A stretch of DNA of 64,000 nt from Candidatus Dojkabacteria bacterium (GTDB lineage Bacteria; Patescibacteriota; Dojkabacteria; J137). This document shows, piece after piece, positions 1 through 64,000 of the stretch. Below the pieces are notes generated by a model, which was given only the letters and a program-made list of their open reading frames with translations, was not told the origin of the DNA and ran no database searches. How positions within the stretch are numbered: the first letter of the stretch is position 1; each line of letters starts with the position of its first letter. The DNA lies in contig JAUZRK010000003.1 of the NCBI GenBank assembly GCA_030950485.1, forward strand, positions 20,228 through 84,227, in the 5' to 3' direction. The position numbers were made by a program, and so were the translations under genes.

Positions 1-441
1 TTTAGTGATAATAGCTGAAGTAATTCCTTTCTTGATTAATTCAGATTTAATCTTATTATCTCCACTTAAACCAAATTCTAATCTTTGTTTAATAAACCAC
101 TCTGTAAATGATTCATCATTAATGTAATTTTTTTCTTTTGATAAATGTATTGCTGTTTTTAACTCTTCTTCACTTAGATTCTGCTTATATCTCAAATAAC
201 CATGTATTTCTTTCTCACTTCTAGGTCTTCTTAAAATTAATGATTGAACCTTAAATATAATCTTGTTTAATGTTGAAGCTTTTTCTAAATCTAACTTTTC
301 TACATTATTTATTTCCTTACCTTTGAATAAAGAAAAATTGATTAGTTGGGTTTTACTTAAACTTATCCAGTATTTTTCATCTAAGAAAATATTTTCATTA
401 TCCAAGTTTCTTTTTTGCTGATTAATTTTAGTAATAATCAT
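1..441 (-). CDS. recX: Regulatory protein RecX (3' end truncated by window edge; not in ORF track)
   Basis: Manual translation from ATG 441: MIITKINQQKRN...ENIFLDEKYW...LILRRPRSEKEIHGYLRYK...NYINDESFTEWFI...GDNKIKSELIKKGI; matches RecX R(P)RSxxE, ND-xx-F and G-xx-KI-xx-EL-xx-KGI motifs. Confidence 0.8.
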   Translation of the reverse strand, partial: MIITKINQQKRNLDNENIFLDEKYWISLSKTQLINFSLFKGKEINNVEKLDLEKASTLNKIIFKVQSLILRRPRSEKEIHGYLRYKQNLSEEELKTAIHLSKEKNYINDESFTEWFIKQRLEFGLSGDNKIKSELIKKGITSAIITK

Positions 442-481
442 AATAAAATACTCACTATTGTTATCATGGGTATTAAAATAT

Positions 482-1132
482 TTATATTATTGAAAAGTTT
501 TCATTCAATTTCTTCTTAAAAGTCAAAGTTAAAGCAGCAAGACTTAAGAAAGTTAATCCAAGAATTAAGTAAAAGTAGTCGCTTATACTAGAAGTACCGC
601 CTGCTGTATTTGGTAAAACTGTTGCACCACCAGCAGTGCTTCCTCCTCCTGTTGTAGTTCCTCCACTTGCAGCAATTGTAAAGGTTGCTGCTGTTCCAGT
701 AACAGTTCTAGCCTCACTTGCAGTGGCATATTCAGTAGCACCTCTATCTATAACTACAGTTCCACTAGCTCCAACTGTACCTGTAATAGTACCTAATAAT
801 TGCCCCTCAGTTATTGCCTCAGTATCTCCATATAAATGGCAAACAGAGTTTGTAGTAAATGAGACATCTCCAACACAGGTTCCTTGACTAACTAACCATC
901 CATTTGAAGCAGTAAATCCGGTTACAGTCATACCACTTATTTGAATATCAAGTTCAATTCCACTTTCACCAGTTTGAGGTGCTGCTAAAACTTGAATATC
1001 GATAGAATCTCCTGGAGTCAATTCTCTACTTGAAGGATTTGTTGTAAATGCATTAGTTTTAGATATAAAAATACTAGATATTAGTAAGAAAGCTAATACA
1101 TAAGTAAAATATTTTATTAGTTTTTTGTCCAT
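482..1132 (-). CDS. Secreted cohesin-like/Ig-fold surface protein with C-terminal LPNTAG + TM + basic tail
   Basis: Signal peptide from likely start MDKKLIK (1132), beta-rich domain with two Cys, G/T linker, LPNTAG, hydrophobic helix, KKK. Confidence 0.6.
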   Translation of the reverse strand: MDKKLIKYFTYVLAFLLISSIFISKTNAFTTNPSSRELTPGDSIDIQVLAAPQTGESGIELDIQISGMTVTGFTASNGWLVSQGTCVGDVSFTTNSVCHLYGDTEAITEGQLLGTITGTVGASGTVVIDRGATEYATASEARTVTGTAATFTIAASGGTTTGGGSTAGGATVLPNTAGGTSSISDYFYLILGLTFLSLAALTLTFKKKLNENFSII

Positions 1133-1286
1133 TAATTTCATAAATAAGTAGGTAAATTTCTCTGGAATATTCTTACATATTTTCGAAGAGAGTACAAAGA
1201 AAAAGTCCACAAAATGGAAATTTACGAGATTAGTTATTTATTGTGAGCTTTAAATGAGAGGGGTTGAATATTAACTAGAATAAAAT

Positions 1287-2843
1287 CTAGTTAACGTATT
1301 TTTCATAACTTCTAGTTGCTTTAAGAGCGCTATACTGTCTAGCTGTATCAATAATCACACTTATAATAATAAGAATGCTTGATCCACCTATACCTGATAG
1401 TAAAGCAATATTTATTCCAGTAGTATACTGTATTAAGTATCTTGATACTAATGGAAGCAATGCGATAAATCCTAAAAATAATCCACCAGCAAAAGATATT
1501 TTTAATAATACATTAGAGATGAATTTTTCAGTAGATGCACCTGGTCTTATACCTGGCATAAATCCGCCTGACTTTTGTAAATTCTCTGCTGCATCTTTAG
1601 GTTTCATTATCACGAATGAATAGAACATTGAGAAAGCTACAATCAAAGTGAAGTAAACTAAAGTATAAATAGAATCTTTACCATCTACTATTCCATCTGA
1701 ATTAGAATATAGAAAACTAGCTTTAACATCGTTAGCAAAATTTATTAACCATGAATCACTATCAGCAAAATTTTCAATTAGTGGAACTATCAGCTGAGGT
1801 GCAGACAATAAAGCTGAACCAAAGATCATAGGCATTACACCAGAAACAGTTAACTTAATTGGAAAATGAGCTCCTTCACCTTCATCTCCTCTTGCTCTTC
1901 TTGCATATTGTATCTTTAATTTTCGTACAGATTCATTAATGAAAACTATAGATATAACAGTCAAAATTGCACCTACAATAATACCAACGAGTATCAATAT
2001 ATCTGAAGTTGTTAGTATAGCAAATGAGCCACTAAGAACTTCACCTATTGCATCTAGAATATTAAGACCTGAAAAGTCATTTCTAATATAACCTGGTAAA
2101 GAAGAAAGTATACCAATAGCAATAATTATTGATGAACCATTTCCTATACCTTTCTCAGTTATTAATTCAGATAACCACATTACAAATAGAGATCCAGCTG
2201 TTAAAATTAAAGCCATGAAAATAACTTTTGCTATTGATGGCCACTGACTTCCATCAGCACTAGATATTAAAAATCTTCCTACATCAGTAGCAGATGATAT
2301 TGAAGTACTTCCTGAAGTTAAATCTCTTCTACTTAGAAACAATATATAGGCTGAAGAATACATAAATGATAAAGGTAATGTAAGATACCTTGTATATTGC
2401 TGTATTCTCTGATTTCCAGTCTGACCTTCCTTTGAAAGCTCATGTAATTTAGGGATAACGGGCGTTAAAAGTTGGATAATAATTGATGCATTAATAAATG
2501 CAGCAATACCTAATCCAACAATACTAGGAGAGTCTAATTGACCTCCAGTAAATAGTGTAAATAGATAGTTTGACTCAGTAGCATTACTAGCGCCAAAAAA
2601 TTCTTGATAGACATCCATGTCAATTCCAGGTAGAGGAATTGTAGCCATAGCTCTAAAAATCATTATAATAAGAATGGTTATACCAACCTTTGCAAATAGT
2701 GATTTATTAGTAAATATTTCTTTAATTACTCGTGTTAGAGGATTTGAGTCCAAACCTTTAGAAATTATAGATAAAGATCCAGAAGACTTTACCTGTTTCT
2801 TAGATTTACTTTGTCTTTTTATCTCTTTATATTTATCAGACAT
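1287..2843 (-). CDS. secY: Preprotein translocase subunit SecY
   Basis: IPLPGID, GIGNGSSIII, AENLQKSGGFMPGIRPG, GGSSILI motifs; end of spc operon. Confidence 0.98.
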   Translation of the reverse strand: MSDKYKEIKRQSKSKKQVKSSGSLSIISKGLDSNPLTRVIKEIFTNKSLFAKVGITILIIMIFRAMATIPLPGIDMDVYQEFFGASNATESNYLFTLFTGGQLDSPSIVGLGIAAFINASIIIQLLTPVIPKLHELSKEGQTGNQRIQQYTRYLTLPLSFMYSSAYILFLSRRDLTSGSTSISSATDVGRFLISSADGSQWPSIAKVIFMALILTAGSLFVMWLSELITEKGIGNGSSIIIAIGILSSLPGYIRNDFSGLNILDAIGEVLSGSFAILTTSDILILVGIIVGAILTVISIVFINESVRKLKIQYARRARGDEGEGAHFPIKLTVSGVMPMIFGSALLSAPQLIVPLIENFADSDSWLINFANDVKASFLYSNSDGIVDGKDSIYTLVYFTLIVAFSMFYSFVIMKPKDAAENLQKSGGFMPGIRPGASTEKFISNVLLKISFAGGLFLGFIALLPLVSRYLIQYTTGINIALLSGIGGSSILIIISVIIDTARQYSALKATRSYEKYVN

Positions 2844-2854
2844 TGTTTATAAAT

Positions 2855-3331
2855 TTATTCAACTTTTCCCCCAGCTTTTTCTATTGCTGTCTTAGCTCTT
2901 TGTGATGTACTAACTCCAACAAATATTAATTTCTTATCAATCTCTTTATCAAATAATACTTTAATATTGTTTGACTTATGAGACTTTAACTTTACTAACT
3001 TTAAATCTATTAGTTTATCTATATCAACTGTATCTCCTTCATTTAAAGCTACTGCTATTTTGCTTAAATTAATTGGAGTATTAAGAACCTTAGAAGTAAA
3101 ATAACCTCTTGTTGTACCTTTATTTGAGATTCCCTTTAAATATGGCACTCTTTTAGAAATTGGATTTTGTCCACCTTCAAATAGTTTACCTGCTTTAACA
3201 TAACCTGTTCTAGAACTTTGTCCCTTATGACCTCCACCAGTAGTGTGACCTCCTTTACCTGAAGATGAACCTCTTCCTCTTTGTACTTTACCGTTAATTG
3301 TTTTTGGTGATTTTAAAGTATTTAATTCCAT
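2855..3331 (-). CDS. rplO: 50S ribosomal protein L15
   Basis: RGRGSSSGKGGHTTGGGHKGQ, FEGGQ, IEKAGG; synteny. Confidence 0.97.
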   Translation of the reverse strand: MELNTLKSPKTINGKVQRGRGSSSGKGGHTTGGGHKGQSSRTGYVKAGKLFEGGQNPISKRVPYLKGISNKGTTRGYFTSKVLNTPINLSKIAVALNEGDTVDIDKLIDLKLVKLKSHKSNNIKVLFDKEIDKKLIFVGVSTSQRAKTAIEKAGGKVE

Positions 3332-3336
3332 TTTGT

Positions 3337-3951
3337 TTATAATTTCTTACCTCTTAATTCGTTTAAAGCTTCTATTGTTGCATAAGCATTGCTTATAGCA
3401 TTATTTGTACCTTGTATCTTACCTAATAAGTCATCAATACCAGCTAGTTCTGCAATAATTCTCATTGATGATCCAGCAACTACTCCAGTTCCTGGTGAAG
3501 CTGGTTTCATTAAAATTTTAGCTGCACCTTTTTTGTAGAAAATATCGTGAGGAATAGTTTTACCTTTTCTCTCTACTGAAATTAACTTTTTCTTTGCATT
3601 TGTTACAGCTTTAGATTGAGCTGATCTTACATCAGCACCTCTTCCTAATCCTATACCTACATTTCCGTTCTTATCTCCGATAGCTACAAAAACACTTAAT
3701 CTCATTCTTCTACCACCTTTAAACATTCTTGTTACTCTTCTAATTTTAATTATCTTAGTTTCAAATTTGTCTTGATTTTTATCTCCTTTATTTTTATCTT
3801 TAAACTTTCTTTGCCTAACTTTCTTTGTATTTCTTCTTTGCTGAGAATAAGAAGTAGAAGATGTAGAACTAGTAGATTTACTTTCTACACTTTCACTCTT
3901 AACCTCAGGTGTTGTTTTCTTCTCTTCTTTTTCTGTTGGTTTATCTGACAT
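3337..3951 (-). CDS. rpsE: 30S ribosomal protein S5 (long N-terminal extension)
   Basis: RVTRMFKGGRRM, PASPGTGVVAG; synteny. Confidence 0.97.
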   Translation of the reverse strand: MSDKPTEKEEKKTTPEVKSESVESKSTSSTSSTSYSQQRRNTKKVRQRKFKDKNKGDKNQDKFETKIIKIRRVTRMFKGGRRMRLSVFVAIGDKNGNVGIGLGRGADVRSAQSKAVTNAKKKLISVERKGKTIPHDIFYKKGAAKILMKPASPGTGVVAGSSMRIIAELAGIDDLLGKIQGTNNAISNAYATIEALNELRGKKL

Positions 3952-3974
3952 TTAATAAAACTTTACTTAAATAA

Positions 3975-4325
3975 TTAGAATTTTATTCCAGCTTCTCTTA
4001 GACCATCTGCAAGAGCACTCACTCTTCCATGATATTTATAACCATTTCTATCAAATACTATTTTATCTATTTTCTTAGCTACCATATCTTTACCTAATTG
4101 CAAACCAACTGCCTTAGCTGACTCAGCTTTTGTACCTGTTTTTGTCTTAAAATCTGATGATGCAGCTAGAGTAATTCTACCACCATCATCTATAGCTTGA
4201 GCTTGTATATGTTTATTTGATCTTTTAACTGTTACTCTTGGTATTAAAGAAGATCCTTCAATATTCTTTCGAACACCTCTCTTTCTTCTTGAATATTTTT
4301 TTTGTTTGTCTATTATTTTACTCAT
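3975..4325 (-). CDS. rplR: 50S ribosomal protein L18
   Basis: RSNKHIQAQ, FDRNGYKYHGRV. Confidence 0.97.
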   Translation of the reverse strand: MSKIIDKQKKYSRRKRGVRKNIEGSSLIPRVTVKRSNKHIQAQAIDDGGRITLAASSDFKTKTGTKAESAKAVGLQLGKDMVAKKIDKIVFDRNGYKYHGRVSALADGLREAGIKF

Positions 4326-4336
4326 AATTTTATTTT

Positions 4337-4897
4337 TTAACCTGCGCTTGCTGATTTAGCGGATTTTCTTCTTATTTGTTCATCAGCATATTTAATACCT
4401 TTACCTTTATATGGTTCTGGTTTTCTGTAAGCTCTTATCTTAGCTGCTATCTCACCTACCTTCTGTTTATCATATCCTTCAACTGTTACTTTAGTTTGAT
4501 CTTCTACTGTTATTGTAATTCCCTCAGGAGGTGTTAATTCAATTTTATGTGAATAACCTACTGAAAAAATAACAGTGTTACCATTTGATTCTGCTCTATA
4601 ACCAATTCCAACTATCTCTAACTTTTTCTTATAGCCTTCACTAACTCCTGTAACCATACCTTCTATAAGTGATCTATATAGTCCATGGTAAGACTTAGTT
4701 TGCTTAGCTTCGTTATCTCTTTCTAATTTAACAGTATCTCCTTCGATTAATATAGAAACTCCTCTTCTAATAGATCTTGATAAAGATCCTTTAGGACCAG
4801 TAACAAAAACTTCTTTATATTCGAAATCTCCACCGTCTTTTACTTCAACTGTTACTCCATTTGGTAATTTTATAGGACTATATCCAACTCTACTCAC
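4337..4897 (-). CDS. rplF: 50S ribosomal protein L6
   Basis: Likely GTG start at 4897 (MSRVG); RKPEPYKGKGIKY. Confidence 0.97.
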   Translation of the reverse strand: MSRVGYSPIKLPNGVTVEVKDGGDFEYKEVFVTGPKGSLSRSIRRGVSILIEGDTVKLERDNEAKQTKSYHGLYRSLIEGMVTGVSEGYKKKLEIVGIGYRAESNGNTVIFSVGYSHKIELTPPEGITITVEDQTKVTVEGYDKQKVGEIAAKIRAYRKPEPYKGKGIKYADEQIRRKSAKSASAG

Positions 4898-4907
4898 TAC
4901 AATTAGT

Positions 4908-5300
4908 TTAATAAATATAACATAAATATTCACCACCGATCTTATTCTTTAATGCTTCGTCACCTGTTACTACTCCTCTTGGTGTTGAGAAGATTGATAT
5001 TCCTTGTCCATTTTTTACTGGTGATATTTCTCTATATCCTCTATATTTTCTTACTCCTGGTTTAGATACTCTTACAAGATCTCTTATAACAGGTTTGTCA
5101 TCTACATATCTTAATTTTACTACAAGAGTACTTTGAGGCTCAGCTTCTACAACCTCTACAGACTCAATGAAATTCTCATCTTTTAAAATGTTTGAAATAG
5201 ATTCTAACATTTTTGTATGAGGAACTTCTAAATAGTCCTTTTTTCTTTGTTGTGCATTTCTTATTCTAGCTAAGAAATCTCCTATTGGGTCTGTTATCAT
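4908..5300 (-). CDS. rpsH: 30S ribosomal protein S8
   Basis: TDPIGDFLARIRNA, SKPGVRKY, STPRG. Confidence 0.97.
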   Translation of the reverse strand: MITDPIGDFLARIRNAQQRKKDYLEVPHTKMLESISNILKDENFIESVEVVEAEPQSTLVVKLRYVDDKPVIRDLVRVSKPGVRKYRGYREISPVKNGQGISIFSTPRGVVTGDEALKNKIGGEYLCYIY

Positions 5301-5327
5301 ACTATAAAATTAAGTTTCTATTATTTA

Positions 5328-5597
5328 TTACCAACTGATCTTTCTTACTCCAGGCATTTTTCCGTCTCTTACTTTATCTCTTAGTGCAATTCTACTCATT
5401 TTAAATCTACCTATATAACCTCTTGCTCTTCCTGTAATCTCACATCTATTTCTATATCGACTAGCTGCTGAATTTCTAGGAAGTTTTAGCAATTTTTCAT
5501 AATCACCTTCAGCTATAAGTTTAGCTCTTTTCTCAGCAAACTGATTTATCAACTTTCTTCTTTTTCTATTCTTTGCAACTGCTGCTTTACTTGCCAT
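5328..5597 (-). CDS. rpsN: 30S ribosomal protein S14 (89-aa, zinc-independent C- type)
   Basis: LPRNS...RNRCEITGRARG...MPGVRKISW; only one Cys. Confidence 0.96.
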   Translation of the reverse strand: MASKAAVAKNRKRRKLINQFAEKRAKLIAEGDYEKLLKLPRNSAASRYRNRCEITGRARGYIGRFKMSRIALRDKVRDGKMPGVRKISW

Positions 5598-5636
5598 TTA
5601 ATCTTATTTTATATTTAATTTATTTACTAGCTTTGT

Positions 5637-5666
5637 ATTATACAAAAAAAACACTTAATTAATCAA
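5637..5666 (-). promoter_or_regulatory. Putative internal sigma70 promoter upstream of rpsN
   Basis: Minus strand TTGATT-18 nt-TATAAT in the rplE-rpsN gap. Confidence 0.45.
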
Positions 5667-5674
5667 ATAATATA

Positions 5675-6232
5675 TTAAGAATTCTTTTTACTTTTCTTAA
5701 AAGGCATTCCTAACATAGATAATAATTCAAATCCTTTTTCATCTGTATCTGCAGATGTTACTATAACTATCTGTAAAGATCTAATTTTTGCTAATTTAGT
5801 AGTATCAATTTCTGGAAAAACTGTATGTTCTCTCATTCCTAAAGTATAATTTCCTCTTTTATCAAAAGAATTTCTAGGAATACCTCTAAAATCTTTTACA
5901 CGAGGTAACGTTACATTTATAAGTTTTGATAAGAAATCCCACATCTTTTTCTTTCTCAAAGTTACTTTAATACCATTTGGCATTCCAGCTCTTAACTTGA
6001 AATTAGAAATTGCTTCTTTTGAATAGGTAACTATAGGTGCTTGACCAGTAATTTCTGATATTACATCTTTCATTTCATCTACTACAGATGAATTTGTATT
6101 AAATTCTTTACCTATACCAGCATTTACAATAATCTTTTCGACTTTTGGCACTGCCATAATATTATTAATATCAAACTTCTTTTGAAGTTCTGTTACTATT
6201 TCTTTTTTGTACTTTTGTTGTAAATCGTTCAT
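5675..6232 (-). CDS. rplE: 50S ribosomal protein L5
   Basis: KIIVNAGIG, ITGQAP, LPRVKDFRG, FPEI. Confidence 0.97.
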   Translation of the reverse strand: MNDLQQKYKKEIVTELQKKFDINNIMAVPKVEKIIVNAGIGKEFNTNSSVVDEMKDVISEITGQAPIVTYSKEAISNFKLRAGMPNGIKVTLRKKKMWDFLSKLINVTLPRVKDFRGIPRNSFDKRGNYTLGMREHTVFPEIDTTKLAKIRSLQIVIVTSADTDEKGFELLSMLGMPFKKSKKNS

Positions 6233-6258
6233 CTTATTAATATGGAACTTATTTATAT

Positions 6259-6594
6259 TTAATCAATTACTTTTCCAGTCTTTTTAGATACTCTTGTTTT
6301 TTTACCTGTCTTTAGATCTACTTTAAAACCTAATCTAATTGGAACTCCTTCTTCTAAATACATTACATTAGAAATGTCTACTGGTTTTTCAAACTCTATT
6401 ATTCCTCCAGGAATATTATAAGCCTGATTTGGCTTTTGAGCTTTTTTAACTATATTAACCCCTTCTATAATGACTTGAGTTTTTTTTACACCATTCTTCT
6501 CTACTTTTTGAACTACTTTTAATATCTTCCCTTCCTTTCCACTATCTTTACCTGACATTACTCTTACTACATCTCCAGTTTTTAATTTTCTCAT
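6259..6594 (-). CDS. rplX: 50S ribosomal protein L24
   Basis: GDVVRVMSGKDSGKEG KOW motif, EGVN, ISNV. Confidence 0.96.
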   Translation of the reverse strand: MRKLKTGDVVRVMSGKDSGKEGKILKVVQKVEKNGVKKTQVIIEGVNIVKKAQKPNQAYNIPGGIIEFEKPVDISNVMYLEEGVPIRLGFKVDLKTGKKTRVSKKTGKVID

Positions 6595-6611
6595 TTTATA
6601 AAAAATTTAAC

Positions 6612-6995
6612 TTATAATACTTCAGGTGATAACGAAATTACCTTATTGAATCCTCTATCTTTTAGTTCTCTAGCTACAGGTCCAAAAATTCTTGTTCCTT
6701 TTGGTTCATTTGTATCTTTATTTATAATTGCTACAGCATTCTCATCAAATCTTATAAGAGAACCATCTTTTCTTTTCACCTCTTTTCTAGTTCTTAATAT
6801 TACAGCATGAGCTACATCTCCCTTCTTGTAATTAGAGTTAGGAAGTACTCTTTTTACTGAACAACTAACAATATCTCCAACTGTTCCAGTCTTTTGAAAA
6901 GTTCTTCCCTTCTTGCTACCTAAAACTTGTATCACAAGTACTTCTTTAGCACCACTATTATCAGCAACTTTTACTCTTGACATTTTTTGAATCAT
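6612..6995 (-). CDS. rplN: 50S ribosomal protein L14
   Basis: [27 protein letters not shown]. Confidence 0.98.
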
Positions 6996-7022
6996 AGTAC
7001 TTTCTTTTAACCTTACTTATAA

Positions 7023-7286
7023 TTAGTCCTTTAAAATAAATGTTTTATTCTTAGATATTGGTTTGCAACTTTCAGCAATCACTGTATCTCCAACTTTTAT
7101 ATTCTCTATCTGTTTATCTGATGCATGAACTAAAAAATTCTTATGCTTTTTTAATATCTTCTCATATAAAGGATGAGCAAACTTAATCTCAACTCTAATT
7201 TTTACAGTATTAGTTGAAGAAATTTTTACTACTTCTCCAGTAACCTCTCTTTTTATAACTTTCTTTTCAGTATTATTTTTAGTCAT
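7023..7286 (-). CDS. rpsQ: 30S ribosomal protein S17
   Basis: HPLYEK, GDTV..ESCKPISK; synteny. Confidence 0.93.
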   Translation of the reverse strand: MTKNNTEKKVIKREVTGEVVKISSTNTVKIRVEIKFAHPLYEKILKKHKNFLVHASDKQIENIKVGDTVIAESCKPISKNKTFILKD

Positions 7287-7291
7287 ATTTA

Positions 7292-7558
7292 TTATTTCTC
7301 TAGATTTAATTTTGTTAATTTTCTAGCTATTTCTCTCTTTAATTTAGTAACTTTAGAAGTATTACTTTCTTCACCTACTACAAGTTTTAATTTAGTTCTC
7401 TGTAATTCTACTTTCAAATCTTCTAACTTCATAGAAGATATATCCTTAACTTTAGCTACCTTTTTAGCAGCTTTAACTTCCTTAACTTCTGTAGCTTTAA
7501 CTTTCTCTACTACTTTCTTATTTGTTTTTGTATTTGTCTTTTTATTAGTTTCAGCCAT
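7292..7558 (-). CDS. rpmC: 50S ribosomal protein L29 with Lys-rich N-terminal extension
   Basis: Between rplP and rpsQ; C-terminal LKREIARKLT. Confidence 0.85.
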   Translation of the reverse strand: MAETNKKTNTKTNKKVVEKVKATEVKEVKAAKKVAKVKDISSMKLEDLKVELQRTKLKLVVGEESNTSKVTKLKREIARKLTKLNLEK

Positions 7559-7559
7559 T

Positions 7560-7964
7560 TTACTTACTAATTACTCTTAATTTTAAAGGGAATTTTTGTG
7601 CAGCTAACTTTAAAGCGTGTTTAGCTACTTCTTCAGTTAAACCTCCTAGCTCGAAAATAACTCTACCTGGCTTAATTACAGCCACATATCTGTCAATTTC
7701 TCCTTTACCTCCACCTCGCTTTACTTCTGAACTTTTTGCTGTTACAGGTTTATGTGGAAACACCTTTAGCCAAGTCTTACCTTTTCTCTTTGTATGTTTT
7801 ACTATAACCTTTCTTGCAGCTTCTAATTGTCTACTAGTTATCCAACCTCTATCGACTGCTTGCAAACCAAAATCTCCATAAGCTAAAGTAGAACCTTTTA
7901 GAGAGATTCCTCTCATTTTACCTCTAAACTCTTTTTTATGTTTTCTCTTTTTAGGCTGTAACAT
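7560..7964 (-). CDS. rplP: 50S ribosomal protein L16
   Basis: MLQPKK, QLEAAR, FPHKP, GGGKG. Confidence 0.98.
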   Translation of the reverse strand: MLQPKKRKHKKEFRGKMRGISLKGSTLAYGDFGLQAVDRGWITSRQLEAARKVIVKHTKRKGKTWLKVFPHKPVTAKSSEVKRGGGKGEIDRYVAVIKPGRVIFELGGLTEEVAKHALKLAAQKFPLKLRVISK

Positions 7965-7974
7965 TTATCGATTT

Positions 7975-8631
7975 TTAATCTAAACTATATTTATTTTTTT
8001 CTCCATTATTTACCCACACTTTAATACCGTGCTTTCCTGCTCCTGGTACTTGAGCCTCAGTAAAAGCATAGTCTACATCAGCTCTTAAAGTATGTCTTGG
8101 TACTTTACCCCAAGTAACTTTTTCTCTTCTTGCCATTTCTGATCCTTTAATTCTTCCTCCAATCCAAATTGAAATACCTTTTATTTTTCCTGACTCCACT
8201 GCCGCTGCTTTTGCTTTCTCAGCTGCAACTTTAGGATTCACTCTTCTTTCGCATTGGAAAGCTATAGACTCCGCTATTAATTTAGCTACTGTTTCAGGTG
8301 ACTTAACTTCAAATATTTTTGGCTCAACTTCTTGTTTAGCAATCTTTGTTAACTTCTCCTTTAATTTTACTATTGCAGTACCTCCTTTACCTATTACTAC
8401 TCCAGGTCTTGCAACACTAATGTCTACTAGGATTTTAGACATTGATCTTTTTATAATAACAGATGCTACGCCAGCTGTTTTCAAATCTTTTTCAATTGCC
8501 TCTCGAATTTTATCATCTGATAAAAAAGTATCTGCAAATTTATGTTTGTCAGTATACCATCTTGATATCCAATTTTTATTAACACCTAATCTGAAAAGAT
8601 TTGGGTGAACTTTGTGTGCTCCTCTTGCCAT
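7975..8631 (-). CDS. rpsC: 30S ribosomal protein S3
   Basis: KVHPNLFRLG, RPGVVIGKGG, PRHTLRADVDY. Confidence 0.97.
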   Translation of the reverse strand: MARGAHKVHPNLFRLGVNKNWISRWYTDKHKFADTFLSDDKIREAIEKDLKTAGVASVIIKRSMSKILVDISVARPGVVIGKGGTAIVKLKEKLTKIAKQEVEPKIFEVKSPETVAKLIAESIAFQCERRVNPKVAAEKAKAAAVESGKIKGISIWIGGRIKGSEMARREKVTWGKVPRHTLRADVDYAFTEAQVPGAGKHGIKVWVNNGEKNKYSLD

Positions 8632-8701
8632 GTTTAGATTATCTTATTTTAAATTGAGCTTTTAATTTTATCAGACAAAATGCTAATTTCCTAATAATAA
8701 A

Positions 8702-9157
8702 TTACTTTTTGTTAGTTTTCTTAGCCTTATCTGTAACTACTTTTGACTTTTTTTTAACTACTTCCTTTTTACTATGAGTTTTAGTGATCTTTTCTTCTTT
8801 TACAGTAGCATTTTCTGCTTCAGTTAAAATATCTACAATAGACACACTAACTGTTGAGAATTCTCTACTTATAGGTTTTACTCTACCTCTAGAACCTGAT
8901 TTATATCTCTTTAATCTTCTAGCTTTATCAACTCTAATCTCTTTAATGTAAAGATGATCAGGGTTTAAGTTATAATTGTTTATAGCATTTGCTCTTGCAC
9001 TAAATAATACTTTATATACATCCTTAGCTGCCTTCTTTGGCATGTACTCTAGTATTGGAAGAGCATCATCAACAGACATTCCTCTTACTACATCTACAGG
9101 AATCTTAACTTTCTGTACAGACCCTTTTATGTTTTTTGCTATTGCTCTTACTTCCAT
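8702..9157 (-). CDS. rplV: 50S ribosomal protein L22
   Basis: SARANAINN, SRGR; Lys-rich C-terminal tail. Confidence 0.95.
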   Translation of the reverse strand: MEVRAIAKNIKGSVQKVKIPVDVVRGMSVDDALPILEYMPKKAAKDVYKVLFSARANAINNYNLNPDHLYIKEIRVDKARRLKRYKSGSRGRVKPISREFSTVSVSIVDILTEAENATVKEEKITKTHSKKEVVKKKSKVVTDKAKKTNKK

Positions 9158-9180
9158 TTTATTAATTATTTATTGTTATA

Positions 9181-9483
9181 TTATGCAGCTCTACCAGTTG
9201 AACCTGTAGCTTTTGCAATCTTTCCTTTCTTACTATGACCATTAAATTTTCTTGTTGGAGAAAATTCACCTAACTTATGACCAACCATTGATTCTGTTAC
9301 AAAAACTTTAATAAAGTATCTTCCATTATGTACCTCGAAAGTTACACCAACCATATCAGGGGATATAGTACAAGCTCTTGACCAAGTTTTTATAGCTTTA
9401 TTACTACCTTCGTCTTTTTGCTTCTTAACTTTTTTTAGCACTCTTGGGTCTATGTAAGGTCCCTTTTTTGAACTTCTTGACAT
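9181..9483 (-). CDS. rpsS: 30S ribosomal protein S19
   Basis: [24 protein letters not shown]. Confidence 0.98.
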
Positions 9484-9489
9484 AATACT

Positions 9490-10353
9490 TTAAATAATTG
9501 TTTTATATTTCTTAAATTTATTCTTCGCAGGTCTTCTTTTAATGATAAACTTGCTACTTGGTTTCTTATCTTTTCTAGTTCTTGTTCCAACTTTATTACC
9601 CCATAAATCCTTTTTAGGTCCTCCAGTTCCGTGTCTACCACCTTTACCCTGTCCTCCACCATGAGGGTGTCCCCATGACATTGCTACTCCTCTTACTCCT
9701 GGTCTAATACCTTTATTTCTTCTTCTACCTGCTTTACCTAATTTTACATTCTTTTGATCTTGATTAGAAACTACACCTAATGTTGCAATACAAGTTTCTC
9801 TTACTAATCTATACTCACCACTTGGCATTTTCAATTGCACGTAACCTTTATCATTACCCATTACTTGTACATTTGTTCCAGCAGATCTTGCAATTAAAGC
9901 GCCTCTACCTGGATACATTTCTACAGCATGTACAAAAGATCCTTGTGGAATATTCTTTAATGGCATAGCATTACCTCCTTTAATTGGAGCCTCTTCACTA
10001 CTCAGTACTTCATCACCAATATTTAAACCATCTGGAGCTAAAATATATCTCCTCTCTCCATCGACATATTTTATTAGAGCTATGAAAGCTGTTCTATTTG
10101 GATCATACTCTAATGTTTCTACTACTCCTTTTATATCAGTTTTATCTCTCTTAAAGTCTATTATTCTATATAATTTCTTTACAGCTCCACCTCTATGTCT
10201 TATTGTAATTTTACCTTTATGATTTCTTCCTCCTGAATTTTTTATAACAGAAGTTAAGGCCTTTGGAGGTCTTGTTTTACTTAGGTGTGACTTATCAACT
10301 AATGTTGTATGTCTAAGCGTTGGTGTTGTTGGTTTGAATTTCTTTAAAGCCAT
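9490..10353 (-). CDS. rplB: 50S ribosomal protein L2
   Basis: GGRNHKG, EYDPNR, GKAGR, VRGVAM. Confidence 0.98.
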   Translation of the reverse strand: MALKKFKPTTPTLRHTTLVDKSHLSKTRPPKALTSVIKNSGGRNHKGKITIRHRGGAVKKLYRIIDFKRDKTDIKGVVETLEYDPNRTAFIALIKYVDGERRYILAPDGLNIGDEVLSSEEAPIKGGNAMPLKNIPQGSFVHAVEMYPGRGALIARSAGTNVQVMGNDKGYVQLKMPSGEYRLVRETCIATLGVVSNQDQKNVKLGKAGRRRNKGIRPGVRGVAMSWGHPHGGGQGKGGRHGTGGPKKDLWGNKVGTRTRKDKKPSSKFIIKRRPAKNKFKKYKTII

Positions 10354-10358
10354 TATTT

Positions 10359-10640
10359 CTATTGTTCAAAAATTGAAATTTTATTTCCTGATTTTAATTT
10401 AAAAAGCATTATTTTCATGTCAGCACTTTTTCTAATTTGCTTTCTTACATTCCAGTCAGTTTTCTTTTTACCTAGTCTATTTATTACCCAAGCTTTCTCT
10501 ACTTCAACTTGATATATTTCCTCTAAAGCTTTACTAGCTGTGATCTTATTTGCATCAAAAGAAACTTCGAAAGTAACTTTATTTTGATTCTTATATAAGC
10601 TTAGAGTTTTTTCAGTTACTATAGGTTTTTTAATAGTCAT
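10359..10640 (-). CDS. rplW: 50S ribosomal protein L23
   Basis: KPIVTEK; synteny. Confidence 0.92.
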   Translation of the reverse strand: MTIKKPIVTEKTLSLYKNQNKVTFEVSFDANKITASKALEEIYQVEVEKAWVINRLGKKKTDWNVRKQIRKSADMKIMLFKLKSGNKISIFEQ

Positions 10641-10641
10641 T

Positions 10642-11271
10642 TTATTTACTTAGTTTCTTATTTAAAAGTTCTACTGCTTCTTTCTCAATTACTATTAAAC
10701 CTCCGTTTAAAATATCATAAGCGTTTAACTCACCGATAAACCTAACATGAGATTTTTGAATATTTGAGAATGAATTTATCAATGTTTTATTAACTTCAGC
10801 AGTTATTATAGTCATCTTATTTGGATTCTCAAAAGCAGACTTAACTTCCAATGCTTGTTTTGTCATTGGACTTTTCTCGTCTATAACTATTGAATCAACA
10901 ACTTTCATATCAGTTGCTAATTTTGAACTCAATGCATTTCTCATTGCTGATTTTAAAAATGATTTATTCATTTTCTTCTTCCAATTTCTTTCATTTGTAG
11001 GTCCAAATGCAACACCTCCTTTTCTCCAAATAGGATTTCTAGAAGAACCAAATCTAGCTCTACCAGTACCTTTTTGTCTCCAAGGTTTTGCTCCACCTCC
11101 CCTTACTTCAGATCTATCTTTTGTATGAGCATTTGACTGCCTTTGATTGGATAAATATGAATATACGTACTGTGAAATAACTTTATCATTTACTTCAACA
11201 CCAAATACTGAATCATCAATATCCATTTTTTCTAATTCTACTCCTTTTTGATTATAAACAGCTACTTTCAT
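10642..11271 (-). CDS. rplD: 50S ribosomal protein L4
   Basis: RGGGAKPWRQKGTGRAR, GGVAFGP. Confidence 0.98.
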   Translation of the reverse strand: MKVAVYNQKGVELEKMDIDDSVFGVEVNDKVISQYVYSYLSNQRQSNAHTKDRSEVRGGGAKPWRQKGTGRARFGSSRNPIWRKGGVAFGPTNERNWKKKMNKSFLKSAMRNALSSKLATDMKVVDSIVIDEKSPMTKQALEVKSAFENPNKMTIITAEVNKTLINSFSNIQKSHVRFIGELNAYDILNGGLIVIEKEAVELLNKKLSK

Positions 11272-11286
11272 ATTAATTTCTTAACT

Positions 11287-11919
11287 CTATTTCTTATTAA
11301 AAAAAGATTCTTTTATAATTACATATGTACCATTAGCTCCTGGTATTGAACCAGATACTGCTATCAATCCATTATCTACATCTACATCTTCAATTCTTAG
11401 TTTCTTTATTGTCCTTTGTACAGCTCCCATTCTTCCAGCCATTTTTTTACCTTTATAAACTCTACCAGGTGTTGTACCTGAACCAATAGAACCTGGTGCT
11501 CTGTCTCTATCAGATTGTCCATGAGTTCTCTTACCTCCTTTAAAACCCCATCTTTTCATTACTCCTTGAAAACCTTTTCCTTTTGTCTTTGCAGTAACAT
11601 CAACTATATCTCCTACTACAAAAATTTCAGGCTTAATTTCATCTCCTACTTTAATCTCACCTCCAACTCCTAAATCTTTTTTAAATGCAACTTTATATTT
11701 AGGAACGAATCCTAATTCTTTATAGTTACCTTCATCAGATTTTCTAGTATTTTTAACTTTACTACTAAAACCTAATTCGATGTGTGTAATATTATCACCA
11801 TCAGTTAGTAATTTAGAGATGACATTATTAGATACATCGATTACTGTAACTGCTGACTGGGTACCATCTTCTTTGAAGATTTGTGTCATACCTATTTTTT
11901 TACCAAGAATCCTTTTCAT
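11287..11919 (-). CDS. rplC: 50S ribosomal protein L3
   Basis: GKKIGMTQ, KGKGFQG, RAPGSIG, KMAGRMG. Confidence 0.98.
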   Translation of the reverse strand: MKRILGKKIGMTQIFKEDGTQSAVTVIDVSNNVISKLLTDGDNITHIELGFSSKVKNTRKSDEGNYKELGFVPKYKVAFKKDLGVGGEIKVGDEIKPEIFVVGDIVDVTAKTKGKGFQGVMKRWGFKGGKRTHGQSDRDRAPGSIGSGTTPGRVYKGKKMAGRMGAVQRTIKKLRIEDVDVDNGLIAVSGSIPGANGTYVIIKESFFNKK

Positions 11920-11968
11920 ATTTTTTTTAAAGGTTTACTTATCTTTCTTATATAAACAAGTTATATAT

Positions 11969-12268
11969 TTAGTTAATTTTAATACCAACACCTGCAGGTA
12001 ATTGCATATGTGTTAGTGTTTCTATTGTTTTTGCGTTAGGCTCCAGTATATCTACTAATCTAGTATGTACTGTTTGACCATAGTGTTCTTTAGATTGAGC
12101 ATCGATATGTGGTCCTTTGTGAACTGCTACCATCCATTTACTGTTAGGTAGTGGAACAGGGCCTTTTATCTTAGCACCAGTTTCTAAAACTGCATCACAA
12201 ATTTGTTCTGTAGCTTTATCTACTACTCTATGATCGTATCCTTTTATTTTAACTCTTATCTTTTGCAT
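11969..12268 (-). CDS. rpsJ: 30S ribosomal protein S10
   Basis: GPVPLP, PH...SKEH, LPAGV. Confidence 0.96.
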   Translation of the reverse strand: MQKIRVKIKGYDHRVVDKATEQICDAVLETGAKIKGPVPLPNSKWMVAVHKGPHIDAQSKEHYGQTVHTRLVDILEPNAKTIETLTHMQLPAGVGIKIN

Positions 12269-12315
12269 ATTATTTAGAATTAAAACTCATTTAAAGAGCG
12301 TTTATTTATAACTTA

Positions 12316-12338
12316 CCCCCAAGCATAAAGCTTGGGGG
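12316..12338 (-). other. Stable hairpin between tuf and rpsJ (partial terminator or mRNA stabiliser)
   Basis: CCCCCAAGC-ataaa-GCTTGGGGG 9-bp stem; no strong U tract on the coding strand. Confidence 0.55.
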
Positions 12339-12355
12339 GGATAATTTTATCAAGA

Positions 12356-13549
12356 TTATTCAACAATTTCAATTACTACACCTGCACCTACTGTTCTACC
12401 ACCTTCTCTAATAGCGAATGTCATTTGTTCTTCAATTGCTGTCTTACTCATTAGTTCAACAGTAACTGTAACATTATCACCAGGCATTACTAATTGAGCA
12501 TCACCTTCTAGATAGATTGAACCAGTTACATCAGCAGTTCTTATATAGAACTGTGGTTTATAACCAGAACCAAATCCAGTAGCTCTACCTCCTTCTTCTT
12601 TAGAAAGAACATATAATTCTGCTTTAAACTTTGTATGAGGTTTAATAGAACCCTTAGCAGATAATACTTGTCCTCTTTTAATTTCATCTCTCTTAATTCC
12701 TCTTAGTAAGATACCTACATTATCACCAGCTTGACCTTGCCCTAGTGATTTCTTAAACATCTCAACTCCAGTAACTGTTACATTTTTAATATCTTCTGCG
12801 TCACCAACTTGATCTAATATATCATTAACTTTTACAACTCCTCTCTCTATTCTTCCTGTAGCAACTGTACCTCTTCCTTCGATAGAGAATACATCTTCAA
12901 CAGGCATTAAGAATGGTTTATCTAATTCTCTAGCTGGCTCTGGAATTGTCTCATCCATTGTTGCTAGTAATTTAGCCATACCTTCATCTCCATCTTTTTC
13001 ACCAGTTGCTCCATAAAGAGCACTTGCTACTACAAATGGAACTTTTTCTGCGTCGTATCCGTATTTTGTAAGGATATCTTTTACTTCTTCTTTAATCAAC
13101 TCTAATAGATCTTCATCTTGATCATCATCAAATCTGTTTATAAATACCACTAAGTGCTCAACTCCAACTTGCTTAGCTAGTAGAACGTGTTCTCTAGTTT
13201 GTGGCATTGGTCCGTCAGCAGCTGATACAACTAATATAGCACCATCCATCTGAGCTGCTCCAGTAATCATATTCTTAATATAATCCTTGTGTCCTGGACA
13301 GTCAATATGAGCGTAGTGTCTGTTTTCTGATTCGTATTCAACATGAGAAGAAGCAACTGTTACAATTTTATTTGAACCAGCTCTTGCAATTCCTCCTTTA
13401 GCAATATCTTCGTAATTCTTTCCACTTTCTGTCCACCCTTTTCTTCCTGAGTATGCAACTAATGCTGCAGTTAATGTTGTCTTTCCGTGGTCAATGTGAC
13501 CTAAAGTGCCTACGTTAACGTGAGGCTTTGTTCTTTGAAAATCTGCCAT
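12356..13549 (-). CDS. tuf: Elongation factor Tu (divergent switch I)
   Basis: [39 protein letters not shown]. Confidence 0.98.
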
Positions 13550-13600
13550 GTTGAATTTAAATAATAAATTAAAGTTATATATTTCCTGTTGGTAACAAAG

Positions 13601-13609
13601 AGTATAGCA
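13601..13609 (-). promoter_or_regulatory. Putative extended -10 promoter of tuf operon
   Basis: Minus strand TGcTATACT about 50 nt upstream of tuf; no fusA upstream, so tuf needs its own promoter or read-through. Confidence 0.45.
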
Positions 13610-13811
13610 ATTTTTTTTTATAATTTAAAACCCTATAATCTTTTCTATTTGGTGAATTCCAACTTCAAATCTAAAATTGGTTCTTCGGATTATCCCAGCT
13701 TTACTCTAGAAAATCAACCCCTAAAGCATAAAAAAAATATTTAACGGGCTTTTATATATATAAATAAGATATACAATAGAAACAACTTAATCCTATCTAT
13801 AGATAATAATT

Positions 13812-14666
13812 TCAAGAATTAACATATTCTCCCTTCACATAGCTGCCTAATATTTTTAGCTTCTCGACATAACTAGACAACTCTTTTAATGCATTATTAA
13901 GTGCTTCATCAGCCATACCTGCTGCAACATCCACATAAAACCTATACTCCCAGTCTGTTCCTATAACAGGCCTACTTTCTATTTTAGTTAGAGATAAATC
14001 TCTATCAGCAAAAGCTCTAAGAGTCTTATATAATGAACCCGCTTCTGACCCTAGAGTAAATTGAAAAGTAGTCTTGTAACCATTATCTTCATTATTGACT
14101 ATTCTTTTTATTTCTCCTTCATCTTCTGGTCTACTAATCACATAAAATCGAGTATAATTTTTTGGGTTCTCATGAATGTTGTCTTCAAGTATCTCAAGAT
14201 TGTAAACTTTTGCCGCCATCTTACTAGCGCAGCCTGCTGATGTAATCATATTATTTTCAGCTACCATCTTTACTGAGCCTGCAGTATCTTCATGCTCATG
14301 AAATTTGATTTCTGGATGAGCCAGTTCAAATGGTTTTATTTGACCTCTTGCTACAGGGTGTACATAAATATCAGTTATGTCTTTAAGAAGTTTCCCTTTA
14401 TGGCCAATCAAATGAAAGTTAACTTTAACGTAAACTTCTCCAACCAATGAAACTGAGTAATTAGTAATATTGTCATAATTTTGATAAATAGATCCATATG
14501 TTGAGTTTTCAATTGGCACAACAGTAACGTCAGCAAGCCCTGATTTCAAATCTTCAAATACCTCTCTAAACGAACCTCGTTGAAGAAGATCAATTTCAGA
14601 TCCAAAGACTTGATCCGCAGCAATGTGCGAATAAGATGCTAAATTCCCTTGTATAGATACTTTCAT
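13812..14666 (-). CDS. pheA: Prephenate dehydratase (PDT + ACT), copy 1
   Basis: QG..ASYS, VPIENS..G, HPVA..Q, NYTRF, LTKIESRP..WEY.FY.D. Confidence 0.92.
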   Translation of the reverse strand: MKVSIQGNLASYSHIAADQVFGSEIDLLQRGSFREVFEDLKSGLADVTVVPIENSTYGSIYQNYDNITNYSVSLVGEVYVKVNFHLIGHKGKLLKDITDIYVHPVARGQIKPFELAHPEIKFHEHEDTAGSVKMVAENNMITSAGCASKMAAKVYNLEILEDNIHENPKNYTRFYVISRPEDEGEIKRIVNNEDNGYKTTFQFTLGSEAGSLYKTLRAFADRDLSLTKIESRPVIGTDWEYRFYVDVAAGMADEALNNALKELSSYVEKLKILGSYVKGEYVNS

Positions 14667-15838
14667 AATATTTCTGATAATTTTTTAATACCTTCATCTA
14701 TGCTCTTTAAATCAGGACTAGAAAAATTTAGTCTTAATTTATTCTTCCCATCTAATTTATTGGGAGTAAATAAAGTTCCTGGCACAAATGATACACCATT
14801 ATTAATTGCTTTTTTATAAATTAGATCAGAATCTATATCGTTCTCTCCTTGTAACCAAATAAACATACCCCCTTCAGGTTCTGCGTAACTATAACTCTCA
14901 GGTAAGTATTTATTCAAAGCTTCGACCATTATATCCTTTCTCACTTTATATATTGAGCTCATCTTTTTAACATTAGTATAGAATCTTTCATTGTCTAATA
15001 TTTCTACAACCACATTTTGAGCTAATACATTTGCATGAACATCAACTGAAAATCTCATTGCGTTTATTTGATCTATCAATTCAAACGGACCTGTATAAAA
15101 CCCTACCCTTAGTCCTGGCCCTATAGATTTAGAAAATGTTCCTAAATAAATTACGTTCTCAGCAGCTAAAGAGTATATGCTATTTATCTGCTTATCATTA
15201 AAGTTAATGTGTCCATACGGATCATCTTCAAGTACAATTAAATCATTGTATTTAATGATCTTTGCTAAAGCAGTCCTTCTTTGCTCAGACAAGGTATAAC
15301 CAGATGGATTTTGAAAAGTAGGAATCAAGTAAGTTAACTTAACATCATACTTCTCTATAAGTCTCTCATACTCACTAATTATTATCCCTTCAGAGTCCAT
15401 AGGTATAGGTACTATCTGTGCTTTACAACTTTGCATTGACTGTAAGGCTGCAAGAAAAGTACACTCTTCTACAAGCACAACATCCCCTTCATCTAAAAAA
15501 GCTTTACAAACTGTATCGATAGTTACTTGACTACCTGAAGAAATGCCTACACTTCTAGAATCAATCTCCAAATTTTGTGTTCTCTTTAAAAACCTTGCAA
15601 CGGCTTCTCTAAGTTGTGGAATCCCATTACTAAAACTATAGTTCATTAGTGATAAATCATTTTTTCCTAGAACCTTATCTACTGACTCTTTAAATAGTTC
15701 ATAATCAAGAGACTCTGCCGCTGGATGACCAGCTGCTAGTGAAATAAGATTGTCTACACCAAAGGTGCTTAAGCTATCACGAACAATCTTAGAGTCCATC
15801 AACCTATTTCTTTCTGATAACTTTTTAATATAATTCAT
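14663..15838 (-). CDS. PLP-dependent class I aminotransferase (LysN/ARO8-like), probable aromatic aminotransferase
   Basis: ISLAAGHP, IPTFQNPSG, EDDPY, GTFSKSIGPGLRVG, PEGGMFIW, LRLNFS. Confidence 0.9.
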   Translation of the reverse strand: MNYIKKLSERNRLMDSKIVRDSLSTFGVDNLISLAAGHPAAESLDYELFKESVDKVLGKNDLSLMNYSFSNGIPQLREAVARFLKRTQNLEIDSRSVGISSGSQVTIDTVCKAFLDEGDVVLVEECTFLAALQSMQSCKAQIVPIPMDSEGIIISEYERLIEKYDVKLTYLIPTFQNPSGYTLSEQRRTALAKIIKYNDLIVLEDDPYGHINFNDKQINSIYSLAAENVIYLGTFSKSIGPGLRVGFYTGPFELIDQINAMRFSVDVHANVLAQNVVVEILDNERFYTNVKKMSSIYKVRKDIMVEALNKYLPESYSYAEPEGGMFIWLQGENDIDSDLIYKKAINNGVSFVPGTLFTPNKLDGKNKLRLNFSSPDLKSIDEGIKKLSEIL

Positions 15839-15847
15839 ATGTATTTT

Positions 15848-16678
15848 CTACTTATTTAATTTATTTCTATATCTTCCTATAATTGAATATTCTATTGTAC
15901 ATTTATCTAATATTGTTTTCAAACCTATCTCAGTTGATGAATCTACAAGCATGTCTATCCAAAAAGCATATTCCCAATTTGTATCTGGGATTGGCCTTGA
16001 TTCAATCTTTGTTAGCGATATGCCTATACCTCCGATACTAGTCAAAAGATTCGCTAGTGATCCAGCAGAGTGCGATACTCTATATATAACGGATATTTTC
16101 TTATAGTCTTTAGCTGACTCCTCAACTTCAAATACATTATTACTAACAAATATAAATCTTGTAACATTATTAGAGTAGTTGCCTATATTTTCTATAAGAA
16201 TTTTTAAGCCTTTTTTCTTTGCAAGCTCAGCTGAACCAATACAAGCTTTAGTCTTATCTTTTAACTTCAGAATATCCTCAGCACCCGCAGCAGTACTTTT
16301 AGATTCGTTAACTCCATACCCTCTTTCATTAATCATTTCAGAACACTGAGCTATAGCTTTGGGATGAGAATATACTTCTTTAATATCTTTGATCTCGGCG
16401 CCTTCTAAAACTATGAGATTTAAAACTATATCCATATTTGCTTCGCCTACTATCCTAAGCTCTTTCTTGAACATAAAATCTATATTTACATGTACTGTAG
16501 AAGTAATTGAATTCTCGATCGGTAAAACTCCAATGGTATTAGAATTAGTTATACACCTCTTTACAATTTCGTTAAAATTGTCTGATGGTTCTAAATTATA
16601 ATCGTTAGAATCAAAACATTTAGAAGAAATAATTCCAGAATAACTTTGTTTTGGTCCTAAATAATATACTGTTTTCAT
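15848..16678 (-). CDS. pheA: Prephenate dehydratase (PDT + ACT), copy 2
   Basis: YLGPKQSYS, LPIENS, SHPKAIAQC, NVTRF, LTKIESRP..WEYAFWID. Confidence 0.9.
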   Translation of the reverse strand: MKTVYYLGPKQSYSGIISSKCFDSNDYNLEPSDNFNEIVKRCITNSNTIGVLPIENSITSTVHVNIDFMFKKELRIVGEANMDIVLNLIVLEGAEIKDIKEVYSHPKAIAQCSEMINERGYGVNESKSTAAGAEDILKLKDKTKACIGSAELAKKKGLKILIENIGNYSNNVTRFIFVSNNVFEVEESAKDYKKISVIYRVSHSAGSLANLLTSIGGIGISLTKIESRPIPDTNWEYAFWIDMLVDSSTEIGLKTILDKCTIEYSIIGRYRNKLNK

Positions 16679-17439
16679 TCTTCTTTAAGTCTTAATTGTT
16701 TGTTAGATATTTGAGACATAGTCTCTTCTATTGACATCTTTATTTTGTCAAACTGTTTACTACAGAATGGATTAAAGTTATACATATCCTCAGTAATCTC
16801 CATATCAGCACCGATCCTTTCTACAAAATCGTGCATTCTTGATGCTGATACTGTGTCAATTTCAGTCCTCTTCATACTCAATGTTTTAAGCACATGAGAA
16901 ATAGTTAGAGTAGTAAAGTGAAATTCTGAGGCTAGTTCATCATGTCTTTCTGCTGAGATTTCTACAATTTTGTTTTTTAGCTTAATAAATATATCCTTTA
17001 CTATATTGTAAATCTCCTCACTTGCGTTAATATTTTCAATCACAATATTAAAACCCTCTACAGAATTATTATTATGTTTATAAGACTCTGGCCCATACAT
17101 TGGATGGGTACAAATTTTCATTACTTCTACCGGAAGCTCTTTAATCATAATTTTTTTGGGATAAGATTTAATAGAACAAACATCTATAAATATTGAATCA
17201 TTATCTATATACTTTGCTACTTCCCTAGTAACTTTTTCAAATGCTTTTATTGGCACTGATGGAATGACAATGTCGCATTTACAAGCATCTTCAAAATCAA
17301 AAAAGTCTTTGTTATCAATTTTCTTTGACCTTGAAGAAAATTTAATTTGGACATCTACAATTACATCTTCAAACATTGTTTTTAATAGTTTCGAAAACTT
17401 TCCATATCCTATTATCCCTATTGTTTTAATTTCCTTCAT
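16675..17439 (-). CDS. tyrA: Prephenate/arogenate dehydrogenase (TyrA family)
   Basis: IGIIGYGKF Rossmann motif, DVCSIK, THPMYGP, HD. Confidence 0.88.
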   Translation of the reverse strand: MKEIKTIGIIGYGKFSKLLKTMFEDVIVDVQIKFSSRSKKIDNKDFFDFEDACKCDIVIPSVPIKAFEKVTREVAKYIDNDSIFIDVCSIKSYPKKIMIKELPVEVMKICTHPMYGPESYKHNNNSVEGFNIVIENINASEEIYNIVKDIFIKLKNKIVEISAERHDELASEFHFTTLTISHVLKTLSMKRTEIDTVSASRMHDFVERIGADMEITEDMYNFNPFCSKQFDKIKMSIEETMSQISNKQLRLKEE

Positions 17440-17707
17440 CTTCTCTAGTTTTTAAAATAAAGTCATGAATTGTGTTCATTAAATCTGAGATTAACTCTTT
17501 GTCAACTCCAACTTTTGCAGCTAGATCTTTTTTCGACTTCAAAACCTCTTCCCATCTTCCTGGAGCATGAGATGGCATACCAGCATCCTGCTTTGTATCC
17601 CAAGCTCTAGAAGCCGCATTTAATCTTTCTGCAACCCAACAAACGGACATATTATCTAATAGATCTATTGAGTCTCTTAATTGTTTTAGTTTTTCTTCTT
17701 GTGTCAT
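17426..17707 (-). CDS. Chorismate mutase, AroQ type
   Basis: LKQLRDSIDLLD...AERL...K...RWEEVL; 93 aa; operon context. Confidence 0.82.
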   Translation of the reverse strand: MTQEEKLKQLRDSIDLLDNMSVCWVAERLNAASRAWDTKQDAGMPSHAPGRWEEVLKSKKDLAAKVGVDKELISDLMNTIHDFILKTREDEGN

Positions 17708-17735
17708 ATTATTTAATAATTAATAAGTTATATAA

Positions 17736-19603
17736 TTAAAATTCTATTCCCCCTTTTATATTCTCAGTGTTATTTCTTATTAGGAAGAGTCTCTTTAAAA
17801 ACTCAACTATCCCTAAATCTTCATTACTCCAATAATAAATCATTGCCCACAGATTGCCCTTATTTGCTGCTATTTCTGCTGAATCCCACTCTCGACCTTT
17901 TGTATCCATATTAAATTTTGCTTTCAGACTTCCAACTATCCTATTCAACATACCTCTCAAACCTTCTACAGCTGGTCTCTCAGAGGAAGCAATAGCATAT
18001 GTTGCCATATTAGCGTTTGGTATATCAGTTCTTGATTCCTCTAAGTCTGTCAAAGGATCTTTACCCGTATATCTTATATTTGGGTCATTCATAATTACTC
18101 TTCTCTCCCATACGTCTTTTCTGCTAAATAAGTAGCTCCATCTTCACCTTGCTTAAGCCTTCTACCTGTACCCATTATTAGGTCAACTCCACCCCTACAA
18201 ATATCGGGGAGTGATGATAGTGATGTCATATTTTTTATTATTGAGTCATATTAATTAACAAGCATTTGGATCAATTCATTGTCTTTATCTAAATCTAGAT
18301 TATGAGCCATTGTAGCCAGTTCCAAAAGTTGATCTGCAGTTAATCTTAAATTTCCTACCCATGCTCTGCCATTTACAAACTGAGTCGAAACAGTTCTAAT
18401 AACTCCCCCCATTCTAATATGAGCTGATAGAAGACCGTATCTGAGCTTTTCAATTTCGCCATTATCCATTTTTATATATATTTCATCTGGTATTACAGCT
18501 TCTTCAATTACGAATCCTCTAAAGTCGGGGTTTTTACTATATTCATCTATAATCAGTTTACTAATTGCTTCAACCTTAGAATTAATATCACCGAACTCCC
18601 ACATAAAAACCTCTACACCATCTCCGTCTGTCCCAAGCCTTCTTTTTAAAACTACATCTGCAACATTATGCTTTTTATGCATTATTCTCAATGTTCCTCT
18701 AATATATAGATTTAATTCCTCAATAGTCATATCACTATCTAGTTCAAGGCAAAACCCTAAACCAAGAGCAAGATCTTCAGGGTTACCACCTGCCGCAGAA
18801 ACTCTTTGATATATTTCGGACTTAGTTTTATCTGGCAGGTTATTTGAATACATTATTTCTTCAGCAGTTTTACTAGATATATCATTTATCTCTTCCCTGA
18901 GGAGTTTAGGATATAAATTTCCCTTATCTATTAATTTAGCCGACTCTGGACCATTAGCCATTACAAACAGTGGAACTCCAACTTCTTGACTTAAGTAAGA
19001 TATAATTATTTTCATTTCAAGATCAAGGTGATACAGATCAATAGCAATATTTTCCTTTCCAAGCTCTTCTATTAAAGTGGCTATCACTTGAGAACCTTGA
19101 GTTTTTAAATTATCTTTATGATCTCTCATAGCCAGTAAAATACTGTGAGAAGTGTAATACATTTCTTCATTACCTATTTTTAATTGTATTCCCTTGTATT
19201 GATCTCCATCTGCTCTAGGGTACCCTTCTCTCCCAGAAAGAACGGTAATGTCACCCTCAGCCTTAGACATGTAGGTTCTCTGAGTACAGACTGAATTAAT
19301 ATCTATTCCCATTTTAGTTGCAACATCGATTTCATGATGATTCATGTCCCTTGTCCCTGAGGCTATAGATAAAGTCCTCCTAGGTGAAATACCAGCTAAA
19401 TGACTATCTATATTTCTTCTACTTAAAGGTATCATTGCTTGCTGACTTAAATGTATATCTAAACTATTCATTAATTCTTCTCCAAGTAATTCCTCACCTA
19501 TTGCCTCTACTCCGCTGTTTGTCAAAACTATTAAGCTACCTCCTTCTTCGCCAAAGGAGAGTCTATCGTATTCTTCTCCAATTTGTAAATTTTCTATAGC
19601 CAT
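17736..19603 (-). pseudogene. ATP-grasp ligase-like protein of about 620 aa, interrupted (in-frame TAA at 18251-18253 and frameshift near 18120)
   Basis: VVLKRRLGTDGDGV and FVIEEAV in ORF 18251-19603; reading through TAA gives RGGVDLIM; adding one A in a poly-A run joins VIMNDPNIRYTG of ORF 17736-18092. Confidence 0.6.
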
Positions 19604-19624
19604 AAAAATATATATTATAAAGAT

Positions 19625-19649
19625 AAAAAAAATCCCCTTTCGGGGATTT
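19625..19649 (-). terminator. Attenuator terminator hairpin
   Basis: Minus strand AAATCCCC-GAAA-GGGGATTTTTTTT, about 20 nt upstream of the ATP-grasp start. Confidence 0.92.
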
Positions 19650-19683
19650 ATATGTTTTTCTACTAGATATGCAAAAACAACCC

Positions 19684-19749
19684 CTAATTAGGATTTCCAA
19701 AAAAGTAAAAGAAAAAATAGTTTTGGTTTGTTTTTGTTTTATTATTCAC
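19684..19749 (-). CDS. Phe/Tyr-rich attenuation leader peptide MNNKTKTNQNYFFFYFFGNPN (pheL-like; not in ORF track)
   Basis: GTG start, seven consecutive Phe/Tyr codons, TAG stop; followed by alternative hairpins and terminator; upstream of Phe/Tyr genes. Confidence 0.88.
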   Translation of the reverse strand: MNNKTKTNQNYFFFYFFGNPN

Positions 19750-19755
19750 GAACTG

Positions 19756-19764
19756 ATGATAACA
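19756..19764 (-). promoter_or_regulatory. Extended -10 promoter giving a leaderless leader-peptide transcript
   Basis: Minus strand TGtTATCAT ends 6 nt before the GTG. Confidence 0.55.
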
Positions 19765-19837
19765 GAAAGTTTAAATATTTAAAATATTTTTCACTAATAT
19801 TTACAGATAGTCTTATGTACTGCCTTATAGATATAGC

Positions 19838-20742
19838 TTATAAGTCTCTATTCTTCGATATATCAACGACTAGTTTTTTAAGCTCACTGATAGAAATATG
19901 CTGCCCAGTATCTGTTTTAGATGTACCAACTTCTATTAAAATCCCATCATATAAAAATCCGCTTTCATTCAACTTCATATTAGCTGCATCAATCGTAGCA
20001 TCTAAAATACTGTCTCTCATTCTTGGACCATAGGCATGGCTTGGGTCAAAGTACAACTTACAACCGGTTCTCTTTTTTACTCTAGCTGCATGATTATGCA
20101 TAGGATAATTTCTATAGTCAGCTTTTTCTGGAATATCAAATCCTCTATGAATCAATACCGTGTGATTCTTATTATCAGAGTAACTAAGCCTTCCCAAGCA
20201 CTCTCAATAGGAGTTTTTAACTCAGAATTTTTATAATTATCTGCAACTTCAATATGTTCACCAACCCATTTCCCATTTTTTAATCCAACTACCCATTCAT
20301 TTTCTTTTGCAACAGCACTCATTTGCATTACTTGCCAGCCTAGTTGATTTACAGAAGGGTTCCAAATCATAACTTTTTGCTTTGGTAATTCTCTTGAGAG
20401 AACAGGTAACTGTACTATTGGCATCATTATTTCTGTAGCAATATTCAAACCTGTCTTTTTAATTATTTCTTTTGCAATTTCTATACTTGGTGGAATTTGA
20501 AAATCTTTAATATTCCCTCCCTTTGGTAGAAGTTGGAAATTGTACATTAAAGTTTCGTAATCCATTCCCATTCCCTCTCCTGACTTATCTAAAACTGTTC
20601 TAGATTTAAGACCTACAATTCTTGTTCCTGTAATTGCCATTTTGCCATTAATCTCTATCTTTGCAATTTCTAAAATCTCCTTTTTATTATTATCTATAGA
20701 ACATGGTCCCGCATAAATTGAGAACTTTTTATTTTTAATCAT
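19838..20742 (-). pseudogene. DAHP synthase I-beta-like, split by frameshift near 20180
   Basis: AGPCSI, KSRT, ATEIM, LKNG in ORF 20152-20742; LIHRGF, YRNYP, FDPSH, DGILIEV in overlapping ORF 19838-20197. Confidence 0.78.
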
Positions 20743-20931
20743 AAATACTATTTAAAAACTATAATTGATTATTCAACCTTTTTTAATGACTAAATCTTCA
20801 TAGTAACATTCTATTAGAAATGTTAAACGATAGAAAGGTACATTTAGAATGTCTTTGAAATGTGACAGAAAAAATATTAATCTATATTTGGAAAAAAACC
20901 CACTCTATACTTTATATATTAATTTTCAAAT

Positions 20932-21171
20932 ATGGATCATTCAGTAATAAAAGATCTCCTTTGGAGAGCTCTAACAGATACATCTTTTAGAGAAATTTTA
21001 GTTAGTGATTTTGAATCAGCAGTTAAGGATCATGAGTTATCTGATGAGGATAAAGCTTTACTAAAAAAAGTAGTTAACGATAAACCAGGTCAAATCGACG
21101 ATCTTGGAAGTTATCTTTCTCAAGTTCTAAGCGAAAGAGATAACAAAGGGTTCATTATGGCTGGTGGGTGA
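20932..21171 (+). CDS. NHLP-clan (Os1348/Franean1_4349-like) RiPP precursor-type small protein
   Basis: LLWRALTDTSFREILVSD...HELSDEDKALL leader pattern (RAxxDxxFR..L..D....LS.ED), LSERDNK then short tail GFIMAGG. Confidence 0.68.
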   Translation: MDHSVIKDLLWRALTDTSFREILVSDFESAVKDHELSDEDKALLKKVVNDKPGQIDDLGSYLSQVLSERDNKGFIMAGG

Positions 21172-21179
21172 TTAATCTA

Positions 21180-24100
21180 CTATAATTCCAAGAAATCCTC
21201 AGTTTTTGGTCGTATTAATTTATTAAATACAATCTTAAAAAGCTGAGGATTTTCTATCTTTATTCCGTCTATATCTTTTATAGAATCTATAAATTCATCG
21301 TATGATGATATATTAGCTTTAATTTTTATCTTTTCTTCCCCCATATTTATTTCGAATACAGCAAATGTTTTGTCACCTTCATTTATATCTACTATTCCAT
21401 TATTTATATCTATAAACTCACCCAAGATAAATCTTACTTTTGACATGTCATACCTATGAAACGCCGAAGTAACAGCGAGCTGTGGAGAAAGCGCAAATAC
21501 TCTATCAAGCTGATCTAATAGCCTGTCGATATCTCCAGGAACCATTTCTAATGGTAAAGACTTTATTAAATTCATATATAAATTAGCTTTGGTCTCCTTA
21601 TTTCCTGGAATTCTATGAATAAATTCAGGGTAAAGAAAAAGCATACTTGCTAAGTTTGATGAAACATTAGCAACTCTCTGTCTCATAGATTCATCTTCTG
21701 ATTGACCTAGCATTGATAAGACTTGTAATAAGTTAGTAAGGGCATTTAACCTTACTTTAGAAAATTCCATGACGATAACTTCAGGCAAAAGTCTAATCAT
21801 GTCAGAATAGATATCCGAGATTTCAACTCCCGCATAAAATGCTACTACTGGTTGATTAGTAATCAGTTGAGCTTTAGATCTTGCTGGTATCAAAGTACTC
21901 TTAATCAATATATCTAATTTCTCAGGTGCTGTTTTAGCTTCTACCAGTTGTTGTAAAAGATCAACATTCTTAGGCCTTTTAAACATAGGTTCGTATTTTT
22001 GTTTAATTAAATCTATAACCCTACCTTCTTGTTCAACATCTCCATACATAGTGTAAAGAGAAGCTAATGTAATGCCAAAAGCTCTTAGGTCCTTAGCGTT
22101 AATTATTTCGTCTACAGATTGCTCTAAAAACTGAAGCGCTGTTGCATCTTTTTCTCCCTCTTCTTTTAATGCTTTATATGAATCATATAATAATATAGCC
22201 TTAATCCTTGGATTAGTTTTGCATAACTCATAAAACTTTTCTTCAGACTCACTCATTGATTGCTTAAGTCTCAAAGGCATTAGCTTATATTGGTAGCTTA
22301 CTGCTAATCGACCTATAACTTCAGCAGAATTCTCGTCAATTTCACCAGCATAATTGGCAATAGTATTAATTAATTTAATTAGCCTTTGACTATTAGAGAC
22401 TTCAATCCAAGATCCATCAACAGTTTCATTTAATTCTTTCCATTCAGTGTACAAACTAGCCTTAAATACCAAATCTGGGTTATCCAAAGCATTTAAATCA
22501 ACTCTATCTATAAAATTGAATGTAGATTCACCATTTACAAATGCCTTTTCTGCAAGATCTAAAAAAATCATTGAACTTTCAGCTTTTAGGTTAATATATT
22601 CTTCATTCGCCTCTAGGCGTCTAAACTGATCAGCCGTATTATCTAGAAATTGTGCATACACTAAATTATCACCATTAAAAAGAGAAACGTCATTTTCTTT
22701 TACATCTATTGGTGAAACTTCTAGTGTCCCTTGATAAAATTCGTTAGGAAGAATTCTTATACTCCCATCTGCTTCTTCAAATCTTCTAATCGCCTCGATA
22801 CTTTCCAAATAATCTAATTGAGCTCCTAATGTTTCATTTGAATCTACTTCTAAAATCCTACTAAGTGTGTTTAACTTTATACCTAATTGAAAACCTCCGT
22901 AAGCAGCTTCTAGTACTTTTACTCTTATTTCATCCTGTTTCGTAAATTGTTTGTCTCTAAGTTGATTATAAAGAATCTGAATATAGGTAGAATTGCCATC
23001 TCTAATAGAAGCATTATTATATCCGTATTCCTGTCTTCCATGCATTGCTTCTAATTTTGCGAGATATATACTAGCCTCCGACCATCTTTCATTTTCAATA
23101 AAAAGCGTAAGAGTTCTATCAAAATACATTCTAGGTAAGTGATGTATGTGTGATTCAAGAAACTCTTGTGCATTTATAAATTCTCGTTTAGCTTCAAAAT
23201 CAACATCAACTAAGAAAATGTGATAATTTCCTTCTGTTCTGAAGTGAGACACATCACCATCAATTCCTAAATTGTCATTAATGCTACAAGCTATTCTAAT
23301 TCCTGGTTCTCCTCCAGCCTTGATCATATGTCCTGCGGCTCCCCCTAAAGCATTTACATGAATATTAAATTGTGGCGAATTATAGAATCGAAAAGGTATA
23401 GCATTATCAACTGCTGCGGTTATTCTATAGTTTTCATCTAGACGATTATCATGGAGAACCCTAAGTACTTTAGAGATCTCTGCAGTTTGAGCCTCCAGAA
23501 TAATAAAACCATCTGCTCTAACTTTAACATCGTAGCCTAGTAATCTTGCTTTAGACACAGCCTCTAAAATACTCTGCCTGAATTCTTCATCATAATCATC
23601 TCCATTAACATTTCCAATAAAAATAATACTCTGTCCCGCATCTACCTTATCAGCTATTACAATTTCCTGAGTAGCAGTTTTTATATTTTGAACTATCGTA
23701 GTTTTCCAGCTATCTTCAATACTACCTGCTCGAACTTTTAATTCCTGCTTATTTTGCCATATGGATTTAGCACCTACTTTTAAGTGCACATGTGTATCAT
23801 TATGTGCTTTTAATGATTTCAAATTCTTATCTACTTCTTTACTTCTAGTTTCACAGATAATCCCTACTTTATCAGGAGTATTTACATTTCCTATAGCATT
23901 AAAAGTTGTAGTTAATGAATCGCCCTCGGTTGTCCATCTTAGGTCATCTAATATACCAGGATTTAAAGCTATAAGAATGTCATCTAGATGTTCTACGTAG
24001 CCTAAAATCTCTTCCTCACTTCCATAGAAATGAATCCAAGGACTATCTCCCATTACGTCTACTATTACTGCTTTAGCAGCGCATACTTGCCCAGATCTAT

Positions 24101-24527
24101 TTAATTTATCTATAACCATTCCCAAATTACCAAAAGAGCTTCGATATAAGTTTATACCTCTCTCTACTTGTTTCTTACTAAAACCAACTCCATCAATTTC
24201 CCTCATAGCTTGAGGTCTAACATTTTCAGCTAGACTTCTCGCAGCATGTAGATCCCCATCGCTTTGATAATATACGAGAGTTAAATATATTCTTTCTGGA
24301 GAATAACCGTTGCTAGAACAAAAAGCTAATAAGTTATCAATGTCTAGTATAGCCACTTCAGAACCTTCACCAAATGCTCTAGAAAACAAATCAGGATTTT
24401 GCTCATGTATTTCATTAATTGCAGCTAGTGGATCTAACCTAAAATTGTCTAATACCTCTGTCTCAAACTTCCCATTTTCAGACGTTTCACTATAAAGCAG
24501 ATCTTCAGCATCTCTTTTATCTGACAT
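21180..24527 (-). CDS. 1115-aa protein: degenerate tandem class III nucleotidyl cyclase-like domains, winged-helix-like segment, helical/TPR-like C terminus
   Basis: VIVDVMGDS, TEGDSLTTTF, HLKVG, RADGFIIL, AAGHMIKAGGEPGIRI; helical C-terminal half; no P-loop seen. Confidence 0.5.
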   Translation of the reverse strand: MSDKRDAEDLLYSETSENGKFETEVLDNFRLDPLAAINEIHEQNPDLFSRAFGEGSEVAILDIDNLLAFCSSNGYSPERIYLTLVYYQSDGDLHAARSLAENVRPQAMREIDGVGFSKKQVERGINLYRSSFGNLGMVIDKLNRSGQVCAAKAVIVDVMGDSPWIHFYGSEEEILGYVEHLDDILIALNPGILDDLRWTTEGDSLTTTFNAIGNVNTPDKVGIICETRSKEVDKNLKSLKAHNDTHVHLKVGAKSIWQNKQELKVRAGSIEDSWKTTIVQNIKTATQEIVIADKVDAGQSIIFIGNVNGDDYDEEFRQSILEAVSKARLLGYDVKVRADGFIILEAQTAEISKVLRVLHDNRLDENYRITAAVDNAIPFRFYNSPQFNIHVNALGGAAGHMIKAGGEPGIRIACSINDNLGIDGDVSHFRTEGNYHIFLVDVDFEAKREFINAQEFLESHIHHLPRMYFDRTLTLFIENERWSEASIYLAKLEAMHGRQEYGYNNASIRDGNSTYIQILYNQLRDKQFTKQDEIRVKVLEAAYGGFQLGIKLNTLSRILEVDSNETLGAQLDYLESIEAIRRFEEADGSIRILPNEFYQGTLEVSPIDVKENDVSLFNGDNLVYAQFLDNTADQFRRLEANEEYINLKAESSMIFLDLAEKAFVNGESTFNFIDRVDLNALDNPDLVFKASLYTEWKELNETVDGSWIEVSNSQRLIKLINTIANYAGEIDENSAEVIGRLAVSYQYKLMPLRLKQSMSESEEKFYELCKTNPRIKAILLYDSYKALKEEGEKDATALQFLEQSVDEIINAKDLRAFGITLASLYTMYGDVEQEGRVIDLIKQKYEPMFKRPKNVDLLQQLVEAKTAPEKLDILIKSTLIPARSKAQLITNQPVVAFYAGVEISDIYSDMIRLLPEVIVMEFSKVRLNALTNLLQVLSMLGQSEDESMRQRVANVSSNLASMLFLYPEFIHRIPGNKETKANLYMNLIKSLPLEMVPGDIDRLLDQLDRVFALSPQLAVTSAFHRYDMSKVRFILGEFIDINNGIVDINEGDKTFAVFEINMGEEKIKIKANISSYDEFIDSIKDIDGIKIENPQLFKIVFNKLIRPKTEDFLEL

Positions 24528-24599
24528 ATAGTTGAAAGATTCAATAAATAGTATATTATATGGCTAGGATAAGTCCCAAACTCAACGAATTATAGCAAG

Positions 24600-25739
24600 A
24601 TGTTCCGTCATCTCCAAATAACAATGACAAAGAGAAATTACAACTGGCAGAGCAATATAACAATAAACGAAAATTTTTATCTAGACAGGGGTGACAGACT
24701 TGGAAAAGATAAAAACTCGTCACATTATTTCCTTATAGATTCTAATAGCTCTAAAAGAGTTTTGATTTCACCTAACGAAGCTTTTATATGGTTAGAGTTA
24801 AAGGAGAACGGTGATGTGAAAGAGGTTCTATTAAACTATCTTAAAACATTTAATAAGATTGATTATGAACTCTTTGAGAATATTTTAGATAAATGGGCAG
24901 ACGAGGGTATTATCTCAGGAAAAAGCTTAAATATTCATGTTAAGGAAAAAAAGATTGTAGCTAAAAATTTTATACACTATATCTATCTGGTATCAAACTT
25001 AAGTATAAATATAAGCCTATTATCAAAGTTAATAAATAATACATATAAACTCATACCAAAGTTTATGTTTTCCAAATTCGTATCTTTGGGCAGTATTCTT
25101 ATAGCTACAATAATAAACTTTTTCTATCTATCAACATTTATAATACAAGGAGAAGACACTTTCAAATCAGATAACGTTGCATCTTCGTCTTCGCTATTAA
25201 GTCTTCTACTCATTCCTATGATAACAATCATAGTGCATGAACTTGGACATGGGCTTGCTCTTAGCCATATTGGGCTTAAAGTTAAACGAAGCGGATTTAG
25301 GCTTGTTTTCGGTATTCCAGTATTCTTTGTCGATACGTCTGATTCTTGGATGAAGAAGGCATATAAAAGAATATTTGTAACTGCTGCGGGGCTTATAGTT
25401 AATTATTTATTAGCTGCAATTAGTTTATTCATTGTAATTTTAAATACTAATTCCTCTATAGATTTATTTTTCATGGCGTTAGCTATTACGAATCTTCTAA
25501 CATTAGCCATCAACCTGATTCCTTTCCTTGATTTTGATGGATACTACCTTTTAATAGACTCTTTTAATTTACCAAATCTAAAAAATGAATCATTTAGAAT
25601 TCTTCTAAGATTTATAGGGGATCATAAAATATCTAGGAATGAAATTCTGTTTTTATTTTTCAGCTTATTTTGGACAATCTTTCTTGCGGCGTTCATTACC
25701 TTTATGTTCTTACAAATATCAGGCCTAATTTTAAATTAA
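24600..25739 (+). CDS. M50 (site-2) intramembrane metalloprotease with N-terminal RRE/PqqD-like domain
   Basis: HELGH, FFVDTSDSW, AAG, NLIPFLDFDGYY; N-terminal strand-strand-helix3 pattern (YFLID...ISPNEAFIWLELK...ILDKWADEGII). Confidence 0.82.
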   Translation: MFRHLQITMTKRNYNWQSNITINENFYLDRGDRLGKDKNSSHYFLIDSNSSKRVLISPNEAFIWLELKENGDVKEVLLNYLKTFNKIDYELFENILDKWADEGIISGKSLNIHVKEKKIVAKNFIHYIYLVSNLSINISLLSKLINNTYKLIPKFMFSKFVSLGSILIATIINFFYLSTFIIQGEDTFKSDNVASSSSLLSLLLIPMITIIVHELGHGLALSHIGLKVKRSGFRLVFGIPVFFVDTSDSWMKKAYKRIFVTAAGLIVNYLLAAISLFIVILNTNSSIDLFFMALAITNLLTLAINLIPFLDFDGYYLLIDSFNLPNLKNESFRILLRFIGDHKISRNEILFLFFSLFWTIFLAAFITFMFLQISGLILN

Positions 25740-25781
25740 TTCCTATTCCTGATAAACTAAATTATATTTATATAATAATTA

Positions 25782-26228
25782 ATGAATAGATCGAATAGCC
25801 AACTTGTTTTTGTGATAGGTGGCTTGCTACTTATAGCAGCTGCTCTTCTTTTTTTAACTTTTGACAGTGTCGATTCTACTGTAAGCAAAGATGATAGTAA
25901 AAATACAGCTGATCTTAATAAAAGTGCTCCTACAAGAGAAGGAGATATAGTCTCTCATATCGTAGATGGTTTTTATCTAGAAGCTGAGTTTAAAGGAGGT
26001 AATTCATGGGACTTTGTAATTAATGGAAGTGTGCCTAATCCCTGTTATACATATGATACTGAAGTTATTATTGCTGAAAGCTTTCCAGAACAAGTCACTG
26101 TAAATTTAGATGTAAATAAACCAGCAGAAGGTCTTATATGTACTCAAGTAATTGAAGAAGTAACTATAAATGGAAGTTACCAAGCAGATGAAAACTCAAC
26201 AGTTAGACTTAAAGTAAATAGAAAGTAA
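25782..26228 (+). CDS. Membrane-anchored small beta-domain protein with Cys pair
   Basis: N-terminal TM; PNPCY...ESFPEQV...ICTQV. Confidence 0.7.
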   Translation: MNRSNSQLVFVIGGLLLIAAALLFLTFDSVDSTVSKDDSKNTADLNKSAPTREGDIVSHIVDGFYLEAEFKGGNSWDFVINGSVPNPCYTYDTEVIIAESFPEQVTVNLDVNKPAEGLICTQVIEEVTINGSYQADENSTVRLKVNRK

Positions 26229-26294
26229 CTAACGTATTTCAATAGTACTTTTGAATTTAAGACTTGTAAATTTTTACAGTTCTTTTTTATAACA

Positions 26295-27929
26295 TTACTC
26301 TTTCAATAAATTTCTCAGACTCCAAACTATTGAAATTATAAATATTATAAAAAGAAGTGATGCTATATCTATTCCTAGCAATAATCTCGTTTTCTCAGTT
26401 ATAACCATCATCATGAAACCTAAGAAACTCAGTGTAGATGTAAATAGAACAGCTTCGATTTTTAATTTATATTTATCCTGTTTATTCTTTTCATTGTCAG
26501 TTTGATTGACGTTTATTTTTATACCATCTTCTGTTAATCCTTTAAGCATTTTAGCTGAATCTTTTGGAATACTTGTTATATTCTCTTTCCAATCAAGTAA
26601 ACCTCTATATGCCTTTGCCATGTCTTTCTTAAAGTTATCGGTATTAAGGTAGTTCAACGGCATATTCATTTGTTCCTTTTCAAATAATGGTTTCATCATT
26701 TCTAAAATATTAGAAGTCGGAGCTACTATTTGAAGCATCCCATCATATATTGCTAATACTTTACCTAATAGAACAAGATACATTGGAAACTGAATCCCTA
26801 GTTTTGTCGAAACAAACATAGCTTCAGTAAAAGCTGCAGTAGGGCTATAACTTTCTGCAATTGATGTTTCTAATTTATCAACAATCTTCTTCAGCTCTTT
26901 TGCTATTACATCTTTAGGCTCAGCACCTTCTTCTTGGTCGAATTTTAGTACAGCTTCTGTAAGGCCTAAATAATCACCTGAAATTAACGCAAATGCTATA
27001 TTTTTAAATTCTTCTACTTGAGTTTTAGTTATCATAGTCACTATCCCAAAATCTATGTATGAAATTTTATTAGGTTCATTCAAAATAATATTTGATGGGT
27101 GTGGGTCTGCATGAACTAATCCATAGGTAAATATTTGACGATATATATTTGTCGTGAATAAATCCAAAATCATTTTCCTACTATAAATTTTACCTTTATA
27201 AGGCTGTTCATCACTACCTGTGTATTTAAATAAGTCTAGAAGCTCTTTTATTGATGGACCTTCAATAAACTCAGTAACCAGGATTTTATCAGTAGAGTAT
27301 TCTCTATATACCTTTGGTGTATGGGTATTTGTATCATTTTGAAAATTTTCTCTAAATTTCTCCATACTAGAAGCTTCTATACTATAGTCAAGTTCGTTTA
27401 ACGTCCAATTTTCGAACTCCTTTATTAATTCACCTAGTTGGAGTTGCTTTATCTGGGGAATGAATGCACTTAATTTAACGATATTTTTTAGTATACCTAC
27501 ATCCTCCCTAATGAGCTTTTCCATTCCAGGTTTCTGTATCTTAATTGCTACTTTCTCATTCTCGCTTAGATAACCTATATGGACTTGTCCTAACGAAGCC
27601 ACAGCTATCGCAGTATCATCAATTGCCTCAAGAATATGACTTGCATTCTCCCCAAGTTCCTCAGAAATTAAATTCTCTACTATTTCAAATTCAATCGGTT
27701 CTCCTGAATCTAGTAAGACCTGTAGTTCTTTACACGTAATCTTATGTAGTAGATCATACCTTACACTTAACATTTGACCAAACTTAATATAAGTTGGTCC
27801 TAGTTCAGTGATTATTTGCCTTAACTCTATACTTTTAGCCTTTATTTCAGGATTACCTAGCTTGTGACCTTGGCTGAGTAAAGGGTATAGCGCTCTTAGA
27901 AATTTTGTTATTTTAAATACAGAGTTCAT
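26295..27929 (-). CDS. ABC1/UbiB/AarF atypical kinase
   Basis: LGPTYIKFGQMLS, ASLGQVH, VAIKIQKP, ELDY..E, HADPHPSN, DFG; two C-terminal TMs. Confidence 0.93.
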   Translation of the reverse strand: MNSVFKITKFLRALYPLLSQGHKLGNPEIKAKSIELRQIITELGPTYIKFGQMLSVRYDLLHKITCKELQVLLDSGEPIEFEIVENLISEELGENASHILEAIDDTAIAVASLGQVHIGYLSENEKVAIKIQKPGMEKLIREDVGILKNIVKLSAFIPQIKQLQLGELIKEFENWTLNELDYSIEASSMEKFRENFQNDTNTHTPKVYREYSTDKILVTEFIEGPSIKELLDLFKYTGSDEQPYKGKIYSRKMILDLFTTNIYRQIFTYGLVHADPHPSNIILNEPNKISYIDFGIVTMITKTQVEEFKNIAFALISGDYLGLTEAVLKFDQEEGAEPKDVIAKELKKIVDKLETSIAESYSPTAAFTEAMFVSTKLGIQFPMYLVLLGKVLAIYDGMLQIVAPTSNILEMMKPLFEKEQMNMPLNYLNTDNFKKDMAKAYRGLLDWKENITSIPKDSAKMLKGLTEDGIKINVNQTDNEKNKQDKYKLKIEAVLFTSTLSFLGFMMMVITEKTRLLLGIDIASLLFIIFIISIVWSLRNLLKE

Positions 27930-27981
27930 CTGATTACATAATACAGTTTTGTCTTCGTTATAGAAAGACTTCTAACTACAA

Positions 27982-28005
27982 AGGCGGCAATTATAATTGC
28001 CGCCT
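27982..28005 (-). terminator. Terminator-like hairpin downstream of ABC-F
   Basis: Perfect palindrome AGGCGGCAATTA/TAATTGCCGCCT just after the stop. Confidence 0.7.
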
Positions 28006-28012
28006 CTTTAAA

Positions 28013-29499
28013 TTAGACTTCGACTAATTCACCTTCTTCTAGTGTTACCACTCTGTCCGGTCCTATATTCTCAGAAAAATATCTATCGTGTGAAATTAAA
28101 ATCATAGCGCCTTTAAATTCTCTAAGTGCTTCTTCAATTACCTCTTTTGTTTTAATATCTAAATGATTAGTTGGCTCATCAAGAATTAAACAATCGTACT
28201 CATGGTAAGTAAAGATTGCGAATGAAAGCCTTGCTCTCTGTCCAGGACTTAATTTACCAATTTTTTGAGACCTTAAATCTTTATCAAAAAGAAATTTTTC
28301 TAATTGTCCGAAAGAACTACTGAAAGAAACATTAGCTTCTCTCATAAAATACTCATCAACTCTCATTTCCATCGGAAGATGTTCTTGATTTTGAGAAAAG
28401 TATTTCCATTTAAGGTTTTCTCCCCATTTTATAGCTCCCTCTACTGGCTTTAGTTCATTAACTAAAAGCTTTATAAAAGTAGATTTACCAGTACCATTAG
28501 GTCCGACTAACCAAATTTTCTCATTTCCATAAATCTCTAGATCTACACCATTAATCAATGGTGTCTTCTCCTCCCCTTGAGGGAAGGCTGGGAGGGGTGA
28601 TGCTCCCCAATCAAAGACTAAGTCATTAACTTCTAAAACTCTCTTAGTTCTACGAACTTCACCTTCAACAGAAATACTTCCTATAAGCTCTTCTTTATAT
28701 GTGCCAATTTCATTTCTACTTACTTCTCTTTTCATTCTTGTTTTGCAGCTCTTACAGCCTTACCTCTTTGCTTAGCATCTTTAAGTTTTCTACTATTTTC
28801 TAAAAGTTTTTCTAACTGCTCTCTCTTTTTTTCTTGAGCTTTAAATAATCTTGCTCTCTCTTCAATATAATAATCTTTCGCTTCAAGAAACTTATCATAG
28901 TTTCCATCCCAGATTCTTAATGTCTGCTCGTCAATTTCAAAAATTTTATTTGTAAGTGAATTTAAAAACATCCTATCGTGTGAGATCATAATAATGATTC
29001 CATCGAAGTCCTTTAGAAAGCCTTCAAGCCAAATGATTCCATTAATATCTAAGTGATTAGTTGGTTCATCAATTAGTAAAACTGTCGGTTCTTTTATTAA
29101 AACTTTTGCAAGATATAATTTCATTTTCTGCCCCGGACTAAGTGTTTTTACTTCATCAAACTCATCCACATCAAGTTCAAGTTTTGCCAATAATCGATCG
29201 ACTTTCCACATATCGGTATAGTGATTCGCTACTAGTGATTCTAAAAACTCTCCTACAAATGTAAGCTTCTCAAAACTTAGGTCTAACTCTTGAGGTAAAT
29301 ATCCAATTTTCTCTTCTTTAGTCAGGCTTACATGCCCTTTATCTGGATCTTCTAACCCTGCTAAAATTTTCATCAAGCTAGTTTTACCGCATCCATTCAG
29401 ACCAACAAGACCTACTCTTTCTTTATTTCCAAGTATGAAATTAACGCCAGTAAAAAGTAGTTTTTTATATTCAATTTGTAAATTCTCAGCTTTTATCAT
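28013..29499 (-). pseudogene. ABC-F family ATPase, split by one-base frameshift near 28740
   Basis: Two NBDs (GLNGCGKTS/LSPGQ/DEPTNHLD/SHDR and GPNGTGKST/LSPGQ/DEPTNHLD/SHDR); adding one A to GCAAAACAAG restores AAKTRMKRE. Confidence 0.85.
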
Positions 29500-29777
29500 T
29501 GTTTATATTATAAAGTATTAAGTGCAGTATATACATGCACGCTTTATTGAACTTTGTATTACATTATTACTGTTAAGTTATAACTAGAATAAATGAATGT
29601 TGTTTAAGATTTATTAGGCGTGCAGATTGGACTAAGAAGTTTGTACGTAAATTCTCCCAGAGCATAATGATAAATGCTCTAGAAGTTCTCGACTTTTTGT
29701 TTCGAGTAAAATTATCATAAAAAATATTGCCTATATTAACTATAACGGTTAATATAAAAATATATTACACATAGTAA

Positions 29778-30618
29778 ATGAAATATAAAATTACTGCTTT
29801 AGCTGAAAATACAACTTTTAGACATAATGCTCTAGCTCAGCATGGTCAATCTATATTAATTGAAGCTGGAGATGAATATAAAATGCTATTTGATGTCGGA
29901 GAGATTCCGGGTGCTATTGAACATAATATGAAACAATTAAAAGTAGAATTAAATGATATTAATGACGTAGTAATTTCTCATAGACATATTGGTGCACTTA
30001 CAAACATGGTAAGTAATTTAAATGATCAGAGAGTATATTTACCGACGCAGCTTGGTGAAGAAGATATTAGAAATCATCCTGAAAAATATAATTTCCTACC
30101 TAAGAATCCAGACGGAGGATATGACTTAGCAAATATCTAAGGAGGATGCTTTACTTTTAAATGAGAAGCTTAATACTGTAGCTGTAGATAAAGAAGGTTT
30201 TGAAATTTCTCATAATATATATACTTCTGAAATTGCAGGTGATTGGATGGAAGAGCAAGCTATTGTTATCGATCAAAAAGAATTAGGAATAATTGTCATA
30301 GTAGGTTGCTCACATCCAACCTTAGAAGTTATGGTTGAAAAAGCAAAGATTACTACTGGAAATAATAAGGTAAGAGGAATAATAGGAGGTTTTCATCTTG
30401 CAGATAAAACAGAAGACGAGATCATTGAGTCTGCTAATAAATTCAAATCCTTTGGAATTGAGTTTATGGCTCCAGGTCACTGTACAACAGTTGGAGGATG
30501 TCAGATTTTAGAGAAAACCCTAGGAAGTGAAATCGTAAGATTATCTAAAACTGGAACATTTGCTACTGGTAATAATATAGAAATTAATGGCAGTGAGATT
30601 TTATTTAATTTTGTTTAA
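29778..30618 (+). pseudogene. MBL-fold metallo-hydrolase, frameshifted near 30133
   Basis: QHGQSILIE, LFDVG, VISHRH; downstream frame EEQA, GCSHP, GGFHL, PGHCT. Confidence 0.8.
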
Positions 30619-30629
30619 ACAGTAATTTT

Positions 30630-31247
30630 ATGAGAGATGATATCAAATTAGTATCTTTTGATATGTCAGGTACATTAGTTCTCGGATCAGGTTCAAACTC
30701 TGGAGCTAAATTAGTAGGCAGAGGAGATTTCTATGATAAAAATAAAAGTCTATACCAAGATGGAAGTATAACTATGCAAGAATTTCTTACAGGAACATTT
30801 GCTGAATGGGAAGGTTTAAGTATCTCTAAGTTGCCTGAAATAATTGAATCATTTACTTTTAGAGAGAATGCAGAAGAAACTGTTAAAGCTGTTAAAAAGA
30901 AAGGCTATAAAACAGCATTCTTAACAAACGTACCTATTCAATTAAGTATGCTGCTGAAAGAAATGTTTGAGTTTGATTTTGTAGCTGGTACTAATTTAGA
31001 AGTGATAGATAATAAATTTACAGGAAAAATTTTAGAGTATGCAGGTGATAAAGTTGCTTCTTTAGGTAAGATATTAAATACTGCTGGATTAGATTATAAA
31101 GATGTTGTTCATATCGGTGACAGAAGAGATGATGCAGAGGTATTTGAAAAAGTGTCTTTCGGAATTGCAATTAGTGATGATGATTATGTTAATTCTGTAG
31201 CTGATTACCAAATAGAGAAAATAGAAGAGGTTCTAGAAATTCTTTAG
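30630..31247 (+). CDS. HAD-superfamily phosphatase (SerB-like, IB)
   Basis: FDMSGTL motif I, K motif III, IGDRRDD motif IV. Confidence 0.82.
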   Translation: MRDDIKLVSFDMSGTLVLGSGSNSGAKLVGRGDFYDKNKSLYQDGSITMQEFLTGTFAEWEGLSISKLPEIIESFTFRENAEETVKAVKKKGYKTAFLTNVPIQLSMLLKEMFEFDFVAGTNLEVIDNKFTGKILEYAGDKVASLGKILNTAGLDYKDVVHIGDRRDDAEVFEKVSFGIAISDDDYVNSVADYQIEKIEEVLEIL

Positions 31248-31260
31248 AAATTAATAACGA

Positions 31261-31291
31261 AGCTAATTAAGTAAGCATTACTTAATTAGCT
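31261..31291. terminator. Hairpin between convergent genes
   Basis: AGCTAATTAAGTAA-gca-TTACTTAATTAGCT 14-bp stem. Confidence 0.6.
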
Positions 31292-31315
31292 TTGATTAAA
31301 TTTATCCATAAATTT

Positions 31316-31447
31316 TTATTCAACTTTACTACTTTTCTCCTCACCATTATTTACTTCAGAAATTAACTTTCTCTTACCCAAGTAATATCCAGAAGCAAAA
31401 ACTCCTCCAATAAAAATAAAATGTAGTAAAAAAACTATAATACTCAT
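31316..31447 (-). CDS. 43-aa single-TM small protein (not in ORF track)
   Basis: MSIIVFLLHFIFIGGVFASGYYLGKRKLISEVNNGEEKSSKVE; fills the gap before the hairpin. Confidence 0.55.
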   Translation of the reverse strand: MSIIVFLLHFIFIGGVFASGYYLGKRKLISEVNNGEEKSSKVE

Positions 31448-31485
31448 AGGTTATAATAATAAAACTTTAAACATGATACAAGAAT

Positions 31486-32436
31486 ATGGGTTTACTTAGA
31501 AGTTACTTACGAAAAAAAGCTTATAGTGTAAAAGAAAGCCCTGTTAAATCTAGTACTCAGTTTTATCTAAATAAGGTAGAAAGTGTTATTAGTATAGAGA
31601 ATCTCGAGGAAGCTGAAGAAGATATGAATAAATATTATCTTAATAGTAAGTGGGCATACTCATTGTTTCACACACATGATAACTTTCATCACTTTGCTTT
31701 ATGTAACGGAAAAGTTGTAAAACGAGAAGATTACGAAACGCAACCTAAACTAATATCTGAATATATAGAAAAAATTAAAGCTAAAAATGTTCTTGAACTA
31801 TCAAGTGGTCAAGGAGCGAATAGCTATTATCTTGCTAACAAGTTTCCTGACACCCATTTTAAAGCAATTGATTTAATACAAACTCCTGAAGAAAAAGTTC
31901 TCAAATTGAAAAACTTTCAGTTCCAAAATGGAGATTATCACGATTTGTCTAAGTACAGGGAAAATAGTTTGGATTTAGTTTTTATAATTGAAGCACTTTG
32001 TCATTCTAGCACTCCCAAAATAGTTATCGATCAAGTTTATAGTGTATTGAAGCCTGGAGGATATTTTATTATTTTTGATGGATATAGAAGAAGAGAAATT
32101 AGTGAGTTAAATAACTTAGATAAGAAAATACTGACCTTAAGTGAACACGCTATGGCTTTGAATGAGATGTTTAATATTGTTAAATTTAATACTTTATTAA
32201 AATCATCAAATTTTGAAGTTTCAAAAAGCACAGACTATTCAGATAAGGTAATACCTAACTTAATTAAGTTAGAGTATTTGGCAAGAATGTATTATAAGTT
32301 TCCAAAGATCGCAAAACTTGTTAATAGATTCATTTCTAAAGAAGTTGTTCAGAATTCTATAACTGGATTATTTTTAAGAACTTTGGTTGAGAAAGAGATC
32401 ACTGGTTATTATGGTCATATTCTTAGGAAATTTTAA
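31486..32436 (+). CDS. Class I SAM-dependent methyltransferase
   Basis: VLELSSGQG, AIDL, GDYHDL, IEALCH, LKPGG.F. Confidence 0.88.
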   Translation: MGLLRSYLRKKAYSVKESPVKSSTQFYLNKVESVISIENLEEAEEDMNKYYLNSKWAYSLFHTHDNFHHFALCNGKVVKREDYETQPKLISEYIEKIKAKNVLELSSGQGANSYYLANKFPDTHFKAIDLIQTPEEKVLKLKNFQFQNGDYHDLSKYRENSLDLVFIIEALCHSSTPKIVIDQVYSVLKPGGYFIIFDGYRRREISELNNLDKKILTLSEHAMALNEMFNIVKFNTLLKSSNFEVSKSTDYSDKVIPNLIKLEYLARMYYKFPKIAKLVNRFISKEVVQNSITGLFLRTLVEKEITGYYGHILRKF

Positions 32437-32440
32437 TCTA

Positions 32441-34123
32441 TTACTGTATTTTCATTCCCCAGACCATCTGCCTTGAAACAATAAGTGTAGGTACGACTTT
32501 TTCAAATTGTCTATCATACAGACCTACTCTATCTTCAAGAGAAGTTCTATAATTTGGATCTGCACTATAGCCACCAGTATAATGAAGTCCAACACCATAA
32601 CCCTGACCATGAATATAACTTTCAGATAACCCTCTATTTCCATCCTCAAGTTGAATGAATGAAATTTCTTCTCCAAGATAGTCCTGAATATAGTATATAA
32701 GTTTGTTGTAAACCATTCCTAAAGTTTGAGGTCCATCATATGTAGTTGCCATAAACTTTCTACCAGATTTGGTCTGAACCTTAATATTCCAAGTACCTGG
32801 CATTTCGCCTGCTGCGAATCTCGCATCTTCCTGACTTATACCTAGATCTGCAACATAATCAACTAACCATTGTGGCCATTCACTACTATTATATCTGAAT
32901 ATTTGTCGATTTAAATGAGCTATATGTTCGGAATTATTAGGATTGAAAGTTTTCTCACTTCGAACTATATCAATTTGAGTAAATGAAGTAGCATCTCCCT
33001 TGTTAAATTGTCTGTCTAATCTATTTATTAATTCATTTACAATTCTTAATGTAGTACCATCAACAAACTCAAGTCTTTCATCTATAATTATTGATCCGCC
33101 AGAAAAAAACATTCCCATCCTCTCTCGATCAACTACAAGACGCTCTCCCTCGCTATTTAAAAACAGAGAAATATTTATATTAGATCTGATAATCTCTCCT
33201 AATTCGGTGCTATTAGTTAAATGAATTACATTAATAAACTTTGATACTGCAGATATTGATTCTGAATAGTCATTTGCAATATAGTAAGGACTTTCTAAAT
33301 TTAGGAGTAAGCTATTATATTCGCTCTCAGTAAAACCATCTAAGTTGTTAAATATTAAAACTCTATTCAAAAGATCAATATTTATATGATATTCGTTTAT
33401 ACTTAGATTCATACTACCTGCAAAATCCTGTCTTTGGTCTTCAGGTGAATAATTTGATGTTAAATTTGATATTCCTACTCCTGGAAAATCAGCATTTTCA
33501 TAAACCGGAACTGATCCAACTAGTGTACTTTCTTCAGCCCCATAATATCTCGTCTTACTAAAGTTCTTTGGTACAAATAAAGTTGGAACATCATTTTCTC
33601 CGTTCATTTGGCTCCAATTACTTGGAACGTATGTATAGCTCTGGGGATACGGCAAAGTCATTATTTGAGAAAAGCCTGAGTATTCATATAAAATATGCTG
33701 TCCTTGATTTAGGAATAATTGAGATATTTGTTCAATTTCGTTAACGAAAAAGCAAAAAGCTTCTACACCTGGTTTAATCTCAAAAACACCTAGACTACCA
33801 TCAGGATTCACGACAAGACCTTCATTAAAAGTTCGCGGATAAGGGCCTGTGATCTTAACTTCCTTAAATTCACCAAAAGGATCTATTGAAGGATGTGAAT
33901 CAGCTACTGCAATAACCTCTATTCCATCACTAGCTTCAACCTTAGCCCCGCCTAATGATAAATAAGTCGCAAGACCTCCTATAGCTGCGCCAGTCCCTAA
34001 AGCAAGACACCCACGCCTATTCATCATGTATAAATCAGGATATATTGGCTTCCCAGTATCGGTAAGTAGACTCTCTCCTACAATGACTTTATGGCCAGTT
34101 TGATTATCAGTAAATTCATCCAT
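32441..34123 (-). CDS. Hypothetical exported protein with twin-arginine-like signal
   Basis: 560-aa ORF; NRRGCLALG + hydrophobic stretch + VEA. Confidence 0.6.
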   Translation of the reverse strand: MDEFTDNQTGHKVIVGESLLTDTGKPIYPDLYMMNRRGCLALGTGAAIGGLATYLSLGGAKVEASDGIEVIAVADSHPSIDPFGEFKEVKITGPYPRTFNEGLVVNPDGSLGVFEIKPGVEAFCFFVNEIEQISQLFLNQGQHILYEYSGFSQIMTLPYPQSYTYVPSNWSQMNGENDVPTLFVPKNFSKTRYYGAEESTLVGSVPVYENADFPGVGISNLTSNYSPEDQRQDFAGSMNLSINEYHINIDLLNRVLIFNNLDGFTESEYNSLLLNLESPYYIANDYSESISAVSKFINVIHLTNSTELGEIIRSNINISLFLNSEGERLVVDRERMGMFFSGGSIIIDERLEFVDGTTLRIVNELINRLDRQFNKGDATSFTQIDIVRSEKTFNPNNSEHIAHLNRQIFRYNSSEWPQWLVDYVADLGISQEDARFAAGEMPGTWNIKVQTKSGRKFMATTYDGPQTLGMVYNKLIYYIQDYLGEEISFIQLEDGNRGLSESYIHGQGYGVGLHYTGGYSADPNYRTSLEDRVGLYDRQFEKVVPTLIVSRQMVWGMKIQ

Positions 34124-34159
34124 ATATAATTATATCATAAGCTGCCATTTTAAGGCACC

Positions 34160-34978
34160 TTATATAGCAATATCTCCGACTCGAGTTCTTCTCAAATTCA
34201 ACAAAGTAGCAGCAACGCCTAATTTATCTCCAATATCTACAGCTAACTGTCTAATATATATCCCTTTTGAAGCGAAAATTCGAACTTTTGCAGTTTTAAA
34301 TGAAGATATATTAATATCTTGAAGGTTTTCATCTTTAAGCTCTTTTTTTAGATCTTCTTTAGTAATTTCATTAATTTCAAGCAACTCCATCTCATAAACT
34401 TTCAAATGCTTTAAAGGTAACTCAACCTCTTTTTTTAAATCATCTCCATTAAAAAATTTAACGATCTTTGAATTTTGATTTTTGCCTTTTGACTTATCTC
34501 CCATTATTTCAAACTTTTCATACTTTCTAGCTAAAACTCTCAATTTATCACCTTTAACTTTTACAGAACTATATACTGGGACAAACTGATTATATTTTCC
34601 TATGAAGCTTTCAAGCACAATTTTGATTTTTTCATTTTCAATATTCTTTGTAATTTTGAATTTGTCATTTGTGATTTCTCCTTCTATATCTCCCGTATCT
34701 GTTCCAATTTCAAATAATATCTCTGCTTCATATTCTTTATCCATATTTAGAAATTGATCGCTCAGCTTTGTTGCCTTACCAACTAGTACTATAAGTAGTC
34801 CTGTTGCAAATGGATCTAGAGTTCCTGCATGACCTACCTGCCTCGTTCCATACTTTATTCTTGATTCATCAACAATGTCGTGTGATGTCTTCCATTTAGG
34901 CTTATCTATAATTTCTACTCCACTCCATCTCCCAAATTCGTCTTGTTTTAGTTTGTGATTTACAATTAGGTTATTCAT
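34160..34978 (-). CDS. truB: tRNA pseudouridine(55) synthase
   Basis: IDKP..TSHD, VGHAGTLDPFATGLL, KEY, SKGIYIR.LA.DIG, LRRT.VG; start taken at MNNL. Confidence 0.95.
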   Translation of the reverse strand: MNNLIVNHKLKQDEFGRWSGVEIIDKPKWKTSHDIVDESRIKYGTRQVGHAGTLDPFATGLLIVLVGKATKLSDQFLNMDKEYEAEILFEIGTDTGDIEGEITNDKFKITKNIENEKIKIVLESFIGKYNQFVPVYSSVKVKGDKLRVLARKYEKFEIMGDKSKGKNQNSKIVKFFNGDDLKKEVELPLKHLKVYEMELLEINEITKEDLKKELKDENLQDINISSFKTAKVRIFASKGIYIRQLAVDIGDKLGVAATLLNLRRTRVGDIAI

Positions 34979-35095
34979 TGTCCGATTATACACTGTATTA
35001 AAGATAAACTCAGTAAACCTATGGTAATACTATAGTTAAAGCAATAGTATATACAATTGTATTACCTCTTATTTCTCCATTTCATACTTTATGAA

Positions 35096-35830
35096 CTAGA
35101 AAAAACACTCAAACTTAAACATATCCTCACCCGCTACAGGACATACTCCATTTGTCCTTCTTTGAAGAAAATCCGTTTCTTGTATTTTTGTTTTTGAGTC
35201 TAAAAAGTTCGTTGGTTTATACTCATGACTCGATATAGACCAGGCCTGAATTAAAAATATATAGGTAATTAAAAGAATACTTAACAAACTAGCTAAGTTT
35301 TTAAAACTAGATTTATTTGATCTTTCATTTTTATCACCCTCGATATTTTTCTCTGTCGAAGCTTTTATATAGAAAGCAAACATAGATCCTATTCCAAAAC
35401 CAAATAGTCCACCAGTTATAAATCTCATTAGGTTATTACTAATGTAAAAACTTGTACTCGAAAGATCTCCGTTAGTACCTATATTTTGTAAAGTTCCAAA
35501 TGTTTGAATCCCTCCATCTATAACTATAGGTATTAGTAGTAGAAAATAATATTTGAATTTTATATTATTCAATACTGATAGCCTTATTGAAATAGCAGCT
35601 AATAGCCAGCCAAACCAAATACCAGTGTCTCTTGCGCACCATGCGTATTGGTTGTCAAAAAGATGTAGTGATCTTGTATGAAATTGATGACAAAAGAAAC
35701 TGTAAAAGAAATAGATTGGCTTTGCTACACCGTCTAATCCAAAGTGTGAAAATATAGGAGCAAGTAGCGGTAATGCAAAGAGAATCGTGAGAAATATTAT
35801 ATAGTAATCAAAAATATTTATTTTTTTCAT
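35096..35830 (-). CDS. DUF2085-like membrane protein
   Basis: FCHQ...RS, CARDTGI, IDG..Q, N.MRFITG.LFG. Confidence 0.8.
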   Translation of the reverse strand: MKKINIFDYYIIFLTILFALPLLAPIFSHFGLDGVAKPIYFFYSFFCHQFHTRSLHLFDNQYAWCARDTGIWFGWLLAAISIRLSVLNNIKFKYYFLLLIPIVIDGGIQTFGTLQNIGTNGDLSSTSFYISNNLMRFITGGLFGFGIGSMFAFYIKASTEKNIEGDKNERSNKSSFKNLASLLSILLITYIFLIQAWSISSHEYKPTNFLDSKTKIQETDFLQRRTNGVCPVAGEDMFKFECFF

Positions 35831-35970
35831 TTAAACAGAGAAAACTGTAGTTAATACGACAGTATAAACGATTGTATTACGATTGTCTTAATTATTGACT
35901 TGCCTTTGATTTTATTCGCAATTATTCTGCTCATATTTTTCATTCTTTATCTCTTCTAACCAATGTTTTT

Positions 35971-36033
35971 TTGTTATTTGTTATTTGTTATTTGTTATTT
36001 GCCATTTTTACTTTGGACTTTCTACTTTTTACT
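35971..36033. repeat. Heptanucleotide tandem repeat tract
   Basis: (TTGTTAT)x4 TTGCCAT TTTTACT TTGGACT TTCTACT TTTTACT, nine in-phase 7-mers. Confidence 0.75.
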
Positions 36034-36425
36034 TATCCCCCTGTGCCTTCTGCTTCTTCTTCAAAATCTAATGCTACTGAATTTATACAATAATACATTC
36101 CTCCCTTTTTTGGATAATCAGGAAATACATGGCCAAGGTGAGCCTTGCAATTAGAACACTGTACTTCAATTCTATCTAAGCCATGACTTAAGTCTTTAGT
36201 TAATATAAGCTTAGATTTGTCAGCTACATCGCTAAAACTTGGCCAACCAGATCCTGAATCAAATTTATCATCTGATTTAAAAAGTACTTCTCCACATGCC
36301 TTACATTTATAAACACCTTCGTCCTTATTATCAAGATATTTACCAGTAAAAGGTATCTCAGTCCCCTTTTCAACTAAGACTCTATATTCCTCATCTGTTA
36401 ACTTCTTCTTTAAATCTTCGTCCAT
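36033..36425 (-). CDS. msrB: Peptide-methionine (R)-S-oxide reductase
   Basis: GTE.PFTG, KFDSGSGWPSF, HLGHVF.D, YCINS. Confidence 0.96.
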   Translation of the reverse strand: MDEDLKKKLTDEEYRVLVEKGTEIPFTGKYLDNKDEGVYKCKACGEVLFKSDDKFDSGSGWPSFSDVADKSKLILTKDLSHGLDRIEVQCSNCKAHLGHVFPDYPKKGGMYYCINSVALDFEEEAEGTGG

Positions 36426-36434
36426 GGATATAGT

Positions 36435-37043
36435 TTACGTTTGAATTATAATAATTTCATCATCGTTCATTATTACTACTTTATTTGAAGTATTTCTCTT
36501 ATACTCTTCTAAAATTTGTTTATATTCATCTATGTAGTGAGGAAATAATTCAAAACTTAATACATTTAAAGCATCAAAACTAGTTATTCCTACACCCTCA
36601 TTTTCTTGAAATGGAGGATAATCAGCACGTTTCATTGATGGTGTCAGAACCATTGCTCCAGCTGAAAAGCCTGCAAATATATTACCCTCTTCTCTAATAA
36701 AGTTTTTTATTGAGTTAAAGTAATTATTTTCTCGAAGATTTTTTAAAAGTCTACAACCATTCCCTCCAGTAATTAAGATTAAGTTGCATGACTGTATTTT
36801 TTTTCTTTCAGAATCTAAATCTTTATCTATTTCTATAAAGATAAATTCAGAATTGTTTCTCTCACACATCACTTCCCAGTCTTTCATATATTTCTTAACT
36901 TTCTCAGGCATTAATGATCCGTCAGGGTTAATATATGCCAATCTCTTATTCTCTAAAGACTCTGGAAAAAGATGTTTTTCTACTTTATCTATTGTTGCCG
37001 AATTAGGCATTGAAAATAAAATCAGTTTCATATTTGATTTCAT
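36435..37043 (-). CDS. Peptidase E / S51-like protein
   Basis: ITGGN, GFSAGA nucleophile elbow, FPHY. Confidence 0.85.
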   Translation of the reverse strand: MKSNMKLILFSMPNSATIDKVEKHLFPESLENKRLAYINPDGSLMPEKVKKYMKDWEVMCERNNSEFIFIEIDKDLDSERKKIQSCNLILITGGNGCRLLKNLRENNYFNSIKNFIREEGNIFAGFSAGAMVLTPSMKRADYPPFQENEGVGITSFDALNVLSFELFPHYIDEYKQILEEYKRNTSNKVVIMNDDEIIIIQT

Positions 37044-37127
37044 TACTAAAATTTGTAACTGTATTACTATCGCGTTCTACTATATTACTACTGTCTTACC
37101 ATTCTTTCTCATTGCCTTTTCTCCTTC

Positions 37128-37502
37128 CTACTCTTCCAAATACTCCTTAATTGCGCCGAGATAATAATCACTCCACCCATCTTCAAATTCCTCTTCCTCA
37201 TCCTCCGGGACGTTCTCATGAGTAAGTTCAACAATTGTCAGATCCCCTTCTTCAATAAGCGCAAAAGTAACATACGAAGGCTCTTCCCAATCTCCGCCAT
37301 ACCACTCTTGTACTAACTTTTTATTAGCCTCAACTTCAATATTCTTCCCCCATATATCCCCTCCCCAAAGACTAAACTCTCCATCTTCTGAATCATCCAT
37401 TTCGGCAGGTCCAGCTCCCCAGTCTTCCATTGTTTCAGGATTAGTCAATGCATCCCAAACTTCATCAATAGTTGCATTTATTCTATATGTTTGTTTTATC
37501 AT
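37128..37502 (-). CDS. SRPBCC/AHSA1 domain protein
   Basis: VWDALT.P..W, LVQEW, LTH..VP, GW..YY. Confidence 0.85.
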   Translation of the reverse strand: MIKQTYRINATIDEVWDALTNPETMEDWGAGPAEMDDSEDGEFSLWGGDIWGKNIEVEANKKLVQEWYGGDWEEPSYVTFALIEEGDLTIVELTHENVPEDEEEEFEDGWSDYYLGAIKEYLEE

Positions 37503-37554
37503 ATTAAAAAAGTTAAGAGTTTTATATTTAGTGTTCTGTTTTAAAAGTCGCTAA

Positions 37555-38298
37555 CTATCCTATAATACTTCCTTCAAATGGTAAATTATTTAAAGCTTTA
37601 TTAATATCCTCGAAATCATAACCATGAAGTATAAAAATCTTAATTCCTGACTCTTTAGCATCTTTAGCTGCAATTGGATCTAATGGATAGTGTGCACCAG
37701 GTTTATGTTCATTAGTCCCAATAATATTAAAGTATTCTTCCCAACTTAATTTATCTATTCTTTCTGCTTCAAAGTCAATATTAGGATCTGCGGTATAAAC
37801 TCCATCTACGTCCTTTAAATCAAAAACAATACCTGTCTTTAAAATTTTCGCCATCTGAACAGCATTCCAGTCATTGCTCAAACCTGGTCTTGATGGAGCA
37901 GTTAAAATTACTTTTGTATCATTAAAATAAGTTGAAAGTTTTGCGTTCAAGATATTAGTCCCGCTATTAATTAAATCATCAAATTCCTGATACCGAATCA
38001 CTTGTTTATAAACCAAGTTATCTAATCTAGCATGTAGTAGTTCAGCATTTAAATTTGTAGTTGAAACACCAATTTTATGTAGATCATTAGTATCTTTCTC
38101 CCCTTTTTCACGGGCATAGTTCATATACTTTCTTGTAATAAAACCACCGCCTACATTTAGAGCTACGTTATACCCATTTGATGTTAATTCTTTTAAAAAG
38201 TTTTTTAATTTATCAGCGTATTCGTAATCGAAGAGTGTTTCTTCTGACCTAGATAGAAGTGAGCCGCCAACTTTTATTACTATATATTTATTATTCAT
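37555..38298 (-). CDS. pyrH: UMP kinase (archaeal-like subtype)
   Basis: VIKVGGS, VGGG, DVDGVYTADP, PG...DPIAA. Confidence 0.82.
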   Translation of the reverse strand: MNNKYIVIKVGGSLLSRSEETLFDYEYADKLKNFLKELTSNGYNVALNVGGGFITRKYMNYAREKGEKDTNDLHKIGVSTTNLNAELLHARLDNLVYKQVIRYQEFDDLINSGTNILNAKLSTYFNDTKVILTAPSRPGLSNDWNAVQMAKILKTGIVFDLKDVDGVYTADPNIDFEAERIDKLSWEEYFNIIGTNEHKPGAHYPLDPIAAKDAKESGIKIFILHGYDFEDINKALNNLPFEGSIIG

Positions 38299-38346
38299 AA
38301 AAAAATAATACAGTTAAAAGAATAATTAATCTACAGAAATAGAAAA

Positions 38347-40136
38347 TTAAATTATTGATTTCGCAGCTGAGAAAATTGCATAAGGTACTCTAGCTGGAGA
38401 AATGCTTATGCTGTCGACTTTAGCTTTATTTACTAAAAAGTCTATAGAATCATTCTCTGAAGTCTGTTCTCCACAAACACTAATATGGATACTAGGATTT
38501 GCTTTTCTCGCCTTTTTGACTACATCTAATATTAATTGCCTACTCCCTCAATATCTAATGATACAAATGGATTCTTAGAAATTATTCTTTTTTCTTTATA
38601 AAAGTCTAAGAAGTTAGCAGTATCATCTCTAGATAACCCAAAGGTTGTCTATGTAAGATCATTAGTACCAAAACTAATAAAATCAACCTCTTTTGCTATT
38701 TCACTCGCTAATATTGCAGCACGTGGAGTTTCAACCATTGCTCCAAATCTAAATTTATCAAGCTCAATGTACTTATTTACTTCAACTTTAAATAATCTAA
38801 GTTCAGCAGTATCTGAAATTAATGGTGCCTCTATTACAATCTTAGGAGTTTTAATTTTATTCTTTTGTAATTTTGATATGGCCTTATTTATAGCTTTAGT
38901 TTGAATCTCTATAATTTCTGGTCTTTTTAATAACATTCTTATTCCTCTAAATCCTAACATAGGATTTTGCTCGTGCATGAATTCAATCTTAGATTTAAGA
39001 GAATTTACAGAAATACCTAATTTTTTTGATAATAATTTAACCTCGCTTTCGCCTTTTGGTATGAATTCATGTAAAGGTGCGTCTAAGAATCTTACTACAA
39101 CATCTTTACCCTCAAGCAGTTTAAAGATTGAATAGAAGTCCTTAGATTGACTACTTATTATTCGCTCCTTTAGTTCTTTAGAAGTTTCTTCACTAAAGAT
39201 AAGTTCCCTAATTAAATTTGCATTATCTCCCGTAAACATATGCTCCGTTCTTAACAAACCTATTCCTTCAGCCCTATATTGCAGTGCTGTTTTAATTTGA
39301 TCGCTTGTATCTGAATTTGATAAGACTTTAATAGTTTTATTTTTAACGGAAATATCAATAAATCTAGAAATAAATTTCTTATCTATTGCACTTGTTAATT
39401 TTGCCTTTCCTAAATATATTGTAGAAAGAGAGGTATCTATTGTTATAGTTTCTCCCTCGTATTTTTTAATAGATTCAAAATCTACATTTGTAAGAGTAGG
39501 TACTCCGAGTCCTTTAGCAACTACGGCAGCGTGTGATGTTATTCCTGCGGAGTTTAGTAGTAATCCCTTAACTTTACCAAAAACTTTAAGATCTTCAGCG
39601 GATACTTCCTTTAAAAACCAAATTGCATCTTGTTTCTGCTTTAATAAGCTAAGTGTATTTTCTTTACTTGTTGATAGAATCCCACTTACTGCACCTGTTG
39701 ATATTTCATCTGCTGTAGTTATTTTTTTAAGTTCTTTTGCATTAGAAATTTTTTTAACAAAGAAATCTTTATATATATCTAGTGTTGTTAGGTTTAATAA
39801 GTCTGTTTCAGTTATTAGCTTACTATCTAAATATTCAAAATATGTATTTCCGAATTCTTTCGTAGATAATTTTGCTTTCTTCTTGATTATTATTTTATAT
39901 TCTAAATTCTTGAAATTTATTAATATTAAAAATTCAATAAGAGATTTTTCTTTATACTCTTCTTCCTTTAGTAGTCCAACAATTATATTTTTAAGCTCAG
40001 TAGGAATAGAATTAAAGCTATATACTTTATCATCATTAAACGACAGTAGATTTGCTCTAGGTTCAACTTTACCCGTAAGTGTATCTCGAGAGAAAACTGA
40101 TCCGAAGTGTGTATAATCTATGTTATTTTTCGTCAT
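38347..40136 (-). pseudogene. Pyruvate phosphate dikinase-like protein (phospho-His + PEP/pyruvate barrel), no intact N-terminal ATP-grasp domain; in-frame TAG at 38649-38651 and frameshift near 38540
   Basis: GITSHAAVVA, GIGLLRTEHMF, LDAPLHEF, EQNPMLGFRG, MVETPRA, SFGTNDLT*TTFGLSRDD, then VCGEQ...SISPARVP to TAA 38347. Confidence 0.8.
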
Positions 40137-40197
40137 TAACTATGTTATGATTGAGTGATTTTATCACGATAGTATTTATCTTGAAATCTAAAAATAA

Positions 40198-40953
40198 ATG
40201 ATCAAACCAACAGAAAAAAAAGGGACTTTTATGAGCTTTCTTGATCAAAGAGGGCTAACTGAAAAAGGAGGTAGAGAACAAAGACTTTCAGAGATAACTG
40301 AAAAAATTAGAAATACATCAAAACTAGTACTAAAGGAGTTAAATGCTTATTTCTTAAATGATCCCTCAACTGTAGTTAGTAGTAATAATTTTAATAAGAT
40401 TGATGAGATATTAGATCAGACAATAGATATATGGGAGAAATTTAACTTTCCATTCCAAGATATGGTCTATATAAGAACTGCTTGGTTTAATAAAACTATA
40501 CAATTCAATTTCCCTTTCCAGACTTTCAAAAGAGATAAAAATGTACTAAAAGAAATAAAATCTTTTTTAGATGAAAATAATCCAGATCAAATAATAATTC
40601 ATCCAAGAGTATCGGATGAATATGCTTTAGGTAATTTAACTGGTATAAGAGCGCAAAGTGAAATAGAAGAAATCAACGTTGAAATCGCAAAAGATGGAAT
40701 TACTCACATTAGAGAAATGGAAAATAAAGCAAAGTATTATACATCTGGAAAAGTATCGGAATTATTAGACTCTACTGACAAATACCTTCATAGCTTCTTA
40801 AAGATATTGAGTTTCACTACAAAAGCAGGTGACTATTACTTACGAGATATCACAAAAGATGCACATCTTTCTCCTATTTATGAAATAAAAGGATTTAAAA
40901 TAAATGGAGAAACATTTCTAATCCTATTTGATTACGAGACAGAGCTAAGTTAG
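40198..40953 (+). CDS. Hypothetical protein
   Basis: 251-aa ORF divergent from the PPDK-like gene. Confidence 0.65.
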   Translation: MIKPTEKKGTFMSFLDQRGLTEKGGREQRLSEITEKIRNTSKLVLKELNAYFLNDPSTVVSSNNFNKIDEILDQTIDIWEKFNFPFQDMVYIRTAWFNKTIQFNFPFQTFKRDKNVLKEIKSFLDENNPDQIIIHPRVSDEYALGNLTGIRAQSEIEEINVEIAKDGITHIREMENKAKYYTSGKVSELLDSTDKYLHSFLKILSFTTKAGDYYLRDITKDAHLSPIYEIKGFKINGETFLILFDYETELS

Positions 40954-41012
40954 ATTTGAAAATCAATTGATTCTAGCTTATCATTTACCTACTAAATATT
41001 AGATCTAACACT

Positions 41013-42335
41013 ATGTCTACTTACGATAAATATCTAAACTTACTTAAACAAATTATTCAGCTTAAAAGTGTGTCTACAGATCACTCTTTTAAAGACGAAT
41101 GTGCACTAACAGCTAAATGGTTAAACGAGTTATTTAATGATAATGGATTTGAAACTAAGATTCACGAGGGATATGGAAACCCAATAGTTGTTGCAAGCTA
41201 TGTTGCAGATGAATCTTTTGAGACTTGCTTAATCTACGGTCACTATGACGTTCAGCCAGCAGAAAAAGAGGATGGATGGAATCATGATCCATTTGATGTT
41301 TATGAAGAAAATGGAAGACTATATGCAAGAGGAGTTGTAGATAATAAAGGACAAGTTCTTATTCATATCGCAAATATAATAGACTTAATTAAAGATGGTA
41401 AGTTAGCTTACAATGTAAAATTTATGATCGAAGGTGATGAAGAAACTGGATCTCCAAAGCTACCTGATTTTATAAAGGAACATAAAGCTGATCTAGCTTG
41501 TGATTTCTTCTTAATTTCGGATGGTGAGATTATTAGTGATAATCCAGTAATTGATGCAGGGTTTCGTGGAGGTGCTAATACAAAGCTTGTAATTAAAACA
41601 GCTAGTACTGATCTTCATTCTGGATTATTCGGAGGAGTTGCTCCAAGTGCTGCACATGAAGCAGCTAAATTTGTTGCAAATCTTAAAGATTCAAACAATC
41701 AAGTTACTATTCCTGGGTTTTACGATGATGTTGATTCAATCTCTGATGAGATTCTTGAAAACAATAAAAATATTCCATTTGATATGGATGAAATAACTAA
41801 TATCACAGGTATAAAAGCTCTCAAGAATGAAGAAGGAGTAGATTACTATTCTCAAGTAGGTCTTAGACCAACAATTGAAGTAACCGGATTAGATTCTGGT
41901 TTTACTGATGAAGGTTATAGAAATAGTATTCCAGCACTTGCAACTGTTAAAGTTAATTTCAGGCTAGTTAAAAATCAGAATCCAAATGAAGTAATTGAAA
42001 AGTATAAGCAATATATTGCTTCAGTTATGCCAGAATATGTAGAATGGGATTTACAAGTTACAGATCCTTATGAAGCTTCAAAAATGAATTTAGATAATAA
42101 ATATGTACAAATAGTTAAAGATAAACTTACTAAATCATTTGGTAAGGCTCCTTACCTAGCATTTTCTGGAGGTGGATTACCAATTGTAATTCTATATCAA
42201 AAGTATTTAGGGACTGATGGAGTTTTAGCTGGTCTTGGAAATGCAGATTGTAATATGCACGGAACTAATGAGAATTATAATATCGATATTCTTAAAAAAG
42301 GATTGGAGTTTAGTAGATTGTTTTTTAGTAAATAA
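41013..42335 (+). CDS. M20 family dipeptidase
   Basis: YGHYDVQP, ARGVVDNKG, EGDEETGS, DLHSG, HGTNE. Confidence 0.93.
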   Translation: MSTYDKYLNLLKQIIQLKSVSTDHSFKDECALTAKWLNELFNDNGFETKIHEGYGNPIVVASYVADESFETCLIYGHYDVQPAEKEDGWNHDPFDVYEENGRLYARGVVDNKGQVLIHIANIIDLIKDGKLAYNVKFMIEGDEETGSPKLPDFIKEHKADLACDFFLISDGEIISDNPVIDAGFRGGANTKLVIKTASTDLHSGLFGGVAPSAAHEAAKFVANLKDSNNQVTIPGFYDDVDSISDEILENNKNIPFDMDEITNITGIKALKNEEGVDYYSQVGLRPTIEVTGLDSGFTDEGYRNSIPALATVKVNFRLVKNQNPNEVIEKYKQYIASVMPEYVEWDLQVTDPYEASKMNLDNKYVQIVKDKLTKSFGKAPYLAFSGGGLPIVILYQKYLGTDGVLAGLGNADCNMHGTNENYNIDILKKGLEFSRLFFSK

Positions 42336-42343
42336 TAATAAAT

Positions 42344-42370
42344 AAGGGCTGGTTTTCAAAACCAGCCCTT
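42344..42370. terminator. Bidirectional terminator-like hairpin
   Basis: AAGGGCTGGTTTT-c-AAAACCAGCCCTT between convergent genes. Confidence 0.75.
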
Positions 42371-42397
42371 TAAAATTTTTGTTTAAACCAAACAAAT

Positions 42398-42652
42398 TTA
42401 ATACCCTACCCCCTTATCTCTCATCCATTTCAACCCTAAATAAATAGGAACTACTAAGAAAAAACCTATAATCAAAGTATTAAATATTCGAAGCATAAAT
42501 TCTCCAAATCCAGAACTATCTCCTAAATCAAATGGATAACCATATCCATAAGAACCTTTGAACATATTTACAACTAGAAAATTCCAAAACACAGAAAATA
42601 AAAATGAAATAATTGCTGCAAAACTACCGTATTGTTTTTTCTCTGGATCCAT
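42398..42652 (-). CDS. Small 2-TM membrane protein
   Basis: 84 aa with two hydrophobic helices. Confidence 0.65.
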   Translation of the reverse strand: MDPEKKQYGSFAAIISFLFSVFWNFLVVNMFKGSYGYGYPFDLGDSSGFGEFMLRIFNTLIIGFFLVVPIYLGLKWMRDKGVGY

Positions 42653-42703
42653 AAAATATCATTAATCAATTTAATTATCTGTACTAAATCTTACACTATT
42701 TAT

Positions 42704-44017
42704 TTATTCATTATCAAGATTATCATTACATAATTCTTTTATCTCATTCCAAGTTTTCTTTGTTGTAATATCCCAATCATACTTTTTAGAAACAATTTCT
42801 CCTTTCTTAATTACTTCATTCTTAGCATCTTCATCAGTCAAAAATTTAATTATTGCCTTCGATGTCTTTTCAATTTTAGTTGTATCAACTAAAAACGCCC
42901 CTCCATCTGTAATTTCTGGCAAACAAGATCTATTAGCAACAATTGATGGAATTCCAGCCTTCATAGCTTGAATAGGTCCAAATCCAAATCCTTCATAGTC
43001 AGATAGATAAATATATCCATCTGCTTTCATTAATGCAGTTACCAATTCTTCATCTGAAATAAATCCAGCTGCAACAATATTGTCTAAAACTCCTAATTTC
43101 TTAGCTTTACGAATAAATGATTTACCTAAATTATTTCTTCCTGTTATTTCTTTTCCTACACCAGGAGTTAAAGAACTTCCTGTAACGACTAAAAACTCAG
43201 GCAATTCTTTTTTCGATGAGTCAGAGATATTCTTAAAGATAGATAAAAGTCCATCTATTCCTTTATTCACTTCTAGACCAGAATCATAAAGAAGATAAGT
43301 CCTATGTCTTAAATTATATCTTTCAAGAGTTGCATTTATCATTGAAAGTTCTTCATCATACTTATCTTTTTCAAAAATTTCGTCTACTCCTAGATATATT
43401 GTTCTAATTCTATTATTTGGAACTTTTCCGTATGTAATTAAGTCATTCTTTGAAAAATTAGATGCAGTTAGAACTAGATCAGCTTTTTGTACACCTTCAA
43501 ACATAAAGTTATAAAACTTCTTCTTAATATAGTTTTGAATAAATCCCTTTTCTGAATATTTATCAAAAACTAATGGAATTACATCATGAGCTACAACTAC
43601 AGTTTTTGGCACTGTAACCAAGTTCTTTCTGAACCTTGGAACGCTTGGAAGTCCTCTTTCAAAATGAACAGCATAATAAATCTCTGGACTAATTGCATCA
43701 ATTATCTTATCGTAAGTTTTATCCCATCTAAAAATATTCTTTATATTTGATGGATATGCTTTTCCTAAGGAGTGGAAGATCAGTTTTTCGGAAATTTCAT
43801 TGATTGAAAGTTTAGAGTACTTTAGCTCATATAAATTTTTTTCTAAATCATCAAACCCAATTAAATGTATTTCCCATCCTCCTTCATTTAAAATCATTCT
43901 AAGCAGTCTTCTTATAATTTCTTTCCCATATCTACCAATACCTCTACCACTATACTGATCAAGTAAAAATGTTAAATCAATTAATATTTTACGCAAGGGC
44001 ACATCTGAATCTGACAT
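42704..44017 (-). CDS. Glycosyltransferase family 4 (GT-B)
   Basis: RGIGRY, HDVIP, SNFSK.D, YEGFGFGPIQAM..G.P; start taken at MSDSD. Confidence 0.88.
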   Translation of the reverse strand: MSDSDVPLRKILIDLTFLLDQYSGRGIGRYGKEIIRRLLRMILNEGGWEIHLIGFDDLEKNLYELKYSKLSINEISEKLIFHSLGKAYPSNIKNIFRWDKTYDKIIDAISPEIYYAVHFERGLPSVPRFRKNLVTVPKTVVVAHDVIPLVFDKYSEKGFIQNYIKKKFYNFMFEGVQKADLVLTASNFSKNDLITYGKVPNNRIRTIYLGVDEIFEKDKYDEELSMINATLERYNLRHRTYLLYDSGLEVNKGIDGLLSIFKNISDSSKKELPEFLVVTGSSLTPGVGKEITGRNNLGKSFIRKAKKLGVLDNIVAAGFISDEELVTALMKADGYIYLSDYEGFGFGPIQAMKAGIPSIVANRSCLPEITDGGAFLVDTTKIEKTSKAIIKFLTDEDAKNEVIKKGEIVSKKYDWDITTKKTWNEIKELCNDNLDNE

Positions 44018-44090
44018 TTTATATTTATAACTACTGGAATTATACTTCAAAAGTACTAATATTGATAATTTGAACAATAGATAGAATCTA

Positions 44091-46478
44091 TTAAAATGGA
44101 GATTTATTTATTAAATCAAGAATGAAATCTAACTCAGTATTAAAATTTTCCACTGTAATACTACCGTTATTATATGTAAGAACCTTATCTCTATCTAAAG
44201 TAAATGAAGTTGAATGGGTTTTCCCATTGTCATTTATATTAATAAAATATTCTTCGCCCCATGATTTACCTGGATGTTTTTGAATTAACATTCTATAAAC
44301 TCTACCATTATCAATATAATTTAACTCATCTGGAAGGTCATAACTTACCTCTAGTGATTTTTCAATAATTGGATCATCTTCAGTTAATCTTCGATGGTCA
44401 AACCTAACTACATTCTCGCTAATCTGTTTATTTACAACTTCATCAAAGTAATCATATGGTTCATAGTAATGAGCCCCAGAAGCTTTATAACCTGTTGAGT
44501 CAAAATTCTCTGATCCATCAGGTGTAAAAAATCTAACCCAGGCTCTATATACGAACTTACCAGTTTTATCATATTGTAATTCTAATTCATCTTCGTAAAC
44601 TTTATCTTGTACCCAATCAACCTCAATATCCTTTGATATGTTACCTGATGAATCAATATTTATATTTTGAGTTACAGAGTCTCTTAAGTACTTATTTATC
44701 TTCAAAGAACAGTTTTGTGCCTCACTGAAATGGAAATAATCACCGTTAAATATTTGCTCTATTCTCCCATCCATTCCGTATGTATCGAAATAGTTTTGTA
44801 AAGCTACGTCGTCAGAAATTAATGCTAAATCCTTTGCATAAAAGCTTTGGATTAGTATTTCAACTAAATCTAGCCCTTCATCCACTTCTAATTCAGCTGC
44901 TCTATTACCTATAGCACTAGCAATATCTTCAATGATTTGCTTTCTCTCGCTGCTAAAGGCTTTCTCAGGATCATCTGTATCTTGTTTAATAAAATCAAAT
45001 AGTGTCTCGGCGTTAACTGTACCAAATCCTTCAACTTCAAGTGGTTGTAAAACTTCTAATAGGTTTTCTGCAAAAGAAAAGTTACCAACAATTATATGAT
45101 CGTATGGAGGAAATTCTTCTGGATAATATAAATTTGCAAGATCATAATAATCTGAAAATATTTGTGCTGTTAGATTTAGATCCGGATAAAGTCCTACGTC
45201 CTGAGCTCTTAAAATAGTTGCCCCACAACTATTATTAAAACTATTCATAAGATATGACTGTCCGTAAATATTTTGATAGTATCCAGAGTAAGGACTCACG
45301 TAAGGTGGGATTTCCTCTAATTCATAAAAATTATCAGGACCAGTATCAACTCCAACACTAAATCTATTAAAATTTTCTAAGTTCCAAGTATCTGTTAGAG
45401 ACACGTTATCAACTTCACCATCTGTTATTGAAAGTGTTCCATAAACCGTAATTAACCCTCCTGATGACCTCATCTCTGCTTCATTTTGAAGAATTAATAA
45501 ATAAGTGACTGTCTCTTTAGAACCAATAAGGTTAGGTACCTCTCTTAAGAATTCAGCAGTTTCTCTAGATGTATTTGGGAAATCTCTAGCAATGTCTTGT
45601 AAGTCTATTAACATACCTTTTGCTTTTATGTTTCTTATGTTTGGTACATAAGTCGGATCTACAAGCTCAAGTTCTTTTACTATATCAAGTATGTCAGGCT
45701 CTAATCTTTCATATAAATCGATGTATTCATCTAGATCAGACATTATTAGGTTTATTGAATTTTCTTCTTTATTTTCAGCTAATAAAGAATCATCTGTACC
45801 TCCTGTAAATGTAGTGAATTCTGGCTCGCTATTAATTATCAATGGTTGAGAAGGATCTGTTCTAAAGCCAGATGCAGCAAGTAAATCAATAAGCTGTGGC
45901 ATTGCATCATCTATAAGTAAATTTGATTTAATTATAATGCTATTAGCTACTTCTAAATTATTGTAATAGCCTTCTGTAAAGGAAAGTGTCTTTAAAAAGC
46001 TAAAATTTTCCAATTCACCATTAATAGTATCCATTTCCGATTGGATTATATCTATCTGTTCATTTAATCGACTTACATCTTTATTTGCAAAATCAGTCTG
46101 AATTTGATTTAAAGTAACTTTAATATTACTTGCTGATGCTTTTATCCTTAATAAAGGTGAAATGATATTAATGTAAGAAAATATACCTACTACAACTAAA
46201 ACAAGTCCTAGGATTGTAAATATTTTTTTAAAGTTTCGTTTATTCTTTGTTTTTAATGTCTTTTTGGGTGTTTTTTTAGATCTCTGATTAACAGATTTTT
46301 TTTCTTCTTTCTGACTATTCTGAAATGAAAGTCTATCAATTTTCTTTTTTTTTGAAGCTTTAGTTTTATCTCCTATCTTTATCTTACGATCACTTTCAGA
46401 CGTAACCCTTTCCATAGAGACATCATTTCCTTTAGCTATATTTTTCTTTTCTTCCTTTGTTAGAAACATAATACTCAC
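44091..46478 (-). CDS. DUF4012-domain membrane-anchored protein
   Basis: N-terminal TM; YLLILQNEAEMRSSGG; C-terminal Y.MLIQKHPG. Confidence 0.8.
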   Translation of the reverse strand: MSIMFLTKEEKKNIAKGNDVSMERVTSESDRKIKIGDKTKASKKKKIDRLSFQNSQKEEKKSVNQRSKKTPKKTLKTKNKRNFKKIFTILGLVLVVVGIFSYINIISPLLRIKASASNIKVTLNQIQTDFANKDVSRLNEQIDIIQSEMDTINGELENFSFLKTLSFTEGYYNNLEVANSIIIKSNLLIDDAMPQLIDLLAASGFRTDPSQPLIINSEPEFTTFTGGTDDSLLAENKEENSINLIMSDLDEYIDLYERLEPDILDIVKELELVDPTYVPNIRNIKAKGMLIDLQDIARDFPNTSRETAEFLREVPNLIGSKETVTYLLILQNEAEMRSSGGLITVYGTLSITDGEVDNVSLTDTWNLENFNRFSVGVDTGPDNFYELEEIPPYVSPYSGYYQNIYGQSYLMNSFNNSCGATILRAQDVGLYPDLNLTAQIFSDYYDLANLYYPEEFPPYDHIIVGNFSFAENLLEVLQPLEVEGFGTVNAETLFDFIKQDTDDPEKAFSSERKQIIEDIASAIGNRAAELEVDEGLDLVEILIQSFYAKDLALISDDVALQNYFDTYGMDGRIEQIFNGDYFHFSEAQNCSLKINKYLRDSVTQNINIDSSGNISKDIEVDWVQDKVYEDELELQYDKTGKFVYRAWVRFFTPDGSENFDSTGYKASGAHYYEPYDYFDEVVNKQISENVVRFDHRRLTEDDPIIEKSLEVSYDLPDELNYIDNGRVYRMLIQKHPGKSWGEEYFININDNGKTHSTSFTLDRDKVLTYNNGSITVENFNTELDFILDLINKSPF

Positions 46479-46525
46479 AGAGCCTTAATAGTATATCAGA
46501 AATTTATTTCTTTAAAATGATATAT

Positions 46526-46975
46526 TTAATCTCTAAAATTAATCCCCTCTATTTCTTTAATTTTATTGAATCTTCTACCGTGTCTAGAGTCCATTCCTGT
46601 AAATTCTGTATTTAAAAAAGAATTTACAATTTTTAGTGGATCCTCTCCTTCATAATCAGCATCAAGACAAAGTATATTGGCATTATCATCTCTTCTAGCC
46701 ATCTCTGAATGATGTGATGTAAAACACAATGCTGCGTAACAACCTTTAAATTTATTTGCAGTCATTACCATTCCATTCCCAGATCTACAAATTAAAATTC
46801 CGAGTGCATCACTTTCATTCATTACTTTTTCAGCAACTAACTTAGCAAAGTCTGGATAATCATCTTTAGTATCCAGCTCATATGGACCTAAATCTACAAT
46901 ATTTTGTTCTATAGCTTCTACCAATTCATTTTTCAACGAAAATCCACCATGATCAGAAGCGATATAAATAGTCAT
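46526..46975 (-). CDS. rpiB: Ribose-5-phosphate isomerase B family
   Basis: ASDHGG, DYPD, GILICRSGNG, NAN, RH.RR. Confidence 0.9.
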   Translation of the reverse strand: MTIYIASDHGGFSLKNELVEAIEQNIVDLGPYELDTKDDYPDFAKLVAEKVMNESDALGILICRSGNGMVMTANKFKGCYAALCFTSHHSEMARRDDNANILCLDADYEGEDPLKIVNSFLNTEFTGMDSRHGRRFNKIKEIEGINFRD

Positions 46976-47182
46976 ACTCTTTATATTAAATTTTATTTAA
47001 ATCATTCTAATGTTAGATGTAGCAATTTGCAATTTACTAGTAAAGAAAGAAAATTAAAAGCAGTTTTAACTAACCTTGAAATTAACTTAATAACGTAGAT
47101 ATTCTCGATTTATGCTTCTATTTTAAACTTTCTTTTTTCAGTGGATGCTAAAATAAATATAAGATTAAAGCTTAAATTGTTT

Positions 47183-48895
47183 ATGTCAGATATTGAGGTT
47201 ATAAAATCAAGGCTTGATATAGTAGAGGTTATATCTAAATACGTAGAGCTAAAACCATCTGGTAGTAACTATAAGGGACTCAGTCCATTTAAAACTGAAA
47301 AGACTCCATCTTTTATGGTTAGTCCGCAGCTTCAAATATTTAAAGATTTTAGTAGTGGAATTGGTGGTGATGCCATTAAATTTCTAATGGAATTTGAAAA
47401 ACTTAGTTTTAGAGAAGCACTCGAAAAGGCTGCCGAAATGGCAGGGGTAGAATTAACAAATAACTATAACAGTAAGGATACTGAAAAAGAAAAACTGAAA
47501 AAGCGAATAATTGAAGCTAATGCACTTACAACTCAATTTTATCAATACATTCTTAAACAACATAAATCTGGAAAGCCAGGCCGTGATTATGCATCTGAAA
47601 GAAATATTGGAAGTAGCGAAATTGAGAAGTTCTTATTTGGATATGCACCATCAAGTTACTATAATCTTAAAACTTTTTTAAAAAAGAAAGGATATGAAGA
47701 AAAAGAGTTAATTGAGTTTGGTTTACTTGTAGAACGAAATAATGATGTAATTGATAAGTTTAGAAATAGGTTAATGCAACCGATTAGAGATTTAAACGGT
47801 CATATTCTAGGTTTTAGTGGTAGATATATTGGTGACTATGAAAATGCGCCGAAATATTTAAACTCACCTGCAACTGAGGTCTATGATAAAAAATCTATTT
47901 TATACGGAATGTATGAAGGTAGTAGTGCAATTAGAAAAAGTGATTTTGCAATTATAGTTGAAGGAAATATAGATCCAGTTTCATCTCATAGAGTTGGTAT
48001 AGAAAATATAGTAGCTCCATTTGGAACTTCATTTACCCCTGGTCAAGCAAAACTATTGAAAAGATTTACTGATATGGTTTACTTTTCATTTGATACCGAT
48101 GAGGCTGGAGTAAATGGATTAATAAGAGCAATAAAAATCGCCGAAGATTTTGAATTTAAACATAAAGTTTTAGATCTAGGAAAATATAAAGATGCTGATG
48201 ATCTAATAAATTCAGAACCTGAACTTTGGGAGAAGACTATTAGCAATGCAATCAATTCAGTTGAATATTTAGTTAAACTTTTTTCAGAAAAAGAAGATTT
48301 GGGAAGTATAGACGGGAAAAGACAGTTACAATCTAGAATATTACCTGTTTTGAAACTAATAAAAAAAAGATTAGATATTAAACATTATATTAAGCAAGTA
48401 GCTCTATTATTAGAATTATCTACTGATGATGTAGAAAAACTGATTTCAAATGAAAAGACTTATATCCCAAGACCTAAGGAATTACATGATGATGAGATAA
48501 TAAAAAAAGAAAAGGAAGAATTTATGTTATATAAACATTTTCTAGCATTAATAGTTCAGTCAGAAAATGTCGATACTACACAGTTTAATCCGGATATTTT
48601 TCAAGACGAAACACAAAAAGAGCTTTTTGAAATAATTCAACAAACTGATAATAAAATAACTAATGAAATTCTAGGAAGTTTAAGCGACGAAGTTATAAAG
48701 TTATACAGCGATGTAAGCTTAATAGATACTTCTACTAATGCAGATGCAAATACTATAGAAAATTTATATAAGCGTCTATATAAGGAATATTTAAATAAAA
48801 AACTTTTGAAGTTACGAATAGAGCTTTCTGTTAGTTCAGATGAATCTCTTTTGGAAAAAATTACTGAGATAACTAATGAATTAAAAAAGATTTAG
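47183..48895 (+). CDS. dnaG: DNA primase
   Basis: EKTPSF, FRNRLM.PI, FSGR, PKYLNSP, VEG..D, FDTDEAG, KDAD; start taken at MSDIEV. Confidence 0.96.
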   Translation: MSDIEVIKSRLDIVEVISKYVELKPSGSNYKGLSPFKTEKTPSFMVSPQLQIFKDFSSGIGGDAIKFLMEFEKLSFREALEKAAEMAGVELTNNYNSKDTEKEKLKKRIIEANALTTQFYQYILKQHKSGKPGRDYASERNIGSSEIEKFLFGYAPSSYYNLKTFLKKKGYEEKELIEFGLLVERNNDVIDKFRNRLMQPIRDLNGHILGFSGRYIGDYENAPKYLNSPATEVYDKKSILYGMYEGSSAIRKSDFAIIVEGNIDPVSSHRVGIENIVAPFGTSFTPGQAKLLKRFTDMVYFSFDTDEAGVNGLIRAIKIAEDFEFKHKVLDLGKYKDADDLINSEPELWEKTISNAINSVEYLVKLFSEKEDLGSIDGKRQLQSRILPVLKLIKKRLDIKHYIKQVALLLELSTDDVEKLISNEKTYIPRPKELHDDEIIKKEKEEFMLYKHFLALIVQSENVDTTQFNPDIFQDETQKELFEIIQQTDNKITNEILGSLSDEVIKLYSDVSLIDTSTNADANTIENLYKRLYKEYLNKKLLKLRIELSVSSDESLLEKITEITNELKKI

Positions 48896-48902
48896 TAGAA
48901 GA

Positions 48903-49103
48903 TTATTTTCTTCTACTAAATTTTTTATTCTTCTCCATTTTAGAACCAAACTCAACAGAAGCTGTTAATTTAGCTCTCTTTTTAAGTCTTTTTCTCTTTA
49001 AGATGTTTCTTCCAGTCCAAGTTTTCATTCTTTTCATGAAACCGAACTTTCTGATTCTCTTTGTTTTACTTGGTCTATATGTTAATCCTTGTGTCTTTTT
49101 CAT
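48903..49103 (-). CDS. rpmH: 50S ribosomal protein L34 (extended)
   Basis: TYRPS..KR.RKFGF.KRM.T..GR.IL..KR.K.R..LT. Confidence 0.9.
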
Positions 49104-49257
49104 ATCTTTTCTTTAAGCAGTCAATTATAGTATGTAATCTATTTAAAATCAATATAGATATATTTATCATTTGGTACACTTTATATTAACATAGGTTATG
49201 TTTATTCAGTAGTATTGGTGGGCTTACTTTTAATTTCTTCTAAGCTATAATTATCTA

Positions 49258-50424
49258 GTGAAGAAGAAAACATACAAGAAAAAAAGATTAAAAATAATCA
49301 TTAGTATAGCTACTATTTCTCTAGCTGTTGGTGCATTTTCAGTTTTTAGCTTAGGACTAATTGAAAGCAACCCAATAACCTTCAGCAATAATGTAAACAA
49401 TTCCCCTGATAGCAAAAGGAATAAAATAACAGCTGATGAAAAAAATGGAAATATAGAAGGGTTGTTTGATAGTAAAGTAAGTAATCATACTTTAATAGAG
49501 CAAGAAGTCGCTAGCGATGATAACAAAATTTATTTAGAGATTAGTAGAATAGATGGTACATATATTGGATATATTAATAATCAGTATGCGTACGAAGAAA
49601 AATTAAGAATCTTAGATAATGATATTTATAATATATTACTATATGGAGATTTAAATGCTTCATTTATTAAATCTGAAAATTTAAAAGATAAAATTATATA
49701 TCGTAGTTCTGATGAGTATCTTGAACTAGTTTCTTTAGATAGTCTTAATTTTAAAATAAGAGATTATTATTTTAATACAGCTAACCAAAAAATTACTTAT
49801 CTAGTTACTAATTCATCTGGAAGTGAAATTTATCAGGCTGATCTTAATGAAAAGACTTTAGACGCAAAGCAAGTTTTTAAAAGTAGTGAGGAGTTCTATA
49901 ATTTTTTAGATCATAGTGATAGTTATATTATATTAAGTAAGGGTGAGAAATGTTCGAAATTAAACTTATCTAATAAAAAATTAAGTAGTGTTAGTTGTTC
50001 TGAAGAACCAATTGTTAGTGTTGATAGAAATGGTGTAAAAAAACTAGATAGTGATTTAAATGAATACACTTATTTAATCAAATTTGATAATAAAACTATA
50101 GTTTCTCAAATCAAATATATTAATGAGAAAATATATTACATCAAATCTAATTCGGACAATTTAACAACAAAAAGTCTCATCGAATTTGATATAGAGGAAA
50201 GTACTGAATCAGTTATTTTAAATGATATTGATGTTGATAGAATAATAGACTATACAGTATTTAACAATGTAGCATTCTTAAATACGTTAGTTGATAATCA
50301 GCCAAGAATTCTATTTAAAGATACAACCCCTACTTCTTATACAGGAATATGTACTAGCTTTGATTGCAATGCTATTAGCAGTATAAATCTAGGAAGTGGA
50401 ATAGTAAGTATTCGGTTTCTGTAA
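49258..50424 (+). CDS. Hypothetical membrane-anchored protein (possible beta-propeller)
   Basis: Basic N terminus + TM; repeated beta-strand pattern. Confidence 0.65.
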   Translation: MKKKTYKKKRLKIIISIATISLAVGAFSVFSLGLIESNPITFSNNVNNSPDSKRNKITADEKNGNIEGLFDSKVSNHTLIEQEVASDDNKIYLEISRIDGTYIGYINNQYAYEEKLRILDNDIYNILLYGDLNASFIKSENLKDKIIYRSSDEYLELVSLDSLNFKIRDYYFNTANQKITYLVTNSSGSEIYQADLNEKTLDAKQVFKSSEEFYNFLDHSDSYIILSKGEKCSKLNLSNKKLSSVSCSEEPIVSVDRNGVKKLDSDLNEYTYLIKFDNKTIVSQIKYINEKIYYIKSNSDNLTTKSLIEFDIEESTESVILNDIDVDRIIDYTVFNNVAFLNTLVDNQPRILFKDTTPTSYTGICTSFDCNAISSINLGSGIVSIRFL

Positions 50425-50432
50425 TTTTTAGT

Positions 50433-50879
50433 CTAACTTAGAAAGCTATCGATTAATAACTTCTTTGAATATGATTCATTTAAACCTCTAGACTTTATAT
50501 AATCTAGTAGTTCACGATCTAGATATCCAATAGTTGCCCCATGTCCAGCTTTAACCTCATCCTCAGTTATCTCTAAACTTGGAATAACTCTTGCTCTTGA
50601 TGTTTCATCGATAAGAAGACACCTTATAGTTAAGTATGAATCGACATTCTTAGCTCCTTTTTCTATTTTCAACATTCCATTCATATTAAAATACCCTCCT
50701 CTATATACAATTGCTTTTATTAAAATATCTGACTTTACGTCCCTATTTCTATGTATAAATACTGCATTTAAATTTAGGACTTCACCCTCATTCACTACAA
50801 AAGTACCTCTTATCTCTGAATCGACATTTACATTAATTGTAATATCTTCTTCTTTTGAATTTAGATTAATTTGCTTCAT
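50433..50879 (-). CDS. Short SufBD-family protein
   Basis: IPSLEI..DEV.AGHGATIG.LD...YIKSRGL. Confidence 0.82.
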   Translation of the reverse strand: MKQINLNSKEEDITINVNVDSEIRGTFVVNEGEVLNLNAVFIHRNRDVKSDILIKAIVYRGGYFNMNGMLKIEKGAKNVDSYLTIRCLLIDETSRARVIPSLEITEDEVKAGHGATIGYLDRELLDYIKSRGLNESYSKKLLIDSFLS

Positions 50880-51489
50880 TTAAGAAATTCTTTATTGGTT
50901 TATAGCTTTTTCTATGTATTTCAGTTACACCTAAAGATTTTAACGCATCTATATGCTTTTTTGTACCGTAACCTTTATGTGCTTCAAGTCCATAACCAGG
51001 AAATTTAAGAGAGAGCTCATTCATTAGTCTATCTCTCTCAACCTTGGCTATTATTGAAGCTGCTGCGATTGAGTAATATTTAAGGTCTCCTTTTATTACT
51101 TGTATAGTATTCTTACCAAAGTCTTCACTAAATCTACCGTCAATTAAAAAAAGTGTGTCAGGCGTATTTAAAAGTTTACATAAATCTTCAATTAGCTTTA
51201 TAACTGACTTGCCAATACCTACACTATCTATTAGATCAATATCTCCATATAAAGTCTGATAGTTATTTAAAGAAAGTTTCTCATAAACTTCTTCCCTTTT
51301 TTTAAGTGAGATTTTTTTCGAATCTGTTACATTGTCAACATGTCCTGAATCTGAACTATATATAAATGCAGTAACAGTAACAGGTCCTGCCCAACAACCT
51401 CTTCCAACCTCATCTATTCCTATAATTCTTTTGTATTTGCCTTCTGCTAATATACGAGTTTCGAAATCATCTTTTAAGAATTCAGTCAT
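50866..51489 (-). CDS. rnhB: Ribonuclease HII
   Basis: GIDEVGRG..AGP, DSKK, KGD...SIAAASIIAKV.RD, HKGYGT, HRKSY. Confidence 0.96.
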   Translation of the reverse strand: MTEFLKDDFETRILAEGKYKRIIGIDEVGRGCWAGPVTVTAFIYSSDSGHVDNVTDSKKISLKKREEVYEKLSLNNYQTLYGDIDLIDSVGIGKSVIKLIEDLCKLLNTPDTLFLIDGRFSEDFGKNTIQVIKGDLKYYSIAAASIIAKVERDRLMNELSLKFPGYGLEAHKGYGTKKHIDALKSLGVTEIHRKSYKPIKNFLNEAN

Positions 51490-51491
51490 AG

Positions 51492-54407
51492 TTATAAATT
51501 GCTTTCTCTTATTGAAAATTTCTTCAATGATAAAACATTTTGAAAGTTGAAATATATATTAGGATCGAATTCGATTAATAAGGTTGGCTGTAAAGAATTT
51601 GCGAATCTATTTACATCTCTATCTAAGTTAATATTGTAACCAAATAATACCCCTTTTATATATAATCCATCTCCCTTTCTATTGATATCTGGATAATCTC
51701 TAGTTGTTATTATATCCCCATCTGATATTAAACTTGCTTCTATTATATCGTAGCTTGCTAGTGTTGGATCCAATACATCTAAGTCTGTTTTTAAATCACC
51801 GTTTAATATTTCTATGTTTCCCTTTACTATAAACATGCAGGCATCTTTTTGATTCAATGTCGTAAAGTCTGGTTCAATTGTTAAATTTCCCGTTATTAAT
51901 ACTATTGCTGGTTCATTACATATACTGTCTTTCTGTATTCGCATATTTCCATTTACTCTATATAATCCTTCATTATTTGGCAATCCCGGTAACTCTGTTG
52001 CTGCTGTTCCTAAGACGTTTCCTTCCACGTCATTAATACCAAGAACCTTAGAACAGTCTCTAAAACATGTAAAGCTTGTTTCATTTGCATCACATTTCCC
52101 ATCTCCACATATACCTGTAGTTTGACAATCATTAGGACAAGTTAATGTATTCTCTCCAAATATTGACTCACAAATACCATCATTATCACATGTGTCTTGA
52201 TTTCCTGTAATACAATCTCCCGGACAACTACTTGTATCTTCTCCACTCTCACATGTTCCATTATTATTACATCCTAAATCCTGACAATCATTAGGACATG
52301 TTATAAAGTCTTCTCCTAATGGACCTTCACAAACACTATTATTATTACATACCTCTACTCTACAAAATGTATCGCATCCATCTCCATCTACTAGATTTCC
52401 ATCATCACATTCTTCTGTATTTTGTCTTATTGCATCTCCACAAACTCCATTCTTATTATTATTTCCTGGGGTTCCAATTAATCTTCCATTTATTTCTACA
52501 TCACTATTTACCTCTATTACACTATCTGATTTACTTGAAAAGATTAGATATTCAATTTGTTTATAGAAGCTTCCTTTGTCTAAGATTAGTTCTGTTAATG
52601 TGTTATCTGAATAACTTCCTAATACTTGATTATATTTTGAGAATCTTGTTCTATCTGAACTTACTCCTCCATCTACAGTTATGTATTCTGATAGAAATGA
52701 TTGTTCATCTATATCAAACTCTGGTATTGTAATTCTTGCATCTGGTACTGATATTCCACTAAATCCACTATTTGCTAGTGTTGAGTTTCCAACAACCATT
52801 ATCCATGGTTTCTTTAAAAATGGTGAGGTTATTGTTCTTTTTATTGTTGATGGATTACATGCATTATCTTCTCCATTTATTTCGAATGCATAATTTGATT
52901 CTAGTCTATATTCTATATCTGCATAGTTATGCGTTCCTAGATTACCTAGATTAATTAGTGCATCTTGTTGTGTATTTGCTGTTGGAAAGTTAAAGATTGT
53001 AGGGATTGTATTATCTCTTAGTTGACTTCCGTCTTTATTTGATTCTACTAGACTACTGAAAGCTTTCATTCCTGAGTATGTATCATTTGCTCCGAATGTT
53101 ACCTCAAATGAATTATCTGAAAGATAATTAGCTGCACTTACACTTAGTGCTGGTGATGCTGTGTCTACTCCCCATACTACTGCTGTTGCTGTTAATGGAT
53201 TTATTCTTGAATATCTTAATCTTTCATTTCCTGTTGCATTTGATGAAAACAATACGCCATCTCCTGCTTCTGTTGCTACCATTGAGTAGACATCATATTC
53301 TTTATTTACAAAGTTATCTTTGAATTCTATTGCTATTGTACTTTCTCCACCTGTTAGATTTCTATTCCAATTTGTATTTACTCCAACTGACTTTAGAGCT
53401 GAGTTATTTGCAAAGTTATTTATATCTCCTCCATTTGCTACTGGAGTTTGTAATACTAGTTTTCCTGAATTATCTAACATGAATATTTCTCCTGTTATTA
53501 CATTTATATTTACTAGTATTGAATTATTATTTGCTACTGATGATCTTAGACTTGCTTCATCTATTACATCTGTAAATGTATTTCTTGGTACTAGTGCTAC
53601 TGATGTATATATGTTTGATCCTGGGTTTTCTACATTGTAGCTAAGCTTAAATGTTATTGGATTGCTTGTCCCTACATTATTTATGCTTCCTGAGATTCCC
53701 ACTCCGCAAACATCATTCCATGCCGCTCCTGCGTCTATCCCAAACTCTGTTATCTCTGGCCTCTTTGCTGTTGTGAAACTCCAAGTAGCTGAGTTAGCAG
53801 ATCTACTTCCGTTTTCTGTCCTAACAAACCATTGATAAGTAGTTTCCCAGTTTAAGCCTGCTAGATTTCTAGCAGTAGTTGAAGGAGGTAAATTGGCAGC
53901 CGCTGTAAGCCATGAAGCACTTCCTTGTACTCTGTAAAAAACATCATAATTATTATTATTTCCTGGGCAACCTTTTCCCCAACTAGATGTAGGATTCCAA
54001 TCTAATAATACTGAAGTTAAAAGACCACTAGAACCATTTGATGGGGAGGCTAAACTTACAGCGGCAGGGTTAGTAGAATTACAAGAAGGTATACAGCTTC
54101 CACTTGAACAAGCTGTCCCTGTATTACTGCAGTCTCCCTTATCCCAAGTATATTGGTTTATTTGCCCACCTACACTACAAGTAGCATCACAGTTAGAAGT
54201 GCCATTTGCATAACAATAATTAGAACAAGCAGCCTGACCAGGACAACTTACACATTCTCTAGGTCTACTACCTTCACACCACTTAGCTCCAACTCCTCTA
54301 CCTCCGCATGAATCGCAAGCATTAACAGTATTAAGCGATACCGCACCAAATAGTGTAAGACCAAAAGCTATGATTAAAAAAGAAATAATTATTTTAAAAT
54401 TTTTCAT
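51492..54407 (-). CDS. Large secreted Cys-rich protein (FN3-like domain, DUF4215/myxococcal Cys-rich repeat, CPxDC repeats)
   Basis: Signal peptide; N-terminal Cys cluster; L.WETTYQW.V FN3-like; CGD....EECDDGNLVDGDGC; repeated C.NNG.CE..E...CP.DC. Confidence 0.8.
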   Translation of the reverse strand: MKNFKIIISFLIIAFGLTLFGAVSLNTVNACDSCGGRGVGAKWCEGSRPRECVSCPGQAACSNYCYANGTSNCDATCSVGGQINQYTWDKGDCSNTGTACSSGSCIPSCNSTNPAAVSLASPSNGSSGLLTSVLLDWNPTSSWGKGCPGNNNNYDVFYRVQGSASWLTAAANLPPSTTARNLAGLNWETTYQWFVRTENGSRSANSATWSFTTAKRPEITEFGIDAGAAWNDVCGVGISGSINNVGTSNPITFKLSYNVENPGSNIYTSVALVPRNTFTDVIDEASLRSSVANNNSILVNINVITGEIFMLDNSGKLVLQTPVANGGDINNFANNSALKSVGVNTNWNRNLTGGESTIAIEFKDNFVNKEYDVYSMVATEAGDGVLFSSNATGNERLRYSRINPLTATAVVWGVDTASPALSVSAANYLSDNSFEVTFGANDTYSGMKAFSSLVESNKDGSQLRDNTIPTIFNFPTANTQQDALINLGNLGTHNYADIEYRLESNYAFEINGEDNACNPSTIKRTITSPFLKKPWIMVVGNSTLANSGFSGISVPDARITIPEFDIDEQSFLSEYITVDGGVSSDRTRFSKYNQVLGSYSDNTLTELILDKGSFYKQIEYLIFSSKSDSVIEVNSDVEINGRLIGTPGNNNKNGVCGDAIRQNTEECDDGNLVDGDGCDTFCRVEVCNNNSVCEGPLGEDFITCPNDCQDLGCNNNGTCESGEDTSSCPGDCITGNQDTCDNDGICESIFGENTLTCPNDCQTTGICGDGKCDANETSFTCFRDCSKVLGINDVEGNVLGTAATELPGLPNNEGLYRVNGNMRIQKDSICNEPAIVLITGNLTIEPDFTTLNQKDACMFIVKGNIEILNGDLKTDLDVLDPTLASYDIIEASLISDGDIITTRDYPDINRKGDGLYIKGVLFGYNINLDRDVNRFANSLQPTLLIEFDPNIYFNFQNVLSLKKFSIRESNL

Positions 54408-54466
54408 CTCTATAAAAGTTATTAATTACATAACTAGTATAGAGTATTTAGTTATTGAGATAAAAT

Positions 54467-54898
54467 TTATTTTTTCCTTAGTATTTTTGAAGATGCCGCT
54501 AATATAGTTATTAAACTAAATGCAGCAAAGGCCATAAACGGAATAGTTATAAAACCTAAAAAATTTACGTATATATTATCGCAAGGATTAGCTAATTCAC
54601 AAGTAGAGCTTTCAAATAGATCCGTCTTCTGAAGTAGATACTGATAACCATTTATAAACATACCTGGAATAGCTAGAGCTAAAATATATGCCTCAAAAGA
54701 TTTTTCCTTTTTTGCAATTGCTATCAAACCAATTATAGCCATTGGATATAGAAAGATTCTCCCATACCAACAAAGCTGACAAGGATAAATTTGTTCTACT
54801 TCGCTATAGTATAAGCTACCAAGAACGCCAGAAAAAGCTATTAGAGTAACTAGATGTAACCAATAATTAATTATGAATTCTTTTATCTTTAAAGTCAT
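54467..54898 (-). CDS. Disulfide bond formation protein DsbB/BdbC family
   Basis: GSLYYSE...PCQLCWY.RI..YP, second Cys pair, FITIP. Confidence 0.9.
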   Translation of the reverse strand: MTLKIKEFIINYWLHLVTLIAFSGVLGSLYYSEVEQIYPCQLCWYGRIFLYPMAIIGLIAIAKKEKSFEAYILALAIPGMFINGYQYLLQKTDLFESSTCELANPCDNIYVNFLGFITIPFMAFAAFSLITILAASSKILRKK

Positions 54899-55004
54899 TT
54901 TATTTTAGTAATGTTTAAGTTGAATTAATAATACGCCCTCTTAGTAAATTTGTAAAAAAAAATACGCAATAAATTGCGTATTTTTCTATATTTCTATTAT
55001 TCTT

Positions 55005-55475
55005 TTATTCAGATTTGTCTTCTTTCTTCTCTTCAACAATTTCTTCTTGAGCTTCAAGAGAAGCTTCTTCAACTACAACTTCTTCTTCTACTGGTTCTTC
55101 AACTTCTATTTCTTCTTCTATTACTGCTGCTCCAGGTTTCAATTTCATTGCAGCTTTTCCTATTCTATCTCTCATATAGTATAATTTTGATCTTCTAACA
55201 CTAGCGTGTTTTTCAACCTCAATTTTCTCTATATTTGTAGAATAAAGTGGTAGTATTTTTTCTACCCCTACTCCCTTTGTAATTTTTCTTACAGTAAACA
55301 TTTTGTCTGTACCTGAACCATTAGTAGACATTACCATTCCTTTGAACTTCTGAATTCTTCTCTTATCTCCATCTCTAATTATCGTATGTACTGTAACAGT
55401 ATCACCTGTCTTAACCTCAGGCCTTTTCACTCCCATATACTTACTTTGGATTTGTTTTATTTGTTCTTGGCTCAT
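55005..55475 (-). CDS. rplS: 50S ribosomal protein L19 (acidic C-terminal tail)
   Basis: GDTV.V, RIQ.F.G, FTVRK...GVGVEK, VRRSKLYY.R. Confidence 0.97.
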   Translation of the reverse strand: MSQEQIKQIQSKYMGVKRPEVKTGDTVTVHTIIRDGDKRRIQKFKGMVMSTNGSGTDKMFTVRKITKGVGVEKILPLYSTNIEKIEVEKHASVRRSKLYYMRDRIGKAAMKLKPGAAVIEEEIEVEEPVEEEVVVEEASLEAQEEIVEEKKEDKSE

Positions 55476-55622
55476 AGCTAAATATTTAATACTTTAGAAT
55501 ATCTATATCTTAATAACGTTTGAAATTTTAACAGAAAACGTCGCTATTTGCGAGGTGTTTTTTTATTGGTGATATAATTTAGTAATAATGTAACATGATT
55601 TGATTTATTATTGTAAAAAATA

Positions 55623-56276
55623 TTGGATGTTACAAAACTTAAAATTAAAAAGCTAGTTAGAGATTATATAAAAACCAGATCTAATATATATTTTGGAGAA
55701 ATATATAAAAGAAGTGTTGACGATGTATATAGGTTTGTGTACAGCAGAACCGGCGATAAGTCTGTTTCGGAAGATATTACATCAGAAGTGTTTATAACTT
55801 TAATAGATGTTATTGATAAATATAACTTTAAAGTAAAATTTACAACTTTTGTATATGGAATAGCTTTCAATAAAATTAGACAGCATTGGCAAAAAAATAA
55901 AAAAACATTTGAAATCTTTGAAGAGACTAATGAGAGCGATGACATAATAAATAATGAATATGCAATTGATTCAGATGTTTTAGAAAATATTGAAAAGAAA
56001 GAAGTTCAGATTGATGAAGTAATAAGCCAGTTAAGCGAAATTCTAGACATGCTATCTAAAAAATATCGTAATGTTTTAGTTGAAAGATTTATAAATTCTA
56101 AAAATATTAAGCAAACTGCTTTAACTTTAAATTTAAGTGAGGGAAATGTCAGAGTAATTCAAAATAGAGCCTTGAATAAAGCAAGACAGTTATCTTCAGA
56201 AATGTACGATACAGATGCTATTAATTTTTTAGAATCAAAGAAAATTTCAAGTAATAATTTAGTAAAAAGTTTTTAA
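55623..56276 (+). CDS. ECF-type sigma-70 factor
   Basis: Region 2 (VYRFVY.R..D...SEDITSEVF...F..F.Y.IA.N) and region 4 (L..KYR.VL..RF...TA..L..SEGNV.V.Q.RAL). Confidence 0.9.
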   Translation: MDVTKLKIKKLVRDYIKTRSNIYFGEIYKRSVDDVYRFVYSRTGDKSVSEDITSEVFITLIDVIDKYNFKVKFTTFVYGIAFNKIRQHWQKNKKTFEIFEETNESDDIINNEYAIDSDVLENIEKKEVQIDEVISQLSEILDMLSKKYRNVLVERFINSKNIKQTALTLNLSEGNVRVIQNRALNKARQLSSEMYDTDAINFLESKKISSNNLVKSF

Positions 56277-57164
56277 ATGAGAGGTAAAGAAATTATAAAA
56301 CAAAATGACTTAGTATATGCTCTTAGAGCAACTTCAAAAGATGCTAATGCCTCAGATGAATTTAAGTCTAGTTTACTAAACAAACTAAACCTAGAACTTA
56401 ATAGTAAGGGTGCAGTAAAGGTAAATGAACTTGAAATATCTTTAGAAGGATTTAAAAAAGTTAAATATTATAAAGCAGGAAACTCTGAGGAAGTATTATT
56501 ATTTATTCATGGAATCGGCACAATTGATAAGTTATATACTAAATTTATAAATTACTTTTCTAAAAAATATACTGTAATAGCACCTGCTTTACCTGGCTAT
56601 GGAACTTCTTTAGAAGATTGGTTCAAAACTAATAACTACAGTAAGGCTTTAGATAGCTATGCACTATTTGTAGAAAAATTTGTCAAATCTTTAAATTTAG
56701 ATAAACCAATTACACTTGTTGGTCACTCTTTTGGCGGTGCTGTTGCTATTAGATATGCTAAGAAAAACGAAAATCAAAAGCTTATAAAAAAGCTAGTTTT
56801 AGCAGATACTGAAAAAATACCTGTGGATATGAGTCTAAAAAGTTTCATTTATGGAAGTTTTAAGGCTCAGCTTTCTTACTTAAGAAGACTTAAAGTTAAA
56901 AACATAAGCATACTTAATTTCTTTATTAAAAATATAAGGAATTTAGTAGATACTTATAAGATTGCTTTTAATATTAATCTAGAAAAAGAGATAGAAGGAC
57001 TTAGATCTGATACAAAATTCTATCTTAACGATGAAAATGAAATCACACCTCTTAAGAAAATTAAAGAAGTTAAAGATATTATTAAAAATGTATCTGTAAG
57101 TGTAGTGAACTATCCAGAAGAAAGCTGGTTCTATGATTCACCAGAAAAAATCAAACTGTCTTAG
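56277..57164 (+). CDS. Alpha/beta hydrolase-fold protein with N-terminal anti-sigma-like helix
   Basis: FIHG, LPGYG.S, LVGHSFGG; about 45 extra N-terminal residues; directly abuts the ECF stop codon. Confidence 0.75.
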   Translation: MRGKEIIKQNDLVYALRATSKDANASDEFKSSLLNKLNLELNSKGAVKVNELEISLEGFKKVKYYKAGNSEEVLLFIHGIGTIDKLYTKFINYFSKKYTVIAPALPGYGTSLEDWFKTNNYSKALDSYALFVEKFVKSLNLDKPITLVGHSFGGAVAIRYAKKNENQKLIKKLVLADTEKIPVDMSLKSFIYGSFKAQLSYLRRLKVKNISILNFFIKNIRNLVDTYKIAFNINLEKEIEGLRSDTKFYLNDENEITPLKKIKEVKDIIKNVSVSVVNYPEESWFYDSPEKIKLS

Positions 57165-57538
57165 CTGTCTAAATTCTTGTTTTGAGAAAGCAATTTTATT
57201 TCTTGTAGTTGCTTTCTAATTTCTCTTAAAGCTACTTCAACTGCTCTTAATCTAGAAGATACTTTATAATCTCTAGGATCTGAACCTAGAAAAAAAGTAA
57301 TTGGTTTTTTGAACAAGTCTGCTAGCTGAATTAATTTGTCGATTGGTGGCGCAATTCTACCTGCTTCGTAACCACTTATTGTTTTATCTGAAACACCTAG
57401 TGAAACTCCAACTTTTAACTGCGACATTCTTGCTTCATCTCTAGCCATTTTAATCCTAATACCTAACTCTCTCGTTATATCTTTCTTTCTCTGCTCCTCT
57501 TGCCTAAAAATTAGATCATTTATTCCGTTTGGTCTCAT
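57161..57538 (-). CDS. XRE-family HTH transcriptional regulator
   Basis: G.RIK.AR....MSQ..VG..LGVS..TIS.YE.G...P. Confidence 0.9.
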   Translation of the reverse strand: MRPNGINDLIFRQEEQRKKDITRELGIRIKMARDEARMSQLKVGVSLGVSDKTISGYEAGRIAPPIDKLIQLADLFKKPITFFLGSDPRDYKVSSRLRAVEVALREIRKQLQEIKLLSQNKNLDS

Positions 57539-57606
57539 CTATATTATTTAATTATTTGGATTTTACCAAAGGTTTAATAAATTACAAAACAAAAAACTTG
57601 TTCTTT

Positions 57607-57636
57607 AAAAAACCTGCCTATAATTAGACAGGTTTT
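57607..57636 (-). terminator. Intrinsic terminator after nrdB
   Basis: Minus strand AAAACCTGTCTA-atta-TAGGCAGGTTTTTT. Confidence 0.75.
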
Positions 57637-57661
57637 CTACATAATTCAAAAAATTCTTTAC

Positions 57662-58663
57662 TTATTTCGCTTTCTTCTGACTTTTTATACCTCCTGCATT
57701 AACTTCATAAGAGGTATTTACTGCTTCAAAAAAATTCACTAATTGGAATGTATCATTTGCAGTACTCATCCATTTAGCTGGATTTGAAACTTTAAATTCT
57801 GGTTCAAATCCAAGTTCTTCTAATCTTCTATCCGCAACGTATTGAACATACTGATTTATAAAATTTGTATTTAATCCAAGTATTCCCTTTGGAAGTAGCG
57901 CCTTATTGTAATTCATCTCAAGCTCAACAGCCTCAACAATTATATTTCTAATTTCATCTGCAAAATCATTTGTAACAATATCTGGATTCTCCTCCAAAAC
58001 TGTCAATATCATATTAATACCTACTTTTAAGTGAAGAGCTTCGTCTCTAGAAATCCAGTCAGTAATTGTTGCAAAATTTCTAAGTAATTTTCTTTGTCTA
58101 AAATTCAAAGCAAACATAAATCCTGAATAAAACCAAACACCTTCAGTTACAATATTGGTTTTTACAATATTTCTAACAAAATCTTTTTTTCCTTCCTCAG
58201 TCTCAACATCTATTCCTTCTATCATTTTCTCTATTGAACTCATTAGAAATTCCTCCTTTACTCTTACTTCAGGAACATCAATATGAGTATTGAAAGCTTT
58301 CTTTCTATCAATTTCAAGAGTGTTTATAACATAGTCAAATGCTAATGCATGATTCACCTCTTCCCACATCTGCCTTACTAAATACATTTTTACTTCCGGT
58401 GCTGCAATGTGATTAAGCATACCGTATGTAATTGATTCATTTACATCATATTCCATTGGATTAGAAAACCCAATATACATAATAACGGCATTTTTTTCTT
58501 CTTCACTCATTCCCATCCAGTCTTGAATATCTTCTGCCATAGGAGCCTCATGCGGAAACCAGGTATTTGCTATAGCTTGATCTAGAAGTTCTTGTGCCCA
58601 TTCATATTCTATTTCATTTAGTTGAAGCTCATCTCCTTGATTTCTTTTTTTTAATAATGCCAT
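57662..58663 (-). CDS. nrdB: Class I ribonucleotide reductase beta subunit with class Ic-type signature
   Basis: W.P.E, EE..H, EG..FYSGF, RDE.LH, NFFE....Y. Confidence 0.93.
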   Translation of the reverse strand: MALLKKRNQGDELQLNEIEYEWAQELLDQAIANTWFPHEAPMAEDIQDWMGMSEEEKNAVIMYIGFSNPMEYDVNESITYGMLNHIAAPEVKMYLVRQMWEEVNHALAFDYVINTLEIDRKKAFNTHIDVPEVRVKEEFLMSSIEKMIEGIDVETEEGKKDFVRNIVKTNIVTEGVWFYSGFMFALNFRQRKLLRNFATITDWISRDEALHLKVGINMILTVLEENPDIVTNDFADEIRNIIVEAVELEMNYNKALLPKGILGLNTNFINQYVQYVADRRLEELGFEPEFKVSNPAKWMSTANDTFQLVNFFEAVNTSYEVNAGGIKSQKKAK

Positions 58664-58769
58664 TTGAATAATTTAATGATTTAATCTACTTATGTTTATG
58701 CTGTCATATTAAGTTTAACATAGACTTATCATTCATAAGATAAGTCTATAATATTAAGTTCTAAAAGAA

Positions 58770-61760
58770 TTATTGGCATGACTCGCAGTCAGCCCTTTCT
58801 GCAGGGTCTACTGGACAAGCTGTACCAAATACAAGAGTATCACTCTTACTATCTATTTTACTAGTCTGCTTTGCATTAATTCTTTCGTTTTCTGGCTTAT
58901 ATTTTGGCCTAGAAACATTTCCAAATCCTACTCTTGCACCTCCACCTGGAGTTACAGTCGGAGCTTTAACTTCGATCTCTTCTTTATTATCGGGTTTCGC
59001 AAAACCAAATCCTTTTACAGTTTTTGAATTATCTAAAGTTGGTTGTTCATATCTCTTAATGCCACCAAAACCTTTTTTATCAATCTTCTTTGCTTTGTTA
59101 ACCTTGATTGTACTCTGTTCTGCTGTATGTCTTGGCTTTGAGTGTAGATAATAAGTTGTCTTTACTCCTCTTCTCCACGCATCAACATAAATTTCAACCA
59201 TTTCATCAATATCTCTAGTTTCAAGATACATATTTCTACTCATTGCCTGATCCACCCATTTCTGAGCTCTAGAAGCAACCTCTATATAAGCATATGGGGA
59301 AATCTGAAAAGATGTTTTATAAATATCTTTAAGATGCTGTGGAATTTCATCTATATTAGAAATATCTCCATAGTTTTCTAAAACTTTATCTTTCAATTCA
59401 TCCCAAAGACCTAATTCTTTAAGATCTTTTACTAGGTTATGGTTAATATCCAAGAACTTACCATTAGAAGTTGATCTACTGAAAATTTGTGAGAATCTTG
59501 GGTCAATTCCTGGGGAAGTACCAAGCACTAGTCCAGTAGAAGCATTAGGCGCAATTGCCATAGTAGTTGCATTTCTAATACCTCTTTTAACTCTCTCTCT
59601 TAGTTTATTCCAGTCTAATCTTATAGTTCTATCTTGTGTTAATTCAATACCTTCTCCTGGTTTTAAATACTCAGTAGTTTCAGAATTTTTCAGGGCAGAA
59701 ACTTTAGTTGCTGTAATTTCACCAGTTTCAGTTTTCTTACTTTGATCATTTTGATCAATTACGCTGGCCAACATTCCAAAAATTTCATATAAGTCTTTAC
59801 TTTCTTTTGAAGATGCTCCATTAATTCCATCTTCAATTTTATTTCTTATTTGCTCTAGAATTGTCTTTTCTTTAGATACATTTTCATCGTTCTCTGGTTT
59901 TATTTCTGAATAGTTTTTATTAATTTTTTCTATTTCTGTACCTTCTTTAAAAGAGATTCCTAATCTATCAAGAGAAACCTTTTCAACTGTATCAACAGGA
60001 ACATATCCCTTTGACCACATTGATCCTTCAAAATTATTATACGCTCCTCTTTCATCAGCTAAATTACAGCTTTCATCTATTGAAATATAGCTTACAAATT
60101 CAAATACTCTATCTGTAAGTTCAAAAGCCTCGTCTGAATCATATGAAACTCCTAATTTCTCAAATGCCTCTGATAGTCCAGATAAACCCATTCCTACAGC
60201 TCTATTATTATAATCAGAGTTATAAGTTTCTTTTAACGGAGATTTATTTACATCTCCCAAGTTATCCAAATGTCTCATTGTGACTCTTACAGTTTCCTCT
60301 AATAAATCCCAGTCAACTTTATTCTCTATACCTCCATCAGCCTCAAGAGTTAAGTGATTTGTTAGATTTACATATGCAAGATTACATACGGCAATATTAT
60401 CTCTATCTGTTGGTAAAGTAATTTCTGTACATAGATTAGAACAATGTATAGTTCCAGTGTTATTGTTTAATGCCCTTAAATTTATTGTATCTTTCCATGT
60501 TAACCAAGGATGAGCTGTACTTAATAAAGCTGTCAATATCTGTTTCATTTGTTCTCTCGCAGGAACAACTTTGAAATTATTGATTTCGCCAGACTTTGCC
60601 ATTTCTATATACTCTGAGTACCTATTGCTAAATTCATATCCATATAACTCAGTCAGATCTCTACAGTCATCTGGATTAAACATATACCATTCTTCATTAT
60701 TTATTACTCTTTTCATGAACTCATCAGAAATATAAACTGCAGTATTTGCAGTTCTTAATCTTCTATAATCATCTCCAGCATTTTGTCTTAAATCAACAAA
60801 TTCTGGAAAATTTATATGCCAATTCTCCATATAGATAGCCATCGCCCCTGTTTTCTTCCCAGCCCTAGACATTGATTTTAAAGCAGTATCCATTACTTTT
60901 ATAAAAGGAATAGGCCCAGTAGACATAGTATTATTAGACCTTACCTGAGAACCTGCTGATCTTAATTTACTTACTGAAATACCAATTCCTCCAGTTGCCT
61001 TTGAAATCAAAGCTACATTCTTTACATTATCAAATATATGGTTTGTATCATCTTCAGTATCTAAAAGGTAACAGTTACTTAATACTGAAAAAGTAGTACC
61101 AGCTCCAATATTTGTAGATCCTCCAGGAATATATAGTTGTTTTGATAACTTGTCGTAAAAGATTTTTGCTTGCTTTGTTGGCTCACTTTCTTCTAAAGAC
61201 ATTCCCATAGCTATTCTCATCCAAAGGTATTGAGGAGTCTCAAGAAGCTTTTGCTCTCTATTTCTCAACATATACCGATTCGTAGCTGTAGTAAGTCCTA
61301 CAAACTTAAATATGTCATCATTATTTAACATTAAAGCATTAGCAAGTTGGTTCAAATCAAATTTTTCCACTAGCTCTCTATTTAGAAGTTTTAATTCAAC
61401 TCCTTGGTGTATATTTTCTTTAAAACTTTCTCTATATGCAGTAACAAAATTATCATGATCCTTTATATTTAGTATCTCTTTATAATTCTTTAAGTTTAAA
61501 AAACGAGTAGCCAATCTGTCATACTCAACATCGTGTTGGATATTTTGTGTAGTTACTAATATTGCAGTTTCTAAAAGCTGATCAATGTCCATGTCTTCAA
61601 ACACTGTAAGCTCTAGCTCCTCTAATATAGTTTCAACTTTTTCTGCTCTATTAGATAAATCAGCAGTTAACTCATTAAGAATATTTGAAAAAGAATCCCT
61701 ATTAAACGGTACTAGATTTCTCAAATTTCTAAGAGTTTTTATATTAATTAGGCTATTCAT
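58770..61760 (-). CDS. nrdA: Class I ribonucleotide reductase alpha subunit
   Basis: LSNCY, GGIG, SNLCTEI, CNL, AIAP.A, KTTYY, C-terminal CESCQ. Confidence 0.96.
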   Translation of the reverse strand: MNSLINIKTLRNLRNLVPFNRDSFSNILNELTADLSNRAEKVETILEELELTVFEDMDIDQLLETAILVTTQNIQHDVEYDRLATRFLNLKNYKEILNIKDHDNFVTAYRESFKENIHQGVELKLLNRELVEKFDLNQLANALMLNNDDIFKFVGLTTATNRYMLRNREQKLLETPQYLWMRIAMGMSLEESEPTKQAKIFYDKLSKQLYIPGGSTNIGAGTTFSVLSNCYLLDTEDDTNHIFDNVKNVALISKATGGIGISVSKLRSAGSQVRSNNTMSTGPIPFIKVMDTALKSMSRAGKKTGAMAIYMENWHINFPEFVDLRQNAGDDYRRLRTANTAVYISDEFMKRVINNEEWYMFNPDDCRDLTELYGYEFSNRYSEYIEMAKSGEINNFKVVPAREQMKQILTALLSTAHPWLTWKDTINLRALNNNTGTIHCSNLCTEITLPTDRDNIAVCNLAYVNLTNHLTLEADGGIENKVDWDLLEETVRVTMRHLDNLGDVNKSPLKETYNSDYNNRAVGMGLSGLSEAFEKLGVSYDSDEAFELTDRVFEFVSYISIDESCNLADERGAYNNFEGSMWSKGYVPVDTVEKVSLDRLGISFKEGTEIEKINKNYSEIKPENDENVSKEKTILEQIRNKIEDGINGASSKESKDLYEIFGMLASVIDQNDQSKKTETGEITATKVSALKNSETTEYLKPGEGIELTQDRTIRLDWNKLRERVKRGIRNATTMAIAPNASTGLVLGTSPGIDPRFSQIFSRSTSNGKFLDINHNLVKDLKELGLWDELKDKVLENYGDISNIDEIPQHLKDIYKTSFQISPYAYIEVASRAQKWVDQAMSRNMYLETRDIDEMVEIYVDAWRRGVKTTYYLHSKPRHTAEQSTIKVNKAKKIDKKGFGGIKRYEQPTLDNSKTVKGFGFAKPDNKEEIEVKAPTVTPGGGARVGFGNVSRPKYKPENERINAKQTSKIDSKSDTLVFGTACPVDPAERADCESCQ

Positions 61761-61809
61761 AAATTAAATACGTAAAAAAACAAAAATAAAATCAGTATTA
61801 TGCAAATAA

Positions 61810-61857
61810 ATACTATATGTTGTGTCAGTAAACTAGTCTAAACACAAAATATTGTAC
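61810..61857. promoter_or_regulatory. Tandem NrdR boxes
   Basis: ATACTATATGTTGTGT (61810-61825) and ACACAAAATATTGTAC (61842-61857), 32 bp apart, match acaCwAtATaTwGtg, upstream of nrdA. Confidence 0.82.
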
Positions 61858-62391
61858 TGTCAACTTCATAAAAATAATTCTCAAATAGTTTTACTGCAAA
61901 AAAAATCGAAGGTATAAATACAAGTTAGCTAACTTTTAGTTAGTCAAGCATTACATTTTCTGTAGATGATTTCACAAGTATTTAACTTGGAAATTTTTAT
62001 AATAAATATTTGTACATTAGTATATATTCCCAAAACTAGTAACCCTATCTCAAGTCATTTTTTCTTGACATGTCTTCTGAAAAGTGGTTTTCTGTATACA
62101 GAAGAAATTCTTCTATTTCTAATAGAATGATTAGAAATTATATTAATTATTATTAATTTAGCCTATTGAACTTACTTTTTTCCCGGTTCGCTTCGAACCA
62201 GACTCTGGACACATAACTGAAAACTGCTTTTAGTTTTCTAGAATTAAGTTTAGTTGTGTGGTGTGTTAATAGTCTTTATTTCTTAACTTTCTAGACTTTA
62301 AAAATTAAGAAAGTAATTTTTAGGTCATTTTTGGCCTGAAATTAAAAATTTTTAATTTCAATACTTAAGATTTATATTTAATAAATAAAAA

Positions 62392-63435
62392 ATGAATTTA
62401 CTTAAAATAAAAAATACCGTATCAGTAGTAGGTGCACTTGCTATTGCTTTCGGAGGATTTGTAGCTTTTTCTGCTAATTCTAATAGAGTTAACGCTGCAG
62501 CTGTTGCAGTAACAGCATCTCCTATTGAGTTTGCTGCTACAACAGCAACAGATGTTACTGTTTCTTTCACTTCAGGTGCTGAATATGCTATCGGTGAAAC
62601 TATTGTTTTAGATGTTGTTTCATCTTCAGCAGCTACACTAGGTGGTGCTTTAACTGACTGTGGTACTGCTACAACAACTGTAGGAGGTGGAGCAGGATCT
62701 TTTGGATTCTCATCTGGAACAGCAACTTATACATTCTCAGCTGCTTCAACAACAGCAACAACAACTGCATCACTATGTATTAGGTTCCCAGCTACAACAG
62801 CTCAAGGTTCTTACTCAATTTCACTAACAGACTCTGTTGGAAACTTCGGAGCTGAATTAGTATACGTAGGAAATGATAACGATGTATTCGTTTCTGCTAT
62901 CGTACGACCAACTTTATCTTTCAATATTAGAAATATAACTGACACTGCAGATACAAATGTTTGTGCTATGGGTGCTGTTGATACATCTTCTCTTCCAACT
63001 GCTGACGCAACAGTTACAGCTGGAGAAGGAGAGTGTGGTTATTCATTAGCTATTGCTACAAATGCAGCTAATGGATTCCAAGCTACTATTCAAGCTGATC
63101 AAGTTTTCCAAAATGGAGCTGCTGATACTATTGCTAACGTTACAAATGGTGCTGCATTCTCAGCAGGTACTGAGGCTTACGGTTTAGCTTGGGTTAACCC
63201 TGGAACAGCTGCTGCTGGTGAAGGTATTACTGAGAACGGAAATTTCTCTACTAACTCTACACCTGTACCACTTTCAGCTACTAATTTCATCTCTGGAACT
63301 GGACCTGTAACTTATACAGCAGGTACTGATGCTACAGATGTAACAGAAGTTGTTCACGGTTTCGCAGTAAGTTCAGCTACTAATACTGGACTATACTCTC
63401 ATACTATTACTTACTATGTAGACGCTACATTCTAA
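62392..63435 (+). CDS. Secreted Thr/Ala/Gly-rich surface protein (WxL-like/major surface subunit)
   Basis: Signal peptide; Lys-free mature part; C-terminal G.Y...ITY motif; strong codon bias; long 5' region and own terminator. Confidence 0.7.
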   Translation: MNLLKIKNTVSVVGALAIAFGGFVAFSANSNRVNAAAVAVTASPIEFAATTATDVTVSFTSGAEYAIGETIVLDVVSSSAATLGGALTDCGTATTTVGGGAGSFGFSSGTATYTFSAASTTATTTASLCIRFPATTAQGSYSISLTDSVGNFGAELVYVGNDNDVFVSAIVRPTLSFNIRNITDTADTNVCAMGAVDTSSLPTADATVTAGEGECGYSLAIATNAANGFQATIQADQVFQNGAADTIANVTNGAAFSAGTEAYGLAWVNPGTAAAGEGITENGNFSTNSTPVPLSATNFISGTGPVTYTAGTDATDVTEVVHGFAVSSATNTGLYSHTITYYVDATF

Positions 63436-63462
63436 GTCCTAGATAAGAGTTACTAAGAATTT

Positions 63463-63497
63463 AAAAGAGTCCCGTTTTACGGGACTCTTTTCTTTTT
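63463..63497 (+). terminator. Intrinsic terminator
   Basis: AAAAGAGTCCCGT-ttt-ACGGGACTCTTTTCTTTTT. Confidence 0.88.
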
Positions 63498-63572
63498 CCA
63501 TATTTTTTGATTGATCTCAACTTTGTATTCTAATAAGATATAAAAGCTTATCTTATTTTTTTAATTATTTTG

Positions 63573-64000
63573 ATGAAAGTTAAGAGATTTATAACAATAC
63601 TATTCAGTGCGATAGTATTAACACTACCACTACTTACTGGAAAAGCAGATGCTCAGCAAGAGTCAGCCTTTAGAGGGATTATTCTAGATGAATTTAGATA
63701 TGATCTTGGATTAGTTCAACCTGGAGAAGTAATTCAAAAGTCATTTACTATAAAACATGACTTTCAACCTAGAGAAGATGGATCTGTTAGAGATATAACA
63801 GTTTACCCTGAACCTAGAGATATAGGGCAAGATGGTGATACAAGAACTTTTATCTACGATTTACCTTATGAAACGAGCTTAGCGTCTTGGATAGAACTTG
63901 GACAAACTTCATTCTATTTTGATCAACAAGAGGAAGAAGGTGAAGTAACTTTCACTATAATAGTTCCTCAAAACGCAGAACCAGGCTCTAGGGCTGCAGG
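63573..64000 (+). CDS. DUF916/WxL-interacting-like secreted protein (truncated by window edge; not in ORF track)
   Basis: MKVKRFITILFSAIVLTLPLLTGKADAQ signal; PGE....F.I, SLASWI, V.FTI.VP.NAEPG. Confidence 0.65.
   Translation, partial: MKVKRFITILFSAIVLTLPLLTGKADAQQESAFRGIILDEFRYDLGLVQPGEVIQKSFTIKHDFQPREDGSVRDITVYPEPRDIGQDGDTRTFIYDLPYETSLASWIELGQTSFYFDQQEEEGEVTFTIIVPQNAEPGSRAA

Follow-up and report, generated by a model that had tools for sequence, protein, structure and literature searches.

The analysed region covers 12 kb within a window of 64,000 nt (the whole stretch of DNA under analysis) from Candidatus Dojkabacteria (CPR), a tiny symbiotic bacterium. All genes that an earlier note on this DNA had named were recovered. 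The following features were identified:

13812..14666, minus strand: prephenate dehydratase (PDT) 1, carrying an ACT domain and orthologous to the stand-alone PDT that is frequent in the taxonomic family
14663..15838, minus strand: class I/II aminotransferase (PF00155, E 1.7e-37)
15848..16678, minus strand: prephenate dehydratase 2 (PF00800, E 2.5e-47; PIENS, TRF, and ESRP motifs)
16675..17439, minus strand: prephenate dehydrogenase TyrA (PF02153, E 7.7e-14)
17426..17707, minus strand: chorismate mutase (CM) type II (PF01817, E 2.4e-11)
17736..18092, minus strand: remaining C-terminal part of the ligase, in a different frame (matches profile positions 454-545; single-comparison E 6.6e-5)
18095..18250, minus strand: ligase frame resumed past the stop, 51 codons, with a GG-D-G motif (match to profile positions 351-443 runs through the stop, E 2.8e-24)
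18251..19603, minus strand: ATP-grasp ligase (PreATP-grasp/LdmS/PGM1-like group), N-terminal 450 aa, ending at an in-frame TAA
19630..19649, minus strand: intrinsic terminator (3:4 hairpin and U-run), 26 nt upstream of the ligase start
19630-19749, minus strand: predicted Phe/Tyr attenuator, pheL-like
19684..19749, minus strand: leader ORF of 21 codons that starts with GTG and has seven Tyr/Phe codons in a row (TAT TTT TTC TTT TAC TTT TTT)
19838..20742, minus strand: DAHP-synthase-like gene in two pieces (20152-20742 and 19838-20197), frameshift near 20180
20932..21171, plus strand: Os1348/Frankia_peptide (NHLP clan) precursor-like peptide, 79 aa, short tail behind an ER.(T/N)K/P-G motif
21180..24527, minus strand: 1115-aa large protein, no detectable relatives, in the same place as a cyclase-AAA-TPR protein in locus L109
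24600..25739, plus strand: RRE-M50 intramembrane protease (HExxH at 213-217; N298-P308-D313 motif)

Precursor and protease lie on the plus strand and all other genes on the minus strand, which rules out a single transcription unit. Coordinates and profile matches bore out the claimed set of DAHP synthase, chorismate mutase, TyrA, two PDTs, and an aminotransferase, although the DAHP-like gene is frameshifted (its pieces are 50–59% identical to intact relatives of 297–325 aa). Both PDTs are full length (276–284 aa) with intact PIENS, TRF, and ESRP motifs. PDT 1 matched stand-alone copies with E-values of 1e-87 to 1e-105; PDT occurs in 47 of 221 genomes of the class and in 15 of the 26 genomes of the family. 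Judging by its position, the aminotransferase is likely the operon's aromatic transaminase.

The attenuator upstream of the ligase had been overlooked in the earlier note. The 5' arm of its terminator pairs alternatively with a GGGG behind the leader stop, giving a 2:3 antiterminator. Constrained folds predicted this antiterminator at −8.8 kcal/mol for a ribosome placed on the final Phe codon, and the terminator at −11.9 kcal/mol for one placed at the leader stop; mutually exclusive antiterminator and terminator with a U-run were predicted by such folds for the window and for loci L028 and L034. In 5000 dinucleotide-shuffled versions of the 234-nt spacer, the run of seven Phe/Tyr codons was never matched, and the leader was the sole F/Y leader among the 92 terminators of the genome (G000). 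The best match to Rfam RF01859 (Phe_leader; 19623-19733, E 0.0012) reached 34.8 bits, under the gathering threshold of 55, and the GTG start has no evident Shine-Dalgarno sequence. Behind the attenuator follow ligase, CM, TyrA, PDT, aminotransferase, and PDT on the same strand (gaps of 28, −14, −4, 9, and −4 nt), so that CM, TyrA, the two PDTs, and the aminotransferase serve the sensed amino acids. The DAHP-like gene is positioned upstream of the attenuator and thus outside its control. When charged tRNA-Phe or tRNA-Tyr is scarce, ribosomes would stall on the codon run, the antiterminator would form, and the operon would be transcribed; CM, TyrA, PDT, and aminotransferase would then turn chorismate into Phe and Tyr. 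Since AroB, AroC, and AroE were not found in G000, this chorismate would have to be supplied from outside. AroB and AroC were likewise missing in four of the five relatives tested.

The claim of a cryptic ATP-grasp gene gained some support from predicted fold and conserved residues; the gene itself is broken, and searches with the ligase sequence against Pfam, NCBIfam, and PDB returned no match. ESM Atlas features placed it with PreATP-grasp/IQCH clusters (0.91) and gave TM values of 0.49–0.61 to ATP-grasp models, while its own structure model had a pLDDT of 34. Eleven weak representative matches were obtained, nine of which were aligned, and K320, DG326-327, and E367 are kept in this alignment, as are G-D and D-N-G motifs in the broken tail. 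Among the nine family members with readable upstream DNA, five carry a Phe-type sensor. Four of these are leaders, found in the window, G081 (L028), G078 (L034), and G334 (L168), and one is a T-box in G075 (89.3 bits, UUC at the specifier position); the remaining four have other or unreadable sensors. G081 additionally encodes a ligase paralogue under a Met tandem leader. Heading an operon under predicted attenuator control, and belonging to a family with Phe-type sensors on five of nine members, the ligase is tied to Phe/Tyr starvation and not to the precursor. Of the proposed action of ligase and aromatic genes on the NHLP-like peptide, the link between ligase and aromatic amino acids is thus supported, whereas the link to the peptide is not. 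By analogy with LdmS and Met, we give about even odds to what is the most likely function of the family, namely L-amino-acid ligation in which the sensed amino acid is built into a dipeptide. M20-like genes, named by eye from sequence, adjoin ligase relatives in L027 and L032; a Pfam search of the window's ligase operon revealed no M20 peptidase.

The attenuator of the window may be that of the aromatic genes, and the ligase an insertion downstream of it. Such an insertion could have occurred by chance, in which case the ligase would now decay for want of a role there. This fits the F/Y leaders that also precede ligase-free aromatic operons (PfkB-(aldolase)-DAHP-like) in five of six relatives, a very similar Phe/Tyr run ahead of the aromatic operon of G220, where there is no ligase, and the broken state of the gene in the window. 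No other genome has the ligase together with TyrA or PDT, L028 having just a CM 4 kb off. A quick tree gave the window ligase a long branch (2.61), apart from the Phe-sensed members. However, four other family members have Phe-type sensors of two mechanisms (leader and T-box) and no aromatic operons, which makes the Phe link a trait of the ligase family and a chance insertion improbable.

Three breaks fall within ~2.8 kb in the ligase and the DAHP-like gene, compared to breaks in 2 of 63 other genes. In the ligase, whose intact relatives measure 546–697 aa, an in-frame stop (TAA, 18251-18253) is followed by a frameshift near 18095; both this frameshift and that of the DAHP-like gene are located in short A/T runs. 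A second (sister) assembly contains two of the same truncations yet has indels of its own, so that sequencing error may be a source of the breaks. The TAA is of the substitution type and is present in both assemblies, and decay of the ligase and the DAHP-like gene is probably under way in this genome. If the breaks were sequencing errors and the ligase intact in life, its product could be an aromatic dipeptide, bacilysin-like or otherwise, made without the precursor and with PDT 2 acting like BacA. Bacilysin BacA is a non-aromatising prephenate decarboxylase. The presence of two PDTs in one operon, the A/T runs, and the indel-prone sister assembly agree with such a pathway, but both PDTs look like full-length enzymes with all three motifs, TyrA and CM round out an ordinary Phe/Tyr branch, the operon is under predicted starvation control, and the TAA is shared by both assemblies. 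We consider it very improbable.

The 79-aa peptide had been placed near the NHLP/Os1348 group in the earlier note; it scored 30.8 bits with NF038399 (Os1348; cut-off 40) and E 5e-4 with PF14407. Syntenic orthologues in L010 and L011 pass NF038399 (61.8 and 85.9 bits), and two others gave no match; the precursor tails end in G, G, S, M, and A. For the M50 protease, the HExxH motif is present, and H213, E214, H217, N298, P308, and D313 are invariant in 6 of 6 proteases, while NF041824 gave 110.8 bits against a cut-off of 300. Its N-terminal RRE is backed indirectly, by an hhalign probability of 92.5% to a stretch of L128 scoring above the PqqD cut-off; Pfam and PDB gave no match when searched directly. 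No sequence or fold test confirmed the large protein as cyclase-like/TPR. Against profiles built on 61 of the L109 protein's 120 relatives, it scored no better than shuffles, its value in the ESM Atlas was 0.81, and its low-confidence model contains only a ferredoxin-like patch (residues 284–376, Z under 7). The assignment as a class III cyclase-AAA-TPR protein draws on its place in the gene order and on two Asp motifs spotted by eye, and we tentatively regard the protein as an eroded cyclase-AAA-TPR partner, though the odds are somewhat against it. The best relatives of the L109 protein are mostly from Chloroflexota where named. The order of precursor (plus), large ORF (minus), and RRE-M50 protease (plus) is kept in all four other Dojkabacteria loci with enough flank; L013, cut by a contig end, was left out of this count. 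In this cassette, the protease is predicted to cut the short tail from the NHLP-clan peptide. Leader-guided cleavage may thereby free an unmodified peptide of 6–12 residues that serves as a signal or host-contact factor, which we rate as a fifty-fifty prospect.

Outside the window, ligase and cassette did not travel together, so that the joint system fails the co-occurrence check proposed in the earlier note. The protease occurs in five other of the 221 class genomes plus one weak match, and none of these six loci contains a match to the ligase or the aromatic genes. The ligase family was found in five other class genomes, none of them a protease genome, and in one of 400 phylum genomes, and neither precursor nor protease was found in the ligase neighbourhoods of these genomes (0/6); conversely, no ligase family member was detected in the other class genomes with the cassette (0/5). 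The compared genomes are 80–96% complete, and many loci are short. Among 80 metagenomic M50 loci, 26 contain a precursor and none contains a member of this ligase family or an aromatic-gene homologue. Partners in these loci are cNMP-binding fusions, cyclases, ECF sigma/anti-sigma factors, M16, radical SAM, YcaO, and a 70-aa Cys/His protein. In L109, genes for a PreATP-grasp protein and an AstE-type deacylase lie ~2 kb from the same cassette, but this ATP-grasp belongs to a family other than that of the window ligase (hhalign 2.4%) and was not found in five cassette-bearing genomes. A pheganomycin-like pathway, in which the ligase would attach an aryl acid, made by the aromatic genes, to the N-terminal end of the protease-released peptide, agrees with the adjacency of all genes within 12 kb, the PreATP-grasp/PGM1 neighbourhood of the ligase in the Atlas, a released tail that would begin with Gly or Lys, and the ATP-grasp of L109, but is highly improbable given the lack of co-occurrence, a starvation control that fits supply and not antibiotic synthesis, primary-type aromatic genes whose PDT motifs are intact and which include the family's common PDT orthologue, an intact cassette beside a broken ligase, and the absence from the region's 14 ORFs of genes for an NRPS, a radical SAM enzyme, and a methyltransferase as described for pheganomycin (PMC8939145). 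A joint new peptide pathway of ligase, aromatic genes, and precursor cassette is thus not supported. The separate distributions instead support unrelated neighbouring modules, the alternative already offered in the earlier note, and with a probability of roughly 0.8 the region comprises a Phe/Tyr-starvation ligase operon and a separate three-gene peptide cassette.

Most amino-acid synthesis is absent from CPR symbionts, and their route of amino-acid supply is a general question. The sensors predict a substrate for each of several orphan ligases (Phe for five, Met for one) and thereby make an unannotated family directly assayable. With its predicted co-transcription with the Phe/Tyr branch, the window ligase provides the family's most direct pathway link among the 11 genes examined. 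The sensors also bear on the LdmS paradox of a ligase that is induced when an amino acid runs short and yet uses up that very amino acid. That pathway ends without their middle (AroB/AroC) are under predicted starvation control suggests a hand-over of metabolites with the host. A broader scavenging system in CPR appears unlikely: paralogous ATP-grasp ligases, each induced by starvation for one amino acid, would trap that amino acid as a dipeptide, and orphan pathway ends (DAHP synthase with an E4P-supplying kinase/aldolase, and chorismate-to-Phe/Tyr enzymes, with no shikimate core) would use host intermediates or work inside the host. If so, trapping would lift feedback inhibition in the host, and symbiont peptidases would release the amino acid again. 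The cassette, in turn, indicates that a minimal NHLP/RRE-M50 system has been retained by Dojkabacteria.

Compared to known systems, the attenuator resembles pheL/pheA (RF01859) in its short leader ORF with a Phe-codon run, its 1:2, 2:3, and 3:4 hairpins, U-run, and downstream Phe biosynthesis genes; it differs in the mixed Phe/Tyr run, the CPR host, the sub-threshold Rfam score, the ligase in first position, and the missing shikimate core. In the LdmS/HmrA system of Staphylococcaceae, LdmS is an L-Asp-L-Met ligase under CodY/CymR or S-box control (PMC9486568). Shared with it are an ATP-grasp enzyme, predicted for the window family, under control by amino-acid limitation and the M20-like genes beside family members in L027 and L032, and LdmS_N clusters are among the Atlas matches of the window ligase (0.88–0.89, leads only), although no LdmS match to it was obtained in PDB or Pfam. 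Unlike LdmS as described there, the window family senses Phe/Tyr, has paralogues with different sensors (Met tandem leader in G081), and has a predicted ligase activity, and the window operon has no M20 gene. Model features and predicted fold place the ligase in the PreATP-grasp group, like PGM1 of pheganomycin synthesis (PMC8939145), but the ligase gave no PF18604/PF18105 match (its Atlas neighbours carry both families), the region has no NRPS, radical SAM, or C-methyltransferase gene, and the ligase is not conserved together with precursor and protease. MpaP, the RRE-fused site-2 protease of daptide synthesis, shares with the window protease the N-terminal RRE, M50 HExxH, NxxPxxxxDG, and a short precursor nearby (PMC10036551); the NF041824 score, an NHLP-clan precursor that lacks the invariant C-terminal Thr, and the absence of MpaBCDM modifying enzymes set the region apart. 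Leader family and protease subfamily are the same as in Frankia_peptide (PF14407)/Os1348 (NF038399) systems with cyclase and cNMP-binding M50 proteins. Pfam reportedly ties the Frankia_peptide family to cyclases in Chloroflexi, an association attributed to Iyer (2009). In contrast to those systems, the M50 proteases of Dojkabacteria have no cNMP-binding domains, and the cassette described here also lacks the 70-aa Cys/His partner and has a large protein diverged past recognition. The gene order of L109, with its cyclase-AAA-TPR protein in the slot of the large protein, is identical to that of the window cassette.

All genes named in the earlier note are present in the region, with the aromatic block and the ATP-grasp ligase on the minus strand, and the 79-aa peptide and the M50 protease on the plus strand. 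The latter two enclose a large gene and form a cassette with it:

20932-21171, plus strand: 79-aa precursor-like peptide, flanking the 1115-aa gene
21180-24527, minus strand: gene of the 1115-aa large protein, between peptide and M50 protease
24600-25739, plus strand: M50 protease, flanking the 1115-aa gene

GC content in the region of this 1.41-Mb CPR genome (92% complete) is flat at 31–33%, so nothing in it points to a single recent island. Two modules that met by chance, the ligase with its aromatic operon and the peptide cassette, are the best reading of the region. The earlier note had favored one joint, pheganomycin- or bacilysin-like system and named unrelated neighboring modules as the alternative; it is this alternative that the separate distribution of ligase and cassette supports.

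The protease was found in five other genomes of the 221 in the class, plus one weak match with stops. Precursor-like peptide, large ORF, and protease are oriented as in the window at four loci (L010, L011, L012, and L014), and two loci (L013 and L015) are truncated by contig ends. None of the six protease loci showed a match to the ligase or to aromatic genes. The ligase profile, built from nine representative relatives and the window's piece, identified eight genes in five other genomes of the class, all distinct from the protease genomes, and two pieces in one of 400 genomes of the phylum set. Neither precursor nor protease was seen in the neighborhoods of the ligase relatives, where the only aromatic gene is one chorismate mutase at a distance of 4 kb. 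Of the 247 metagenomic protease loci, the 80 best were examined: 26 carry a precursor, and none has a member of the ligase family or a homolog of the aromatic genes; one locus (L093) has a generic aminotransferase. The check for ATP-grasp proteins covered 41 ORFs and 32 proteins, taken out of a set of 189 ORFs (270–720 aa) at 22 of the 26 loci with a precursor; a composition filter was passed by 89 of the 189. Partners at the metagenomic loci include cNMP-binding fusions, cyclases, ECF sigma factors with anti-sigma factors, an M16 peptidase, radical SAM and YcaO proteins, and a 70-aa Cys/His protein that is missing from the genome of the window. This small protein, which belongs to no Pfam family, accompanies the RRE-M50 protease at L010:10676-10888, L011:10640-10849, and about 25 metagenomic loci (40–54% identity).

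One locus, L109, goes against the two-module reading: it has the same trio but with a true cyclase-AAA-TPR gene, and a PreATP-grasp gene and an AstE-type deacylase gene lie about 2 kb from the trio, beyond an opposite-strand gene. This PreATP-grasp protein represents a different family from the window ligase (hhalign 2.4%) and was not found in the five protease genomes, in a search run without a positive control. The ligase with the deacylase is at L109:356-2803, the ligase has weak similarity to BesA, and the nearby precursor-cyclase cassette contains two M50 proteases. The idea that the large protein is a cyclase stems only from gene position in L109. The label "cyclase-like/TPR", previously attached to the 1115-aa protein, was not confirmed. 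With cyclase, AAA, and winged-helix profiles, the scores of the large proteins did not exceed those of shuffled sequences. For the 1115-aa protein, BLAST to L109, profile tests, and a PDB sequence search were all blank, Foldseek gave no match at E 0.001, and VIA reached a best Z of 6.9 with no cyclase among the matches listed. The only relative found for it is the copy in the sister assembly, and the large proteins of five Dojkabacteria loci (343–1237 aa) show little resemblance, with 17–20% for three of them.

On the side of the ligase, the operon is preceded by a putative Phe/Tyr attenuator, which the earlier note did not mention:

19749-19684, minus strand: leader ORF of 21 codons with a GTG start and seven consecutive Tyr/Phe codons, between the DAHP-synthase-like gene and the ligase
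26 nt ahead of the ligase start: terminator with a G+C hairpin and a U-run

Each non-T base of the codon run is placed where a Phe or Tyr codon requires it, a run of seven occurred in 0 of 5000 spacer shuffles, and the F/Y leader is unique among 92 terminators of the genome. The best Rfam match of the leader is RF01859 (Phe_leader; E 0.0012), at 34.8 bits and thus below the gathering threshold of 55. In the predicted folds, the 5' arm of the terminator pairs with GGGG after the leader when the ribosome stands on the last Phe codon, and the terminator alone forms when it stands at the leader stop. The terminator is followed by ligase, chorismate mutase, TyrA, PDT, aminotransferase, and a second PDT, separated by 28, −14, −4, 9, and −4 nt; a promoter scan remained at chance level (59 vs. 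64). Elsewhere in the genome, two adjacent Ile/Val/Thr-rich short ORFs ahead of terminators (C7:12997 and C7:14034) are possible further attenuators.

Upstream DNA was present for nine of eleven ligase genes, and five of the nine carry a Phe-type sensor. Besides the window, this applies to L028 and L034, with five Phe codons apiece and the hairpin geometry of the window, L168 with the leader FFWFSF, and L027 with a T-box (89.3 bits vs. a gathering threshold of 93; specifier UUC as read from the alignment). The remaining four comprise one gene with tandem Met-rich leaders, one with a degenerate T-box, and two without a clear sensor. Genome G081 holds four ligase paralogs with differing sensors, one of which (L029:18582 onward/L030) follows two tandem Met-rich leaders and has a MetRS-like gene downstream. 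Intact members of the family include this paralog and the genes at L028:6672-8513 and L027:9099-10829. Further ligase-like genes at L028:3625-5154 (GCS2-like), L027:7058-8428 (unknown), and L027:13627-15114 (PreATP-grasp) have tandem Tyr, Tyr/Trp, and Leu-rich leaders, respectively, with terminators. In G334, two ligase units form a tandem fusion of at least 887 aa (L170:8179-10842), with a glutamine amidotransferase downstream.

F/Y leaders also head kinase-(aldolase)-DAHP-like operons in five of six relatives, and none was found at seven stand-alone PDT loci. These Dojkabacteria operons encode a PfkB kinase, an aldolase, and a DAHP-synthase-like protein (L067 of G061, 12066-9269; L068, L069, L071, and L072), mostly without AroB/AroC; kinase and aldolase could supply erythrose 4-phosphate. 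Searches of the genome of the window gave no AroB, AroC, or AroE and two EPSP-family matches; AroB and AroC are missing in four of five relatives with a DAHP-like gene (89–94% complete). Several Dojkabacteria families have short PDT-family genes of about 200 aa, too small to include an ACT domain, e.g., G061:C9:413138.

No Pfam or NCBIfam family matches the ligase, which falls among PreATP-grasp/IQCH/LdmS_N clusters of the ESM Atlas (features 0.91, TM 0.49–0.61). A search of 1.84 billion representatives revealed 11 relatives besides itself, mostly of 546–618 aa; as a single query, the ligase recovered 0 of 60 relatives and none in genome contigs, and genomic homologs were found by the profile only. 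According to this profile, the gene (17736-19603, minus strand) extends across a TAA at 18251-18253 and continues in another frame from about 18092. The DAHP-like gene is split near 20180. These three breaks in 2.8 kb far exceed the genome rate (0.08 expected by a rough hand estimate), as only two other stops occur among 64 genes comparable with relatives (69 kb). A second assembly, which may share underlying reads with the first and has three further truncations of its own, contains the same 450-aa and 196-aa products. We regard the breaks as probably real decay. A recoded stop was rejected as an explanation: of the other two in-frame stops, one is TAA and one TAG, and they fall at different residues. 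Genes with in-frame stops include an exonuclease-like one (C18:9679-10101) and a nucleotidyltransferase-like one (C1:120118-121191). Near the region, an ABC-F-like ATPase gene (28013-29499, minus strand) and a metallo-hydrolase-like gene (29778-31247, plus strand), both named by eye, are each in pieces, as further signs of decay or assembly error. Single-sequence AlphaFold models were too poor to use (pLDDT 34 for the ligase and 35.5 for the large protein). Because a quick tree leaves the window ligase unplaced on a long branch, its specificity rests on its own leader.

Going by the predicted RNA switch, a shortage of Phe/Tyr would open the operon, which may then convert chorismate imported from outside; the ligase family would form dipeptides with the sensed amino acid.

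In the cassette, the HExxH and N-P-D motifs of the protease are intact in all six cases, and the N-terminal part of the protease aligns with a stretch positive for PqqD (92.5%). The leader and an R...G motif are common to the precursors, whereas the tail of 5–10 residues behind the motif varies; two orthologs pass the Os1348 cut-off. As no modifying enzyme is evident with the cassette, it most likely releases a short peptide that carries no modification. No other protein among four candidates was found in the precursor search, the L011 precursor matched only itself in genome contigs, and plasmid searches yielded generic M50 proteins alone. PF14407 gave one weak match over 401 phylum genomes and missed the window's own peptide, and is thus too insensitive to count. 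A possible multi-core precursor at L091:186-1232 combines a Frankia_peptide leader with a downstream stretch of short repeats, about 280 residues long.

Regarding known systems, PMC8939145 and PMC12353581 include Frankia_peptide among the RiPP precursor families, with a 2009 ATP-grasp survey as the source. Pheganomycin synthesis requires NRPS, radical SAM, and methyltransferase genes (PMC8939145), and these are absent from the region. In daptide synthesis, leaders are removed by RRE-fused site-2 proteases (PMC10036551); however, the marks of daptides are missing from this cassette. Neither attenuated ligases nor the precursor/RRE-M50 cassette were found described for CPR in the openly accessible literature searched, and a literature search for T-box riboswitch and ATP-grasp returned the LdmS paper alone. 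LdmS is an ATP-grasp L-Asp-L-Met ligase adjoining an M20 peptidase and controlled by CodY/CymR or an S-box, a regulation that its authors term a paradox (PMC9486568). LdmS is the closest precedent for the attenuated ligase family.

Follow-up and report, generated by a model that had tools for sequence, protein, structure and literature searches.

In the window, by which the whole analysed stretch of 64,000 nucleotides from Candidatus Dojkabacteria bacterium is meant, the minus strand carries a genuine leader element upstream of genes leading from chorismate to phenylalanine and tyrosine. It very probably works as a transcription attenuator that depends on ribosomes and responds to the charging of tRNA-Phe and tRNA-Tyr. 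Direct observations on its sequence, on the families of the downstream enzymes, on conservation, on the match between leader codons and enzymes and on the co-variation of competing RNA arms form the basis for this assignment. The element comprises:

19756..19764, minus strand: extended -10 promoter element (TG at 19764-63, hexamer 19761-19756), 6 nt 5' of the leader GTG
19684..19749, minus strand: leader ORF, GTG at 19749, 21 codons followed by TAG
19699..19719, minus strand: control codons 11-17, a consecutive run of five Phe and two Tyr codons
19672..19736, minus strand: predicted protector helix, leader codons 5-9 (19736-19725) pairing with the post-stop segment (19683-19672)
19679..19695, minus strand: predicted stop-codon hairpin, weak (-4.6 kcal/mol)
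19642..19684, minus strand: predicted antiterminator (-8.2 kcal/mol), G run at the stop codon pairing with the C run of the terminator 5' arm
19625..19649, minus strand: intrinsic terminator, 8-bp stem at 19649-19630 (-11.4 kcal/mol) and eight T at 19632-19625

Coordinates re-read on the minus strand returned what an earlier note on this DNA had described, an extended -10 element followed after a 6-nt gap by a 21-codon GTG ORF with a Phe/Tyr run. The C-terminal residue of the leader is Asn, followed by TAG. The promoter match alone is at chance level (6 sites observed, 6.1 expected), and its -35 is weak (9/12 matches). Throughout the genome (1.41 Mb, 31% GC, 92% complete), seven out of seven Phe/Tyr codons were found in five of 28,761 short ORFs. 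One of these five, the Phe/Tyr leader alone, has a terminator within 110 nt.

The genes on both sides of the attenuator are:

19838..20742, minus strand: DAHP-synthase-like gene upstream of the attenuator, frameshift near 20182-20194, 52-58% identity to an intact relative
17736..19603, minus strand: ATP-grasp-like protein, broken, first controlled gene, read as ORFs of 450 aa and 118 aa
17426..17707, minus strand: chorismate mutase type II (family search)
16675..17439, minus strand: prephenate dehydrogenase, tyrA (family search)
15848..16678, minus strand: prephenate dehydratase, pheA copy 1 (family search)
14663..15838, minus strand: class I/II PLP aminotransferase (family search)
13812..14666, minus strand: prephenate dehydratase with ACT domain, pheA copy 2 (family search)

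The gene after the ACT-domain pheA is presumably tuf, as recognised from its sequence. Control of six downstream genes had been claimed; the number is right only when the ORFs of 450 aa and 118 aa are counted as a single broken gene, while co-transcription is something we infer. The two ORFs are regarded as a single gene because a profile of nine homologues of 546-618 aa spans both. Its alignment continues beyond the stop that closes the 450-aa ORF and, weakly (E 0.001), reaches the 118-aa ORF, which lies in a different frame. That both ORFs belong to a single gene had escaped the earlier note. The gene is interrupted twice, by an in-frame stop at 18253-18251 and by a frameshift at some point from about 18166 to 18098. 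On each side of the attenuator the neighbouring gene is broken (20152-20197 and 18098-18253), either by biology or by assembly error. The locus may therefore be decaying or misassembled.

A once-functional attenuator of genuine origin, now without useful regulation in this strain, would fit the frameshifted DAHP-like gene and the stop and frameshift in the first downstream gene. It would also fit the lack of upper-pathway genes, as neither chorismate synthase nor DHQ synthase was found in the 92% complete genome and both PF00275 matches resemble MurA. Promoter, leader ORF, antiterminator and terminator are intact, however, as are all five pathway ORFs from chorismate mutase to pheA-ACT. The missing upper pathway is normal in the class, since chorismate synthase was present in just 5 of 221 class genomes, compared with pheA in 47 and tyrA in 29. 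Loss of function by decay is considered improbable, and a working attenuator is preferred. From its gene content, the class appears to keep the terminal Phe/Tyr pathway without the shikimate pathway. The far more frequent retention of pheA and tyrA than of chorismate synthase leads to the testable idea of precursor scavenging. An origin from CPR bacteria, assumed in the earlier note, is borne out by the named loci related to the genome's pheA: 12 of 16 are named as Patescibacteria lineages, eight of these as Dojkabacteria/WS6.

The earlier note had proposed the ribosome-stalling architecture of E. coli pheL and trpL, with a hairpin over the stop codon and an antiterminator competing for the terminator 5' arm. 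Folding predicts both structures (-4.6 and -8.2 kcal/mol), and the antiterminator and the terminator (-11.4 kcal/mol) are predicted to be mutually exclusive. The main fold predicted for the untranslated RNA is the protector helix, a stronger helix that was absent from that note. The stop-codon hairpin is a possible pause element; for a pause that synchronises transcription and translation, prediction gives just this weak hairpin and the protector helix. The fold z-score of the whole region is just -1.4.

Ribosome positions were modelled by constrained folding of nascent RNA truncated at the terminator loop, the ribosome edge being set at 9 or 12 nt beyond the A site. With the ribosome on codons 11-17, the terminator 5' arm remains sequestered at a modelled P of 0.68-0.88 (edge +9), compared with P 0.0 for a ribosome at the stop (codons 20-22). 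The stalled position gave more sequestration than the at-stop position in all but two of the 27 leaders at +9 and in all but one at +12. The model thereby predicts the geometry of a pheL-like switch, with the antiterminator available during a stall and blocked by a ribosome at the stop. Modelled stalls at codons 3-10 or 18 sequester the arm to a similar extent as those at codons 11-17, so specificity rests on codon content only. In full-length RNA at equilibrium, the terminator forms with P 0.8-1.0 once its 3' arm has emerged. The switch must be kinetic because the terminator wins the equilibrium after release of this arm. Kinetic switching is established for trp-type attenuators.

It is proposed that transcription starts probably at or next to the GTG, so that a ribosome would load on a leaderless mRNA. 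With both Phe and Tyr plentiful, the ribosome would reach the stop codon and mask the G run. The terminator would fold, and the transcript would end at the T run near 19625. Scarcity of either charged tRNA would stall the ribosome on codons 11-17 and melt the protector helix. The G run would then be free to pair with the terminator 5' arm before the 3' arm is synthesised. By this earlier capture, the polymerase would read into the ATP-grasp-like gene and the chorismate-to-Phe/Tyr genes. Start site, coupling of translation to transcription and starvation response are steps that we infer from the arrangement.

The surroundings of pheA and tyrA were compared in 48 class relatives and 29 genomes of other classes. 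Aromatic-codon leaders with terminators occur in 14 of the 48 and in 3 of the 29. The earlier note had named as its own test that Phe/Tyr codons be conserved in front of homologous operons, and in these genomes they are. For G101, one of the 14, the leader lies at the DAHP locus and was found via an Rfam match. No such leader was seen in 34 class relatives and 26 genomes outside, some of which have other control, while the rest are cut by a contig end or show nothing. A gap scan with fixed criteria covered 94 loci and 1.0 Mb, window included. Of 127 gaps near pheA/tyrA-type genes, 18 carry an aromatic leader, compared with one among the 416 other gaps; this enrichment is given no p-value weight because kin are not independent. 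The lone leader among the other gaps precedes a DAHP synthase and a chorismate mutase. DAHP synthase in relatives is mostly situated downstream of such a leader.

A set of 27 leaders, 22 aromatic and five Asn, was picked from the scans after the leaders had been seen. Tyr codons are missing from all five leaders of pheA alone; the four leaders of tyrA alone each contain 5-6 of them, along with 0-2 Phe codons. Both Phe and Tyr codons are present in all nine leaders before pheA and tyrA enzymes together. A leader preceding trpS and tyrA contains two codons each for Trp and Tyr, and one before tyrA and an aminotransferase is mixed. The genomes G017 and G021 each harbor one Phe-only and one Tyr-rich leader. 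Leader codons track the downstream enzyme, Phe-only with pheA, Tyr-rich with tyrA and mixed with both, the single-amino-acid leaders being mostly from one genus and non-independent. The dual sensing of Phe and Tyr suggested earlier is backed by this matching across the leaders of relatives.

Pairing between the stop-proximal segment and the leader's own terminator arm averaged -8.3 kcal/mol versus -5.2 +/- 0.4 for permuted arms (0/20,000; 27 leaders, of which three long ones fall outside the fixed segment used). Antiterminator and terminator arms co-vary across the 27 leaders. The contrast is small for the window's own leader, whose arm is matched in pairing strength by 10 of 25 foreign arms. 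Two aromatic leaders per locus, in tandem or one per gene group, were seen before tyrA-pheA fusions (L087 in G062, L246 in G262). Two Phe-rich matches away from aromatic genes (L080, L097) were judged to be chance.

The hairpin might also be a plain terminator of the upstream DAHP gene; the Phe/Tyr run would then be a chance product of T-rich DNA. Such a reading draws on the 31% GC of the genome, on the DAHP-like ORF ending ~190 nt upstream on the same strand, on the chance-level promoter match and on the region's z-score of -1.4. It is contradicted by the gap counts (18/127 versus 1/416), the codon-enzyme matching and the arm co-variation, and is very unlikely.

The first controlled gene has no Pfam or NCBIfam match in its 450-aa protein, and a pattern scan of the genome contigs confirmed no relative. 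A homologue of the 450-aa protein was found in just one of 220 class relatives, G075, where it is intact. Atlas matches of the protein are to pre-ATP-grasp/PGM1-type clusters. Its product, modelled with a pLDDT of 71, resembles 8ynd and 3wvr in Foldseek (E 5-7e-4, TM about 0.35). Overall, the Foldseek matches are biotin carboxylases and ATP-grasp ligases (TM 0.25-0.36), and the modelled fold is ATP-grasp-like. The G075 homologue lies behind an 89-bit T-box with the Phe specifier UUC and has no Phe/Tyr-type leader ORF in front. Because this homologue follows a Phe T-box, the ATP-grasp-like gene probably does belong to the Phe response. Elsewhere in the cluster, locus L245 (G075, contig C15), two tandem Tyr/Trp leaders precede a divergent orphan of 456 aa; an M20-like peptidase and a pre-ATP-grasp protein are present as well.

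The resemblance of this fold to ATP-grasp peptide ligases (Atlas; Foldseek 8ynd, 3wvr) would allow the short ORF to be a RiPP-like precursor for the adjacent ligase, with the Phe/Tyr genes supplying aromatic residues. The same leader design, however, precedes pheA or tyrA without a ligase, the intact G075 homologue is preceded by a T-box instead of such an ORF, and leader residues beyond the control codons are not conserved. A precursor peptide is hence given hardly any probability, and the ORF is taken as the leader peptide of an attenuator.

Shine-Dalgarno-like motifs were located 5' of just 36 of 1041 ORFs in this genome. Genome-wide, -10-like hexamers peak 6-7 nt before ATG, with 112 at 6 nt versus about 30-60 at most other spacings. 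Scarce Shine-Dalgarno-like motifs and the hexamer peak at 6 nt make leaderless initiation of the Phe/Tyr leader plausible. A leaderless mRNA, which the earlier note had called probable, gains support from the genome-wide spacing and motif counts. By eye and without a background count, a -10-like hexamer was read 5-8 nt upstream in 17 of the 27 leaders.

Mycobacterial polycysteine leaders are similar in that leaderless short ORFs with control codons occur at several loci per genome, termed a 'ribulon' (10.1101/834739, partial text). They act on translation by freeing a ribosome-binding site, while an intrinsic terminator is used here (10.1101/834739, partial text). Translational attenuation of that kind, in which stalling would expose the start codon of the following gene, would suit the leaderless design and a next start codon 29 nt past the T-run start, but is extremely improbable given a GC stem and T run in every leader scored (a selection criterion, although the T runs are long) and leader-to-gene distances varying from 15 to over 300 nt.

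The transcription attenuator shares with pheL-pheA of E. coli and Gammaproteobacteria a short ORF with Phe codons, an alternative antiterminator and a U-run terminator before pheA (PMC3082878, partial text). It differs in the admixture of Tyr codons and in tyrA belonging to the same downstream gene set. E. coli pheL has a Shine-Dalgarno sequence, whereas the leader here probably starts from a leaderless GTG. The ORFs of the enterobacterial pheL group end in a Pro-UGA frameshift context, in contrast to Asn-TAG here (PMC3082878, partial text). Outside Gammaproteobacteria, pheL was found only in Bacteroides and Desulfobacterium, as far as the partial text of the source goes (PMC3082878). The Rfam model Phe_leader (RF01859) matches the leader over its whole length with 34.8 bits and E 0.003, below the gathering threshold of 55. 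This match alone is weak because similar sub-threshold matches occur in 77 of 121 class genomes; in none of the 121 was the cut-off exceeded. The leader would work like E. coli pheL, yet it falls outside RF01859 by score and outside the enterobacterial pheL group.

Control of aromatic synthesis linked to Tyr-tRNA has been proposed before, the Shewanella aroF leader being called an 'attenuator sensing tyr-tRNA' (PMC2659441, partial text). In the partial text of that source no Tyr-codon leader is described for aroF, whereas Tyr-only and mixed leaders are explicit here (PMC2659441). Interchange of T-box and leader peptide for the same gene is known between and within Firmicutes and Proteobacteria (PMC2965389, partial text). 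Here it occurs within one CPR class, for tyrA and for the ATP-grasp-like gene. Codon-enzyme matching and T-box interchange make a strong comparative case for the attenuator.

CPR bacteria are described as mostly incapable of making amino acids (PMC13293708, partial text). The partial text of this 2026 phylum review has no passage on such regulation under 'attenuat' or 'regulat' (PMC13293708). No paper on attenuators or T-boxes in Patescibacteria was found in a search that covered few subscription journals; the earlier note likewise knew of no such attenuator in CPR bacteria. The mechanism is known; the lineage, the probable leaderless start and the dual sensing are new within the literature searched.

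T-box model RF00230 gave no match at the Phe/Tyr leader locus. Four sub-threshold T-box matches lie on other contigs of this genome, C14, C10, C27 and C1 (L249-L252). Together with L006 and L244, the T-box matches in Dojkabacteria reach 41-89 bits, below Rfam's 93. At the gathering threshold, Rfam reported no leader or T-box in 12 loci. Before tyrA in G012, a T-box with the Tyr specifier UAC stands in place of a leader. Another T-box-like motif, seen by eye before tyrA in G031, was unreported by cmscan at E <= 0.01.

In G019, G012, G011 and G023, pheA is located behind asnS with an Asn-codon leader. At least five Asn codons and a terminator were seen before asnS in L062 (G019), L064 (G012), L066 (G011), L069 (G023), L075 (G004) and L275 (G021). 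The asnS of L062 was identified by family search; those of L064, L066, L069, L075 and L275 we take to be asnS from their N-termini. A tRNA-like sequence lies between leader and asnS at some of these loci. No published Asn-codon attenuator was found in the literature searched.

Dojkabacteria keep sensors of tRNA charging before pheA, tyrA and several tRNA synthetases. Their retention implies coupled transcription and translation as well as swings in amino-acid supply in organisms not yet grown. As codons track enzymes, leaders provide a clue to the function of orphan genes. An example is the Phe link of the unstudied ATP-grasp family, which is backed by the Phe T-box in a second family. A joint reading is put forward tentatively, at slightly less than even chances. 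It holds that in Dojkabacteria, and in Patescibacteria at large, amino-acid control relies to a great extent on modular leaderless attenuators and T-boxes, including specificities for which no published case was found (Tyr-only, mixed Phe/Tyr, Asn, Lys, Arg). In its Phe/Tyr form, such an attenuator would switch on a terminal pathway fed by host chorismate or prephenate and a Phe-responsive ATP-grasp ligase family. If this is true, leader codons could reveal the amino-acid link of orphan CPR enzymes.

Further leaders with terminators were observed in the same genome. They comprise Lys codons before lysS (L146), Trp codons before a fusion of trpS with an editing domain (L148) and Tyr codons before an archaeal-type tyrS with a tRNA-binding domain (L149). 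The Lys leader was present at one of 30 lysS loci, the genome's own, and is not conserved. An Arg-rich match before dnaX was dropped as an attenuator; it resembles the end of a small ribosomal protein, which we presume this ORF to be. On the minus strand of L147 (4040-4339; G000, contig C1), the gene of a TrpR-family protein of 99 aa closes with four His codons, directly followed by a terminator and then by two orphans and hisS. Judged from this arrangement, the TrpR-like gene may double as a leader peptide. L150 (G000, contig C5) has tandem Arg-rich leaders before a run of orphan, BtpA and NUDIX-like genes, and in L151 (G000, contig C7) a methyltransferase-like gene and an M20 peptidase follow two Ile-rich leaders. 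Short hydrophobic ORFs, Ile/Leu-rich or Met-rich and accompanied by terminators, were seen in L256 (G034), L263 (G043), L273 (G052), L254 (G005) and L276 (G081).
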